Source of the DNA: Vulcanimicrobiota bacterium
GTDB lineage: Bacteria > Vulcanimicrobiota > Vulcanimicrobiia > Vulcanimicrobiales > Vulcanimicrobiaceae
Assembly: GCA_963714015.1 (NCBI GenBank)
Contig: OY970223.1
Location: 1,024,001-1,088,000, forward strand
Direction of reading: 5' to 3'
Length of the DNA stretch: 64,000 nt
Positions within the stretch are counted from its first letter, which is position 1. Every line of letters starts with the position of its first letter. A model generated the notes under the pieces. That model was not told where the DNA came from. It saw nothing but the letters and a program-made list of their open reading frames with translations, and searched no databases. A program made the translations under genes and the position numbers. Of the stretch, positions 1 to 64,000 are shown one piece after another.

Positions 1-946
1 TTGCAGCCGCTGCGGCCGAGTAGGCTTCATTTGCGCGTGATAGCGGAAAGCGAGGACCGACCGGCGGAGGCCGGATTTGACCGGATTCGAATCCGGCGCT
101 CATCTCGGTCAATATTCTCGCGCACTGCGCGGCCGTTAAATTGGCAGAGTTCACGCCGATCAGCGAGAGGTCGCGGCGATACAGCGACATCAAATCGAGT
201 TGCACCTCACGGCCCCCGGCGCCGGAGATGATCGCCATGCGCCCCCCGCGGCCAAGTGCTGCTGCCAGAGCCGCGAAAATCGGCGATCCAACCGTATTGA
301 GCGCGATCTCGCAGCCCGCTCCGCCGGTCGCTTCTTTCACGACCGCTTCGAGGTCGTTCTTGTTCGCAAACGCCACTGCGGCGGCCCTACTGCGATCGAG
401 CCGCGGCAACTCGCTCTCATCTTTCAGCAGCGCGACCGAACGCGAACCGGCAAAATGAACGATCTGCAGCGCCGCGCTGCCGACGGCTCCTGCCGCTCCC
501 GAGACGACGACCCAAAGGTTGCGCGTTAGTCCCGCGCGCTCGATCAGCGCATGCCAGGCGGTTACGAAGGGTACGCCCGCCGCGCCGGCTCGATCGACAT
601 TCAGTCCTTCGGGCCGTAACGCGACAGCGTCTTGCGGTAGAACGACGAACTGCGCGTGCGTGCCGTCGCGCGTATATCCCAGTTCGCCGCCGCCTGAACC
701 CCAAACGTCCCGTCCAAGCAAATGCGGCGGTCCCTCGACCACCCGTCCCGCGAAATCACGGCCGACGATACGCGGAAGCTCCGTGTGGTCGAAGCCGCCT
801 TTGATGTTGAGCAAATCGCTCGGATTGATCCCCGCGGCGTCGACTTGAACGAGCACTTCGCCCGGCCCCGGTGCCGGTTTAGAGACCTCAGCGGCGCGCA
901 GCGAACCGGGCGAATCCGTGAACTCCTTGAGGAGGACGGCCAGCAT
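1..946 (-). CDS. Zinc-binding alcohol dehydrogenase / NADPH:quinone oxidoreductase (MDR family), runs off the window edge
   Basis: Manual translation from ATG 946 (TAATG overlap with the upstream stop): MLAVLLKEF...PGPGEVLVQVDAAGINPSD...GRDFAGRV...SGAAGAVGSAA. No stop before position 1, so it is absent from the ORF track. Confidence 0.85.
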   Translation of the reverse strand, partial: MLAVLLKEFTDSPGSLRAAEVSKPAPGPGEVLVQVDAAGINPSDLLNIKGGFDHTELPRIVGRDFAGRVVEGPPHLLGRDVWGSGGGELGYTRDGTHAQFVVLPQDAVALRPEGLNVDRAGAAGVPFVTAWHALIERAGLTRNLWVVVSGAAGAVGSAALQIVHFAGSRSVALLKDESELPRLDRSRAAAVAFANKNDLEAVVKEATGGAGCEIALNTVGSPIFAALAAALGRGGRMAIISGAGGREVQLDLMSLYRRDLSLIGVNSANLTAAQCARILTEMSAGFESGQIRPPPVGPRFPLSRANEAYSAAAAA

Positions 947-1917
947 TACCAGCCGCCGCCACCTCCGCCGAAGTCACCGCCTCCGCCGAACCCGCCGCCC
1001 ATGTCGCCGCCGCCGAAGCCCCCGCCGCCCCAATCGCCGCCGCCGCCGCCGCTCATGCCGGCTTGGCCCGGATCGGCTTGCCAGCCGCCTGCGTCCATCG
1101 GCGCGCCGCCCGCAGCGTTCGGATCGACCACGTTGCCGTAGGCGCCGCCGCCGCCGTAGTTTTGATTTCCGAAGAGCTCGTTGCCCAGCCAAGCTCCGCC
1201 GAGTCCGCCCAAAAGTCCGCTGAAGAAGCCGCCCCCGCCGCCCCAGCCGTAACCTCCGTAGCCGGGGCCGTATCCGGGTCCCATTCCGGGTCCGGATCCT
1301 CCGCCGTAGTAGCGCGGCCCGGAAGCTGCGCGCATGAGAGATCGGATGATGAAGAAGCCGACGAGCGCCATGATAATGATCCAGAACATGCTTATATGTA
1401 CTGGGCTCGTCGCCGCAGGTTGCGTATAACCGTAACTGCTGCGGCGAGAACCGTTCTGCTGCAGCGAACCCAAATGCGATCGGTAGATGTTGAGCGCCAG
1501 GTTGACCGCCGTCGTGATCCCGCCGTCGAAGTCGCCGGCGCGGAATTGCGCTTCCATGGCACTTGCGATGGACTGCGAGGTTTGGGAGCTCCACCACCCG
1601 GCCTGCACGGCTGCGCTATCGGGAATCACGTAGTCCTTACGATCGCCCTTGTCGACGAAGATCAACACGCCGTTGATTTGCTGCTGCGCGTACGCGTTCT
1701 CCGCGGCGCCGGCCACGTCGGCGCCGGTGACGGAAGGCACCGTCTCGACGACGACCTCCTTGCCGGTTTGCGCGTTAAAATTGGACAGCCGCGAATTCAA
1801 ATCGGCGACCGTCGTGGCGCTGAACATGCCGGCCTGATCCTGCACGAAGTCTTTTGCCAGAGCCGGGCTGCCGGTTACGAGCAGTGCGAGCGCGGCTGCT
1901 GCGATAATCTGTTTCAT
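946..1917 (-). CDS. TPM-domain membrane protein with Gly-rich C-terminal tail
   Basis: Signal peptide MKQIIAAAALALL, then FVQDQAGMFS...NGVLIFV...FRAGDFDGGI (TPM domain), one TM helix and a GGGDFGGGGGGW tail. Start refined to ATG 1917. Confidence 0.85.
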   Translation of the reverse strand: MKQIIAAAALALLVTGSPALAKDFVQDQAGMFSATTVADLNSRLSNFNAQTGKEVVVETVPSVTGADVAGAAENAYAQQQINGVLIFVDKGDRKDYVIPDSAAVQAGWWSSQTSQSIASAMEAQFRAGDFDGGITTAVNLALNIYRSHLGSLQQNGSRRSSYGYTQPAATSPVHISMFWIIIMALVGFFIIRSLMRAASGPRYYGGGSGPGMGPGYGPGYGGYGWGGGGGFFSGLLGGLGGAWLGNELFGNQNYGGGGAYGNVVDPNAAGGAPMDAGGWQADPGQAGMSGGGGGDWGGGGFGGGDMGGGFGGGGDFGGGGGGW

Positions 1918-2051
1918 CGGAACGTTCCTACGGCGATGAGCGCACCGCCAACGATGCTGAAAGCGAAGATGAAAATAAAGAGCCAAATGCCCGCGCGAAG
2001 CCAAACGTCTTTGCGCTTTCTGGCAGCCTGCGTCCGGTGCTTGGTCTTCAT
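1914..2051 (-). CDS. Small 45-aa single-pass membrane protein
   Basis: MKTKHRTQAARKRKDVWLRAGIWLFIFIFAFSIVGGALIAVGTFR. ATGA overlaps with both neighbouring genes. Confidence 0.7.
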   Translation of the reverse strand: MKTKHRTQAARKRKDVWLRAGIWLFIFIFAFSIVGGALIAVGTFR

Positions 2052-2371
2052 GAGCTCTGCGCGGCGCGTTCCGAAATGGGCGACCACAGCCGCTCCAGGT
2101 TGTAGAAAGCGCGCTGCTCCGGCGTGAATACGTGCACGACGACGTTTCCGAGATCGATGAGAATCCAGTTCCCGTCGGTATAGCCTTCGATGCGCGATAC
2201 GCGCAGGCCGGCTTGCCGGACGTGTTCCGCGATACTGTCGGCAATCGACCGGGTTTGAATCTTCGAACGCCCCGTCAGGACGACGAACTTGTCCGCAAGG
2301 ATCGTTCGTCCCGCGACGTCGATTTCGACGAAATCTTCGGCCTTTTTGTCGAGCGCGGCCGTCCGCACCAT
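2048..2371 (-). CDS. rsfS: Ribosome silencing factor RsfS (Iojap)
   Basis: DKKAED...WILIDLGNVVVHVF...RAFYNLERLW motifs. An in-frame CTG at 2389 behind GGAGG may be the true start. Confidence 0.95.
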   Translation of the reverse strand: MVRTAALDKKAEDFVEIDVAGRTILADKFVVLTGRSKIQTRSIADSIAEHVRQAGLRVSRIEGYTDGNWILIDLGNVVVHVFTPEQRAFYNLERLWSPISERAAQSS

Positions 2372-2372
2372 C

Positions 2373-2951
2373 TCAAGAATCTCCGCCAGTGGATACCTCC
2401 CAGGTCTTCATCGCCGCCGCGGTCTGCGGCGCGATAGGCAGTTGCCTCCCCTTAAGATACTTCAGGGATGAGGCAATCGTTGCATGCATAGCAGCCGGTA
2501 AATCTCGCACCGCCAACCGCGACAGTTCCGGCCGCTCGGGAAAGTCGCGCCCGGGCTCCAGGGAATCGGCCAAGTAGACGACGCAGTCGAGCGGCGACAT
2601 GGTCCCGTCGCCAAGTGTGTGCTTTGCGATGGCCGATAGAATCTCGGCGTCGTTCACGCCGAATTCCTCACGCGCAAGAGCCGCAGAAAGCGGTGCGTGG
2701 AGAACGACCGGATGCTCCCGCTCGAAGTCGCCGAACGAGATCCGGCGCCGCTCGCATTCGCGAACGAGCCGTTCGGCCGAGTAGAGTCTTGCGAGATCGT
2801 GCAGCATACCGGCCAGGCGAGCTTTCCGCGCGTCGGCGCCATGCGCGCGCGCCAGATTCTCGGCCATGCGCGCGACGCGGACGCAATGCTCGTACCGGTG
2901 AGCTTGACCCAGATGTTCTCTAACGCGGCGGGCGATTTGCGTAAACGTCAA
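2373..2951 (-). CDS. yqeK: YqeK symmetrical Ap4A hydrolase (HD domain)
   Basis: RYEHCVRVA, LHDLAR, HAPLSA, KHT, YLADSLEPGR motifs; adjacent to rsfS. Confidence 0.9.
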   Translation of the reverse strand: MTFTQIARRVREHLGQAHRYEHCVRVARMAENLARAHGADARKARLAGMLHDLARLYSAERLVRECERRRISFGDFEREHPVVLHAPLSAALAREEFGVNDAEILSAIAKHTLGDGTMSPLDCVVYLADSLEPGRDFPERPELSRLAVRDLPAAMHATIASSLKYLKGRQLPIAPQTAAAMKTWEVSTGGDS

Positions 2952-2960
2952 CCTTGGCCG

Positions 2961-3500
2961 TTACGTGTCCAGCGAAGCTCGGAGCGCGCGAATCCGGTTT
3001 TTGTAGATTTCGCTCTTCAGGTTTCCGGCCCACATGACCAGCGCGTTCTCGTTGTTGTCGCTGTAGTACCCTTTGCGCGTCGAGACCGTCGTGAATCCGT
3101 ATTTCTTGTATAACGTCTGCGCGGCGGCGTTGCTTTCACGCACTTCTAGCGTCATCCATGAGGCTCCGCGCGTCATGGCCTGGTCCAGCAGATGCAGCAG
3201 AAGCATCTCACCGAAACGGCGTCCGCGAAACGGCGGCGCAACGGCGATGGTCGTGATGTGCGAGTCTTCTAGAATGACCCAGATCCCGCCGTATCCGACG
3301 ATTGTGTCGCCGCGTCGCGCCACGTAATAATGCGCGAGCTTGTTCTCGTGCAGTTCCTGATAAAACGCGTTCGCCGGCCACGTCGTAGAGAACGACTGCT
3401 GTTCGATCCGCAGAACGTCCTTTACGTCGCCGTCGCTCATCGGCTCGATTCGAAACGGTCCGGAGCCATCGTACGAGGCCGGCCTTGGTTCGAGTTTCAT
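2961..3500 (-). CDS. rimI: Ribosomal protein alanine N-acetyltransferase RimI
   Basis: HITTIAV..FRGRRFG, LEVRESN..AQ.LY.KYGF...RKGYY...ENALVM. Start refined to ATG 3500. Confidence 0.9.
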   Translation of the reverse strand: MKLEPRPASYDGSGPFRIEPMSDGDVKDVLRIEQQSFSTTWPANAFYQELHENKLAHYYVARRGDTIVGYGGIWVILEDSHITTIAVAPPFRGRRFGEMLLLHLLDQAMTRGASWMTLEVRESNAAAQTLYKKYGFTTVSTRKGYYSDNNENALVMWAGNLKSEIYKNRIRALRASLDT

Positions 3501-3537
3501 TTGGAAACCCGTTTCCGCACGGCACATCCACACGGTC

Positions 3538-4215
3538 TCATTTGGGAAATTCCCCGTGGGCGCCGGGGAGATTTGGAACCTTTGCGGGAGGCAGTTCGCC
3601 GTAGTCGGCGCGGACTTCGTGAAAGCTGCGGACAGGCTCACGCCGGCCGGCTGCGACGGCGACGGCCAGCGCTGAGGGAAGAATCGACCGTTCCAGAGGC
3701 GTCACCGTCCATCCGCGTTCGGCGAGGCCCGCAAGCACGTCCTGTGTATTGCCCATGACGGCCAGGCCGCCGTCCCCCGCTCCGAGGCGATTAAGGACGT
3801 CGGCAACGTACCCGGAATCGCGCCGGTACGCGCCGCCCGACCTCAGCCGGACGGAGACCACGCCCACGCGGCCCCGAACGACGGTGAGCAGCGGCGAAGG
3901 CAGCGACTGCGTTCCCGCCTCGATCGCATCGAAGGAGTTCACGCCGGTCAAGGGGACGCGCCAGCCTTGTGCGAGCGACTTGGCGTAGCTGATAGCGATG
4001 CGGACGCCCGTGAAAGACCCCGGCCCGATGCCCACGGCGAGGCGGCCGACGTCGTCGCCGCGCACACCGGCCTCCTCCAAAATTTGCGCTACCGCTCCCA
4101 GACCTCGCTCCAGCGCCACGCTCGCGGGCAAATCGATGGTCGCGAGCGGTTCTTCATTGCAAGCGATTGCCGCGGAAAACGACCCCAGGCCGCCGTCGAT
4201 CGCGAGGACGATCAC
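3538..4215 (-). CDS. tsaB: t6A biosynthesis protein TsaB
   Basis: VLAID, AVGIGPGSFTGVRI motif. GTG start 4215 overlaps the tsaE stop. Confidence 0.9.
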   Translation of the reverse strand: MIVLAIDGGLGSFSAAIACNEEPLATIDLPASVALERGLGAVAQILEEAGVRGDDVGRLAVGIGPGSFTGVRIAISYAKSLAQGWRVPLTGVNSFDAIEAGTQSLPSPLLTVVRGRVGVVSVRLRSGGAYRRDSGYVADVLNRLGAGDGGLAVMGNTQDVLAGLAERGWTVTPLERSILPSALAVAVAAGRREPVRSFHEVRADYGELPPAKVPNLPGAHGEFPK

Positions 4216-4622
4216 CGGCGCACCCTCACGCGCCGCGGCTCCTCGCCTTTGCCTTCGATCTCGACTTCGTAACGGACCGGCGGCAGCAATTCCGGCGCAT
4301 TTTTCCACCACTCGACAAGCACGATGGAGCGTCCGTCGAAAGCCTCTTCCAAGCCCAGCTCGTCCGCTTCGCCGGGACGTTCGACGCGGTAGAGATCCAA
4401 ATGGTCCACCGGAGGATCGCCGCCATAGCGGTGCCAGAACGTGAACGTCGGGCTGGTTACGGGATCGCTGCCCATTCGCGCGAGCACGACAGCTTTCACG
4501 AATGTAGTCTTTCCCGCGCCGAGCGGACCAGAGAGTCCGACAACGTCGCCTGCACGCAATTCGCGCGCGAATTGCGCTGCAAACTCGCGAAACTCTTCCT
4601 CGGTATAAAATGTTCGATCCAT
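4212..4622 (-). CDS. tsaE: t6A biosynthesis ATPase TsaE
   Basis: GPLGAGKTTF, VTSPTF, HLDLYR, VEW motifs. Confidence 0.95.
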   Translation of the reverse strand: MDRTFYTEEEFREFAAQFARELRAGDVVGLSGPLGAGKTTFVKAVVLARMGSDPVTSPTFTFWHRYGGDPPVDHLDLYRVERPGEADELGLEEAFDGRSIVLVEWWKNAPELLPPVRYEVEIEGKGEEPRRVRVRR

Positions 4623-4692
4623 GGAAACGGCGAAGCAATGCTCCCGTGGTAATAGGTCAGTCGCCGATGTTCTTGCGATTGGGGCGTCTCTC

Positions 4693-4977
4693 CTGACGAA
4701 CCATATACAGGAGATCGTCAAGCAGGCCGAGGCCTACCTCGAAGAACTTCGCGCCGCGGCGGCGGCCGTCCAAGAACGAATCCGGGCCGGAATGCTCCGC
4801 TTGCAGCCGCAAGAGGACGAGCCTATGCCTGATTCACAATCGGAGGCGCCGGCGCGCGAGTTGGATCCAATTTTCGCCACGCGCGAATTCGAGGTTCCGC
4901 CGGATTCGGTACCGCACTCCGAACCGGGCCGGAGCTCCGCGGGGTTAGTTAGTTTCGATGACGAGGACGATGTCTAA
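4693..4977 (+). CDS. Hypothetical protein (helical N-terminus, acidic tail)
   Basis: Part of ORF 4621..4977. Start uncertain: CTG 4693 follows GGGG, while ATG 4621 collides with the tsaE start. Confidence 0.45.
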   Translation: MTNHIQEIVKQAEAYLEELRAAAAAVQERIRAGMLRLQPQEDEPMPDSQSEAPARELDPIFATREFEVPPDSVPHSEPGRSSAGLVSFDDEDDV

Positions 4978-5542
4978 ATTTTCAAATAGTCGATTCAACG
5001 CTCGTCGCGCGCCGAAGGCAATCTCGCCTTTTGGCACTCCAACGTCCGTAATCGGGCCGAAGGCAATCTCGCCTTTTGGCACTCAAACGAACGTAAAGGG
5101 GCCGAAGGCAATCTCGCCTTTTGCCACTCAAACGAACGTAAAGGGGCCGAAGGCCGGGGGCCCCATGCGCTTTGCGTATGCGCGTGTGGAGCACGAACCG
5201 CGGATACTGTTAATGACCATGTCTGAATTTTCAAATAGTCGATTCAACGCTCGTCGCGCGCCGAAGGCAATCTCGCCTTTTGCCTCTCCAACGTCCGTAA
5301 TAGGGCCGAAGGTCTTTCAAAAACGCCTGTTAATGACGATGTCTAAATTTTCAAATAGTCGATTCAACGCTCTTCGCGCGCCGAAGGCAACCTCGCCTTT
5401 TTGGCACTCAAACGTCCGTAATCGGGCCGAAGGCAATCTCGCCTTTTGGCACTCAAACGAACGTAAAGGGGCCGAAGGCCGGGGGCCCCATGCGCTTTGC
5501 GTATGGGGGGCGTGGAGCGCGAAGCGCGGATACGCCTGTTAA
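4966..5542 (+). repeat. Nested palindromic tandem repeat array (REP/MITE-like) upstream of gyrA
   Basis: Three macro-units start ATGTCT(A/G)AATTTTCAAATAGTCGATTCAACGC at 4970, 5219 and 5339. GCCGAAGG occurs at 5011, 5056, 5101, 5146, 5260, 5305, 5380, 5426 and 5471 (45-nt period within units). Confidence 0.95.
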
Positions 5543-8048
5543 ATGAACAACGACATCATTTCGCAGATCAATGTTGAAGACGAAATGCGGGAGAGTTATC
5601 TCTCCTATGCGATGTCGGTTATTGCCTCGCGCGCACTTCCGGACGTGCGCGACGGACTGAAACCGGTTCAGCGGCGCATTCTCTTCGCCATGCGCGAAAT
5701 GGGCATGGATCCCGGTAAACAGCATCGCAAGTGCGCCGGTATCATCGGCGAGGTGCTGAAGTCGTTCCATCCGCACGGGGACTCGTCGGTATACGACGCG
5801 CTCGTGCGCATGGCGCAGGATTTCACGCTGCGCTATCCGCTCGTCGACGGCCACGGCAACTTCGGCTCGATCGATCCGGATCCGCCCGCAGCCTACCGGT
5901 ACACGGAAGCGCGACTGGCGCGTCCTTCCACTGAAGTTCTTAGCGACATCGACAAAGAGACGGTGCCGTTCGTTCCTAACTTCGACAATCAGGGAACCGA
6001 GCCGCGCGTTCTGCCGGGCAAACTGCCGCAGCTCCTGCTCAACGGATCGAGCGGCATCGCCGTCGGCATGGCGACGAACATTCCGCCGCATAATCTGAAC
6101 GAGATTGCCGACGCAATTGCGGCAATCATCGACGATCCTTCGGTTACCGACGACACGCTGGCTGAAATCGTTACCGGTCCCGATTTCCCCACCGGCGGGA
6201 TCATCATGGGCCAAGAAGCGATCAAAGAAGCGTACCGCACGGGCCGCGGCTCCATTTCAATTCGCGGCAAGGCCGAGATCGAAGAAGAGCGCGGGAAGCA
6301 CCGGATCGTCATCACCGAGATTCCGTATCAGGTGTACAAGAACCGGATCGTCGAAGCGATCGCGGAGGCGCACGCCGAGAAGCGTATTCAGGGAATAGCC
6401 CGCCTCGACGACATGAGCAATCGCAAGGGCATGCGCGTCATCGTCGAGCTGCAGAAGTCGGCAACGCCCAAAGTGGTGCTCAATCAGCTTTACAAGCACA
6501 CGCCGCTGCAGTCCAGCTTTGGGTTCAACATGCTCGCGCTCGTCCCGGTGGGGGAACCGCGTCCGGATGGAACCGTTGCGATCGAACCCCAGGTGCTTTC
6601 GCTCAAGCAGCTGCTCGAGCATTACATCACGCACCGCAAAGACGTCGTCACGCAAGCGGACGCAGTACGACCTCCGCAAGGCCGAAGAACGCGCGCATAT
6701 CCTGGAAGGCTACCGGATCGCGCTCGACAACATTGACGAAGTCATCGAGATCATTCGCGCCAGTCAGACGACGGACGAAGCCAAGCAGCGCCTGAGCAAT
6801 CGGTTCCAACTCACTGAGATACAAGCGACTACGATCGTCGACATGCGTCTGCGCACGCTGACCGGCTTGGAACGGCAGAAGATCGAGGACGAGTACGCGG
6901 AACTGATCAAGACCATCGCCGAACTGCAGGATATTTTGAGAAGCCCGCGCCGCATTGCCGGCATCGTGAAGACCGAAATCCTCGAGGTCAAAAAGAAGTT
7001 CGGCGACGACCGGCGCACGGTGATCGTGCCGGCCGAAGACGAGTTTTCGGCCGAAGCGCTCATTCCGAATACGGACGTCGTCGTTACTTCAACCGTCGGC
7101 GGGTACATCAAGCGCGTTTCGGTCGACACGTTCAAGACGCAGAACCGCGGCGGCCGCGGCGTCATCGGCATTTCCAACCTCAAGCGCGAAGACGTCGTGC
7201 GTAACTTCTTCATTACGAAGACGCACGATCACGTGCTGTTCTTCACGAACAAGGGACGCGCGTACCGTTTGCGCGGCTTTGAAATTCCCGATACGACCCG
7301 TCAGGCGCGCGGAACGGCGCTGGTAAACCTGCTGACGCTGCCGCCCGGCGAATACGTTACGGCGGTCTTCCCCGTGCGGAACTTCGGCGGCGAGCGCTAC
7401 ATGGTGATGGTTACCAAGAACGGCGTCATCAAGAAAACCAAGCTCGAGGAGTTCTCGAACGTGCGCCGCAACGGATTGAATTCGATCGGCTTGGACGAAG
7501 CGGACGAACTGCTCGCGGTCGATCTCTCGGACGGCACTCGAGACATCATCCTTGCAACCGTCAACGGAATGGCAGTGCATTTCAACGAGAAAGACGTTCG
7601 CCCCATGGGCCGCAACGCGCGCGGCGTGAAAGCGATGACGCTCGATCGGGGCGACACGATCGTCGCAATGGACGTGCTCGAAGACAATCGCCGCGAGGTG
7701 CTCCTGGTAACGACCAAAGCATTCGGCAAGCGTACGCCCATCGCCGAGTACCGGCATACGTCTCGCGGCGGAAAAGGCGTCAAGGCGTTTGCCAAGGAGC
7801 GGGAGGACATCGGAAAAGTCGTCGATCAGATCCTGGTGGCTCCGGAGGACGAAATCTTGCTGATGACGTCGTCTAATCAGGTCATCCGTCTGCGCGTCTC
7901 CGACATTCGGAAGGCCGGACGCTCTACCAAGGGCGTCCGTCTGCAGCGGCTGGGCGAAGGCGACGAAGTGATTGCGATCACCAACCTGGGCAAACAATCC
8001 AAGCAGATAACCGAGATCACCGGCGAGCCGGCCGACCTCCCGGCGTAG
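5543..8048 (+). CDS. gyrA: DNA gyrase subunit A (one frameshift near 6655, likely a sequencing error)
   Basis: RALPDVRDGLKPVQRR, HPHGDS, AAYRYTE catalytic Tyr; GyrA-box QNRGGRG in the second frame. Confidence 0.95.
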
Positions 8049-8119
8049 AGGTTAGCCGGACTCGCAACCGGCCCGGGTAACCCCGAGTTAATAGACGCAG
8101 AAGGAGAGTAATCCGTCAG

Positions 8120-8446
8120 ATGAGTGCATTGGCCGACGTTTCGCAAAACAATTTTCAGAGTGAGGTCATCGGTTCCAACGAGCCGGTGCTGGTCGATTTT
8201 TGGGCTCCCTGGTGCGGTCCGTGCAAAATGCTGGCGCCCGTCGTCGAAAAGGTTGCCTCCGCTCACGCCGGACGCGCGAAGTTCGTGAAGCTCAATACGG
8301 ACGACAATCCGAGCCTCGCGGGAGAGTATCAAGTCTCCGGCATCCCGTGCCTGATCCTGTTCAAAGGCGGCAAGCCCGTCGATCGCATCGTGGGGTACGT
8401 TTCCGAACAGACGATCAATTCGATGCTGAGCAAGCACGTAGCGTAA
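8120..8446 (+). CDS. trxA: Thioredoxin
   Basis: [10 protein letters not shown] motif; AAGGAG RBS. Confidence 0.97.
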
Positions 8447-8453
8447 CAGGTCA

Positions 8454-9801
8454 ATGAGCGCAATGCGCGGTTTGCCCGCCGTGCATCGCCTGTTGTCGGA
8501 CCCGCGGCTCGCGGGTTTCGAGGATTTGTTCGGAAGAGAGCGCGTGAAACGAGCCGTCAACGAAGTCCTCGACCGCGCTCGCCGAACGGCAAACGGCAAT
8601 ACACCGAATTACGATCTTTTGATAGCGGCGGTCGCCGGCAAATTGGACGACGAACGTTTCAGCGCGCTTCTGCCGGTCATCAACGCGACCGGCATTCTTC
8701 TGCATACGAACCTGGGCCGCGCGCCCCTTGCAAGCACCGCGTTGGATGCGGTTGCGAGCATTGGGCGCGGATATTCCAATCTCGAATACGATCTTACAGC
8801 CGGCGAGCGCGGCACGCGTTACTCGCGCGTTACGTCGTTGCTGCATGCGGTTACCGGTGCTCAGGATGTCCTCGTCGTGAACAACTGTGCGGCGGCAGTG
8901 CTCTTGATTTTGGACACATTCGCAAAAGGGCGCCAGGTCGTCGTCGCCCGCAGTCAGCTGGTGGAGATCGGCGGAGGCTTTCGGATCCCGGACGTCTTAG
9001 CGCGCAGCGGTGCGCACCTCGTTGAAGTAGGAGCGACGAACAAGGTCTATCTCTCGGACTTTGAACGAGCGTTGACGGCTCAAACGGCCCTCCTACTGCG
9101 AATCCATCCATCAAACTTTCAGATAAGCGGGTTCACCGCCGAAGTAAGCGGCGCCGAGCTTTCGCGTTTGGGACGGCGCGCGGGAATTCCGGTGGTCGAA
9201 GACTTGGGCAGCGGCGCCCTCGTCGATCTTGCGTCTTGCGGCTTGCCTCACGAGCGCACGGTCCGCGACGCCGTTGAAGACGGCATAGATCTGATCGCGT
9301 TCTCCGGCGACAAAGTGCTGGGCGGACCGCAAGCGGGGATCATCGCAGGCCGAAGCGCGCTCGTCGCGCGGCTGCGCACGAATCCGCTTTTGCGCGCCTT
9401 GCGCGTCGACAAGATGACGCTGGCCGCACTTGGAGAGACGCTCCGCCTGCACGCGTCGCCCGAGCTGCGTAAGCAGATTCCGTTCTTTGCGATGCTCGAA
9501 GCGACGCTCGACGATCTGCGCGAACGCGGCCGCCGCTACACCGGCGGAATAGCCGGGTGCGGCCATCGTCGAAAGCATCGCCTATGCCGGCGGCGGCACG
9601 CTCCCGCAGTCCGAGGTGCCGTCGGTCGCCATTGCTCTGGAACCCGTAAGCGGCGCAACGGCGTTTGCTGCCGCGCTACGCCGTCGAGCGCTGCCGATCG
9701 TGGCGCGCGTCGAGCGAGATCGCGTATTGCTCGACCTTCGGACGATATTGCCGCACCAGGACGAAGACGTCATCCGCGCACTCGTCACCATGATGCGTTG
9801 A
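8454..9801 (+). CDS. selA: L-seryl-tRNA(Sec) selenium transferase (frameshift near 9560)
   Basis: [44 protein letters not shown] lysine; C-terminal LLDLRT in the shifted frame. Confidence 0.93.
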
Positions 9802-11669
9802 TGCACATCATCGGAACGGCCGGCCACGTCGATCACGGGAAATCGTCGCTCGTCAATGCGCTCACGGGTACGAATCCGGATCGCTGGCTGGAGGAGCAAC
9901 TTCGAGGGATGACGCTGGATTTGGGTTTTGCGCATTTGCGTTTTCCCGACGGCGTAGAAGCGGGTATCGTCGACGTCCCGGGTCACGAGCGCTTTCTGCA
10001 TAACATGCTGGCGGGAGCGGCGGGAATGCAGACTTTTGCTTCTCGTCATCGCGGCAACGGAAGGCGTCATGCCGCAGACGATCGAGCATCTGCAGATTCT
10101 GCAGTATCTGAACGTGCGCGAAACGATCGTCGTGCTTACGAAGATGGATCTCATTCCGCCGGAACAAGCCGGAGCCGTCTGCAAAAACGTGTATGAGGAA
10201 CTGAAGGAAACGATGGCGGCGAATGCGCCGATCTTCGCCGTCTCCACGCTGACGGGACAAAATCTCGACGCGCTGCGCGAAGGGATTCACGAAACCCTCG
10301 CGCGGCTGCCGCAGTGCAATCCGTCGGCTCCGGCATATCTCCCCATCGACCGCGTCTTTGCGTTACCTGGACACGGCACAATCGTTACCGGAACGCTGAT
10401 GCAGGGCCGGATTGCAATCGGCGATACTCTTGCGCTGCAGCCCTCCGGAAAACGCGTTCGCGTGCGAAGCTTGCAGAGTTTCGGCGAAAAACGCGACTTC
10501 GTCGAAGGCGGAGCCCGTGCCGCAGTCAACATTCCGTCGGTCGCCGTTCACGACATCGCGCGGGGCGAAATGCTTGTTGCGCCGCAGTTCGAAGCGTCCG
10601 ATTCGTTTCTCGTCGAGTTTACGCCGCTGGAGGCGGCTCTCGCGATTCTTCGGCGGCGCAACGCCGTTCGCGCGTATATCGGATCTGCCGAGATCCTCGG
10701 AACTCTCGTCTTCGAAGAGATTCCGCGCGACCTTCAAACGGTACGCGCCGAGCTGTTTTTGCGTAAGGCCACTGTCGCGTACCCTGGAACGGCTTACGTA
10801 CTGCGACGGCTGTCGCCTAAGGATTTACTGGGCGGCGGAACGATCGCGCGGAGCGCTGGGATCGTCGAATCCGTGCAAGATGCGCCGACGGCGCCCGAGT
10901 CATCGGTTTTGGCCGCGCTCGCGCAGGCCGGTTTAGCCGCGCCGACTGCCGGCGAGATCGCGCGCAGTACCAATCTTCGCGAAGACGGAGTGGAAGAAGC
11001 GCTCGAAGCGCTCGTGCAGCGCGGCGAAGTCCTGCGCATTGCAAAACCGACTGCATACGTGCACGAAAGCGCCGCCGCGCGAGTTTTTTTCGAGGATTGA
11101 GGAAGCGCTGCGGCAGCAGCATGAATTGGAACCCTGGGCAATGGGCGCCACCTCGCTGCGTCTTGCCAGATCGCTCTCTGTCGGACGAGTCGATGCTCGT
11201 CCGGATATTGGACGCTTTCGTAGACCAGGGCAAAGTTGCGCGCCGCGCGGGCTACTTTGCGCTCGTAGGCTTCACGCCGAAACTCAGCAGCGAACAGCAA
11301 GCATTTTTCGACGAAGAACTGCGCACCGGCGCCGCCGCTCCGTTCGCGCCGGTACCGCTCGCGCAAGTCGTCAGCGCCGTGAAGCACTCCCGTATTGACG
11401 GAATCGGCAAGGCTTTCGATACGCTGCTTGCCAAAGGTGCATTAGTGAAGGTAAACGACGACCTTTACCTGGGTGCTCAAATAGCGCAGATACACGGCCG
11501 GATCGAGCAGTTTTTGCGGCTCAACGACCGGATGACCATGGCGCAGTTTCGCGACCTCATCGGAACCTCGCGCAAATATGCCGTCCCCTTGCTCGAGTGG
11601 TTCGACGCCCGCGGCATTACCGTTCGGAGCGGCGATTACCGAATGCTGCGAGCCAAGAAATCCGCGTGA
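9801..11669 (+). CDS. selB: Selenocysteine-specific elongation factor (about three frameshifts: ~10030, ~11090, ~11180)
   Basis: [37 protein letters not shown]-terminal winged helix [20 protein letters not shown]. Confidence 0.93.
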
Positions 11670-12676
11670 TCGACGTACGCGCACTGCCCAAGGCGGAGCT
11701 GCACGTGCATCTGGAAGGGACCCTGGAACCGGAGCTCGCTCTTGCCTTGGGGCAACGGAACGGTGTGCGGCTTTCGTTCGAAGATCCGGCAGGGGCGCGG
11801 GCGTTTTACAATTTTAAAGATCGCGCCGCGTTTGCGAATCTGTATCACGAAACGCAAAGCGTTCTGCGAACCGAGCGAGATTTTGAAGAACTGGCAAAAG
11901 CATACCTGCGGCGCGCGCAGGGCCAGAACGTGCGTCACTCCGAGGTATTCTTCGATCCGCAGAGCCATCTGGAGCGCGGCGTGCCGTTCGACGTCGTTAT
12001 CGACGGATTGTGGTCCGCCTTCTCGCGCAGCGAAATCGATTTCAACATCAGCACCGCACTCATCATGTGCTTTATGCGCGATCGTTCGCAGCGCGGCGCG
12101 CTGCAGACGCTTTCGCTCGCGCTTCCATACCAAGACCGCATCATCGGCGTTGGTTTAGACTCCGGCGAAGAAGGCAACCCGCCCGCCGCATTCGTTACCG
12201 TTTTCGAACAAGCGCGGGCACATGGCTTTTTAGCGGTGGCGCATGCCGGCGAAGTGGGGCCGCCTGCGTACATTTGGCAAGCTCTTGACGATTTGCGTGC
12301 CGTGCGGATCGATCATGGAATTCGCGCTCTCGAAGATGCCGAGCTGACCAATCGACTCGTGCGTACGCGCATGCCGCTGACTGTCTGTCCGCTCTCGAAC
12401 GTGCGGATGGGCGCGGTCGCCAGCCTGGCGCATCATCCGCTCAAACGCATGCTGGGCGCCGGACTGATGGTCAGCGTAAACTCCGGCGATCCGGCGTACT
12501 TCGGCGGTTACGCCGCCGAGAATTACGAGGCTGCCGCATCGGCGCTGCGACTCTCCGACGACGATCTACTGACCCTTGCGCGCAACTCTTTTGCGTCCGC
12601 TTTCTTGGACGACGGCACGCGCTGGAAATATTACGAAGAGATCGCGGCGGTATCCAAACGCGAGCAAAGCGCTTAG
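11666..12676 (+). CDS. add: Adenosine/adenine deaminase
   Basis: PKAELHVHLEG, AHAGE, RIDHG, CPLSN, NSGDPAYFG. GTG start overlaps the selB stop. Confidence 0.9.
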   Translation: MIDVRALPKAELHVHLEGTLEPELALALGQRNGVRLSFEDPAGARAFYNFKDRAAFANLYHETQSVLRTERDFEELAKAYLRRAQGQNVRHSEVFFDPQSHLERGVPFDVVIDGLWSAFSRSEIDFNISTALIMCFMRDRSQRGALQTLSLALPYQDRIIGVGLDSGEEGNPPAAFVTVFEQARAHGFLAVAHAGEVGPPAYIWQALDDLRAVRIDHGIRALEDAELTNRLVRTRMPLTVCPLSNVRMGAVASLAHHPLKRMLGAGLMVSVNSGDPAYFGGYAAENYEAAASALRLSDDDLLTLARNSFASAFLDDGTRWKYYEEIAAVSKREQSA

Positions 12677-13759
12677 TGCCGCAGCGTTAGAACGCCGATG
12701 ACTACCTCGATCACGATCAGCACGATGACGATGATTTCGAGAAACTGTTCGCGCCCTCCGCGCGCCTGATCGTTCAGAAAGCGGTAGATCTCCCCGACGC
12801 TGCCGATCTTGCGATCGATCTGACGCTCCCAGTCTTCCAGCGCGAGCCGCTTTGCCGCTGCGCGATAGATGCGCGCGTAGTAAGCGTCTCCGATAATCTT
12901 CAGCGCGTTGCTCGAACGATCGATGCAGCTCCAGCACGTCGACGATCATGTACCGCAGACTTCCCGCTTGTTCGGCTGCGCGACGGCCCAAGGGCGAGCG
13001 AATGGGGCGGCCGGGCTGCATCGCATAGATGTCGTCCAGTTCGCGGTCGAGCAGCGCGTCATAGGTTCGCAGTTCGACGAGCTGAGAGTTGGCAAATTCC
13101 AAAATGTCGCCTATCGCTTCGGCGCTCTCGCGGCGATCGTAGATGAACGCGGCGTCCCACTGTACGATCGTCAGATCGTCGACGAAGTAGACGAAGCGCT
13201 CGCGCAGGGCGGTCGCGAGGTATGAGCGCGAGAGATTGCCGCTTTCGCCTAGGATCAGCGACCCGAGATCGTTTTCGTATTCCGTTTCGAGGGCGCTGCC
13301 CGCGATGGACGGATTGAAGTGCTCGACTTCGATGATGAAATAGTCTTCCATCAGCGGCTCGTGCGGGTCGTCGAGCGCGTGCGCGATGTCCCGGCGAACC
13401 TCCTCGAGCGTCCGGTTGGCCGCTTGCGGAAGGTCGCCGGTATTACGCACCGTGTTCGCAAACTCCATGAACTCATGCCAGCCGCCGGAGAACGGCAGCG
13501 AGAGCCGCACGGAGACGACGCCGTAGTCGAAGACTTTGATCCGCCGCTCCACCTTGCGGCCGCCCACCGTCTCCTCCGAAAGCCGCGCGACGAGCGGCGG
13601 TACCGGGAATTCCAGATATGCCGGTGACGTATGGGGCCGCAGCCGCAGATGGGCCGGAGCGAGGCCCTCTCCGCCCACGCTGCGAAGCGCGCGCAAATCG
13701 ATCGTGTCCGCAATGTCGTACAGGTAAAAAGCGCGAAGCGCGCCGGCTGCGACTTCCAC
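12673..13759 (-). CDS. RMD1/DUF155-like protein with C-terminal TM (frameshift near 12925)
   Basis: VFDYGVVS, ILEFANSQLVELRTYD, then IIGDAYYARIY...LEIIVIVLIVIEVVIG in the shifted frame. Confidence 0.65.
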
Positions 13760-13846
13760 GGCTTGGCTGGGTACGGTAAAGGCTGCAGCGAGCCTTTGAA
13801 CGACGAAACCGAAAGGGCCCTCCTGCTGTCCTAGAATAGTGAAAAT

Positions 13847-16480
<2,634 letters not shown>

Positions 16481-16537
16481 CAGGCACCATGGTAGGCGGC
16501 GACTGCGCCGAGATCGTGCGAGCCGGAGGAGTAAACC

Positions 16538-16676
16538 GTGATTCACCAGATTGCGCCGGTGTTCTTTACGAGGAACATTGCGGCTACCGCAGCGTGGGCA
16601 ACATGCCGTGGAACTCGCGCAATTCGTGGTGAAGGACTGTGACGGCCGTCTGCTACTGTTCGGCTCCAACCCGTAG
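16538..16676 (+). pseudogene. Internally deleted VOC/glyoxalase gene remnant
   Basis: GGAGGA RBS + GTG start MIHQIAPVFFTRNIAAT, joined out of frame to NMPWNSR / FVVKDCDGRLLLFGSNP-stop, the typical VOC C-terminus. Confidence 0.6.
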
Positions 16677-17069
16677 TTCCGGCGCACCCTCGCCGGGATA
16701 ATTGAAGAAGAGCTGGTTGCCGTCCGGATCGTCGACGACCAGCACTCGGTAGCCCCAGGATCCATCCTTGACGGGAACGCCTTTGGCATCGAATTCCGAG
16801 CGCAGCGCATCTACTGCGGCGGCGGCCGCTTCGCGCGTCGCCGGCTCGACGTTCAGTGAAATGAACATGAGCCCATTGCCAATCTTCTCCGGCCACGTGT
16901 CGGCCAGAATAAGCGCGCAACCTTGCCGATCGACTTGCGCGACATGCGGTTTGCCCTCGTCGTCGTAGCGCCATGGGCTCGTGAAACCGAGTCGATTAAC
17001 GTAAAAGCCGAGCGAAGCCTCAACGTCGCTCACGTGCAGGACGGCACGCGCGAACCAATCAACGGACAT
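16653..17069 (-). CDS. VOC / glyoxalase / bleomycin-resistance family protein
   Basis: LHVSDVEASLGFYVNRLGF...WGYRVLVVDDPDGNQLFF. Confidence 0.9.
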   Translation of the reverse strand: MSVDWFARAVLHVSDVEASLGFYVNRLGFTSPWRYDDEGKPHVAQVDRQGCALILADTWPEKIGNGLMFISLNVEPATREAAAAAVDALRSEFDAKGVPVKDGSWGYRVLVVDDPDGNQLFFNYPGEGAPELRVGAEQ

Positions 17070-17180
17070 AGCGTTCCTTTCGCCGGGCGGCCGGCGTCCA
17101 CCGTCACCCACTGAAACATTCCGGATTTCTTCCCAGTAGTACGGGACAGTCAAGGCAGCAAAAAGCAAGAGGTACGAATC

Positions 17181-17327
17181 ATGCAAGGCCTGACAGTCTT
17201 TCCCAGTCTAGTTGACGCATTGAGCGCCGGATACCACGTCTACGATCGCACGCCCCGCGGCTACCTTATGAGGACCCGCACGGCCGCTGGTTGGGCACTT
17301 GCACTCGTGGAGCCGCGCCTACCGTAA
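17181..17327 (+). CDS. Small hypothetical protein, 48 aa
   Basis: AAGAGG RBS; MQGLTVFPSLVDALSAGYHVYDRTPRGYLMRTRTAAGWALALVEPRLP. Confidence 0.6.
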   Translation: MQGLTVFPSLVDALSAGYHVYDRTPRGYLMRTRTAAGWALALVEPRLP

Positions 17328-17337
17328 AGAGAGTATC

Positions 17338-17451
17338 ATGCTCGTAGAATCCTCGAAGAGCAAATCCGAAACGCCCGCGGCGACGACCCGCGTACGCCTG
17401 CCCGTCCAAATGGAAAGCCGCATATTCGGCGGCTGGGGAATCCGCTTCTAA
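17338..17451 (+). CDS. Possible small peptide, 37 aa
   Basis: AGAGAG upstream; MLVESSKSKSETPAATTRVRLPVQMESRIFGGWGIRF fills the gap up to the typA stop. Confidence 0.4.
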   Translation: MLVESSKSKSETPAATTRVRLPVQMESRIFGGWGIRF

Positions 17452-17456
17452 AAAGA

Positions 17457-19284
17457 CTACGCTTTACTCAGAACGCGTTTGCGCGCACGTATGCGATCGG
17501 TTTCATTGAGCAGCCGCTTGCGCAAACGAATCGACTTCGGCGTCACCTCGACGAGTTCGTCGTCCTCGATGAATTCGATGGCGCGCTCCAACGAAAGATC
17601 CTCCGGCGGCGCCAACTTCACGTTCTCATCCGATCCGGCCGCTCGCATGTTCGTGAGTTTCTTTTCCCGCACCACATTGAGCGCCACGTCCTTGTCGTCG
17701 TTAGCACGGCCGACGATCATCCCCTCATAAACGTCGAGGCCCGGCGCAACGAAGTAACGCCCGCGCTGCTCGAGCCCCATCAGCGCATAGCCCGTCGTGC
17801 GGCCGGTGTCGCTGGCGACGAGCGCGCCGACGTTCCGTCCAGGGAGCTCTCCTTGCCATTCCTGATGATCGTAATACGTGTGAGACATTACTGCCGTGCC
17901 GCGCGTGAGCGTGAGAAGCTCGCCGCGCAGCCCGAAGATCGCGCGGGTCGGCATGGTATATTCCAAGCGTCGCGATTCGGCCACGTTGATCATGTTCGAC
18001 ATGATCGCTTTACGGCGTCCGAGCGCTTCGATGACCGGCCCCTCGTACTCTGAGGGCACGTCCACCACCACGTACTCGACGGGTTCCCACTTCTTGCCGT
18101 CGCGTTCCGTAACGATCACTTGCGGCTTGGAAACCTGCAGCTCGTAGCCTTCGCGCCGCATCGTCTCGATCAAAATGGAGAGATGAAGTTCGCCGCGGCC
18201 TCGCACTTCGAACGTGTCGGCGGAATCGGTGTCGGCGACGCGCAGGGCGACGTTCGACTCGAGCTCGGCCATCAAACGTCCTCGAATCTGGCGCGACGTC
18301 AAATACTTGCCTTCTTTTCCGGCGAACGGCGAATTGTTGACGCTGAAGAACATCGAAACGGTGGGCTCGTCGACTGCGATGGCGTGTACGCCTTCCGGCG
18401 CGTTGACGTCGGCAATCGTGTCACCGATGTTCAGACCTTCGATTCCTGAAACGCAGACGATGTCGCCGGCGGTGGCCTCCTCCACTTCGACGCGTTCCAG
18501 GCCTTGGAACGTGAGCAATTTGGTCAGGCGCAATCCCGTCTCTACGCCGCCGTCGCGCGCGACTTTGGCGATGGGCGCATTCATGCGCGCGCTGCCGCGA
18601 AAGACCCGGCCGATACCGATGCGTCCGACGTATTTGTTGTGATCGATGGCCGATATCAGCATCTGAAAGCCGCCGTCTTCAGCCGGCGCTTCCGGAACGT
18701 GATCGCAGATCACCTTGAAAAGGGGCTCGAGATCCTGCGCTAGGATCCTCGAGCGTGCGTTTGGCGATGCCGAGTTTTCCGTTGGTGAATACCGTCGGGA
18801 AATCGGCTTGCTCGTCGTTGGCGCCGAGCTCGATGAAGAGGTCGAAGACTTCGTTCACGACTTCGGTCGGCCGTGCATCTTTGCGGTCGATTTTATTGAC
18901 GACGACGATGGCCTTGAGATCGAGTTCGAGCGCTTTACGAAGCACGAAGCGCGTCTGCGGCATGACGCCCTCGGCTGCGTCCACGAGCAGCAGCACGCCC
19001 TGGACCATCTGCAGTACCCGTTCTACCTCGCCGCCGAAGTCGGCGTGTCCGGGCGTGTCGACGATGTTGAACTTGACGTCCCCATGCCGGATGGCCGTGT
19101 TTTTGGCCAGAATGGTGATGCCGCGTTCGCGTTCGAGAGGATTTGAGTCCATCACGCGCGTTTCCACGTGCTGGCCCTCGCGAAAGACGCCGCTCTGGCG
19201 GAGCATGGCGTCCACCAGGGTCGTTTTGCCATGGTCGACGTGGGCGATGATGGCGACGTTGCGGATGCCGGGACGGGTTTTCAC
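17457..19284 (-). CDS. typA: Translational GTPase TypA/BipA (frameshift near 18720-18745)
   Basis: [41 protein letters not shown]. Confidence 0.95.
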
Positions 19285-19326
19285 GTTTGAACTCTTACCA
19301 TAGAACGCGCCTAATACGCTACCTTT

Positions 19327-20616
19327 TTACTCGGCCGCGCGAGGGAGCGAAAACCAGAAAGACGTTACCTTGTTCGGCTCGCTTTCGTAGCCGATGGCGC
19401 CGCCCATCATCGCTACCAGTTCCTGGCAGATGTACAGGCCCAGGCCGATCGAGGCGTCGCTGCTCTCGCTCGAGACACGGCCGAAACGCGTGAAAATCCT
19501 CTCCCGCTCGGCCTCGCGAACGCCCGGTCCTTCGTTTCGGACGACGAAGCTGACGCTTTCGGATGAGGCTTTGATTTCGACGACGATGACGGAACCTTCG
19601 TACGAGTACTTCGCCGCGTTCGAAAGCATGTTCGTCAGAATCTGCACGACGCGCCCTTCATCGGCTTGAACCGGCGGCAGAGGCGCCAAATAGAGCGAGC
19701 GGAATTCGCGTTCCGGATGCTGGCTCTCCATCCGCGCCACCGACTCTTCGACCATCGCGACCGCATCGACGGGTTCCATGCGCAGCGTGAGTTTCCCGGC
19801 GTCCATGCGCGAGAGCAGCAGAAAGTCTTCGAAGATTGCGGAGAGCCGCGCGGTCGACGTGCTGAGCACTGCGAGCAGTTCCTTGCGGCGTTCCGGCGTG
19901 AGCGAGTCGAAGTGCGTCTCCAGCAGCACCGTAGAGCCGTGTATCGCCGCGAGCGGTGAACGCACCTCGTGCGAAACGATGCTGAAAAATTCGCTCTGCG
20001 CGCGGGACGTCGCTTCGAGCATCTCGCGGCGTTCGACTTCGACTTTGTGTCCGCGCGCGTTGCCCAGCGCCAGTCCGACGAGGTTGACGAACAACTGCAT
20101 CTCGCGCAGCGTCTCCAGCGACGGAACTCGGCCGTCGAGCGGGCCGTCAACCGAGATGTAGCCGATCATCTCGCCGTCGCGATCCGCCAGAACCAGCGTT
20201 AGCGAGTCGTGCTCGTGCCACGCGTGCGAGCTCTCGCGCTGCTTTTCGAACTGCTTTTCGCCGACGTAGATATTGTATGCCCAGTGCTGTTCCCGCTCCG
20301 CCGGAATGTAGAAGCATCCGGGCATGACCTCGAACTCGGGAAGCAGCAGCTGCACCATCGCGGTTCGCGGAATGTGCTCGCCTAGGCGCTCTTTGATTTG
20401 CTCGGGCGCGAAGCCGATGATGACGCGGCGGTACATCTCTCCGCCGGGCTCCTCTGAGGCGACGATTGAGACGTATTTGAAGCGATACAGCTCGCTCAAC
20501 CCGCGCGCAATCGAATCGAGCGCCAGCACGATGTCCTGGGCGTGAAGAATGTCTTGCGTGATCTCGAAAAGCCGCTGGAGTGTCTGGCCTTCGGGTGAAC
20601 TCTGGGTGGTCGTCAT
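19327..20616 (-). CDS. GAF-like sensor histidine kinase (no adjacent response regulator)
   Basis: H-box SHEVRSPL, N-box NMLSNAAKYS, G2 GLGL. Start refined to ATG 20616. Confidence 0.9.
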   Translation of the reverse strand: MTTTQSSPEGQTLQRLFEITQDILHAQDIVLALDSIARGLSELYRFKYVSIVASEEPGGEMYRRVIIGFAPEQIKERLGEHIPRTAMVQLLLPEFEVMPGCFYIPAEREQHWAYNIYVGEKQFEKQRESSHAWHEHDSLTLVLADRDGEMIGYISVDGPLDGRVPSLETLREMQLFVNLVGLALGNARGHKVEVERREMLEATSRAQSEFFSIVSHEVRSPLAAIHGSTVLLETHFDSLTPERRKELLAVLSTSTARLSAIFEDFLLLSRMDAGKLTLRMEPVDAVAMVEESVARMESQHPEREFRSLYLAPLPPVQADEGRVVQILTNMLSNAAKYSYEGSVIVVEIKASSESVSFVVRNEGPGVREAERERIFTRFGRVSSESSDASIGLGLYICQELVAMMGGAIGYESEPNKVTSFWFSLPRAAE

Positions 20617-20673
20617 CGGGACTTTTGAAGATTCCACGAGGGAGCGGGCTGAGCCTAGCGTAAGCTCACTTGC

Positions 20674-21633
20674 ATGAGGACTCCGCTTCTCTACAACGAG
20701 GACTGCATCAGCGGCGCGGTCTCGCACCTGGCCGATGCAAGCGTCGACCTCATCGTCACCGATCCGCCCTACGGCATTGAAGGCGACCGCCTGCACCGTC
20801 ATTACAACCGGGACGAGCGCTACGTCGTCGACGGCTATGTCGAGGTGGATCGGCGGCGGTACGCATCGTTCAGCCGTGCTTGGATTGCGCAGGCAGCGCG
20901 CGTTCTGCGTCCAGGGGGCCAAATGTACGTGGTCTCCGGCTACACGAATCTTGGTGCCGTGCTCGACGCGCTGCGCGCTGCCGAACTCAAAGAGATCAAT
21001 CATATCGTTTGGAAGTACAACTTCGGCGTCTACACCAGCACGAAATTCGTTTCTTCGCACTATCACGTTTTGTATTACGCCAAACCGGGCGGAAAGCGAA
21101 CCTTCAATCTTCAGGCACGGTACCCGCTGGACGCGACGGCCCAGGGCGGCGGTTCGCTGAACTACCGCGATCGCGAGGACGTCTGGATCATCAATCGGGA
21201 GTACAAGCCGGGCAAGACGAAAAACAAGAACGAGCTTCCCGAAGCGTTGCTGCAAAAGATGATCGCCTACAGCAGCAATGCCGGAGACCTCGTCTGCGAT
21301 TTCTTCGCCGGCGGCGGATCGACGGGCGTCGTCGCGATCGGTATGAACCGGCGCTTCAGCGGCTTCGAGATATCCAAAAGCGCTTATCACACGGCACTGC
21401 GGCGCATGCAGAAAGCCGTTCCCGGATCGCTGATTGAAGCGATTCCCCGCCCCCATGTCGTCGTAAACCGCGGAAAGACGTGGAGTCCCGAGGAGTCGCA
21501 GCGCCTGCAGCGGCGGTATCGTGATCTTTCGTCAACGGGCGCAACGCAAGCGGCGATCGTCCAAACGCTGAGCGAAGAGTTTGCGCGCGGCGCCTGGGCG
21601 ATCCGCAAGCGGCTCAAGCATCATTCACGATAA
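20674..21633 (+). CDS. Site-specific DNA methyltransferase (N6-A/N4-C, beta class) with C-terminal extension
   Basis: DPPY motif IV precedes DFFAGGGST motif I. Confidence 0.9.
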   Translation: MRTPLLYNEDCISGAVSHLADASVDLIVTDPPYGIEGDRLHRHYNRDERYVVDGYVEVDRRRYASFSRAWIAQAARVLRPGGQMYVVSGYTNLGAVLDALRAAELKEINHIVWKYNFGVYTSTKFVSSHYHVLYYAKPGGKRTFNLQARYPLDATAQGGGSLNYRDREDVWIINREYKPGKTKNKNELPEALLQKMIAYSSNAGDLVCDFFAGGGSTGVVAIGMNRRFSGFEISKSAYHTALRRMQKAVPGSLIEAIPRPHVVVNRGKTWSPEESQRLQRRYRDLSSTGATQAAIVQTLSEEFARGAWAIRKRLKHHSR

Positions 21634-21678
21634 CCGCCGGCGCCGCGTGAGGCAGTACGCGGCGCCGGAATCGCGAAT

Positions 21679-22572
21679 TTAACCGCCGTAGTTCGGGCCC
21701 GCGGACGCGAGTGCCGCATTCAACTGTCCACGCGCCTGCCCTAAAGACTGGATTGCCCGCACGCGGTAGCCGTCGTAGTCGTGTGAGTCGAGGTTGAGCA
21801 TTCCGATCGCGTGCTGCACCATGCCCCGCACGTATGCCAGGTTTGCGTTACTGCCGCCGCGGGTGCGCAGCATCGGCTCTGCGCTTGCGTTCGCGTTCGG
21901 CGGTGCAATCGCGGCGAAGCGAGGGTCGCCTTCATCGGCGTGCAGCCCGAGCAGAATGTCTTGACGCGCTTGCTGCATCGCCGTCATTGCGTCCACGCGG
22001 TGACCGTCGTAGTCGCGCTGATCGTTCTGCAGCTGATCTATCCCGCGTTCGATATACCAGCGCGCATACTGCATGTTGCGATCGCTGGCCGAATCGAGCG
22101 GATGCTGATTGAAGTACGCCAGCGCCGCGCGCAGTTGTCCGCGGGTCTGGTCCAGTTCCTCAATCGCCTTGACGCGGAAACCACCGTAATCGTGCTGATC
22201 TTGCTGCAGCATTCCAACAGCCTGCTGCAAGTAGCCGTCTACGGCCGCAATGTTCTGATTGCTGGCTCCCTGCGGACGCACCCACGACTGCATCGAGCGC
22301 GGCATGATGATGCCCGGGTCGGCGACCCGCTCGTGATTCTGATCGTATAAGAGCGCTGAAGTGAGGTCGGACTGGACGATCTGAAGATCGGCGACCGCAG
22401 CGGCGCGGTGACCGCCGTAATCGCGATCGTCCTGGTTGAGCATATTTATGGATTGAGCGAGGTAGCCGCGCGTTGCAGCGATGTTTTCATCGCTCCAGTT
22501 AGGATTTGCAAGCGCCGCGACCGGTGCGCCGAGTGCAGCGATGAGGCTTGCTGCGATAAGTGCATTTTTCAT
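21679..22572 (-). CDS. Secreted protein with four helical-hairpin repeats
   Basis: Signal peptide plus four repeats centred on DYGGHR, DYGGFR, DYDGHR and DYDGYR. Confidence 0.8.
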   Translation of the reverse strand: MKNALIAASLIAALGAPVAALANPNWSDENIAATRGYLAQSINMLNQDDRDYGGHRAAAVADLQIVQSDLTSALLYDQNHERVADPGIIMPRSMQSWVRPQGASNQNIAAVDGYLQQAVGMLQQDQHDYGGFRVKAIEELDQTRGQLRAALAYFNQHPLDSASDRNMQYARWYIERGIDQLQNDQRDYDGHRVDAMTAMQQARQDILLGLHADEGDPRFAAIAPPNANASAEPMLRTRGGSNANLAYVRGMVQHAIGMLNLDSHDYDGYRVRAIQSLGQARGQLNAALASAGPNYGG

Positions 22573-22699
22573 GTGCGTTCCTGCCTTTCGGCATTACGAG
22601 AAGTGCTTCGAAGGAGAAACGCAAGCGGGGCGCTCCGGCATCACGGCATGGGATTAGAAACCGGTGAAAGCTCGGCGTTACGGGTGATGCTGTACCTAG

Positions 22700-25600
22700 T
22701 TACGGCCAGTCCCCGTTTGCTGCCGCGGCGATTGCGCGCACTGCAGTAAGGCGCCCAAACGCCTCCCGGGCGCGCTCGTCCGCGACGGCATCGACCTGGG
22801 CTTGCACGTGCCCCTCGGCCTTGGCGAGAGCTTCGGCCGCCTTTGCGTCGTCACCGTACGCATGATAGACGCGTGCTGCTGCCCAAAAACAGTAATGCGG
22901 CCAAACGGTATTTTCGCCGGAAGCATCGGCGGACCGCATGATGTCATCGGCCGTTTGCTCCGCAGCCGCATTACCGGCCTTCAACTGTGCCAGCGCTAAA
23001 TCGCCGAGTTCTTCGAACGTCGCCGGCCGTCCGAGCCGTTCGCGGATTGCAAGGGCATCGTTCATATGCGCAAGGGCCGCATCCAGCTCGCCGAGTTCGC
23101 GCTCGGCATTTCCCAGATTCGCGAGCGCGCCGGCTTCGATTACGGAGTTGCTAATCTCCCGGGCGGCTTGCAGCGCGTCCATGCCGATCTGCTTGGCTTC
23201 ATCCGGCGCTTGCTGCAGCAGGCGCACCATGCTCAAGTTCGTCAGCGCCGCTGCACGGCCGCGCGGATCGTCGAATGCTTCGAAAATCTCGAGCGCAGCG
23301 GTCAACGACGATTGGGCATCTTCCAGCAGGCCGCGCAGCATTTGGCTCCCGGTTTGATTGAAGAGCAAATATCCGAGCTGCAGTCGATTGCCTAGGGTGC
23401 GGTGGATGCTCGCGGCGGAGCGGAACTCGCGCTCGGCATCCTCAAAGCGCAGCTGGAACGAGAGGGCAGAAGCAACGCGCGCGCCGGCTTCCGCCTCGCC
23501 TTCACGATCGCCGATCTCGCGGTAACGCTGCTGCGCCTCTTGGGCATCGGTGACCGCTCTTGCAAAGTCGCGGCGCATAATGGCCATACCAGCGGATGCC
23601 ATTGCTACACGCGCCATCAGCACCGGATTGGCGCTCTCCTCGGCTCGACGGCGCGCCTGCAAAAGCATCTCTTCTGCGCGGACCGCCTCGCCGCGATTTA
23701 CGGCGATTTCGGAAAGCAGGCTGAGTGCTTCCACTTCACCACCGGCATCGCTCAACTCACGATCCACCGCGAGCGCTTCGCCGGCTGCGGCCTCCGCCTC
23801 CGCATAATGGCTGCGCAGCAAGAGGTTCTTGGCGGTCGCGCGCCCGCCCACGGCCTGGCGCGAACGATCGCCCGCGGTACGAACTCGCCGGATGAAGTCG
23901 TCCAAATAGCGAGCCTCTTCGGCAAGATCTCCCAGTACACGCGCTAACTGCGCGCGACGCCATGCCGCGTCCGCCCGGTCGTCGTCATTGCGCACGAGCG
24001 CTTCGAGCTCCTCGATGTCTGCGCGCTGCGCATCGCGTTCTCCCAGCCGCCCAAGAATTCGTTCGCGTAATCCAAGGAGCGCCCGCCGGATATCGGGCTC
24101 GCTTGCAAGTTCGAGGCCTCGCGTCGCACTCGCAAGCGCTTCCGGGTTCGCGAACAGCGCAAAATTTCGTTCCGCCGAAGAAAGATAGTACTCTGCGGCC
24201 TTTTGAGGTTCGCCGCCTTTATCGTAATGATGCGCCAAGTTTCCGGCGGCTTGTCCGCGATCCGGCGTCACTCGCTCGATGGCAACGGCGACGCGCCGAT
24301 GCCAGCGGGGGCGCCGCGCCGGTTCGATTTGTTCGTACATAGCGGACGCGACGAGATGATGACTAAAGGCAAAGGCAAAATGCACGCGTCCGACTTCTCG
24401 AACAAGGTTGCGTCCGAGCAATTCGCGCACGCCGTCCAATACCGTATCCTCGGGCAAGCCGGAAATTTCGCGAATCAAATCCGCATCGAAAGTCGCGCCG
24501 ATCACGCTGGCGACCTCCCCGATTTCCCGCGCCGTTTGAGAGACGCGATTGGTGCGAACTGCGATCATCGCTTGCAAAAAACGCGACGACGTCTCACGGA
24601 TACCGGATTCTGCGCTTTCACGAAGCAGCTCGACCGCGAAGAGGGGGTTTCCGCCGCTTACGGCGTGTACGTGCGCGCCCACGGTCTCCGCATCGCCGGC
24701 CAGTTCCGGTAGACTCCGCGCCAAATTGCAGACGGCTTCGTTCGAGAGACCGCCAAGCGAGACGTGATCCGCGACGTTTTCGAGTTGGAGCTTGCGCCGC
24801 AGCGGCTGGACGGTTCGAGTAGCGTCGTCACCCTCGTTGCGGTACGTCGCAAGGATCAATGCCGGAAATGCCGCAACCCGCCGCGCCAGGTATTCGAACG
24901 ACGTCAACGTCGCTTCGCCGGCCCACTGCAGATCTTCCAAGATGAGCAGCAACGGACGCTGCCGGGAGAGTCCCTGCAGCACCGCGGCCAAACTCTCGAG
25001 GAGTCTCGATCGTTCGCGAGCTGCGTCGATCACGGCGAGCACCGGTAAGTCGCTGCGCCGCAGTGCAAGTTCGGGAACCAATGCTGCTACGCTGGCAAGC
25101 CAAACCGGTCGAACGTCGGCTACGGCCAAGAGTGGAAGCGCGTCTCGAAGTGCTTCCACAACCGGCTGATACGGCACTTGTTCGGGAGAAGAAGTGGTCC
25201 CGCGCAGAACGCGCCCGCCTTGCATGTTGACAAGGAGCGCCAGCTCGTTCGAAAGCCGCGTCTTACCGATGCCGGGCTCGCCCCCGATCAAGACCGCTTT
25301 GCCGTGACCTTGCGATGCGAGGCGCCACGCCTCCGCGAGACGTTCCAGTTCGTCGGAGCGACCGACGAATGGAAGAACCGATGCGACGGAGGTTGTATCG
25401 ATCGGCTCGTGCGCCGCCGCGTCGGGGAGTACGCCGCCGCGCAGAATCAGTGCTCGCAATGCGAGCGTCTCGGGCATCAACTCGACGCCCATCTCCGCCG
25501 CCAGCCGCCGCGCAAAGACGTCGATTTGGCGAAGCGCGCCGGCGCGATCGCCGCTTTCATATCGAACCGAAGCCAGTTGCCGCAACGCATCTTCGCGCCA

Positions 25601-26155
25601 TTGGTCGTTCTCCAAAATTCGGTCGGCGCAAGATAGCGCGGCGGCGAAATCGCGGCGACTGCGCGCGCGAAAGAGCAAACGTTCCAGCAGCGCAACGTAT
25701 TGACGCCGCAGACGCTCCCGAATCGGCGTTATCCAATCATCGTACACGGGCAGAGCGAGATCGCCGGCGTAAAGCTCGACGGCCTCGGACCAGCGCGATT
25801 CATCGACGACGCACCGCTCGAACTCGTCAACGTCTATCCAGACGCCGGCGTCCTCATTCCACGAGAGCGACTCTTCTTTGGAGATTACGTACGGCACCGG
25901 CGAGGGCGGCAGCGCGCTCGTGACCTGATACAGGTAGCGGCGCAGTTTGCCGCGGGCCTCGGCTTCGCTGTCGTCAGGCCAGAGGGAGAAGGCAACGAGG
26001 TCGCGCGTCAGATGCGCACCGCGATTGAGAACCAGAAAGGCGAGAAGCGGAAGCGCCCGGGGGCGGCTATGAAACGCGAAAGGCTGACCGCCGTACAGAA
26101 ACCGCGGCTGACCGAGTAAATGGATACGAAGCCCGGATTCGACAGCAACGTCCAT
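22700..26155 (-). CDS. SARP/BTAD + AAA (STAND-like) ATPase + TPR transcriptional regulator
   Basis: LRIHLLG N-terminal wHTH, BTAD (WREDALRQL), FVGRSDEL, Walker A GEPGIGKT, LEDLQWA, GGNPLF, TPR-like repeats. An alternative start exists at 26203. Confidence 0.88.
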   Translation of the reverse strand: MDVAVESGLRIHLLGQPRFLYGGQPFAFHSRPRALPLLAFLVLNRGAHLTRDLVAFSLWPDDSEAEARGKLRRYLYQVTSALPPSPVPYVISKEESLSWNEDAGVWIDVDEFERCVVDESRWSEAVELYAGDLALPVYDDWITPIRERLRRQYVALLERLLFRARSRRDFAAALSCADRILENDQWREDALRQLASVRYESGDRAGALRQIDVFARRLAAEMGVELMPETLALRALILRGGVLPDAAAHEPIDTTSVASVLPFVGRSDELERLAEAWRLASQGHGKAVLIGGEPGIGKTRLSNELALLVNMQGGRVLRGTTSSPEQVPYQPVVEALRDALPLLAVADVRPVWLASVAALVPELALRRSDLPVLAVIDAARERSRLLESLAAVLQGLSRQRPLLLILEDLQWAGEATLTSFEYLARRVAAFPALILATYRNEGDDATRTVQPLRRKLQLENVADHVSLGGLSNEAVCNLARSLPELAGDAETVGAHVHAVSGGNPLFAVELLRESAESGIRETSSRFLQAMIAVRTNRVSQTAREIGEVASVIGATFDADLIREISGLPEDTVLDGVRELLGRNLVREVGRVHFAFAFSHHLVASAMYEQIEPARRPRWHRRVAVAIERVTPDRGQAAGNLAHHYDKGGEPQKAAEYYLSSAERNFALFANPEALASATRGLELASEPDIRRALLGLRERILGRLGERDAQRADIEELEALVRNDDDRADAAWRRAQLARVLGDLAEEARYLDDFIRRVRTAGDRSRQAVGGRATAKNLLLRSHYAEAEAAAGEALAVDRELSDAGGEVEALSLLSEIAVNRGEAVRAEEMLLQARRRAEESANPVLMARVAMASAGMAIMRRDFARAVTDAQEAQQRYREIGDREGEAEAGARVASALSFQLRFEDAEREFRSAASIHRTLGNRLQLGYLLFNQTGSQMLRGLLEDAQSSLTAALEIFEAFDDPRGRAAALTNLSMVRLLQQAPDEAKQIGMDALQAAREISNSVIEAGALANLGNAERELGELDAALAHMNDALAIRERLGRPATFEELGDLALAQLKAGNAAAEQTADDIMRSADASGENTVWPHYCFWAAARVYHAYGDDAKAAEALAKAEGHVQAQVDAVADERAREAFGRLTAVRAIAAAANGDWP

Positions 26156-26268
26156 GCGTGACTCCCGCGTGTCCCATTCGGCCGATAAGGCAGCGTTCGC
26201 CATTTCCGCGAAAATGCCTTAAGATAGAAGAAGGTCCCCGGTCTGCCACGCAAGGCAGGAGGTGCAGC

Positions 26269-26565
26269 ATGCTTTGGGATCGGCATCGCCACGTTCAAGC
26301 CTGCAAGTTCGCCTACTTTTTGAGCGGCCTCATTTTTGCCGCGCTCGGCGATTGGTGGTACGAAAGCACGAGACTTGCTGCGTGGTACTGGGGCGATACG
26401 CTCCTCGCGTTCAGCGCCATTGCCTTTGCGTGCGCGTTCATGATCGCCGCCAGTAAGCACTTGGACGAGTACCTCGAGGAGATACAGGAACACCCGTTCG
26501 GCGGCCCGCAAAACACGGCGGGAGAGTACGGGTCTGGTGGCCCGCACGGTCTTCAAAACCGCTGA
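26269..26565 (+). CDS. Small two-TM membrane protein overlapping the 5' half of tRNA-Sec
   Basis: AGGAGG RBS before ATG 26269; two hydrophobic segments; stop TGA 26563-26565 lies inside the tRNA. Confidence 0.55.
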   Translation: MLWDRHRHVQACKFAYFLSGLIFAALGDWWYESTRLAAWYWGDTLLAFSAIAFACAFMIAASKHLDEYLEEIQEHPFGGPQNTAGEYGSGGPHGLQNR

Positions 26566-26613
26566 GGCCGGGGCAACTCGGCTGGTAGGTTCGATTCCTA
26601 CACTTTCCCGCCA
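26520..26613 (+). tRNA. selC: tRNA-Sec (anticodon UCA)
   Basis: 8-bp acceptor stem GGGAGAGT/ACTTTCCC + G CCA, anticodon loop CTTCAAA, long variable arm, T-loop TTCGATT; selA and selB are in the window. Confidence 0.95.
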
Positions 26614-26614
26614 A
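26590..26614 (+). repeat. attL-like direct repeat (3' end of tRNA-Sec)
   Basis: TTCGATTCCTACACTTTCCCGCCAA, 24/25 identical to 31820..31844. Confidence 0.9.
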
Positions 26615-26643
26615 AGGGCCGAACCGATCTGTATACGGATTCT

Positions 26644-26990
26644 TCACGCTTGTTCCGGATCGGATTCAGAAGGCACGGCCTCTCCAGCTGCTTCGTTAGC
26701 CGGGGCCTGCGGCGGAGGAGGTGCAGGCGGACCGAACCGCACCTCAAACACGATGAGCTGTTCTTTCATCCACATGCCGCGCGCAACGACCATCGCCGGG
26801 AAACCATGTTGCCCGGCGGTTGGAACCATCGCTTTGACATCGATCCCCAGGTCCTTGAGGTCCTCGCGGATTCGATCGGTCTGTTTCGTGATCGTCGGAA
26901 GCGCCGCCGGGTCGTAACACGCTAGCACGACCGCGTCCGGCTTGATGGGCGGACGCCCTGGCTGAAACGCCCGCGAACGTGAGCGACAAG
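26644..26990 (-). pseudogene. 5'-truncated hypothetical gene fragment
   Basis: Protein-like frame PDAVVLACYDPAALPTI...VFEVRFGPPAPPPP, bounded upstream by a TAG and with no convincing RBS/start. Confidence 0.4.
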
Positions 26991-27131
26991 CTATACGCGG
27001 ACTTGCGCCGTTACTTTTCCGAACAGCAGCTCATCGAACTCGCCGCCGCTGCGGGATTTGAAAACATGCGCGCTCGCTCGAATCGTGTGTTCAATGTCCG
27101 CAGCGATGGCTTGTCTTCCATTATGGAATAG
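26946..27131 (+). pseudogene. C-terminal half of an AhpD/carboxymuconolactone decarboxylase-family protein
   Basis: ADALAETPANVSDKLYADLRRYFSEQQLIELAAAAGFENMRARSNRVF; the N-terminal CxxC half is absent. Confidence 0.65.
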
Positions 27132-27292
27132 CGCGATGGCGCTAAGCCCAGGGAATGCGAACGGTAGCGATTTACGTCCTGCCGGCATGCGACGATCGGG
27201 GCGGTGCACGGCGGCATCACGGCCCGAACGCCGTACATGTTGTCGTCGCGGGCCCCTAAGGCATCCAAGCCACGCGTGAAGAATACCGCTCC

Positions 27293-28955
27293 ATGCGCTT
27301 TCTAGCCGCGGCCCTTTGCGTCGTAGCGTTAGCCGCATTTCTGGTCGACGCCACCGGGCTAAATCCGGGCGTCACGACCGGCATGCAGCTCGGCCGCGAT
27401 AATCGTGTTGCGCAGGTCCCGCCGCGCTCGCCTGCGGATCGGGCTGGTTTTCGCGCCGGCGATCTTGTCAGATTCGACCGCATGCCGCTCCTGGAGCGGA
27501 TCGCTCTGGATCGGCCGATCGTCGGCCGCCCTATCCTCGTCGTCATTCAGCGCGGCACGCAGCTCACCACCGTTTCCCTCGTAGCCGTCCCCGTTGCGTT
27601 TTGGGATACGCCTACCGCACTAGTCTGGCTTCTGGCATTACTCTATGCGGCGATGGCGTTGCTCGTCGCATGGCGCGCGCCGCCCGGACGTCAGCGCGGC
27701 GTCATCATCGCCATTCTCGTCTCGCTGTCGTTTGCATGGTCGATTCAAAAGATCGCGCTTGCGGTACCGTCAATCGCCGTGCATTTCGCCGGCAGGCTCC
27801 TGACCGACGCATGCATCGTTGTGTTTTTGACAGACTGCGTATCTGTTCGTGCTTTGGTTCCCACCGAGATCGTCGCCTGCGCTGCCGTGGCTGTGGCGCA
27901 TCGGACTTCCGGCTTCGATTTGTTCGGCACTCGCGTACTTTGCCCTCAACCTTAACGATCTCGTCCACGTTCTTCCGTTGAATACTCACGTGTGGGGCGA
28001 CGTGCTGACGTTCGCGGCTTCCGCCGCCATGATCGTCGGCGTTCTGGACGGCGTACTTAACGGCGGAGCAGCGTATCGCACGCGCGCAATCGTAGCCGGC
28101 AGTTCACTTGTGGCTCTGGCCCTTTGCAACGCGTTTTTCGCGCTTAGCGATCTCACGCGAGTATACTTTTCCTGGTCTGCCTATCTGGACTTACTGCAAT
28201 GGGCCAGCGGCTTCGGCGTGTCTTACGCGGTGCTGCGCCACCGCTTGCTGGATCTGAATCTGGTCATCTCGCGCGCTGCCATTTTTTCCGTTGTCTCGCT
28301 GCTGCTGCTCGGCATCTTCGCCCTCGTAGAATGGATGTTCGCCGGCATCCTCGAGCAAACGCTCGGCGCCGCCTTCGGCGAAGGCGCCAAAACGGCGCTC
28401 GCCGCCGGCGTCGCGTTATTCGTGGGGCTTTCCGCGCGCTCGGTGCATCGTGTTGTGGAACATCGCCTGAATCGTGTTTTCTTCGCCAAACGCTACCGCG
28501 CGCTCCAAGATCTGCACCGTTTCGCGCTCGAAACGGATGCAGCGACAGACTCGAGTGCATTGCTCGACCTCACGCTTTCTTCGATGCGCCGCAATCTCGA
28601 TGCACAATTTGTGGCGCTCTACACCGGAAAGCCCGTCACGGGTTACGTCGCAGCCGGCACGACTGCCGCCGATTTGCCGTTGCGTTTCGACCCGAACGAA
28701 GAAGTCGTCTTGCGTCTGCGGCGCTGGGGCGAAGCGTTCGTGGTCGACAACAATGTGGCGCATCCGCTCGCGCACGCGTACGTTGCGCCGATGATGCTGC
28801 GCGGCACATTGTACGGCTTTGCGATCTGCGGCCCGAAAGTCGACCGCACGAGCTACCTCCCTGACGAGCGAGAAACGCTTGCTGAACTCGTGCACCGTGT
28901 GGGCATTGCGTACGAGTGGCTGACGCGTCCGGCGGAAAGCGGCGTACCGCGTTGA
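27293..28955 (+). CDS. PDZ + multi-TM + GAF-like membrane protein with no output domain (frameshift near 27835)
   Basis: PRSPADRAGFRAGD (PDZ-like), multiple TM helices, YAVLRHRLLDLNLVISRA, terminal GAF-like PMMLRGTLYGFAICGPK. Confidence 0.75.
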
Positions 28956-29435
28956 AGCAGCGCGGCCGAAGCGATTGCCATCTAAGCTTCGAAGCCGCGG
29001 GCGGTGCTTTTTTTTAAACGCTTCCGCGGAGTCCACGACCAAACACCGCCGGCGATCGGCCCATTTTCGGGGATAACAGGATATGCAGCGTGGCTGCGCG
29101 ACCGCCCTCGGGCAATGTGCCTCATCGTGATCGGCGCTCATGTGGGCGATTTACGCAAAGACGAACAATTACTGGCTGTCGTGCGCGATGCTGCGGCGCA
29201 CGCCGCTTCACAACCGTCGCATCAAGCTGTCTTCACGGAAAAATCTCAACAAGAGATGCAATCGAAATTTGGATTCTCATCCCGATCGCATAGCAAAAGG
29301 CTGCATCATTCGGTGAGAAGCAGCGCAGGCGATTCGTCAACACTGGCCGCGTCCATTGGCGTTCTGCGCTTACCGAGTAATTTGGCTTCAAAACGGTTGC
29401 AGTTTGAGGCGCCCGCAGCTAATCCTTAGTGACCT

Positions 29436-29477
29436 TCGGTGGCTAAAAGACCCGATATTTCCTATCTTCCGTGACCG
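29436..29477 (+). repeat. 42-bp imperfect direct repeat, copy 1
   Basis: 35/42 identical to 31747..31788; exact core ATATTTCCTATCTTCCG. Confidence 0.85.
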
Positions 29478-29485
29478 ATCCTAAC

Positions 29486-29596
29486 CTACCGGCGCCCTGT
29501 TATCTTTTCCGGCTTTACGGCCTTTTCGAGGTACGTATCTAGCGCCGTGGCCTTCTCGCACTTTTCGTCAGGGAGCAGGTGGACGTAGATGGCCAC
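29486..29596 (-). pseudogene. Tyrosine integrase C-terminal remnant
   Basis: VAIYVHLLPDEKCEKATALDTYL resembles the catalytic YxH plus terminal helix of phage-type integrases; it lies inside an att-bounded island. Confidence 0.55.
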
Positions 29597-29652
29597 CCGC
29601 TCATCCGGTCCATTAAGCTCAAGCAACGGGCTGCCGATGTGAACGTTTCGTC

Positions 29653-31395
29653 CTAAACGGGGGCGCTCCGCTTGGAAACCAACTCGAGTTCGAGCGATAG
29701 CCGCTGCATCTCAGCGCGGGTGCGAGCCGCCTCAATGTGATCGAACGCCCAGCCGGCGTTCTGCGAGAGGCCGGCCAGCATTTGTCGTTCGGCGGAATTG
29801 ATCGTTGCGCCGTTCGTGTGCGCCCCATAAAAAACGACGCCGAACAGATCGCCGCGTGCTTTGATCGGAATCGCGAGCAGCGGCGCTTCAATACCGCCGG
29901 GCAGCTCGGCGGTACGCCACCCAAGGCGCGTAATGGAAAGCGGTGCGCGCGTCGCGCGGAGCTGAGGAATTAGTTCGTCCGTACGGTCGATATGGTGCAA
30001 CTCTTTGGCGCTCCAGCCGGTGGATGATATGCGCGTGAGCGAGCCGTCATGTCCGGACGTGCAGAACAGTGCCGCGGATGCGAGATCGAGTGCGCGAACC
30101 GGCTCGTTCACCAAAAACACGGCAATGGGCTGCTCGGCATCGGCATATAGCATGGATTCTGCGACGTGATGCAAGTGTTTCTCCGCAAGGTGTTCCTTGC
30201 GAAAAAAAATGGCATCGATCAACGTATCGACGCGCTTGTGAAGCGCGTTCAGCGTAAAACCGAGGAGCACGGCGACCGCGATGCCGGAGTAGGCGGCCGC
30301 GGTGCTTCCTTCAAAGATACGCCCCGCTGCCCATTCGACGACCGCGAATATCGCGACGAGTATCGCAGTGATGGCGGCGTAGACGATTGCCCGGCTTACT
30401 GCAAAACGAACGTCGATCACGCGATATTGCGTCATAGCGTACAGCAGGCCCAGTCCGAGAAACACCGGCGAGAGCACCCACAACGGATACGCGATCGCGC
30501 TCGGAAGATATGCTTCGGCATGATACGCGTCGAGCGGGATCAATTGCGGCACCACCAATTGCAACGCAATTGCATACGCGATTGCCGAGACGACCCAGGC
30601 AATGCGCTGCTTGTGCGCGCTGCGCCCCGTGAAGTACGCTTCGATCAATACCGCAAGTGTCAACGCAGAGATCGCAAAGTCCCAAGCCAAATCCCACGCC
30701 GCGAGCTGCAATCCAGGCAGCCGGTTCAGCACTAGGTAGAGACTGACCGTGTGGGCCGCGCTCAACGCCACAGCGCCGGAGAAGCAGGCCAGGATCAGGC
30801 CGCGGTGCCAACTTCGATGCTCGTGCGCGAGAAACGTAACGGAGAAAAACAGCAGAGCGACCGGCATGAGCGGAGCAGTTGAAGTGTTCAACCAGTCGTG
30901 GAGAACGAAGAAAGGATATGGCCAGTACTGATTGTTGAGCGCGATCGTCTGCAGCCACGCAAAGGCCAAGAAAGCCCAGGTCGCGCGCTGCGGTCGAAGC
31001 ATAAGCAGTGTGCACGCGATAATTAACAAGATGATGCTGATGGGGCGTTTCACTGGGCTCCATAGGTCGATGGGTTGTGCCGTTTCACGCAGGACGACCG
31101 TCCTGGATCGCCCGGCGTGGTCGATGACGTACGGCAGTTCAGTTCCTGTAACTCTTCCGCTAAAAAGAGTGGCCATCGGCGTGCGTTGCCAATCGACGAT
31201 GTCGCCGGGAACGATACCGGCAAGCGCAGCCGAACTATTCGGTCTCACGGCGATGATCAGTCTACCGGACTCGATTTTCGTGGCTGCTTGTTCGGTTACG
31301 ATGCCGTCGTCGCCGCGATGCAGCATACCCCAAAGGGAAATAAGCACATAAATAATTCCCAGGAGCGTGATCAGCGCGGCTAAAGCGCGCTGCAT
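29653..31395 (-). CDS. PDZ + multi-TM + GAF-like membrane protein with no output domain
   Basis: VRPNSSAALAGIVPGD (PDZ-like), multiple TM helices, YAMTQYRVIDVRFAVSRAIVY, GAF-like PIKARGDLFGVVFYG. Start refined to ATG 31395. Confidence 0.8.
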   Translation of the reverse strand: MQRALAALITLLGIIYVLISLWGMLHRGDDGIVTEQAATKIESGRLIIAVRPNSSAALAGIVPGDIVDWQRTPMATLFSGRVTGTELPYVIDHAGRSRTVVLRETAQPIDLWSPVKRPISIILLIIACTLLMLRPQRATWAFLAFAWLQTIALNNQYWPYPFFVLHDWLNTSTAPLMPVALLFFSVTFLAHEHRSWHRGLILACFSGAVALSAAHTVSLYLVLNRLPGLQLAAWDLAWDFAISALTLAVLIEAYFTGRSAHKQRIAWVVSAIAYAIALQLVVPQLIPLDAYHAEAYLPSAIAYPLWVLSPVFLGLGLLYAMTQYRVIDVRFAVSRAIVYAAITAILVAIFAVVEWAAGRIFEGSTAAAYSGIAVAVLLGFTLNALHKRVDTLIDAIFFRKEHLAEKHLHHVAESMLYADAEQPIAVFLVNEPVRALDLASAALFCTSGHDGSLTRISSTGWSAKELHHIDRTDELIPQLRATRAPLSITRLGWRTAELPGGIEAPLLAIPIKARGDLFGVVFYGAHTNGATINSAERQMLAGLSQNAGWAFDHIEAARTRAEMQRLSLELELVSKRSAPV

Positions 31396-31746
31396 ATGCG
31401 TGTCCACGGCGTCCCTCCGCGCTTTAGGTTCGTGCCCCTGCGGGAGGCGGCCTCGCTGGGCCGCGGGCTGCTTCGGAAGGCCAGCGTTCTCGGCGCTTGT
31501 GGGGTCTGTTAGCTCGGATCCCACCCGGTATTGGTATATCCCGCACCTGACGGGTTCACGCTCGCGGCTTGACGCTGAACTAGATCTACCGGTCGTTCTA
31601 GGTGCGATGCACTAGCTCCAAACGAGTGAGTCACTGCAGACATCGGGTTAGTTTGAGGGGTGTCCGTGGCACCGCTTGGCACGGACTGGAACAACCCGCG
31701 GCGGTCGCGGCAGCAGTGTACTAGGCCGCCTAACCGCTAGTAGCCG

Positions 31747-31788
31747 TCGATGGTCAAAACACCCAATATTTCCTATCTTCCGCGGCCG
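31747..31788 (+). repeat. 42-bp imperfect direct repeat, copy 2
   Basis: Matches 29436..29477; ends 31 bp before attR. Confidence 0.85.
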
Positions 31789-31819
31789 CTGCTACGCACG
31801 GCACCCTCTGGGGTGCTTA

Positions 31820-31844
31820 TTCGATTCCTACACTTTCCGGCCAA
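31820..31844 (+). repeat. attR-like copy of the tRNA-Sec 3' end
   Basis: TTCGATTCCTACACTTTCCGGCCAA, one mismatch to the selC 3' end. Confidence 0.9.
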
Positions 31845-31967
31845 TTTTCAAGAACGGTTGATCCCTCGGGCGTTTTTCTCCGTTCTTATCGATGCGTGGA
31901 AACGCACCTGAACGCTTCCGTGCAAATCCATCGACACAGACCGCCTGCAGCAGTCTCTGAGGGCGTT

Positions 31968-33216
31968 TCAGGAGCCGGTTGTTATTTGAACGAGCGGACT
32001 CGGAGCGTAATCTGATCCGACCCATACGGCAAACGGTGGTCCGGGCGGCGTCGCGGCAATCGAAAACGGCTTGATCGGCACGCTCACTTCGTCAATGATG
32101 CCGTTGCTGCCGATGCGGGCGACCTTAGACGCGGTATACTCGGTGAACCATATCGCTCCATTCGGAGCTACGGTGATGGCGAAAGGTCCGCCGTTCGCAG
32201 TAGGCGCTTTGTGCCTAGTAATCCGGCCCGCCGCGTCGAGTTCGTCAACCGTATCGTGAGCATAGTCGGTGAACCAAACCGCATGTGGCGTGCCGACGAT
32301 GCGGACAGCGATGTCGGAAGTCTGATACGTTTTCTCTAGCGAGCCCGAAGCAGTGAACTCGAAAAATGCGCTACCGCTCGGGAGACCATTCGAGTAAGTA
32401 TGCGTCATTGCCCAGACGTTGCCGTTCGGCCCGTTGGTGATAAAGAACAGATCGCATGGTGAATTTTCGCCCTGCAGCCGGCATATTGTAGGAAGGTGCG
32501 CGGGGTAGAGGCGAGAGCCGGACGGGCCGCCTGCTCCTAGCCAGAGCTTTCCATTTGACGCACGTAGAATGGAAACGATGTCACCGGTTGCGTTCGCAAA
32601 ATTATGGTTGTAGGCGGATGGCGGCGTTTTCGCAGACCCCGATCCGCCCCACTCGAGCTTGCTGAACGGTATGTAGCTCGTTATCCGGATAGTAACTATA
32701 ATCGCTAGCCCATAGCACGGATGAGAAATCGGCCGCGTCGATCGCGCTCGCGTTGCCTACCGAGCACGAATACTGGTTGGGAGCGGGTATGCCGTTGCAG
32801 GTTGGTCCATTAGGATCCGACTCAAAGTACGGCCCACGAGGGGTGGTCAACGTAAAGCTGCCGCCCTGGTATCGATAGATGCCGTCGGTCCCGATCTGCC
32901 CCTGGCCGGCTGTCGAGCATTTGTCTGCATACAGGCAGAAGCCGGGAACGCCGTTCTGAGTGCTTCCGAAATACACGGCACCTTCGGCATCGACTGAAAC
33001 AACTTCCGCATTTGCATTGTCTGGAAGATTGACCGTGGTCACCCTGAACGAAGTGCCGCTCAATGTTCGACTCGTCGTACCGAAAACATAGCGGCTGATT
33101 GGTAACGCATGAGTGGACGACCCACCGCCGCATGCTGCCATGGTGAACGCGCATGCGAGATACGCCAAAACAAGATAGCAGGACCGCCGGTTATTGCTCC
33201 ACCCGACCCGTCTCAT
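31968..33216 (-). CDS. Lipoprotein with Vgb (virginiamycin B lyase)-like beta-propeller repeats (frameshift near 32680)
   Basis: Lipobox-like MAACGGG; repeats ITNGPNGNVW, AVWFTD and ITVAPNGAIWFTE. Confidence 0.7.
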
Positions 33217-33496
33217 AATCTACGCACCTCCTCATCTACTCTACAATGGACGCGAAGTCACGAGTGTGTAGGCCTGCTGGGGAATAACGGGAGGGGCCAA
33301 AAGTGTTAGCTTATGTGCTGATGCTGCGGCGGCCGGCGGATTAAGCATAACGCGTATATCTGGTTTATGCCGAAAAACGGCTGCAAGTTCGCAAGGGAAT
33401 CAAGCGTCGGAAGGGTATCGCTCGTGCCCGCAGGCCGTACCGGCCGCTCGGGAGCGGCGGCGGGAAACTGTTCCTGCGGCAAAGTTCTCGCCTGCT

Positions 33497-34627
33497 ATGA
33501 GCGTGGTGCCCCAGCTGCGCGTAGTGCGTAAGGCCGTTTCCCTCCATGCATGCGTAAAATACGCTCATCTTGTGCTTGGGCAATTTGCGCGCTTAGGCGA
33601 CGAAGTGGCGCGCCGCTGGCAGAGCCAGGGCAACCAGCTCGAAGTTTTCGCCGGCGTTGCGACGGCGGCGCTTGCAGAATCGCGTGTGTTGGATGCCGTC
33701 GATTTTGAAGACGTTGTGCGCTGGGCGCTTGCGTCCGACAATATGCCGGAACAGCGTTTGCGGCCCTTCGGCCAGCCGCCCCTCAACGTTTATCAAGGAA
33801 CGAATTTCTACATCGAGCTCCTGTTCTGGATCGACACGCCGACGGGAATTCACGACCACGCTTTCAGCGGGGCCTTCGGCGTGCTGAGCGGATCCAGCTT
33901 TCACTCGCAGTACCATTTTCAGACCGCCGAGCGCCTCTGCCCTGAATTACATTTAGGCGAGTTGCATTTGGACTCGGCGGAGATTCTGCGCCGGGGTGAC
34001 GTTCGCACGATTCATCCGGGTAATCAGTTCATCCATTCCGTTCTGCATTTGGATTCCCCCTCGGTCACTCTCGTGGTCCGAACGGGATATCTGCCCTTCT
34101 ACGCGCCGCAGCTGATGTACCATCCGTCCGGTATCGCAGAGCACGGTCAGTTCAAGGGTGAGCCGCAGACGACGCGGGCGGCGCTTCTTCGAATGCTGCA
34201 ACGGACCAATCAGCAACTGTTCCTTGAATGCGCGATCGACACAATCCGCAACGGTGATTTATGGACGGCGTTCAAGGCGGTGCAAATGGCGGCGAACGAC
34301 GCATCGCATTGGGACACGTTCGCGCGGCTGCTGCACGTGCTGAGCTTGCGCCGCAGCGACTTGGCCGAAGCGATGTGCCGCGTTCCAAAACGCATGCGCG
34401 CCGAGCTCGCGATCACGGAAGCAATGCGTGCAACGCGCGATCCCGCGCATCGGTTCTATCTTGCGATGCTTCTCAACGTACCGGCACGGGACATGTTCGA
34501 GAGCATCGTACAGATGGGGTATCCCGGCGCAGACCACAACGAGCTGCTGACACAATGGAGGACCGATCTTGCGGCGCTGGGCGTAACGCTGCCTGCCGAA
34601 CCGCCGCGGCGGCCCGTACCGGCGTAG
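33497..34627 (+). CDS. Hypothetical protein with a thiol-dioxygenase-like cupin motif
   Basis: TGIHDHAFSGAF...FIHSVLH (HxH...H) followed by a helical C-terminal domain; start uncertain. Confidence 0.6.
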   Translation: MSVVPQLRVVRKAVSLHACVKYAHLVLGQFARLGDEVARRWQSQGNQLEVFAGVATAALAESRVLDAVDFEDVVRWALASDNMPEQRLRPFGQPPLNVYQGTNFYIELLFWIDTPTGIHDHAFSGAFGVLSGSSFHSQYHFQTAERLCPELHLGELHLDSAEILRRGDVRTIHPGNQFIHSVLHLDSPSVTLVVRTGYLPFYAPQLMYHPSGIAEHGQFKGEPQTTRAALLRMLQRTNQQLFLECAIDTIRNGDLWTAFKAVQMAANDASHWDTFARLLHVLSLRRSDLAEAMCRVPKRMRAELAITEAMRATRDPAHRFYLAMLLNVPARDMFESIVQMGYPGADHNELLTQWRTDLAALGVTLPAEPPRRPVPA

Positions 34628-34687
34628 CATCCGAAGGAGATTGCCCTTCCGCCGGCCATAGTCAGGCCGAAAAAGGCGGTGCCGTCC

Positions 34688-36010
34688 ATGTTCGCACATC
34701 TCGCACTTTTTGCCGCGTTGATAACCGCGCATCCATTCGGAGTCGACGACTACACGTCGCTCCGATCGGCCGTTCCGCATGCCGTAAACAGGGCCGGGAC
34801 GCTCGGTCATCACGAAGTTCACAGTTTCATCGACTTTGCAGCGCGGATGCGTCGCATCATGTTGCGACGATTTACGATCCCGCGGCGTCGATTGCATGGA
34901 TGACGGCGGAAAAACGCTCGCGGTGCTGAGCACGTCCACGCCGATTTGACGCCCGAACATATCTACACGGTTTCCGCAACGGGCGGAACGGCGATCGATC
35001 GGACTCCCGATCTGGCCGGGACCGCAATGGGATTGAAATGCGACCCGGCGGGACGCGTCTGGGTGCTGGTGGCGCGCGGTGTTCAAATGGAAGTGGATCG
35101 CTTCGCCGGTGGAACGCTTCAGCGCGCTTACGCCGTACCGAACGGCACGTTGACCGATCCGCCGGTGTTTTCGCCGCTGCACGGCTCGTCCTCGGTCATG
35201 GCGTTAACCGTTGCAGATGCCGCGCACTCCGCGAACGTTGCCGTGCCGATCGGCACCAAACTCCGGCGAATTACGCGCGAAGGCGACGGTTTGCTCGCGC
35301 GCGTGGCGCTGGGAAAAGTGGAAGTCGTGCATTGGCAAGGACCGGATACGGCGCTCAGTGCGATCGTGACGTTTCCTGCGGGATACGCAGCGGGGAGACG
35401 ATATCCGTTCGTGATGCTTCCGCACGGAGGTCCTGAAGCGAGCGATCTTCTCGCATTAGATCCCATTGCGCGCATGGTTTCCGGGCACGGCTACGTCGTG
35501 ATGCAGCCGGAATACCGCGGATCGACGGGTGTGAATGCCGCTTTTACGGCGGCGATCTATCAACACTTCGGCGATCGCGCGTTTGCGGACGTGGAAAGCG
35601 GGACGGATTATGCCGTCAAGCAGGGCTGGGCCGATCCGAAACGGCTTGCAATGTTCGGCTGGAGCGCGGGCGGCTTTATGACGTCATGGGCGGTGACGCA
35701 GACGGCGCGCTATCGCGCAGCGATCGAAGGAGCCGGAATTACGGATTGGCTCAGCTTCGTTCCGACGAGCGATCTCTCGCAGATCGACTATGACGCGCGC
35801 TCCCACATTACGGATCCTAACGCGTTTCTCAAGTTCTCACCGGTCATGTTCGCGAACCGCGTGACGACTCCACTATTGATTCTGCACGGCGAATCCGACG
35901 TTCGGGTGCCGACGTTTCAAGGCCGCGAATACTTCATCTTTTTGCGCGAGCTCGGGAAAACGGTAAGAATGGTGACGTATGGCTGCACCGGTACGATCCG
36001 TGATGCGTGA
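34688..36010 (+). pseudogene. Degraded S9 prolyl-oligopeptidase-family peptidase
   Basis: HGGP, GWSAGG and HGESDVRVP are present, but the ORF ends before the catalytic His; the N-terminal signal fragment is in another frame and the propeller is shortened. Confidence 0.75.
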
Positions 36011-36042
36011 CGAAGGGGGCCGCCGTCGGCCGGCCCCCTTCG
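36011..36042. terminator. GC-rich hairpin between convergent genes
   Basis: CGAAGGGGGCCG-8nt-CGGCCCCCTTCG, a perfect 12-bp inverted repeat. Confidence 0.65.
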
Positions 36043-36057
36043 ATCGTACCGTTCGAA

Positions 36058-36600
36058 TCAGGTCGGCGTTCGCGCGGCGCTGCCGATTTCGCCCATCTCG
36101 CTTCGGCCGGGGGTCGCCGCTGAATTAAACTGCAGTGCGCTGCGGAATTCGCGCACGGACGTCGTCAGCAGCTGTGCATGCATCGGGTCGGCGCCTTTCT
36201 GCAAATGCGGAAAGGCCGAGGACTCTTCGTCGTCGATGTGCTCCAGAACGGCCTTCTGCAGCTTTTCTGCGGTGGTCGTGAAGTTGCCGTCCTTGCCTTC
36301 TTTGAGCATCGTATCGAGTTCAAAGACCAAAATGTCGGCTTCGGCAGTTTCGTGGTAGAGTTTTCGTGCCTCGCCCTTCTTGTGCGCCACTTCACTGAGC
36401 GCCGGATACACGAGATTCTCTTCGGTTGCGTTATGAATCGTGAGCGCCGCTTTGAGTTGTTCGAGGGTCTGCTTGCGGCTTGGCGCCGCGGTCGACTCAG
36501 TGAGCGCACTGAGCAGCCGCTTGATCTGCTGATGATCGCTAATAAGGATTTCGACGGTGTCGCTGCCTCGCACGGGGAGGGGATCCAGGTTGCTTTGCAT
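36058..36600 (-). CDS. Hemerythrin HHE-domain protein
   Basis: DHQQI, HNATEENLVYP, EHIDDEESSAFP. Confidence 0.85.
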   Translation of the reverse strand: MQSNLDPLPVRGSDTVEILISDHQQIKRLLSALTESTAAPSRKQTLEQLKAALTIHNATEENLVYPALSEVAHKKGEARKLYHETAEADILVFELDTMLKEGKDGNFTTTAEKLQKAVLEHIDDEESSAFPHLQKGADPMHAQLLTTSVREFRSALQFNSAATPGRSEMGEIGSAARTPT

Positions 36601-36707
36601 AGGGACCTCGTTGTTCATCGGGTGCGGTCGTTTCGATACCCGAAGCCGCCGCCCGCAAAACGGAGCACTCTGGGCGCGTTCCCAGGATTGCGGGCTACAC
36701 TCGCGGC

Positions 36708-37208
36708 ATGAAAAATGCCATCGTAGCGCTGTTTATTGCAGCGATTTCCCTAACCGCGACCGTTGCGGCACAGGCGCAAGAGCAGGGGCCGCCCTCGCAA
36801 ATACGCGCGCAAATGGAGCAGATTCGCTCCAGCGCCAGAACGGCCGCGTTCAACGATCTCTCCTCCGATCACCGTGCACGAGTGCAGGCGATCATCAACC
36901 AAGTGAACAGCGGATCGCTGGATCGGCAAGCCGCCGCTCAACAGATAGATGAAGTGCTTTCACCTTCCGAGTCTCAGGCGATCCTTGCGCAAGGTTCCAA
37001 AATGCGTGACGCGATGCGCACGATGTACCAGCAGCGCTTTCAGCAAAACGGCGCTGAATCGCAAAGCGCCGGCGCGCAAGGCTGGCATGGCGGCGGACAA
37101 CGTGGACCGGGCGGCCCTGGGGGATCAGGCATGCAGCGACGCGCCCCCGATGCGGGACGCATGCTTCTCATGCTCGGCGCGAACCGGCCCCAGCCTCAAC
37201 CGCGCTAG
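36708..37208 (+). CDS. Secreted helical hypothetical protein (Spy/CpxP-like composition)
   Basis: Signal peptide, Q/M/R-rich helices, VLSPSESQ. Confidence 0.7.
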   Translation: MKNAIVALFIAAISLTATVAAQAQEQGPPSQIRAQMEQIRSSARTAAFNDLSSDHRARVQAIINQVNSGSLDRQAAAQQIDEVLSPSESQAILAQGSKMRDAMRTMYQQRFQQNGAESQSAGAQGWHGGGQRGPGGPGGSGMQRRAPDAGRMLLMLGANRPQPQPR

Positions 37209-37271
37209 TAATCTGGGCGGGTTCGGCGGCGCCGCGCGCGATGCGTGTCTTGCTGCTGAACCCGCGACTCG

Positions 37272-38183
37272 TTAGGGGACTTGCGTGAGATACTTTTGGA
37301 ACCACGCAATCGTGCGGCTCCAAGCATCGCTTGCAGCGCCGGGCACATAACGAGGCCGCGTATCGTCGAAGAATGCATGTCCGGCTTCAGCGTAGATCTT
37401 CACGTCGTGCGGAGCGGTAAGCTGCGAGAACATTTCACGCACGTCATCCGGTTTGATGGACGTGTCGCGCGCTCCGAAACTGCCGAGGAGCGGCGTCGTA
37501 ATCTGCTTGGTGAAGTCGAACGTAGAGACGGTCGTGGGCGCGTCGCTCGCAGTGCCGGGCCGAACGCTGCCGTAGAACATGGCTGCGGCTCCATATATCG
37601 TCGATCCGATGATCTGTTCGAGCGTTATGCCGCCTCCCATGCAAAAACCGACGATTCCGGTCTTGGCCTGCGCCGATTGTTCGACCGTCCAATCGTGTGC
37701 GGCGTCGATATCCGTTGAAACGAATCCCTGTTGCGTCATACGCTCCGCGGCCGCGGCGAACGGCGCAATGTCGGTTGCGCCGTCGCCGTCCGGGGCGTTC
37801 ACGCGGCTAAAGAGCAGCGGCGCCGCCGTCACGTAACCGGCTTTCGCAAACCGTCGGACGACGTCTCGAATCTGCGCATCGACGCCCCAGATTTGTTGAA
37901 CTACGACGACGCCGGCAGTGCCCGGACGAAACCCGCGCGGCACCGCGGCGTAAGCCTGAATCGGTCCGCCGGTGACCGGCCGCAACTGCGGTCGAGAGAC
38001 GATAATGGCCGGATCGTCTTCGGCCACGAACGGCGGATGCGGCTTTCCCAGCTGGTCTTGGCCTTGAGCCGCTGCCGTTCCGGCGGCAAGTCCGGCTAGG
38101 GCCGCCGAGCCAAATACCGCAAAACCTTTGCGGGAAATAGCCGCCGACGTTGCATTGAGCGGATCAGTGAACTCTTCGCGCAT
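37272..38183 (-). CDS. Dienelactone hydrolase family protein with Tat-like signal
   Basis: GFCMGG nucleophile, GARD, AGHAF; N-terminal SRKGF plus hydrophobic helix. Confidence 0.9.
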   Translation of the reverse strand: MREEFTDPLNATSAAISRKGFAVFGSAALAGLAAGTAAAQGQDQLGKPHPPFVAEDDPAIIVSRPQLRPVTGGPIQAYAAVPRGFRPGTAGVVVVQQIWGVDAQIRDVVRRFAKAGYVTAAPLLFSRVNAPDGDGATDIAPFAAAAERMTQQGFVSTDIDAAHDWTVEQSAQAKTGIVGFCMGGGITLEQIIGSTIYGAAAMFYGSVRPGTASDAPTTVSTFDFTKQITTPLLGSFGARDTSIKPDDVREMFSQLTAPHDVKIYAEAGHAFFDDTRPRYVPGAASDAWSRTIAWFQKYLTQVP

Positions 38184-38239
38184 GCTGCGGCGCTTCGATA
38201 AGCGTTTCGCCTTGTCCGGCAACACGAAGTGCAGCGAGG

Positions 38240-39067
38240 CTAAAAGAGCAACGTTTTGAATTCGCCGACCTGCTGAAAACCAATACGGCGGTATAGGCTC
38301 AGCGCCGGTTCGTTGAACCCGTTGACGTACAAACTGAGCGATGGAACCTCATCCAGCAGCGCTTCGCAGACACCATAGAGCGCGGCGCTCGCGAGTCCTT
38401 TGCCGCGCAGTTTGGGCGGCGTCCAGATACCTTGCAGTTGCAACGTTTGCGGACTGCGCGGTCCGGCGTTGCAGAAGAAGCAGAGTTCTCCGTCCTGCTC
38501 GCCGACCCACCACAGCCCTCGATCGATCATCATCCGCACGTTAGAGGTGAATTCCGCAGCGAAGCTTCGCGGATCGTAGTCGAGTTCGTGCTCGATCATC
38601 TTGGCGGAATTGTACGCGACGCTCTCCCATTCGGAGGGGCGCGCTTTGCGCACGATAACGCGATTGCGGCTCCCTTTGAGCGCAGCGGAGTCGACTGCGA
38701 GCACTGGTTGACTCTCACGAACCACGCGCGGCGGCGTATGCCAGCCCTTCACGTGTTCCCAAAACTCTTCGATCGCGGGTTTGACGCCGACGATCATTCG
38801 CTCGAAGCGGTACGCCGGCGCAACCTCCGCAAACGCAGCGGCAACCCCCGCTTCGTCGGCAGAAAGAACGACTTGCCGTCCGAAGAAAGCCGCGCCGCGG
38901 ATGTGCGCTTGCGCGTCGACATAGACATACAGCGCCGACCGCGTCGCGCTCGATCGATCGTTGGCGATGAGCCACGACAGAAAAACGTTGTCAAACGGTG
39001 CCTTGGCCAGATAAGCCAGCGCTGCACGCTCATGCGCGCGCACGAGACGCTGCACGCCCGGCTGCAT
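38240..39067 (-). CDS. GNAT family N-acetyltransferase
   Basis: QLQGIWTPPKLRGKGLA, LYVNGFNEPA..LYRRIGF. Confidence 0.85.
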   Translation of the reverse strand: MQPGVQRLVRAHERAALAYLAKAPFDNVFLSWLIANDRSSATRSALYVYVDAQAHIRGAAFFGRQVVLSADEAGVAAAFAEVAPAYRFERMIVGVKPAIEEFWEHVKGWHTPPRVVRESQPVLAVDSAALKGSRNRVIVRKARPSEWESVAYNSAKMIEHELDYDPRSFAAEFTSNVRMMIDRGLWWVGEQDGELCFFCNAGPRSPQTLQLQGIWTPPKLRGKGLASAALYGVCEALLDEVPSLSLYVNGFNEPALSLYRRIGFQQVGEFKTLLF

Positions 39068-39837
39068 TAGCTGAACTTGAGCACGAATGTCGGTTTACTC
39101 GTCGGCTGCTTACTGCCGCCTTCGGGTTCAACGGTTACTGCGACGGCTGCCACGTTCGCAGCATTCCCCGGAACGGGCACCACCGCAACACCGCCGGAGT
39201 TCGGAACGAAGGTTACCGACGGCGACATCAGCGTCGCTCCGGCGCGAAGGGTCCAGGCTTGATAGACTTTTCCTCGCGGCGGCGGCGGCAGCGCGTCCAT
39301 TGCGATGTAGAGCCGGGAGCCGTGTTTGAGCACCTCGCCGTTCGCAACGGCGTAGCGCTGGGAATCAGGGGCGATTAAGTCCGCCATTTCGAGCCGCTGA
39401 AGAGCCAGTTCCCGAACCAGCTGCGTCTTGTTGCCGTTGAGCTGCGACACCGTCGTCTGCGCCGAGTGCAGTTCTTCGCTCAGCGAGGTGTTGAAGATGG
39501 ACGTGATCAGCGCAACGGCCAAGCAGGCCGCTGCAACCGCGTACGCGGGCCACACGATGGGACGCACCGCACGCATCTCGCCGACATTCGGGCGGACTTG
39601 CTGCATGATGCGCTTTTTTAATAGCGGGCTGGGCGGAGCGATGGTGCCGGTCCGCGGATCTTCGCACGCTTCCGCCGCATAGCCGACCGCTGCCGCGGCG
39701 GGAGCGAGTTCGGAGTATTCGCGCCGGCAGTCCGCGCACGCAGCCAAATGTTCGCGGACGGCTGTGGCCTCTTGCGGCGGCAGCGTGCCCAGCGCGTACA
39801 CCGCGACCGAATCGAGCATTTCCTGATGCGAATTCAT
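39067..39837 (-). CDS. Anti-sigma factor (RskA-like, zinc-binding)
   Basis: YALGTL, HLAACADC (HxxxCxxC), one TM, YQAW, AVTVEPEGGSKQPT. Confidence 0.9.
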   Translation of the reverse strand: MNSHQEMLDSVAVYALGTLPPQEATAVREHLAACADCRREYSELAPAAAAVGYAAEACEDPRTGTIAPPSPLLKKRIMQQVRPNVGEMRAVRPIVWPAYAVAAACLAVALITSIFNTSLSEELHSAQTTVSQLNGNKTQLVRELALQRLEMADLIAPDSQRYAVANGEVLKHGSRLYIAMDALPPPPRGKVYQAWTLRAGATLMSPSVTFVPNSGGVAVVPVPGNAANVAAVAVTVEPEGGSKQPTSKPTFVLKFS

Positions 39838-40364
39838 ACGGCGACTCCGCCTTCCAACGCGGCGCGCAAGCGACGTAAACCGCTGCGGATTCGCGTCTTG
39901 ACCGTACCGAGCGGAAGATCGTAACGGCGAGCGATCTCCTCGTGCGTTATTCCGCCGAAGAATCCGAGCTCGATGGGGTCGCGTTGATCCGCGGGCAGTT
40001 GGGCGAGCGCGGCGCGAACACGCACCGCATCCAACTTCGCGAAGGCCCGCTCCTCAAAACGATCGTCATCCGGAATGGTCTCCGGCAATTCGTCGTGACT
40101 GCGCGCTTTGCTGCGAAGTACATCGAGCGCGCGGTTTCGCGTGACGCGAACGACCCAGCCTGCAAAGTTGCCGGACTGGAACACGTTGGGCGAACTCCAA
40201 ATTTTGAGAAATACTCCTTGAGTCACGTCTTCGGCGCTTGCGGCATCTCCCAGCATGCGAAGCGCCACGCCGTACACCAGGCGGTGGTAGCCGTCGTAGA
40301 GCGTTTCAAAAGCGTCCGCATCCCGCGCGCGAACCCGCTGCATGAGCCGGCTTGCTTCGTCCAC
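39834..40364 (-). CDS. ECF RNA polymerase sigma factor (SigK-like)
   Basis: AEDVTQGVF, RNRALD, THEEIA...PLGTVKTRIRSGL; coupled to the anti-sigma gene. Confidence 0.9.
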   Translation of the reverse strand: MDEASRLMQRVRARDADAFETLYDGYHRLVYGVALRMLGDAASAEDVTQGVFLKIWSSPNVFQSGNFAGWVVRVTRNRALDVLRSKARSHDELPETIPDDDRFEERAFAKLDAVRVRAALAQLPADQRDPIELGFFGGITHEEIARRYDLPLGTVKTRIRSGLRRLRAALEGGVAV

Positions 40365-40421
40365 TCGTTGCTCTTTCGCTTCACCGGGAGCGTCCCCCGG
40401 CTTTATAACGAAGCATCCGCC

Positions 40422-41144
40422 ATGACGGATGCACTCGTGCAAATTCTGGCAGACGCGCGCTCCGTGTTCGTGCTCACCGGAGCCGGTATCTCGGCTGAAA
40501 GCGGCCTGGCCACGTTTCGCGGTCAAGACGGCCACTGGCAGCGGCATCGCGTCGAAGATCTTGCGTCCCCGCAGGGTTTTGCGCGTGACCCCTTGCTGGT
40601 TTGGCGCTGGTACAACGAGCGCATCGCGGCATGCACGGCGGCCCAGCCGAACGCCGGGCATCGGGCGCTGGTCGAGTTGGAAGCACTGGTGCCGAAACTT
40701 ACGCTTGCTACGCAAAACGTGGACTCGCTGCACGTCCGAGCCGGAACCGGCGATGTTTTGGAGCTGCACGGTCATTTGCGTGAAGCCCGCTGCACGGGCT
40801 GCGGCGCAACGCAGTCGCTCGCGCGCGGCATGCCGGAGAACGGCATTCTGCACGAATGCGGCGGACGGTTCCGGCCGCAAGTCGTTTGGTTCGGCGAGAT
40901 GCTGCCGGCAGATACACTCGCAGCAGCGCAAACGGCGGCGCAACGTGCGGACGTCATCTTGGCCGTCGGAACCTCGGCGCAGGTTTATCCGGCGGCGGCG
41001 CTAGCGCTCCAAGACACCGGCGCTTATCTGGCGGAGATCAATCCGGACGCGACCGGAATCAGCGATCGGTGTGATGCCACCATCCGGGAAGCGGCGGCGA
41101 CGGCGCTTCCGCGGATCGTGCGGGCTCTTCGTAGTCTCCGGTGA
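40422..41144 (+). CDS. cobB: NAD-dependent protein deacylase (sirtuin)
   Basis: TGAGISAESG, TQNVD, LHG, RPQVVWFGE, GTSAQVYPAA. Confidence 0.93.
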   Translation: MTDALVQILADARSVFVLTGAGISAESGLATFRGQDGHWQRHRVEDLASPQGFARDPLLVWRWYNERIAACTAAQPNAGHRALVELEALVPKLTLATQNVDSLHVRAGTGDVLELHGHLREARCTGCGATQSLARGMPENGILHECGGRFRPQVVWFGEMLPADTLAAAQTAAQRADVILAVGTSAQVYPAAALALQDTGAYLAEINPDATGISDRCDATIREAAATALPRIVRALRSLR

Positions 41145-42060
41145 TTGGCGGAAGCTCGGGCATCGCAGCGATTGCATCGTCGTATCCGCAGAAATGTGCC
41201 GGCTGGGGTGTTGGTTTCGCCGCCGCAGGTGCATCAGGTTCCGGCGCAATCACCGTTTCCAGTGCAGAGATCTCCGGCGGTAGGCGCAGCAGCTCTTCGT
41301 CGCCGCGCTTTGCCAGACCGCGCACCAAATACGCTTGCTGAAGCCGGCGTAATCCGGCCAGCGGCAGCGTCGTTACGGGCAATCCGACGAAGAGGTCTTT
41401 AACCGCTTCGAACGTCGATGCGGCTGCCAGAATGTTCGCGTTGAGGTCTTCCGCCGCTTGCTGCAGCCTGGCTGCAACGTTCGCGGGATTGCCGACCACG
41501 GCGAATTCGCGGCGCTGAGCGAATCCAACCTCGCCCGCAACGACGTTTCCGCTGTTTACCCCGATGTATACCTGAAACGGACGGCGCCCTTGCGTTTGCC
41601 AGCGCACGTTCATTGCGTTCGCCAGCCGCACGATACGCAGCGCCGCACGCAGAGCGCGATCTTCTTGAAAGACGTCCGAGGTCAAAACGCCGAAGACGGC
41701 GGTGATGCCGTCGGAGTGCAGGCGCTCGATCAATCCGCCGTGCCGCACGATCGCGCGTCCCGCCACCGCGTAAAACTCGTTCAGATGACGCAGCGTATCT
41801 TCAGCGCTGAGCTCCTCCGCGAAAAAACCGAAGTTGCGGATCCGGCAGCACAGCACCGTTGCATAGTGGCGCCGAGCCCAGAGGAGGCGCAGATCCGGGC
41901 GCGAGAGGATCTCGTTCACGGCTTGTTCGGGGACATACCGCGCGAACAGCTCCCGCACGCGCAGAAGTTCGGCGCGTTCGTTGAAGAAGCGCCACGCCAA
42001 GACGGCGACGCCGCCGAAGAGCGCGGCGGCCGCAAATCCGGCCAGTAAGGGGAAAACCAT
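41059..42060 (-). CDS. Membrane-anchored class III adenylate/guanylate cyclase-like protein (degenerate active site)
   Basis: LFARYVP, IGVNSG.VVAGEVG, VVGNPANVAARL; Arg in place of the first metal-binding Asp. Confidence 0.85.
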   Translation of the reverse strand: MVFPLLAGFAAAALFGGVAVLAWRFFNERAELLRVRELFARYVPEQAVNEILSRPDLRLLWARRHYATVLCCRIRNFGFFAEELSAEDTLRHLNEFYAVAGRAIVRHGGLIERLHSDGITAVFGVLTSDVFQEDRALRAALRIVRLANAMNVRWQTQGRRPFQVYIGVNSGNVVAGEVGFAQRREFAVVGNPANVAARLQQAAEDLNANILAAASTFEAVKDLFVGLPVTTLPLAGLRRLQQAYLVRGLAKRGDEELLRLPPEISALETVIAPEPDAPAAAKPTPQPAHFCGYDDAIAAMPELPPITGDYEEPARSAEAPSPPLPGWWHHTDR

Positions 42061-42136
42061 TCCCTCCGGTTTTCGGCCGGAACGCTCCCGGACTTGTGCG
42101 AGGCTTCCCCGCGGGCGCCGTCGTAGGTCGCCAGCA

Positions 42137-42469
42137 ATGGACGCAATCGAACGGATTCGGGCCGACGTTCCCGCCTTCGCCGGCTATGACACCGGCGCTG
42201 AGCGCCGTTTGTCTGACGAGCGCCTTCGCGCGTTCGTAGGTGAATCGCTGGCGGCCATGCCGCCGGACAAGGTCGACGGCGGTCTTCTGCAGCGCTGTGA
42301 ATTCCTGAATCAGCGCGCCTTTCGCCTTTTCGATGCCGATCCGTCACCCGAGCGCATCGCGAACGTGCTCGAAGCCGACGCGGCGCTGCTCGAATCACTG
42401 AAAGGCGGCGATTTGGCCGGCGTCGAGCGCGCGTTCGAGCGGCGCGACGCGGCGATGCAGCAAGGATGA
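42137..42469 (+). CDS. Hypothetical protein
   Basis: MDAIERIRADVPAFAGY...; ATGA-coupled to the GH20 gene. Confidence 0.65.
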   Translation: MDAIERIRADVPAFAGYDTGAERRLSDERLRAFVGESLAAMPPDKVDGGLLQRCEFLNQRAFRLFDADPSPERIANVLEADAALLESLKGGDLAGVERAFERRDAAMQQG

Positions 42470-44361
42470 TGCTTGCAGCGGCCGCGCTGGCGCTTCATCT
42501 GTTGCCGCGACCGCAATACGTCACCCTGACTTCGTGCCTTCAGCCGTTCGCGTTTGCCCGTCCCCTGAGCGTTCCGCGTGGATTCGATCCCGCCGCCGTG
42601 GAGGAGATCGACGAACGGTGGCGCGCGCTGGGGCTGCCGGGACTGATCGTCCGTTCAAAGAATGCGGACCTCGCGGTAACGCAAGCGCGGACCGCCGCTC
42701 AAGGGTACGTGCTGAACACGCAATCGAACGGCGAGATCCGTATCGGCGCCGCCGATCCGCAAGGCGTCTTTTACGCGGCAATGACGCTCGCGCAGCTTCC
42801 GGAGCGCTCCGGCGCGAAGTGGATTCTGCCGTGCGTCCGGATCTCCGATTCGCCGGCGCTGCGCTGGCGTGTGCTGATGGACGACGTCTCACGCGGGCCG
42901 CTACCGACGATGCGCTATTTCCGCGAGCGAATTCGCACGATCGCCGCGTTCAAGATGAACGGGTATTCGCCGATGATGGAAAACGTGTTCGTCGATCCCC
43001 GCAATCCGCTGCCGGCGCCGCTCGACGGCATCACGCCGGCGCAGCTGCGCGACTTGGATCGTTATGCGGCGCGTTTCCACGTGGCGTTGATTCCGGCGCA
43101 GCAAACGTTCGCACACATGCACAACACGCTTGCGCTGGAGAAATACGCGGACGCCGCAGACCTGCCGCATGCGTTCTTCATGCGTCCGGATTCGCCGATT
43201 ACGAAGGAGTATCTGGATAGCGTCATCTCCGGCGAACTCGGCGCGGTGCCGCATCCCCCGTTCTTCCACGTCATGTCCGACGAGGCGGATGCCGGTGCCG
43301 GCGTATTCGCCGGTCATGTTCGGGCCATGGACGAGCTCGTGAAGCCTTCGGGCGCCCGAATAATGATCTGGGATGACGCGCTGCAGCGCACGCCGCAAGT
43401 CATGGCGGAATTGCCTCACAACACGGTGATCACGACGTACCACTACGGCGTCGAACCCTCGTATACGCGTTACATCGAGCGCGTCGCCCGCGGCGGATTC
43501 GAGCAACTGGTCTCGCCGGCAGCCCAAAACTACAACAACGTCTTTCCGGACATTACCGCCGCACTGGCTAACGAAGGGCGTTTCGTCGATGACGGCAAGG
43601 CGCGTCACGTGCTCGGAATGTACGAGACGGTCTGGCACGACGACGGCCAATCGCTCTTCGAGGCGACGTGGTATCCGGTGATCTATTCGGCCGCTTGCGC
43701 ATGGGAGAGCGGCAGCGTGGACCAGAGCCGTTATCGTAAAGACTTTCCCGCCGCATTCTTTGGCGCGGACGATTCTCGCTACGGTGACGATGTCGCCGCG
43801 CTGGCCGACGCGCAAATGCGGATCGCCAAAGGCGCTTACCAGGGAAGTGACTATTACCTGTGGGCCGATCCGTTCGATCCGGCAGTCGCGGCTCATCTCG
43901 CGCAATCGGACTTGCGAGCTGTCCGGCTTGAATCGGAAGGCGCCGAAGAGCATCTCTTACAGAACCGGCCGCCGCTGCACGCAAACGCGGCGCGTGTTAT
44001 GTTCCTGGCCGCCAAGACGTTCGACTACTTGGGACGCAAATATCAGGCGGCAAGCGAGGTGCGCCGCTACTACGCGGACGCTCAGTCGCTCTTGGCCGCG
44101 GGTAAGCCGGCAGAGCGCGACCTTTACTGGTGCAAGTATTGGTTCTGGGAGCTGCGCGACGACGTCGAAGCGCTTGCACCGCTCTACGCCCGCGCGTGGA
44201 ATTACGAGGACCGCGGCTCGCATCTCGACTCGAATTTGGAGCGTTATCACTTAGAGGCGCAGCAGGATATCGAGCGCGCGGACCGGGTCAACGCGATCAC
44301 GTTTGAGGACTACGAAGAACAGCGAAAGATTCCGCCGCTGGAACGCGTGCTCGAGCCGTGA
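42466..44361 (+). CDS. Glycoside hydrolase family 20 (beta-N-acetylhexosaminidase)
   Basis: LLPRPQ, DSPALRWR..MDDVSRG, HVMSDEA catalytic DE pair, MIWDD. Confidence 0.85.
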   Translation: MMLAAAALALHLLPRPQYVTLTSCLQPFAFARPLSVPRGFDPAAVEEIDERWRALGLPGLIVRSKNADLAVTQARTAAQGYVLNTQSNGEIRIGAADPQGVFYAAMTLAQLPERSGAKWILPCVRISDSPALRWRVLMDDVSRGPLPTMRYFRERIRTIAAFKMNGYSPMMENVFVDPRNPLPAPLDGITPAQLRDLDRYAARFHVALIPAQQTFAHMHNTLALEKYADAADLPHAFFMRPDSPITKEYLDSVISGELGAVPHPPFFHVMSDEADAGAGVFAGHVRAMDELVKPSGARIMIWDDALQRTPQVMAELPHNTVITTYHYGVEPSYTRYIERVARGGFEQLVSPAAQNYNNVFPDITAALANEGRFVDDGKARHVLGMYETVWHDDGQSLFEATWYPVIYSAACAWESGSVDQSRYRKDFPAAFFGADDSRYGDDVAALADAQMRIAKGAYQGSDYYLWADPFDPAVAAHLAQSDLRAVRLESEGAEEHLLQNRPPLHANAARVMFLAAKTFDYLGRKYQAASEVRRYYADAQSLLAAGKPAERDLYWCKYWFWELRDDVEALAPLYARAWNYEDRGSHLDSNLERYHLEAQQDIERADRVNAITFEDYEEQRKIPPLERVLEP

Positions 44362-46352
44362 TGGCCGCGTTGCTGATCCTGGCCGTCTTCATCATCTTCG
44401 CAGCGTTGATGTATTCGCGGGTCCTTCCGGCGTTGCTCGCAATTCCCGCGATGGCGGTTCTGATGGCGTTTGCAGCGGACGTTCCCGCAACGGGCGTGGC
44501 CGCGATCGTCGTGAACGGCGCCGGCGCGCTGGCTCAGGTATACGTCGCAGTAATCTTCGGCGCGATGCTGGGCCGCGTCACGCTCGATACCGGCATAGCG
44601 CGCAGTATCGTCAATTTTGCGGCGGAGTTCGGCGGCGAGTACCCGCCGGCCGTCGCCCTCGTGCTCAGCGCCGTCGTTGCGCTGCTCTTCGTTTCGCTCA
44701 GCGGGCTGGGCGCAGTCATCATGGTGGGATCGATCGTGCTGCCGATCATGATGACGACCGGGGTGCCGCGCAAAATCGCGGCAACGCTGTTCCTGATGGC
44801 GTTCGCCCTGGGCTTTATCTTCAATATCGTCAATTGGAAGTTCTACACCCAGTACTTCGGCGTCAATCCGCAGCATTTGTACCCATACGCGGTCGTGCTC
44901 GCCGCGATCGACGCGTGTGCGCTGGTGATCTATACGATCGTTTCGTTCAGCCGCTCGCGCGCCTATGCAACATGGGCCGTGCAAACGGAAGAGCGCGTGC
45001 AATCCGTTCCGTGGTATTCGTTGATCACGCCCGTCCTGCCGATCGTGCTGTACTTCGTACTGCACCTGGATCCGATACTCGCTTTTGCAATCTCCGCGAT
45101 CTACGGTGCGTTGACGGCCCGTCCGCGCCGTCTCGTACAGACGCTCGTTGCGGCGGCGATTCGCGGGGTCGAGGACGTCGCACCGGCCATCGTCCTTTTC
45201 GTCGGCATCGGCATGCTGCTGACTGCGGCCAAGCAGCCGCAATTCGCCTCGGCTATGCAGCCCCTGGCGGCGTGGGCCGGGCTACGCAATCCGGTTGTCT
45301 TCGTGGCCATCTTCGGATTGCTCAGCCCGCTTACGCTCTACCGCGGTCCGCTCAATCCTCTCGGCGTCGGCATCGCCGTTTTCACGGTGCTTCTGACCGC
45401 ACACGTATTGCCGCCCGTAGTGCTTGTCGCCGCCGTCATGGCGGTCGTGCAAGTCCAAAACGTGTGCGATCCGACCAACACGCAAAACGTGTGGATAGCC
45501 AACTACACGGGCGTCGACATCGAAGAGATCACCAAACGCACTCTGCCGTATCAAGCATCCGTGGCAACGGCGGGATGCCTCGCCGTCGTGCTGGCAACGC
45601 ATGCGCTTCTCGGCGTTCACGCTTTTGTGTCCTATTTGCCGCGCGCGCAGGCGGCCGCCCTTTGGAGTGGGCTGTTTGTGAACGCGCGTGGCGCGGACCG
45701 CATCGCGGTGGGCAGCGACGGTTCCTCTATTGCGCGCAGTGAAGTCGGGAACGTATCAGCCTTGCTGAATGCCGGTCCGGTGCACGCTTTCGCTTTGCAG
45801 ACCGATCCGGACGCGCAGGATTGTTCCGCGAAATCTTACGCTGCTTACGCTCAAATGACTTCGACGCAATTCGCGCTCGTTGAGGGTACCGACGTCGACT
45901 TGGGATTACGTCTGTACGACTGCGGCGGCTGGGAAGTGAACGAATGGCACGAGCATCAGGTCTTCGCGCGTCCCGTTCAAACGAATTACGACGTGCTGAC
46001 ACAGCGAACGGTGGCGCGGCTTATGGACTGGCAGCAATCCGAGCCGCAGCGCTGGCAGCACCTGATGTCACAAGGCGTCGCATACGCGGCGGGGGATCCT
46101 GCGACGTACTTCTACGCATTTTTCAAGACCATCGACGGCAACATGCGCGCGTACGTTCGGGCGGGGGGGCCGGCTTATGCGGCGGGGATGCGAACGGGCG
46201 ACCTGGTCCAGCAGATAGACGGCCGTTTTTGGTGGGAGTACGGAACGTTTCAGGCACAGGCGCGGGCATACGACGGAAGGCCGCACGCTTTTCAGATCGA
46301 ACGGGCAGGCAAGACGCTCACCGTGCAACTCGAAGAGCCATTTCAGCCATGA
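44358..46352 (+). CDS. Ion-transporter-superfamily (GntP/citrate-like) permease fused to a C-terminal soluble domain with a PDZ-like end
   Basis: About 420 hydrophobic residues, then a soluble region ending VRAGGPAYAAGMRTGDLVQQIDG. Confidence 0.75.
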   Translation: MMAALLILAVFIIFAALMYSRVLPALLAIPAMAVLMAFAADVPATGVAAIVVNGAGALAQVYVAVIFGAMLGRVTLDTGIARSIVNFAAEFGGEYPPAVALVLSAVVALLFVSLSGLGAVIMVGSIVLPIMMTTGVPRKIAATLFLMAFALGFIFNIVNWKFYTQYFGVNPQHLYPYAVVLAAIDACALVIYTIVSFSRSRAYATWAVQTEERVQSVPWYSLITPVLPIVLYFVLHLDPILAFAISAIYGALTARPRRLVQTLVAAAIRGVEDVAPAIVLFVGIGMLLTAAKQPQFASAMQPLAAWAGLRNPVVFVAIFGLLSPLTLYRGPLNPLGVGIAVFTVLLTAHVLPPVVLVAAVMAVVQVQNVCDPTNTQNVWIANYTGVDIEEITKRTLPYQASVATAGCLAVVLATHALLGVHAFVSYLPRAQAAALWSGLFVNARGADRIAVGSDGSSIARSEVGNVSALLNAGPVHAFALQTDPDAQDCSAKSYAAYAQMTSTQFALVEGTDVDLGLRLYDCGGWEVNEWHEHQVFARPVQTNYDVLTQRTVARLMDWQQSEPQRWQHLMSQGVAYAAGDPATYFYAFFKTIDGNMRAYVRAGGPAYAAGMRTGDLVQQIDGRFWWEYGTFQAQARAYDGRPHAFQIERAGKTLTVQLEEPFQP

Positions 46353-47726
46353 TAGCCGCCGATTCCGACATCCTGACGTATTGCGACGAACACCGGCAGG
46401 ACTCGCTGCGAGAACTGACGTCGTGGGTTGCGATTCCATCGATCTCTGCCGATCCCGCGCATCGAGCGGACGTCCGCCGCTGTTGCAGCATGCTCGTCGA
46501 TCGCATGAATGCGATCGGCCTGAAGGCGCGCGTTTTGGAGACGGCGGGTAACCCGCTCGCGTACGGCGAGTGGATGCAAAAACCCGGCAAACCGACGGTG
46601 ATCGTCTACGGTCACTACGACGTGCAGCCGGCGGATCCGATCGAGCTGTGGCAGAGCCCGCCGTTCGAGGCGCAGGTACGCGACGGAAAAATTTACGGAC
46701 GCGGCGCGGTCGACGACAAGGGCCAAGTACTCATGCATTTCGCCGCTATGGAAGCATATCTGCGAGTCCGCGGCGAGCTGCCCCTGAACGTCAAGGTGAT
46801 TGTGGAAGGCGAAGAAGAGATCGGATCGCCGAACTTCGAGGCGGCGCTCGAGCGGTACCGGGATCTATTTGCCGCAGACGTCGCCGTGATCTCGGACACC
46901 GCCGTGTACGCTGAAGACGTCCCCTCGTTGACCACGTCGATACGCGGACTGGTCCATTGGGAAATCGCCGTAAACGGTTCCGGAGAAGATCTGCATTCGG
47001 GATACTTCGGCGGACTCGTCCGCAACCCAATCGAGGCGCTTGCCAAGATCGTCGCTGCGCTCAAGGACGATGAGGGCCGCGTGGTGGTTCCCGGTTTCTA
47101 CGACGGCGTTCGCGAGCCTCGATGCACGAACGCTGGACGAACTGCGCAATTTGGGATTCGACGAAGTGCGCGAAGCGGAAAATCTGGGCGTGCCCGAGCT
47201 CTGCGGCGAGCCTGGACGGCTGCCGCTCGAGCGCCAATGGTTTCGCCCCACGCTCGAGTGCAACGGAATCTGGGGCGGATATCAGGGGCCGGGCCCCAAA
47301 ACGATCATTCCGTCATGGGCGCGTGCAAAAATTTCGGCGCGCCTGGTCGTCGACCAAGATCCGGAGCATGTGAAATCCATTGTTCGCGACTTCATTTTGA
47401 ACGCGGCGCCGCGCGGCGTTCGCGTGGAGGTGCAGGCTTTCGGCGACACGCGCGCGGTCAGCACGTCGCGCGATCATCCGGCGGTTGCGGCGGCGGGAAG
47501 AGCGATGGAGAGTCAATTCGGAAAACCGCCGGTGTTCATCGGAACCGGCGGAACGATCGGCCCGGTCTCCAGCTTCGACCGCATTCTGCATTTGCCGCAA
47601 GTGCTTATCGGCGTCGGACTTCCCGACGATCGCATTCATGCGCCGAACGAGAAGTTCACCCTATCGCAATTCTTCGGCGGCATCAAAGTGATGTGCCGCT
47701 TGTACGGAGAGCTCAGCGAGTTGTGA
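46349..47726 (+). CDS. M20 family dipeptidase (frameshift near 47118)
   Basis: YGHYDVQP, GRGAVDDKG, EGEEEIGS, HAPNE. Confidence 0.9.
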
Positions 47727-47863
47727 AGGATCGTCAAGCGGTCTTTAACGCACTATTTGGCGGATTCGGCGATCCGGCAGCCCTTCACGTCGCCGACGTG
47801 GGCGCAGGAACCCTTCGCATGGTCATGCCGGTGTACGTTCTTACCGCCGAGATGCATCCATGA
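47723..47863 (+). pseudogene. Internally deleted paralog of the downstream methyltransferase
   Basis: 46 aa; FGDPAALHVADVGAGT matches LGDPMHLVVADVGAGT of the next gene, then jumps to a terminal strand. Confidence 0.6.
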
Positions 47864-48597
47864 CGGGAGAAGACGCCAAGTCGCGGTTCACGCGAATCGG
47901 TGACGCCTACGCCCGTTATCGGTACCGCGAGTATCCGCGCAAGGTGCTGGACCTGATCTTCCACGGTCTTGGCGACCCAATGCATTTGGTCGTCGCCGAC
48001 GTGGGCGCGGGGACGGGCATATCGTCGGAGCTGTTGGCCAAACGCGGTGCGCGGGTGATCGCGATCGAGCCAAACGAGCAGATGCGCTCCAACGCTCCGC
48101 AGAATCCGCTGGTCGAGTGGCGCGACGGCACGGCGGAGGCGACGGGATTGCCCGACGAGTCGGTGGACGTGGTCGTCGCTTTTCAGGCATTTCACTGGTT
48201 CGATCCCGGCCGGGCACTCGTCGAATTTCGCCGCATCACTCGGCATCGCATCGTGAGCGTTCAATACGAACACGAGGAGAGCGATGCAGCCTCGGCGGAG
48301 TTCGATCGTTTGCTGCGCGTCTATAGTGTGGACGACAGCAGCGCACTGCGCCGGCGCGCGCTCGAGACGTTCGCCGCCCACTCCGGGAAGCGTCTGCGCA
48401 CCTCAATCCTGAACGTTGAATGGCAGCTGACCCTCGACGCGCTTTTCGGCTACGTGGACTCCATCTCGTTCTTGCCGCACGAGGGCGATCCGGCGAGCGC
48501 GCTGCGCGACGAAGTTACAGAGCTCTTTCGAATTTACGCGCGGGGCGATCGCGTCTCGCTGGGTTTGCGGCTCTTCGTCCTTGCCTTGGACAAGTGA
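47860..48597 (+). CDS. Class I SAM-dependent methyltransferase
   Basis: DVGAGTG, IEPN, GTAEATGL, QAFHWF. Confidence 0.9.
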   Translation: MTGEDAKSRFTRIGDAYARYRYREYPRKVLDLIFHGLGDPMHLVVADVGAGTGISSELLAKRGARVIAIEPNEQMRSNAPQNPLVEWRDGTAEATGLPDESVDVVVAFQAFHWFDPGRALVEFRRITRHRIVSVQYEHEESDAASAEFDRLLRVYSVDDSSALRRRALETFAAHSGKRLRTSILNVEWQLTLDALFGYVDSISFLPHEGDPASALRDEVTELFRIYARGDRVSLGLRLFVLALDK

Positions 48598-50696
48598 CGC
48601 CGCGCAAGCTGCGTCTGGGCATCGACGTCGGCGGCACGTTCACGGACGTCGTCGCGATCGACGCCGGCACGCGCAAGCTCATCGCTTCGTTGAAGACTCC
48701 TACCACCCATGATGCGCCGGAGGGCGTTGCGGCCGGAATCGTTCAGGGCGTTCGCGAGCTTTTTGAACGCGGTGACGTGCGGCCGGAGGAAGTGGCCTTC
48801 ATCGCGCACTCGACGACGCAGGCAACAAACGCGCTGCTGGAAGGGGACGTTGCGAAGGTCGCGGTCCTGGGATTGCTCGATCGCCTGCCGGCGCTCGCGC
48901 GGGCGCAGATGCGCTTTCGTCCGCTGGAGCTCGCGCCCGGCGTCGCGTTCCGGCCGGCGTTCGCGTTCGTTCGCGCAGGAGACGAAGAGGCGATTCTTCG
49001 AGAACTCGATTCGTTCAAAGCGTCCGGCGTAAGCGCCGTCGCGTGCTCGCAAGCATTCGGTGTGGACCGCCCTCAAAGTGAGGCGCAAGCTTGCGCAGCG
49101 GCGCGCGAGCTCGATCTCTTCGCGACGAGCGGTCACGAAGTCAGCTCCGTGTACGGGTTGCGCGCGCGTACGCGAACCGCCGCGCTGAACGCAGCGATTC
49201 TGCCGAAGATGGTTCGCACGGCACGTATGACCGAGGACGCAGTCAAGCGCGCCGCCATCGGTGCGCCGCTCATGGTCATGCGCAGCGACGGCGGCGTAAT
49301 GGACGTTCGCGAGATGGAGCGCCGGCCGATCATGACCTTGCTCTCGGGGCCTGCCGCCGGCGTTGCGGGCGCGCTGCTGTACGAGAACGTCACGGACGGC
49401 ATCTTCATCGAAGTAGGCGGCACGAGTTCGGATTGCAGCGCGATTCGATCCGGCATGCCGCAACTGCGACCGGCGCGCGTCGGCGGACATCGCACGATGC
49501 TTCGAACGCTGGACGTGCGCACGCTGGCGATCGCCGGCGGCAGCCTGATACGGCTCGGCGGCACCTCGATCGTCGACGTAGGCCCGAGATCGGCGCACAT
49601 CGCCGGACTCAAATACGCCAGTTTCGTCGACCCCGGCGTGCTGCAGGGAGCGGTCGTCGAGCTGATCGCGCCGACTGCGCACGACGCGCCGGATTACGCG
49701 ACGCTGGCGGCTCGCGACGGAACCCGCGTCGCGCTCACGCCGACGTGTGCTGCAAATGTATTGGGATACGTACCCGAGGGCGCGTTTGCGCGAGGCAACG
49801 CTTCCGCCGCCCGGCGTGCTTTCGAGATTTTAGGGGATCGCGTACGGCGCGATGCGGAATCGCTCGCTCGCGAAGTGCTTGCGATCGCGGGGGCAAAGCT
49901 TGCCGCCGCGATCGACGAACTCATCGCGGATTACGAACTGGATCGCGAGATGCTGGCGATCGTCGGCGGCGGGGGCGGGGCGGCCGCGCTGATTCCGTTT
50001 ACCGCGCAGCGCGCCGGATTGGATTTTCGGCTGGCCCGGGACGCAGAAGTGATCTCGCCTATAGGCGTCGCTCTTGCGCTGGTGCGCGAAGTGATCGAAC
50101 GAAACATCGTCGATCCGTCGCCGGACGAGATTCTTCGGGTTCGGCGGGAGGCGCAGGACGCCGTGATTCGCGCCGGCGCGTCGCCGGAACGCGTTGAAGT
50201 ATCGGTCGAGGTCGATAGCCGGCGCAATTTGGTGCGCGCGACAGCATCGGGAGCCTCGGAACTCTCCGAAGGCGCGGCGCGGCCCGCGGCGGACGATGCA
50301 GAACTCCATGCCGTTGCGGCGCGTCTGCTCAGAGCGCGCGCCGAGGCAATCCGGTGCGTGGCGAGCACCGAAGGACTGCGCGTCTTCGAGGGTCATCGCG
50401 TCTTGCGCGTCTTGGACCGCACGGGCGTGGGCCGCTTGGGATTGCGCAACGCCCTGGTGCGTCAAACGACCGCTCTGAAGGCGCTGGAGATCCTGCCTCA
50501 GACGATCGAGGATGCGACCGCGTTCGGCGACGTCGGACGAGCTCTGCCGGATCTGTATCTCTTGCACGGATCCCGCTTGTCCGATTTCAGCGGGCTAATC
50601 TCCGCACGGCAAGCCGTTGCGCTCGCCTCCGAGGAGCTGGCGGGATGCGATCCGCAAACCCGCGTCGTGCTCTTGGCGGCGCCGCGCGCGGTGTAA
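48594..50696 (+). CDS. Hydantoinase/oxoprolinase A-family protein
   Basis: GIDVGGTFTD, HSTTQATNALL, SGPAAG, EVGGTSSD. Confidence 0.85.
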   Translation: MTPRKLRLGIDVGGTFTDVVAIDAGTRKLIASLKTPTTHDAPEGVAAGIVQGVRELFERGDVRPEEVAFIAHSTTQATNALLEGDVAKVAVLGLLDRLPALARAQMRFRPLELAPGVAFRPAFAFVRAGDEEAILRELDSFKASGVSAVACSQAFGVDRPQSEAQACAAARELDLFATSGHEVSSVYGLRARTRTAALNAAILPKMVRTARMTEDAVKRAAIGAPLMVMRSDGGVMDVREMERRPIMTLLSGPAAGVAGALLYENVTDGIFIEVGGTSSDCSAIRSGMPQLRPARVGGHRTMLRTLDVRTLAIAGGSLIRLGGTSIVDVGPRSAHIAGLKYASFVDPGVLQGAVVELIAPTAHDAPDYATLAARDGTRVALTPTCAANVLGYVPEGAFARGNASAARRAFEILGDRVRRDAESLAREVLAIAGAKLAAAIDELIADYELDREMLAIVGGGGGAAALIPFTAQRAGLDFRLARDAEVISPIGVALALVREVIERNIVDPSPDEILRVRREAQDAVIRAGASPERVEVSVEVDSRRNLVRATASGASELSEGAARPAADDAELHAVAARLLRARAEAIRCVASTEGLRVFEGHRVLRVLDRTGVGRLGLRNALVRQTTALKALEILPQTIEDATAFGDVGRALPDLYLLHGSRLSDFSGLISARQAVALASEELAGCDPQTRVVLLAAPRAV

Positions 50697-50727
50697 CACA
50701 GCACGGAAAGGACGGTAGTTCGTAGAG

Positions 50728-51093
50728 ATGGCGAAAGTGACGATCGACGGCAACGTCGTGCATATTCAACTCTCGAACTGGGACAAGGTTTGGACGATAC
50801 ACGGCTCGCTGCAGCTTCCGATGGCGCACATTACGTCCGCGCGCGTCGAGGACGAGAACGGCTGGAGTCACGCCTGGCGCAAAATGGTCGGCACCGGCGC
50901 GCCGGGTTTGAAGATGGCCGGAACGTTTTTCACCAAGGGCGGATTGGCGTTTTTGGACTACGGCGACGGAAAAAATTGTCTCGTGCTGGAGACTCAGCAC
51001 GAGACGTATAAGGAGATCATCGTCGAACTGGACCGCGGCGACGATCCCGACGCGTTAGCCGCGGAGATCAATCGCCGGGTCGGATTTAGTTAG
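50728..51093 (+). CDS. Hypothetical protein (possibly a bacterial PH-like fold)
   Basis: Compact 121-aa ORF containing GTGAPG..AGTF. Confidence 0.65.
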   Translation: MAKVTIDGNVVHIQLSNWDKVWTIHGSLQLPMAHITSARVEDENGWSHAWRKMVGTGAPGLKMAGTFFTKGGLAFLDYGDGKNCLVLETQHETYKEIIVELDRGDDPDALAAEINRRVGFS

Positions 51094-51099
51094 CCGCGC

Positions 51100-52641
51100 C
51101 TAGTTTACGCGGGGCTGCGAAACCGCGAGACCCTCGGTTTCCTGCAGCGCGACCGTGCTCTTTCGACGGCCGTAGGAGAAGTAAAAGATTAGGCCGATCA
51201 CGAGCCAGACGATGAACCAGAACCAGACGATAGGGAAAAAGCCGAAGACCACCGGGTTTCCGAACCGCAAATAATAGATGAGCCCGAGCGCGCTGACTGC
51301 GGACAGAATCGGAATGACGTACGGGCCGCCCGGGACTTGGAACGCGCCCTTCAACTCCGGGTGCTGCAGCCGCAAACGCGGCACGGCGATCGAAACGAGG
51401 ATGAACGCGGCAAGCGTGCCCATATTCGTGAGCGATCCGACGATATTGATCGGCGTGAACGCCGCGATCAACGCGATGCAGATCCCGAAGAAGATCGTCG
51501 AATAGATCGGCGTCCGCCACGTGGGGTGAATTCGCGTGAACGAAGGCGGAATCAGTCCGTCGCGCGACATGGCGAAGAAGATGCGGCTTTGGCCGAACAT
51601 CATGACGAGCAGCACCGTCGTCAGGCCGGCAATCGCGCCGAAAGAAATGATGACCGAAGCGGTCGATCCCCACGATAGCCCCATGTGGCTGGCGGCATAG
51701 GCGACCGGGAACGAGAGCGCATTGAGCAGCGTGTAGTATGGTACGACGCCGTTCAGCACGAACGCTACCGCAATGTAGAGCACGGTGCAAACCGCCAAGC
51801 TGGCGATGATGCCGAAGGGCAGATCGCGTTTGGGGTCGCGCGCCTCCTCAGCGGTCGTCGAAACCGCATCGAAGCCGATGTACGCAAAGAAGATGAGCGC
51901 GGCTCCGCCGAGCATGCCGCTGACACCAAACGGAAAGAAGCCGCCGTGATCGAGACCGCCGCCCGAGGGCAGCGGATGCGGCGGCAGACTGAAGTTCGAC
52001 ATATTGATGTGACCGAGCCCGATGATGATGAAGAACAGCACGATGCTGATCTTTACGGCGACGATTACGGCGTTGACCGTTCCGGACTCTTTCGTTCCTC
52101 GCACGAGCAGCGCTGTAATAATAAGAATGATGATCGCGGCGGGGATGTTGGCGTACCCGGAGGCTCCTTGGCCCGCGAGACCCCAGGTGGGGCCATTCGC
52201 CCACTGTGCGGGGATGTGCCAGCCTAACGTGTTCGTGATGTTTACGAAGTAGCCGGACCAGCCGATGCTTACCGTCGCGGCACCCAAAGCGTACTCCAGC
52301 ACCAAATCCCAGCCGATTATCCACGCCAAGAACTCTCCCAGCGTCGCGTACGTGTACGTATACGCCGACCCAGAAATCGGAATCTTGCTGGAGACCTCCG
52401 CATAACAGAGCGCTGCAAGCGCGCTGACGATGCCGGCGACGACGAACGAGATCATAATCGAGGGTCCCGAGCGTGTGGCCGTCGCGACGCCGATGAGAAC
52501 GAAGATTCCCGTACCGATGATGGCGCCGATGCCCATGGCCGTCAGCTGCCAAGGCCCAAGGGATCTTTTGAGTCCGCCTTCGTGGTCGGAGCCCTCGGCG
52601 AGGATTGTCGCCAGCGGCTTGATGCGTTGCATGATCATCAA
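51100..52641 (-). CDS. APC-family amino acid permease
   Basis: GIGAIIGTGIF, GSAYTY, FAYIGFD; about 13 TM helices. Confidence 0.93.
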   Translation of the reverse strand: MMIMQRIKPLATILAEGSDHEGGLKRSLGPWQLTAMGIGAIIGTGIFVLIGVATATRSGPSIMISFVVAGIVSALAALCYAEVSSKIPISGSAYTYTYATLGEFLAWIIGWDLVLEYALGAATVSIGWSGYFVNITNTLGWHIPAQWANGPTWGLAGQGASGYANIPAAIIILIITALLVRGTKESGTVNAVIVAVKISIVLFFIIIGLGHINMSNFSLPPHPLPSGGGLDHGGFFPFGVSGMLGGAALIFFAYIGFDAVSTTAEEARDPKRDLPFGIIASLAVCTVLYIAVAFVLNGVVPYYTLLNALSFPVAYAASHMGLSWGSTASVIISFGAIAGLTTVLLVMMFGQSRIFFAMSRDGLIPPSFTRIHPTWRTPIYSTIFFGICIALIAAFTPINIVGSLTNMGTLAAFILVSIAVPRLRLQHPELKGAFQVPGGPYVIPILSAVSALGLIYYLRFGNPVVFGFFPIVWFWFIVWLVIGLIFYFSYGRRKSTVALQETEGLAVSQPRVN

Positions 52642-52687
52642 GGCCGGAAATTAACCCTCGCCGGGCGACTCCCTGGTTCCGGGAGCG

Positions 52688-53401
52688 TTACTCGGCGCGG
52701 GAATAGCCCACGTATAGTCCTCGGCCGTTCAGGCCGGGCTCCTCGTACTCGACGTATAGTCCGGCTTTGCGAAAGGCATTGCGGTAATCGTCGTCGGTGA
52801 AGAGCGTCAGACGGTGGGGTTCGGTGAACGTGCGGATTCCGTCGCTCGAGGCGACCATGAAATGAAAGTTTAGAATGGAGACGTTGCCGTCGCGGCGGCT
52901 GACGCTCATCCGCGCCACTTTCAAGTCGGGATCGTCGACGAACAGTGCGTGGACAGAGCCGTCTTTCCAATCGGCCGGACGGATCCAGGGCTCGACGATC
53001 ACGACGCCTCCGGCCCGCAAGTGCCGCGCAAACGTCGCGAGCGCCTGATCCAGACGAGCGGTGTTGGGAAGTGCGCCGATACCGCCGAAGAGCGAGACGA
53101 TCCCGTCGAATCGTTTGCCCAAGTTGAATCCCATCATGTCGCCCAAATGGAACGGTACGCTGGGATTGCGATTGCGCGCGATGTCCAGCATCGTGCGTTC
53201 GATGTCCAGACCCTCGCAATCATAGTGTTCGCGCAGGTATTCGATGTGCTTGCCGGTCCCGCAACCAACGTCGAGCAGCGCCTTTCCGCCCGAACGGCAT
53301 CGCTGATCGATGATGCGGCGAAGGACCGCCGCCTCTGAGGCGTAGTCCTTCCCCATCGATCGGTAGAGCGCGTCGTAGTATTTGGCGGATTGCGTGTACA
53401 T
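52688..53401 (-). CDS. Class I SAM-dependent methyltransferase
   Basis: YYDALY...KDYASEA, LLDVGCGTGKH, VEPW. Confidence 0.88.
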   Translation of the reverse strand: MYTQSAKYYDALYRSMGKDYASEAAVLRRIIDQRCRSGGKALLDVGCGTGKHIEYLREHYDCEGLDIERTMLDIARNRNPSVPFHLGDMMGFNLGKRFDGIVSLFGGIGALPNTARLDQALATFARHLRAGGVVIVEPWIRPADWKDGSVHALFVDDPDLKVARMSVSRRDGNVSILNFHFMVASSDGIRTFTEPHRLTLFTDDDYRNAFRKAGLYVEYEEPGLNGRGLYVGYSRAE

Positions 53402-53475
53402 CGAGCGCCGTGCGTTTTGCATTTGCCCGCGGAGGCCTGCCGGACAAGCGCGTCCGTTACTCGAAACGCGCGCGC

Positions 53476-54822
53476 ATGACGACGCGCGGTCGAAGCTACG
53501 ACGTATTGGTAATCGGGGGCGGTAACGCCGGATGCGCGGCCGCAATTGCAGCTGCGCGGCACGGCGCGCGAACGCTGCTCGTAGAACGTTACGGATTCTT
53601 GGGCGGCACGGCGACGGCCGCGATGGTGGGACCCTGGATGACTTTCCATTCAGGAAGCAAGCGCATCGTCGGCGGCATCGCGCAGGAGATCGTCGAGCGC
53701 CTCATGCGCGCCGGCGGTTCGCCGGGCCATCTTCAGGATTCTTCCGACTACGTTGCGACCATCACGCCGTTCGATCCCGAGATTCACAAAGCGCTTCTCT
53801 TCGAGATGACGCGCGAGGCCGGCGTGGATTTGCTCCTCCACGCGTACTTTCTGCGGGCGCTCGGGTCAGGCGGTGAAGTTTTCGGCGCCGCCTTTGCCAC
53901 TGTCGCCGGGGAGCGCGAATATCGCGCAGGCATCACGATCGACGCAACCGCGGACGCATTCGTCGCCGCCTCCGCCGGCGCGGCAACGCAGCAAGGTGAC
54001 GAACGCGGCCGAGTTCAGCCCGCGAGCTTGATGTTTCGGTTGAGCCACGTGGATCTCGCGAAAACCGCATCGTACGTTCGGATGCATCCCGATCAAATGC
54101 GCACCTCCCTCAAGGCGCACGAGCGGACGACGCTCTCGCTGACCGCAGTCGCCGGCCTGTACGACCTTTGGAACGAAGCGCTCGAGGCGGGTGCCGTCGC
54201 GATACCGCGCGAGCTCGTCTCGTTCTTCATCTCACCGTATCCCGACGAGGTGACAGTGAACATGACGCGCGTCACGGGCATCGATCCGCTCGATCCTGAC
54301 GATCTGACGCGCGCCGAGGTGGAAGCGCGCACGCAAGTGATGCAGCTGGTCGAGTTCTTCCGCTCGCGCGTTCCCGGTTTCGAGCAGGCGCGCATCGCCG
54401 CAACCGGTACGCAGATCGGCATTCGCGAGTCCCGCCGCATCGTCGGAGAATACACGCTCACGCGCGAAGACGTGCTCGAGGGGCGGCGATTTGAAGACGC
54501 GGTGGCGCGTAGCGCCTATCCGATCGACATTCACAACCCGTCCGGAAGCGGAACGGTCACGCATCGTTTGCCCGAAGGAGCGAGCTATGAGATTCCGTTC
54601 CGGTGCTTACTGCCTAAAAACGTCGATCGGCTTTTGGTCGCGGGACGCTGCATCTCGACGACGCACGAGGCGCTCGCCTCCACGCGTCTAACCCCGACCG
54701 TCATGACGCTCGGTCAAGCCGCCGGAACGGCCGCGGCGCTTGCCAAACGCGTCGGCGGTTTGCGTGAGATCGAAGCCCGGCAGCTTCGTGAAACGCTCGC
54801 CGAAGACGGCGTTCTGTTGTAA
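53476..54822 (+). CDS. FAD-dependent oxidoreductase
   Basis: DVLVIGGGNAG, IRESRRI.GEY, YEIPFRCL, GQAAGTAAA. Confidence 0.88.
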   Translation: MTTRGRSYDVLVIGGGNAGCAAAIAAARHGARTLLVERYGFLGGTATAAMVGPWMTFHSGSKRIVGGIAQEIVERLMRAGGSPGHLQDSSDYVATITPFDPEIHKALLFEMTREAGVDLLLHAYFLRALGSGGEVFGAAFATVAGEREYRAGITIDATADAFVAASAGAATQQGDERGRVQPASLMFRLSHVDLAKTASYVRMHPDQMRTSLKAHERTTLSLTAVAGLYDLWNEALEAGAVAIPRELVSFFISPYPDEVTVNMTRVTGIDPLDPDDLTRAEVEARTQVMQLVEFFRSRVPGFEQARIAATGTQIGIRESRRIVGEYTLTREDVLEGRRFEDAVARSAYPIDIHNPSGSGTVTHRLPEGASYEIPFRCLLPKNVDRLLVAGRCISTTHEALASTRLTPTVMTLGQAAGTAAALAKRVGGLREIEARQLRETLAEDGVLL

Positions 54823-55130
54823 TGCAGCGCGCAATCGCGCTCGCGCACGCGTTTGGCGTTCGGGTCGAGATCGCGGATTTGGGCGACTGGGGAAGTGACG
54901 AACTTCGATCCGAGTACGATCCCGACGGCCCGGTAATACGCATAAATCAACGAATCGTCGAGCGTCTCGATTCGAACGAAATCGGAAACTTCGTCGCGCT
55001 CGCAATAGGCCACGAGCTGTATCATCATCGCGAGCACCGCGGGGAGGTTGCACCTGCGCCGAATCGTTCCGCGCGCGAGCGCGCCGCCGACGATTATGCG
55101 CGCCGGCTCCTGGCCGAAGGGGAGCCGTAG
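54822..55130 (+). CDS. Small HExxH metallopeptidase-like protein (ImmA/IrrE-like)
   Basis: IGHELYHH...ERAADDYA; overlaps both neighbours by 1 nt. Confidence 0.65.
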   Translation: MQRAIALAHAFGVRVEIADLGDWGSDELRSEYDPDGPVIRINQRIVERLDSNEIGNFVALAIGHELYHHREHRGEVAPAPNRSARERAADDYARRLLAEGEP

Positions 55131-56053
55131 TGCGGTATTTCGCGGGAATCGACGGCGGACAATCCGCGACGGCGGCAGTTGCCGCCGACGAACTCGGGCG
55201 GATTCTGGGACGCGGCACCGGACCCGGCGCCGACGAAGTCGGTGAACTGCCGGGTTCGAGCCGCCTGCACGACGCGCTCGGGACTGCGCTGACCGGCGCT
55301 ATCGCGGCAGCCAATCTCCCCGCCGGCGTGCAATTCGAGCGGATCGTTGCGGGCGTGAGCGGCTATGAAGGGCGGGTGTACGGAGAACCGCCGCAACTGC
55401 CGGCCGCATCGCTGACCCTGGTGCACGATGCGGTAAACGCCCATGCGGGCGCGTTCGCGGGACGTCCGGGCGTCGTCGTGATAGCCGGCACGGGTTCGGT
55501 TGCATTCGCTCGCAGCGAACGAGGCGCCGAAGCGGTAGCCGGCGGATGGGGGTTTCTGTTCGGTGATGAAGGTAGCGCGTTTTGGCTGGCGCGCAGCGCC
55601 GTCTCGGATGCGATGCGCGATGCCGACGCCGGTGAACCGAACGATCTCGCGCCCGTCGCGCTTCAGCATTTCGGCCGCACGTCGCTGCGCGATCTCTCCC
55701 GCGCGTTTTATGCGCGAGAGATCAGCCGCGCGCAATTTGCACTCTTCGCCGTCGACGTGCTCCAGGCAGCCGAACGAGGCAGCGAACCTGCGGCGCGCTA
55801 CGTGCGTGACGGTGCCGGGGCGCTCGTACGTTTGGCAATGCGCGCCGCCGTCAGCGCCGGGCTGCCGGCGGACGCCGAGGCGGCGTTTTTGGGCGGACTC
55901 ACCAAGAGCAGCACGATGCAAGGCGAGATTGCCCAGTGGATGCGCACGCTCATACCGAGCGCGCGCCGCGTCGCGCCCAAGCACGATGCTGCCGTCGGCG
56001 CATTGATTTTGGCCTATCGCGCTGCGGGCATCGATCCGCCGGTAATCGCATGA
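55130..56053 (+). CDS. BadF/BadG-type N-acetylhexosamine kinase
   Basis: GIDGGQS, IAGTGS, GGWGFLFGDEGSA. Confidence 0.85.
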   Translation: MRYFAGIDGGQSATAAVAADELGRILGRGTGPGADEVGELPGSSRLHDALGTALTGAIAAANLPAGVQFERIVAGVSGYEGRVYGEPPQLPAASLTLVHDAVNAHAGAFAGRPGVVVIAGTGSVAFARSERGAEAVAGGWGFLFGDEGSAFWLARSAVSDAMRDADAGEPNDLAPVALQHFGRTSLRDLSRAFYAREISRAQFALFAVDVLQAAERGSEPAARYVRDGAGALVRLAMRAAVSAGLPADAEAAFLGGLTKSSTMQGEIAQWMRTLIPSARRVAPKHDAAVGALILAYRAAGIDPPVIA

Positions 56054-56739
56054 ATCTGCTCGACCGCTTGCGCGGCGGATTGATCGTCTCGGTTCAGGCG
56101 CGCGCGGGTTCGGCGCTCGACGATCCGGCTGTGCTGGCGGCGATGGCGGCGGCCGCGCAAGAAAGCGGCGCGGCCGGCGTTCGCATTCAAGGGGTGCGAA
56201 ATCTGCATGCGGTGCGGTCGCGCGTCGGCTTGCCGGTGATCGGGATCATCAAACGCGAGTATGAAGACTTCGAGCCTTATATCACGCCTACGCTGCGCGA
56301 GATTCGCGAGGTACTGGAGACGGGCGCGGAGATCGTGGCGTTCGACGCGACCGCCCGGCCGCATCCGTCGGGCGTCTGCGTAGAGCAACTGGTCGCGGCA
56401 ATCCGGGCCGGCGGCGCGATCGCTATGGCCGACTGCGCGCAGGCCGCCGAGGGCGTGGCGGCGCAGGCTGCCGGCGCGGAGATCGTCGCGACGACCCTGT
56501 GCGGCTATACAAAGGAAACTCGCGGAGCGAAGCTGCCGGCGCTCGAACTCGTTCGTGAGTTCGCGGAGCTTGAGACATTTGTCATCTGCGAGGGTGGGAT
56601 ACATGCCCCGGCTTCAGCCGCCGCTGCTTTGCAAGCGGGCGCGCAGGCGGTTGTCGTCGGCACCGCAATCACCAATACCGAATGGCTCGTGCAGCAGTTC
56701 GTCTCCTCGCTTGCGCCACGAAAGTCGTGGCCCGCATAG
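56050..56739 (+). CDS. nanE: N-acetylmannosamine-6-phosphate 2-epimerase
   Basis: GLIVSVQA, PVIGIIK, YITPT, MAD, TTLCGYT, EGGI, VVGTAIT. Confidence 0.92.
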   Translation: MNLLDRLRGGLIVSVQARAGSALDDPAVLAAMAAAAQESGAAGVRIQGVRNLHAVRSRVGLPVIGIIKREYEDFEPYITPTLREIREVLETGAEIVAFDATARPHPSGVCVEQLVAAIRAGGAIAMADCAQAAEGVAAQAAGAEIVATTLCGYTKETRGAKLPALELVREFAELETFVICEGGIHAPASAAAALQAGAQAVVVGTAITNTEWLVQQFVSSLAPRKSWPA

Positions 56740-56828
56740 GACGGGTTTGCCTATAGTCAAATAGAGGTGAGCTCCGAAGGAGCCCGCGCCAGGGTATCTA
56801 TAAACCGCATGCGCCGTTTGGGGTTAGA

Positions 56829-57946
56829 GTGGCAGTAGAAAATAGAGATCCGGCAGTCCGGCTGGATAGCGGATTTTGGATCGTCACGGGCGGCTTGACC
56901 GTCCTAGCGATCTTGACCATCATTTGGTGGATCGTCGCGCCGATTACAAGCATCCTGCCCGAGTCGGTCGACAAAGCCGCGCAGATCGATACGCTGTACC
57001 GCTTCCTTGCCGCGTCCGGTTCGGCGCTGTTCGTGTACGTCTGCGGATACATCATCTATTTCTCGGTTGCGTTCCGCCGGCGCCCGAACCAGGCGGCCGA
57101 CGCCATCGGCGTCCAAATCCACGACAGCAACAAGCTGGAATTCTGGTGGACGCTCGGGCCCTTCGTCTACGTCGTGATCCTTGCGATCATCAGCGTGAAA
57201 ATTTTCTACGGCATCGAACCGTTCAACATGCCCAGCAACTCCCTGGTCGTCGAAGCGTTGGGCCACCAGTGGTTTTACACGTTCCGCTATCCCGGAATCA
57301 ACGGCGAGGTCAAGCAACTTCACCTGCCGCTGGGCCAACAGGTGACGATGCACGTCAGCGCCTACGACGTGATCCACTCGTTCTGGGTTCCCAGCATGCG
57401 TCTGAAGGCCGACATGGTGCCGGGCTTGGTGAACACGCTGGTCTTCACACCGACGAACGTCGGCAAGTACAAGATCATCTGCACCGAGTTCTGCGGCACG
57501 CTCCACGGCGACATGCGCAGCGGCACGGCCAACGATCCCGCCTACATGTACATCGATCCGCCGGCCAAATACAAAGCTGGTACGACTCAACGCAGAAAGC
57601 CAACGCGAACGAGAGTAATGCCGTCGCGATAGCTTCTACCACGGCAGTCACTTTGACCGGCGGCGATGCGGCTGCCGGTAAGGCGCTGTTCACGCAGAAA
57701 TGCTCGGCGTGCCACGCCCTGGGGCCGTTCGATCAGAAGATCGTCGGACCGGGCCTGAAAGGCGTGCTGCACGATCCCGCGCATCCGAGCCTCGTAAACG
57801 GGGATCCGGCAACGCCCGACGACGTAGCAAAGATCCTGCAGCACGGTTTCACCGGGCCGATGGGAACGATGCCTAACCAAACCGCCAACGCGATCAGCGA
57901 TAAAGACATCGCCAACCTGGTCGCATTCTTGAACACCTTAAAGTGA
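56829..57946 (+). CDS. coxB: Cytochrome c oxidase subunit II with fused cytochrome c (frameshift near 57575)
   Basis: DVIHSFW, CuA CTEFCGTLHGDM, then CSACH heme motif in the shifted frame. Confidence 0.9.
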
Positions 57947-57956
57947 GGAGTATTGG

Positions 57957-59636
57957 GTGTCAGTAGCAGCAGCAGTACATTCGGGCGGAATCGCCGACCA
58001 TATTCACCCGGAGCCGCAAGGCTTCGTCCGCAAGTATCTGTTCTCGATCGATCACAAGATCATCGGAATACAGTACATGATCACGGCCGGCATCTTCATG
58101 ATCCTGGGCGGCTTGCTCGCCGAGTTGATCCGCGTGCAGCTGATGAAGGCGAACGGCGGCTTCATGACGCCGGACACGTACAATACGGTATTCACGATTC
58201 ACGGGTCGACGATGGTATGGCTGGTCATCATTCCGATGCTGACCGGCGCCTTCGGAAACCTGATCTTCCCCGTGCAGATCGGTGCGCGCGACGTTGCGTT
58301 CCCATGGCTGAACATGATCAGCTTCTGGATATTTCCGATCGCCGGGCTGATGCTCTACTCGTCGTTTCTGATGGGCGCGCCCGCGGCGGGCTGGACCGAA
58401 TACCCTCCGATGTCGCTGCAGGGCGCTCCGGGAACCTCGATGTGGTGCGCCGCCATCTTCCTGGTCGGCATCAGCTCGACGATGACCGGCATTAACTTCG
58501 TCGTCACGATTCTAAAGATGCGCGCGCCCGGCATGACGTTCACGCGAATGCCGCTCTTCGTCTGGGGACAATTCGTGACTGCGCCGCTGCTCATGATCGC
58601 GACGACTGCGCTCGGCGCGGCACTCGCGGCGCTCTTCATGCAGCGCGAATTCGGCGTGGCCTTCTTCGATCCGACCAAAGGAGGCAGCCCGCTCCTTTGG
58701 CAGCACATGTTCTGGTTTTATTCGCATCCGGCCGTCTACATCATGATTCTGCCGGCATTCGGAGCAATCTCGGAAATTCTGCCGACGTTCGCGCGCAAGC
58801 CAATCTTCGGCTACAAGATGATCGCCTTCAGTTCGTGCGCGATCGCGATTCTGGGCTTTATGGTTTGGGCGCATCACATGTTCACCTCGGGCATGGCACC
58901 CGAACTGCAGCTCCCGTTCATGGTCCTCACGATGCTGATTGCCATTCCGACGGGCGTGAAGATCTTCTCTTGGGTAACGACGCTGTGGCGAGGCGTCATC
59001 AGTTTTGCGACTCCGATGCTCTTTGCGACCGGGTTTCTCGCGACGTTTACTTTGGGCGGAATCACCGGCGTATTCTTAGCAGCGGTTCCTTTCGACTTAC
59101 ACGCGCACGGCACGTACTTTATCGTCGCGCATCTGCACTACGTTTTGGTGGGCGGCAGCCTCATGGGAATCCTTGCGATGCTGTTCTTCTGGTACCCGAA
59201 GATGACCGGGCGCTTGATGAACGAGGTTCTCGGTAAATGGGCGTTCTGGCTGTTCCTGATCGGTTTCAACGGAACGTTCCTGCCGATGCACTGGCTCGGC
59301 ATGTGGGGCATGCCGCGCCGCGTCGCCGTCTACGATCCGCAGTTCCAGGCATGGAACGAAATAGCCTCACTCTTTTCCTTCATCATGACGGCGGCACTGT
59401 TGCTGGTCATCGTTAACGTCATCTGGAGCCTGAAGAACGGCAAGCCTTCCGGCCCGAACCCGTGGGGAGGACGCACGCTGGAATGGATGATTTCTTCGCC
59501 GATGCCGTACTACAACTTCAAGCATATTCCGTCGGTCTTCTCCACGCCGTACGACTTCGCCGAGCCGCTGCCGTACCGAGGCCTGGACGAAGAGCTCACC
59601 GATTCACCGCCGCCGGTTCCGGCAGGACACCATTAA
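57957..59636 (+). CDS. coxA: Cytochrome c oxidase subunit I (A2 type)
   Basis: DHKIIG, WFYSHPAVY, VWAHHM, AHLHY, GMPRR. Confidence 0.96.
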   Translation: MSVAAAVHSGGIADHIHPEPQGFVRKYLFSIDHKIIGIQYMITAGIFMILGGLLAELIRVQLMKANGGFMTPDTYNTVFTIHGSTMVWLVIIPMLTGAFGNLIFPVQIGARDVAFPWLNMISFWIFPIAGLMLYSSFLMGAPAAGWTEYPPMSLQGAPGTSMWCAAIFLVGISSTMTGINFVVTILKMRAPGMTFTRMPLFVWGQFVTAPLLMIATTALGAALAALFMQREFGVAFFDPTKGGSPLLWQHMFWFYSHPAVYIMILPAFGAISEILPTFARKPIFGYKMIAFSSCAIAILGFMVWAHHMFTSGMAPELQLPFMVLTMLIAIPTGVKIFSWVTTLWRGVISFATPMLFATGFLATFTLGGITGVFLAAVPFDLHAHGTYFIVAHLHYVLVGGSLMGILAMLFFWYPKMTGRLMNEVLGKWAFWLFLIGFNGTFLPMHWLGMWGMPRRVAVYDPQFQAWNEIASLFSFIMTAALLLVIVNVIWSLKNGKPSGPNPWGGRTLEWMISSPMPYYNFKHIPSVFSTPYDFAEPLPYRGLDEELTDSPPPVPAGHH

Positions 59637-59640
59637 TTAA

Positions 59641-60252
59641 ATGGCAGTAGCTAGCGTTAGGCGCGGCGGATTCGCTCACCACGAAGAGGCGGACCAGCTC
59701 TACATCGAGACTCGCGAACTGCGGGTCCAGGGCTTCCTGCTGTTCATGGTGAGCGACCTCGTCCTATTCTCGTCGTTCATCTTCGCCTATCTCTATCTGC
59801 GAAGCAGCGGACAAGGGTGGCCTCCGCCTGGCGGTCCAAAACTCGATCTCGCGCTCGCATCGCTCAACTCGGGCATCCTGTTCGGATCCGGTGCGACGAT
59901 GCACTTCGCGCTCGAGAATTGGAAGCACCGCAACTTCATGAAGTTCGCGTCGTGGATCGTCACGACGATCGTGTTCGGCATCCTCTTCCTGAGCGGTCAG
60001 ATCATCGAGTATGCGAAGCTCGCCGTCGGCTGGGGTAGCAGCGGTATCTTCGGCGCCGGGTTCTACACCCTGACGGGCATGCACGGCTTCCACGTTTTCT
60101 GCGGCATCATCTATCTGACGGTGCTTCTGCTGCAGGCGACGCACGGAAAGTATACCTTCACGCGGTACACGGGCCTTACTCTGGGCACGCTCTACTGGCA
60201 TTTCGTCGACGTCATCTGGGTCGTGCTCTTCTCGATTTTCTATTTGCTTTAA
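59641..60252 (+). CDS. coxC: Cytochrome c oxidase subunit III
   Basis: TGMHGFHV, YWHFVDVIW. Confidence 0.93.
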   Translation: MAVASVRRGGFAHHEEADQLYIETRELRVQGFLLFMVSDLVLFSSFIFAYLYLRSSGQGWPPPGGPKLDLALASLNSGILFGSGATMHFALENWKHRNFMKFASWIVTTIVFGILFLSGQIIEYAKLAVGWGSSGIFGAGFYTLTGMHGFHVFCGIIYLTVLLLQATHGKYTFTRYTGLTLGTLYWHFVDVIWVVLFSIFYLL

Positions 60253-60267
60253 GGAGCGCTCATCGAA

Positions 60268-60483
60268 ATGGATGCAACATTAGCTCATGTGGAACGCGCT
60301 CTTGCCTTCGTCGTCGGCATCGTGGTGTTCTTCGTGGCGGCGATCGCGTTGAAGAACGACTGGGAGAGCAAAGGCATCGAGAACCAGGTCTTCAAAGGCA
60401 TGCTCGCGTTGCTTGCGCTCGGAGCGATCCTGGCCATTCTCGCCAGCATCAACGTGCTTGCCGGAAAAGGCGTGGAGATTTAA
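60268..60483 (+). CDS. Small two-TM protein in the oxidase operon
   Basis: AAGGAG RBS; two hydrophobic helices. Confidence 0.7.
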   Translation: MDATLAHVERALAFVVGIVVFFVAAIALKNDWESKGIENQVFKGMLALLALGAILAILASINVLAGKGVEI

Positions 60484-60484
60484 C

Positions 60485-60679
60485 ATGTACGATCCGGTAG
60501 ACGAGCGCGGCGTCCCGCAAAGCCGCGGCATTCCGAAGGCGGTGCAGATTGCCGTAATGATCGGCATAATCGCGATCTTCGCCGTGGGCTGGTGGACGTT
60601 GAGGTATGCCGGTTACGGCCACAACTGGCCGTGGCAGAAGAGCCTGCGCATCACCCTGAACGGCAACTACAACCCTTAG
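60485..60679 (+). CDS. Small single-TM protein in the oxidase operon
   Basis: GGAG RBS; MYDPVDERG...IAVMIGIIAIFAVGWW. Confidence 0.65.
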   Translation: MYDPVDERGVPQSRGIPKAVQIAVMIGIIAIFAVGWWTLRYAGYGHNWPWQKSLRITLNGNYNP

Positions 60680-60694
60680 CCGCTTATGTGATCG

Positions 60695-61279
60695 TTAGTC
60701 CAAATCGCGGCGTCGCGGCGCGATGCCGATTGCCAGCGTAGGCAGATCGGCGTCGGGAAGTACCCCGGTCGACTTGCCGTCGATTTTATGTATGCCGCCG
60801 TATTCCGAAAACTCCGCCATCGCCGGAACCGTCAGCGTCGGCAGTTTCTTGGTTCCGTAGCACTCCCACTCGCAGCACAGGTCCTGATCCTCGAAGAGCA
60901 CGGCGACGTAGCCGCTGCTCCCCAAATCGGATTGCTCGTCGGGTCCGCGATAGCGGATGTAACCGTCTACCTGATAAATCGGGCGGTACGTCTGGAAATA
61001 TGCGCGCAGCGGCGCAAAAAGTACCGCGATGAAGTAGGCGGTGAAGGCCAGCGCCATCAGCCCGAAAATCGGAGAGAGGATCCAAAGGTCATGCGGCTTC
61101 GAGACGCGCGAGCGCCAGATGATGCCGTAGGCCAGACCGGCAAAGAACAGCGCACCCAGCAGCGGTTCGATCGCTATCGCCATGCGCCCGGTCAAACCGC
61201 GCCACACGATGCGGCGCTCCGCGTCCGTCCACGGACGCCCTGCCAAATGCGAGTGGCGGCGTACCTTGCGCAGCTTCAT
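60695..61279 (-). CDS. Hypothetical membrane protein
   Basis: Two TM helices plus a soluble C-terminus; start overlaps the aidB stop. Confidence 0.7.
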   Translation of the reverse strand: MKLRKVRRHSHLAGRPWTDAERRIVWRGLTGRMAIAIEPLLGALFFAGLAYGIIWRSRVSKPHDLWILSPIFGLMALAFTAYFIAVLFAPLRAYFQTYRPIYQVDGYIRYRGPDEQSDLGSSGYVAVLFEDQDLCCEWECYGTKKLPTLTVPAMAEFSEYGGIHKIDGKSTGVLPDADLPTLAIGIAPRRRDLD

Positions 61280-62922
61280 TTAGGAGTCGCTCCGGCCCCC
61301 GAGGCGCTCGCAAATGCTCGCTCGACAATGAGGCGATGGTCCGCCGAATACGGGAGCGTCCCCATCGTGCGGCCCCAGCGGCCTGCGACGCGTGACTCGA
61401 TGAACAGATCGCCGGCCGGGCTTTGCGGATCGCCCGCGATGAGCGCGGCCTGCCAGAGCAGCGCCAACCGCTCCACTAAGAAGCGCGCCTGATCCTCGTG
61501 GGCGTCGCGCAACCCCGCAGTCAAATCGTCCACGGCCGTTCGAATACGCGCGTCGCCCATGACCGGTTCCATCTCACGCCGGAATGCTTCGATTGCACCC
61601 GGCTGCTTGGCAAAAATGCGCATAACGTCGAGCGCGTTGATGTTGCCCGAACCTTCCCAAATGGAGTTCAGCGGCGCTTCACGATAAATGCGCGGCATGC
61701 CCGATTCTTCGACGTAGCCGTTGCCGCCCAGACACTCCAGTGCTTCAGCGGTCACGGTGGGCACGCGCTTGCAGACGTAATATTTGCCGATAGCCGTACC
61801 GAGCCGGCGCACGACCAACTCGTGCGGATCGTCATTTGCCCGGTCGACGGAGCGCGCTAGACGCAGCATCAGAATGACGGCCGCCTCGGATTCCAGAGCC
61901 ACGTCGGCGAGAACGTTCTGCATCAGCGGGTGATCGATTAAGCGCTTTCCGAAGGTGCTGCGGTGGCGCGCGTGGTGGACCGCCTGAACAACCGCTTGGC
62001 GCATGAGCGCGGCCGAACCGTTGATGCAATCCAAGCGCGTGAAGTTCACCATCTCGACGATTGTCTGCACGCCGCGGCCTTCCTCACCCAGCCGCAGAGC
62101 CGAGGCGCCGTCAGACTCGATTTCCGAGGACGCGTTCGAGCGATTTCCGAGCTTATCTTTGAGCCGCTGTATCGTGATCGCGTTACGGCTTCCATCCTCC
62201 AGAATGCGCGGCATGAAGAAGCACGTTAATCCGTGCCCGGTTTGCGCCAGCACCAGGAATGCGTCGCTCATCGGCGCCGAGCAGAACCACTTGTGGCCCG
62301 TGAGCAAATAGGCATCACCGGCCGGCGTCCGCTGCGCGAACTGCGCGCGCGTCACGTTGGCGCGTACGTCCGATCCGCCTTGCTTCTCGGTCATCGCCAT
62401 TCCGCAAAGGGCGCTCTGCTTTTCGGCTATGGGCGCTAACTGCGGATCGTAACCGGGGGCAACGAGCTTCGATTCCCATTGGGCGGTAATTTGCGGCCCA
62501 GTTCGAAGGGCGGGCACGCCCGCGTAGGTCATCGATATGGGACAGCCGTGGCCTGCTTCTACTTGGCCCCAGACGTAAAACTTGGCGGCGCGGTTGAGAT
62601 GCGCGTCCGGAGAGTCGCTTTGCCACGGCGCGGCATGAAGACCGTAGCGCGCGGCAACGCGCATCAATTCGTGATAAGCAGGGTGAAACTCGACTTCGTC
62701 GATGCGGTTTCCGAAGCGATCGTGCGTGTGCAGCACCGGCGGGTATTCGTTTGCCAGCCGTCCCCACGTCTGCGCAGTCTCACTCCCCGCCAGCAGGCCG
62801 ATCTCATTCAGTTCGGGAGCAGCGCCGGCGCGCGAAAATCGCTCGAGGCCTCTGCGCAGCGCAATATCGCTATCGAAAACGTTGTAATCGATCAGCGCGG
62901 GCGGTTGATTGGCGACTTCCAT
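61276..62922 (-). CDS. aidB: AidB-like acyl-CoA dehydrogenase
   Basis: NQPPAL, CPISMTY, MTEKQGGSDVR, RLKDKLGNRSNASSE, EAPLNSIWEGSGN. Confidence 0.88.
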   Translation of the reverse strand: MEVANQPPALIDYNVFDSDIALRRGLERFSRAGAAPELNEIGLLAGSETAQTWGRLANEYPPVLHTHDRFGNRIDEVEFHPAYHELMRVAARYGLHAAPWQSDSPDAHLNRAAKFYVWGQVEAGHGCPISMTYAGVPALRTGPQITAQWESKLVAPGYDPQLAPIAEKQSALCGMAMTEKQGGSDVRANVTRAQFAQRTPAGDAYLLTGHKWFCSAPMSDAFLVLAQTGHGLTCFFMPRILEDGSRNAITIQRLKDKLGNRSNASSEIESDGASALRLGEEGRGVQTIVEMVNFTRLDCINGSAALMRQAVVQAVHHARHRSTFGKRLIDHPLMQNVLADVALESEAAVILMLRLARSVDRANDDPHELVVRRLGTAIGKYYVCKRVPTVTAEALECLGGNGYVEESGMPRIYREAPLNSIWEGSGNINALDVMRIFAKQPGAIEAFRREMEPVMGDARIRTAVDDLTAGLRDAHEDQARFLVERLALLWQAALIAGDPQSPAGDLFIESRVAGRWGRTMGTLPYSADHRLIVERAFASASGAGATPK

Positions 62923-62941
62923 AGGGCCGCGCATAGAAGGT

Positions 62942-64000
62942 TCACTCGGCCGCCGCTGAGCGAATCTCCTGTCTGCGCGAGCGCAGCGTGGCCGTTATTG
63001 CGAGCGCGGCGAGCGCGACCGCGGAAAACGCTAAATACGTCGTGCGATATGCCGCCTCGTCCGATATGGCCGTGCCCATGATGCCGCCGGCGACGGAACC
63101 ACCGACGATCTGTCCGACGATCAAGAACTGACTGAGGAGTCCGATAGCCGTGGCCCGCGTACGCTCGGTGCTCTCGTTTGTGACGATATACCTCGTCGGG
63201 GCGCCGAGCAGTGCTCCAAAGCCGATGCCTGCAACGATCATTGCGACGACCGAGAGCGCGAACGAATCGAAGCCCAGCGCGAAAATCAGCAACCCCAATT
63301 CGGTCAGCAGGCAGCCCCCCACCAATACGTCACGGCTGCCGATCCGGTCGAGCGCGCGCCCCGACGCCGGGATCACGACGACGAACGTCAATGCGCCGAT
63401 TGCGGCGACGCCGCCGGCGACGGCGTACGAAAGATGCTGTGCTCCGACTAAGACGGCCGGAATAAAGAAAAGCGATCCTTCGAGAATTCCGATGACGATC
63501 TCGAGCGCGAACGTTTTTGCGAGCCTGCGCATTGGTGAAGAGCGCCGGTGGTACGATGGGGTTCTCGGTAGTGCGCTCCCAAAACGAAAATGCGACGAGC
63601 AGCAGCAGCCCAAAAACAATCGTAACCGCATGCACGCCGCTGATGCCGTACATCAAGAACAGCAATCCGATCGTCAGCAGCAGCAAACCCGGCAGGTCGA
63701 GCGGTCCGCGCACGCGCGGCGCGTTTACCGGCACGTGCGAGAATGCGAATGCCAGCACTGCTGCTCCCAGCGGAAAATTGAGCGCAAAGATCCAGCGCCA
63801 CGAGACGAAGTGCGTGACCAGCCCACCGTAGAGCGGCCCGAGTACGGCCGCTAGCCCCCACGTTGCGGCGACCATCCCGAGCGCGGCGCCGCGCCGCTCC
63901 GGCGGGACGCGATCGCCGATGGCGGCCGTCGCTACCGGAAAGATACCGCCCGCTCCGAAGGCTTGAATGGCGCGCGCAAAGAGAAACATGCCGTAGTCTT
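62942..64000 (-). CDS. MFS drug-resistance-type transporter (5' part outside window; frameshift near 63520)
   Basis: ARAIQAFGAGG, ERRGAALG, GPLYGG, WRWIF..N.PLG. Confidence 0.88.

Follow-up and report, generated by a model that had tools for sequence, protein, structure and literature searches.

In the genome examined here, designated G000 (related genomes are numbered G001, G002 and so on), gyrA is separated from the gene upstream by a repeat-filled gap of 565 nt, raising the question of what these repeats are and how gyrase continues to be made behind them. The window is a 64,000-nt stretch of a Vulcanimicrobiota genome (GCA_963714015.1, contig OY970223.1). We consider it probable that a family-specific repeat has multiplied locally at this site, its open frame likely carrying ribosomes across the insert so that they restart at gyrA. 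The locus is composed of the following features, in window coordinates:

3501..3577, minus strand: remnant of a 'B' subfamily copy (E 0.0016), with a 14-codon ATGA...ATGA relay at 3541-3497
4621..4977, plus strand: small upstream gene of ~118 aa, true start uncertain; its stop is the left insertion edge
4966..4977, plus strand: host-gene tail, codons D-V-stop, duplicated in the internal junctions
4970..5542, plus strand: relay ORF of 190 codons; its ATG overlaps the upstream stop by 8 nt and its TAA abuts the gyrA ATG
4975..4979, plus strand: TAAAT at the left junction, with a second copy at 5540-5544; candidate insertion-site repeat, a putative role
4978..5010, plus strand: locus-specific spacer X, 33 nt, with copies at 5227-5259 and 5347-5379
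5011..5145, plus strand: three tandem 45-nt deleted monomers (first mini-hairpin, 3' end and 5' module)
5142..5212, plus strand: decayed three-hairpin core, 48.7 bits against the covariance model, 5 nt shorter than the intact copy
5213..5226, plus strand: junction 1, ATGA plus copied host tail
5260..5332, plus strand: one 45-mer and a 28-nt mini-monomer, terminating in the element's 3' end
5333..5346, plus strand: junction 2, ATGA plus copied host tail
5380..5470, plus strand: two 45-mers, the first with a 5-T run (5398-5402) that is either real or an assembly indel
5467..5543, plus strand: intact three-hairpin core, the dispersed unit, with a T/A-rich tail reaching the gyrA start
5543..8048, plus strand: gyrA, split in the assembly by one extra base near 6652

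The sequence-only reading had described three macro-units of 249, 120 and 204 nt, and these lengths, all multiples of three, are recovered when the ATGTCT starts at 4970, 5219 and 5339 are measured up to gyrA at 5543. CTGTTA(A) directly precedes ATGA at 5213, 5333 and 5543, and the 5-T run lies where it had been placed. The six 45-nt sub-repeats begin at 5011, 5056, 5101, 5260, 5380 (46 nt) and 5426. Searches for the repeats beyond the gyrA locus found no match to spacer X. The small upstream gene has homologues in G001, G002, G009 and G022; its third codon positions differ from those of G001 and G002 about twice as often as the first and second, a Pfam search matched it to no family, and a tail homologous to the duplicated host-gene tail is present in both G001 and G002. 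The 'B' remnant occupies a junction that we take, from the translated ORFs, to be tsaB-rimI.

Because the assembly contains 16 apparent frameshifts in ~182 kb of conserved coding DNA (~1 per 11 kb, gyrA included) and no short-read contig covers the T-run or spans the array, the monomer could be real and the tandem stack partly a long-read assembly artefact. We regard this as highly improbable, since structured substitutions and deletions set the copies apart and tandem arrays of the repeat family are present in other genomes too. In addition, the tandem 45-mer junction at 5056-5130 is matched, with a single mismatch, by a 75-nt short-read contig whose depth is ~2x that of near-identical single-copy contigs from the same run.

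Comparison with relatives indicates that the gap is an insertion. The upstream stop overlaps the gyrA start by 8 nt in G001, forms GTGA with it in G002 and lies at most 9 nt from it in G009 and G022, and a related contig jumps from the equivalent of 4930 to that of 5565. The proposed comparison of empty and filled alleles thus yields relatives that are empty, with overlapping or tightly spaced genes at this site. At 27 other gyrA loci no type A or type B copy lies ahead of the gene, with one weak exception in G011 (a 21-nt end-like match, E 0.034).

The unit that disperses is the terminal ~77-nt three-hairpin core rather than the 45-mer. Matches to the core occur in 61 of 121 family genomes and in none of the 68 genomes of the phylum outside the family, which agrees with the idea of a dispersed, lineage-restricted structured repeat with a patchy distribution. 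The 45-mer and macro-units, initially read as the mobile unit, are local duplications in which the tail of the host gene is included; the 45-mer is confined to this locus, and as a mobile unit it was ruled out, with only weak matches in 17 of 250 family genomes (E 7e-4 to 1e-2). Site occupancy is patchy in syntenic comparisons, and for 30.3 of 60 cores the closest other copy comes from the same genome, against 6.7 expected. Sites at rimP-nusA, atpA, rpsS, rplK and rplJ are filled in several genera, a pattern that also fits old, retained insertions. An exact 28-nt pattern recurs in 65 stretches of the genome collection, whose titles name Eremiobacterota, Vulcanimicrobiota or unnamed bacteria and none of which is mycobacterial; viral contigs gave no match to the repeat.

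The array had been described as reading as one ORF, and it does: the remaining two frames carry 9 and 8 stops. The decayed core is 5 nt shorter than the intact one, so the frame reads through it without a stop. The relay start is likely the ATG at 4970. Deleting one T, as suggested earlier, gives a product ...GGRGARSADTPVK whose terminal TGA shares bases with the gyrA ATG; that part of the proposal stands, but the correction is dispensable, because the frame as assembled already ends in a TAA that directly abuts the gyrA ATG and the coupling distance is therefore independent of it. With or without the fifth T, a 190-codon frame persists from the upstream stop to the gyrA start. The tail of the element places a stop at coupling distance in two of three frames, so the right end alone is little proof. 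A path like the gyrA relay arises in 5% of shuffled spacers, and the non-redundant 181 nt of the array are stop-free in 9% of shuffles.

Paths of this kind are enriched across the genome. At 13 of 22 testable G000 sites the insertion is crossed by an open reading path (6.35 expected, P 4e-4) and at nine it is not, counts affected by automated gene calls with visible errors. Seven of the 13 paths finish with a -4 overlap (ATGA or GTGA); among the 13 are gyrB, with 129 codons, and a chain of three steps by which a 10-nt overlap is restored. Among relatives, paths cross 12 of 23 sense copies (4.2 expected) and 5 of 19 antisense copies (1.9 expected). The earlier proposal that the element stays translatable is consistent with this enrichment in G000 and relatives, and from sequence the relay frame at gyrA is presumably translated. 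The predicted unpaired probability at -20..-7 is 0.29 in the filled allele and 0.38-0.55 in empty alleles, a small difference.

The position of the copies relative to genes differs between G000 and its relatives. Of 34 G000 sites, 27 have an automated sense start within 60 nt, and at 21 (18 automated and 3 read by eye) the start codon lies exactly +6 to +8 from the stem end; control positions have a start within 12 nt in 34 of 600 cases. Copies in G000 are nearly always in the sense orientation upstream of core genes. They follow gene direction on both replichores (25 leading, 9 lagging), and a replication-strand bias was rejected on this ground. In relatives, 40 of 84 copies face the end of the downstream gene, 28 of these 40 within 20 nt of its stop, and only 8 of 44 sense copies lie within 12 nt of a start. 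Copies also adjoin tRNA genes and occur within coding regions. The anticipated in-frame copies in proteins were verified at 2 of 87 sites (RecG of G013, and G142); in G142 the repeat contributes a 36-codon N-terminal insert that is missing from G009 and G108.

These positions could mean that the insertion machinery recognises translation junctions, at start or stop codons of genes in active translation, with the bias reflecting targeting and not later selection. The +6 to +8 spacing in G000 on both replichores and the antisense copies ending near stops in relatives speak for it, as does the finding that type A and type B occupy the same housekeeping junctions in different genomes. We nevertheless consider targeting unlikely: an A/T-rich entry motif in a 61% GC genome, combined with selection, predicts the identical pattern, and the loose distances of sense copies in relatives and the copies at tRNA genes and within genes do not suit it. 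The general preference for start codons or ATGA that had been proposed fails in relatives, where ATG or GTG lies at +6 to +8 in only 10 of 87 sites.

The insert junctions bear on how the repeat enters. TAAAT is present at both ends of the gyrA insert, and TCAG at both junctions in G007 relative to the empty G106 allele. Full-length copies of 121-126 nt (full forms 121-135 nt) have defined ends with short ATGGC/GCCAT complementarity. These observations would be accounted for if the repeat were an ordinary miniature inverted-repeat element whose cut-and-paste transposase duplicates 3-5 nt of the target. We judge it very unlikely, given that the gyrA copy has no long terminal inverted repeat, that junction triplets do not co-vary (they are equal on both sides in 2 of 10 full-length copies, P 0.7) and that no autonomous element with these ends appears in 5 genomes or 5 metagenome matches; neither the terminal inverted repeats nor the transposase-carrying partner of a MITE was found here. 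A retro-like signature of long target duplications was rejected, with long flank duplications at 6 of 86 sites, and reverse transcriptase (PF00078) is present in none of 5 genomes, both unlike a repeat mobilised by a retroelement.

The mobiliser searches covered Y1 proteins, reverse transcriptase, GIY-YIG nucleases and the Pfam content of neighbouring genes. A RAYT gene flanked by the repeat, which the sequence-only reading suggested looking for, did not emerge: PF01797 occurs in none of 5 copy-rich genomes and in 9 of 201 family genomes, none tied to the repeat. At 33 Y1 and GIY-YIG loci the repeat model gives no match at E below 0.6. GIY-YIG nucleases are encoded in 5 of 5 genomes, none adjoining a repeat, and of the 53 neighbouring ORFs (464 called) without a close G000 homologue, the 49 scanned against Pfam include no mobile-element family. 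A search for the 5' module running into a gene gave 6 places in 5 genomes, all of them short elements or deleted forms; one of five metagenome matches resembles the module and four are unrelated. Since these searches found no mobilising gene, mobility is argued from distribution alone. The inspected Y1 loci look like IS200/IS605 elements or fragments. Miniature elements derived from IS200/IS605 have subterminal hairpins, one folded strand and short T/A-rich junction motifs, with no clear duplication. The repeat resembles them in all these respects, but the IS200/IS605 copies in the family have no end sequence in common with it.

The core folds into three hairpins: hairpin 1 (5470-5480) with a GAA loop, hairpin 2 (5486-5508) with a TTT loop and hairpin 3 (5509-5536) with a GAA loop and a GA/GGA internal loop. 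Both terminal hairpins described previously are present; the small first hairpin is an addition, and the last one lies within the longer stem of hairpin 3. The 45-mer folds as drawn (z -2.6 and -2.9) and is best read as a deleted monomer, its first mini-hairpin joined to the 3' end. The region 5335-5545 folds beyond chance (z = -3.6), and at 8 of 24 pairs both partners have changed, a result reached in 0 of 500 shuffles. The hairpin-3 loop is GNA in 74 of 74 copies and that of hairpin 1 in 70 of 74. PMC3201870 describes a GNA loop with a C:G closing pair as stable in DNA. The GNA triloops suggest that the core may pass through a single-stranded DNA form, against which stand B-type copies without GNA loops and the pyrimidine loop of hairpin 2.

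Folded as RNA, the top strand is more stable (-40.6 versus -31.4 kcal/mol), and G-T pairs occur on it 31 times and A-C pairs never. The repeat might then be a domesticated mRNA element, a stabiliser or translational control at housekeeping operons, with the open frame a by-product; the sense orientation in G000 and the sites common to several genera accord with this. We find it distinctly unlikely, as about half of the copies in relatives face the end of the next gene, the gyrA site is empty in relatives and the genes neighbouring copies have no common function. Rfam gave no match at E up to 1 over 4600-5800, and neither an intrinsic terminator nor a sigma-70 promoter was called.

By analogy, the closest counterpart is the MIRU rather than REP/REPIN. 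MIRUs (Supply et al. 1997) are mycobacterial and have an internal ORF coupled to neighbouring genes, as described in PMC12548453 and PMC3184786. On that description, both are short GC-rich structured repeats in operon spacers, with tens of copies and with empty and filled alleles. The 40-100 nt of a dispersed MIRU accommodate the 77-nt core, the full forms of this repeat being somewhat longer. Where the MIRU ORF overlaps the upstream stop and downstream start (-4), the gyrA relay starts at -8 and ends at 0 or -4. The tetranucleotide repeat flanking MIRUs has possible counterparts in TAAAT/ATGA at gyrA and TCAG in G007, to be set against the unmatched triplets. Compared with the MIRU as described there, the present repeat differs in its phylum, in a modular three-hairpin core with GNA triloops, in occurring in relatives in both orientations, often on opposite-strand stops and sometimes in-frame in proteins, and in the nested stack at gyrA read as a single frame.

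The analogy to REP/REPIN and Rickettsia palindromic elements (RPE) drawn at first holds in part, in-frame protein copies being as in RPE; no RAYT (Y1) was tied to the repeat. As PMC3733652 describes them, REP/REPIN/BIME are likewise small palindromic extragenic repeats with clusters, occasional intragenic copies and ends near or supplying stop codons, but their GTAG or CGTC end tag is absent from our consensus of 28 copies, no repeat-flanked RAYT is seen, and copies are head-to-tail instead of inverted doublets. RPE, as described in PMC3184786 and PMC3733652, are also folded, ~100-150 nt long and readable in-frame inside proteins; the likeness is by description, and in-frame cases are rare here. 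Our literature search on Eremiobacterota and Vulcanimicrobi- repeats found no paper on this family among those listed. The working principle has already been proposed for MIRUs; the sequence family is new and would work like MIRUs, the taxon titles of the pattern matches setting it apart from mycobacteria.

The favoured account of local multiplication and ribosome passage would proceed as follows. A non-autonomous monomer would enter at a short A/T-rich motif such as those that stop and stop/start junctions provide (TAAAT at gyrA, T(T/C)AG in relatives), likely via a folded single-stranded DNA form and by means of an enzyme encoded elsewhere. Slippage or microhomology duplication, using the ATGA ends, may then have given rise to the 45-mers and to the macro-units, copying the host tail along with them. 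The end of the last hairpin lies 6 nt ahead of the gyrA ATG; this hairpin is predicted to mask the region where ribosomes load and appears to offer no clear Shine-Dalgarno sequence, so that gyrase would continue to be produced only from alleles that retain a translated path, the others being removed by selection.

A bolder version, which we think doubtful, has a host-encoded enzyme picking translation junctions on either strand and thereby spreading a transposase-free family of single-stranded DNA hairpins built to be translatable both ways. If it were true, the sense end would supply stops for restart and the antisense end a new start behind the host stop; the repeat would then count as a mobile element transparent to ribosomes, following a targeting rule of a new kind and capable of colonising gyrA, gyrB and ribosomal operons.

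For the family, the finding would mean that in a phylum far from mycobacteria a repeat lives in essential operons by staying translatable. The coupling idea formulated for MIRUs becomes testable by comparison, through many pairs of empty and filled alleles, both orientations, in-frame insertions and arrays before both gyrase subunits. The stacks are likely to serve as variable-number markers, and also to give rise to false small-gene and start-site calls in the family.

Comparison with relatives marks the 565 nt that separate the gyrA start (5543) from the stop of a small, conserved gene upstream of it (4977) as an insertion. In both same-genus genomes the upstream stop overlaps the gyrA start (by 8 nt in G001, as GTGA in G002), and in G009 and G022 it lies at most 9 nt away. 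The suggested comparison of empty and filled alleles therefore finds these relatives empty, with an overlapping or tight junction. A profile search of 27 other gyrA loci with both subfamilies of the element (A and B) found no copy before gyrA except a 21-nt end-like match in G011, and a related contig from a public run links 4930 directly to 5565. The upstream gene has homologues with changes biased to third codon positions. Several family genomes are missing this small gene between tsaE and gyrA; in the window, a CATG palindrome (4620–4623) supplies both the first ATG of its ORF and, on the other strand, the likely tsaE start.

The array lies in G000, a genome assembled as one 3.56-Mb contig of 61% GC (window, G000:C1:1024001-1088000). 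Sequence, repeat and ORF analysis confirmed the unit lengths and hairpins of the sequence-only reading, along with its ATGA junctions and T-run. Its segments include 45-nt sub-repeats (45-mers) and a terminal three-hairpin unit of about 77 nt, the core.

Segments of the array before gyrA, 5′ to 3′
5′ part: 33-nt spacer, three 45-mers, decayed core, junction 1
Middle: spacer, one 45-mer, 28-nt mini-unit, junction 2
3′ part: spacer, two 45-mers, intact core (5467–5543), gyrA

Junction 1 consists of ATGA and copied last codons of the upstream host gene. Because the 45-mer is the first hairpin of the core fused to the core's 3′ end, we read it as a putative deleted monomer, multiplied in place.

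Searched against G000 by BLAST, the array matched at five further places, each time with the terminal core only. The 45-mer pattern occurs at gyrA alone, and a search of 250 family genomes brought up no convincing match; on these searches it is locus-specific to gyrA. The earlier picture of a dispersed element built from 45-mers must be replaced by one in which the core alone disperses. The core was found by BLAST in 16/36 family genomes versus 0/24 outside the family and by covariance model in 61/121 family genomes, tallies that take in three unpublished matching genomes (G030, G121, G144) on which the conclusions do not depend. In a second set, the covariance model found it in 15 of 32 family genomes versus none of 68 genomes from elsewhere in the phylum. 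An exact 28-nt pattern matches 65 stretches in a species-representative collection, titled as Eremiobacterota/Vulcanimicrobiota taxa or unnamed bacteria; no viral contig matches it. The more distant B subfamily predominates in G000, where A and B sites together number 34; hybrids join an A-type core to a 5′ module of B type. The closest core comes from the same genome for 30.3 of 60 cores versus 6.7 expected, a likeness that would fit copying bursts or homogenisation.

The three hairpins form in RNA and DNA folding models alike. Across 28 aligned copies, 95.8% of cells are paired and 8 of 24 pairs have changed on both sides (0/500 shuffles), a test inflated by relatedness among copies and by a structure drawn from one of the 28 sequences. 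With a search pattern that fixed the C:G closing pair and left the loop free, the third loop is GNA in all 74 complete A cores (GCA 50, GAA 14, GGA 7, GTA 3), as is the first loop in 70 of them. Such C:G-closed d(GNA) triloops are very stable as DNA (PMC3201870). The A-core triloops are a DNA-type signature. G-T pairs occur 31 times on the top strand of these cores and A-C pairs never, a wobble bias that would fit RNA too. From loops and wobbles we take it that the top strand is the one that folds, probably as single-stranded DNA. B copies have other loops. At L004, L033, L042, L049, L163, L168 and L170 the loop of hairpin 2 or 3 holds a second, nested short repeat, a sign that another repeat family may insert into these loops. 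A longer variant (L008, L055–L060 in G006, L009, L016, L017, L054) has a downstream GGG(T/C)CCCC arm and an extra hairpin that might complete a multibranch fold.

A bias towards start codons, as the targeting first proposed would give, is seen in G000, where a start lies at +6 to +8 past the last stem at 21 of the 34 sites (18 automated, 3 by eye); in the control, 34/600 positions have one within 12 nt. These sites are found on both replichores; a few copies adjoin tRNA genes, and one is antisense within what we take, from its translations, to be the kdp operon. The pattern does not carry over to the relatives. The A-type set of 87 sites is made up of 85 loci, gyrA among them, and two additional sites in G000; 84 have a downstream gene called by our own codon-score model, some of whose calls are wrong. 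In its 44 sense copies the downstream start is at most 12 nt away in 8, at most 50 nt in 18 and beyond in 18; in the 40 antisense copies the downstream gene's stop is at most 20 nt away in 28, and the tail of many reads on the opposite strand as a stop, AA and ATG. Two copies are read in frame, one within the RecG protein of G013 and the other in G142, where it forms a 36-codon insert directly behind a start codon (G009 and G108 have no insert). Placement in relatives is thus two-way, on stop codons, and in-frame.

TCAG stands at both junctions of the G007 copy when compared with the empty G106 allele. Flanking triplets, however, are identical on both sides in only 2 of 10 full-length copies. 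Long flank duplications, found at 6/86 sites, restore stop/start overlaps. The L028 copy (G017:C1:1419200-1421700) is bounded by a ~50-nt duplication of the 3′ part of a tRNA, and L007, L139 and L143 hold copies immediately before tRNA genes. Several housekeeping junctions are occupied in more than one genus, at times by different subfamilies. The rimP–nusA junction is occupied in four genomes of several genera (L006, L044, L119, L239) and at G000:C1:~3363390, where just the last ~16 nt are retained; the junction may be a hot spot or else hold an old insertion in decay towards its 3′ end.

As the sequence-only reading held, a single frame runs through the gyrA array: from ATG 4970 it is open for 190 codons, and the remaining two contain 9 and 8 stops. 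It would likely act as a relay, carrying ribosomes from the upstream stop to the gyrA start. As assembled, it ends in a TAA abutting the gyrA ATG; minus one T, it stops at a TGA overlapping that ATG, as had been predicted, and so reaches coupling distance with or without the fifth T. That T may be a sequencing or assembly error, because the assembly shows 16 apparent frameshifts across some 182 kb of its conserved coding DNA, including one in gyrA. The latter, one extra base near 6652 relative to three relatives, and several overlapping frames in the selA/selB-like region (8454–11669) are likely assembly indels. A 75-nt contig of run X1, possibly not independent of the assembly, spans a tandem 45-mer junction with one mismatch; no public-run contig covers the T-run or crosses the whole array.

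The path test took in 28 G000 sites, 22 with a called upstream gene (some calls skip small genes), in windows of our choosing; a stop-to-start path is kept at 13 of the 22 versus 6.35 in shuffled spacers (P 4e-4), with shuffle rates of 0.05 for gyrA and 0.045 for gyrB. The single-ORF test in relatives gave 12/23 versus 4.2 for sense and 5/19 versus 1.9 for antisense copies. Against a relay count the nine G000 sites without a path, the element tail, which supplies a coupling-distance stop to two of the three frames, and the 9% of shuffles that leave the gyrA array free of stops in its non-redundant part. The final stem ends 6 nt upstream of the gyrA ATG, with predicted accessibility modestly lowered, and GGA is the sole stretch before gyrA able to pair with the anti-Shine-Dalgarno. 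Three B-type copies before gyrB (G000:C1:707640-708027, minus strand) form an array with a 129-codon relay ending in GTGA; both gyrase subunit genes therefore bear stacks. A B-type remnant in the window (3497–3577, minus strand) is incorporated in the end of tsaB; after it comes a relay of 14 codons, ATGA...ATGA, to rimI, and TTTCC(C)AAATGA stands at either end; a full B copy ~1.3 kb upstream of gyrA in G013 (L066:3493-3609) is probably at the same junction.

PMC12548453 and PMC3184786 describe MIRUs as mobile-looking units of 40–100 bp that sit at start codons, carry an ORF coupled at −4 and have tetranucleotide repeats; by that description, the gyrA-array family works alike, yet is no member of the MIRU family. 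By the REP features given in PMC3733652, it is no member of REP/REPIN either. Searches of the non-subscription literature found no report of such a repeat in this phylum. A RAYT/TnpA gene flanked by the hairpins, as had been envisaged, did not emerge: Y1 transposases and reverse transcriptases are absent from five copy-rich genomes, and no repeat adjoins Y1 or GIY-YIG genes. Genes neighbouring the copies include no mobile-element family, and no autonomous element was found.

We propose that a monomer would have entered at a stop or stop/start motif rich in A/T; the gyrA insert has TAAAT at either end (4975, 5540). Alternatively, it may have entered a few codons into an older gyrA starting at 4970, a start that overlaps the upstream gene exactly as the G001 gyrA start does. 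After entry, local duplication would multiply 45-mers and macro-units, copying the host tail along, and selection on gyrase output would retain translatable alleles only.
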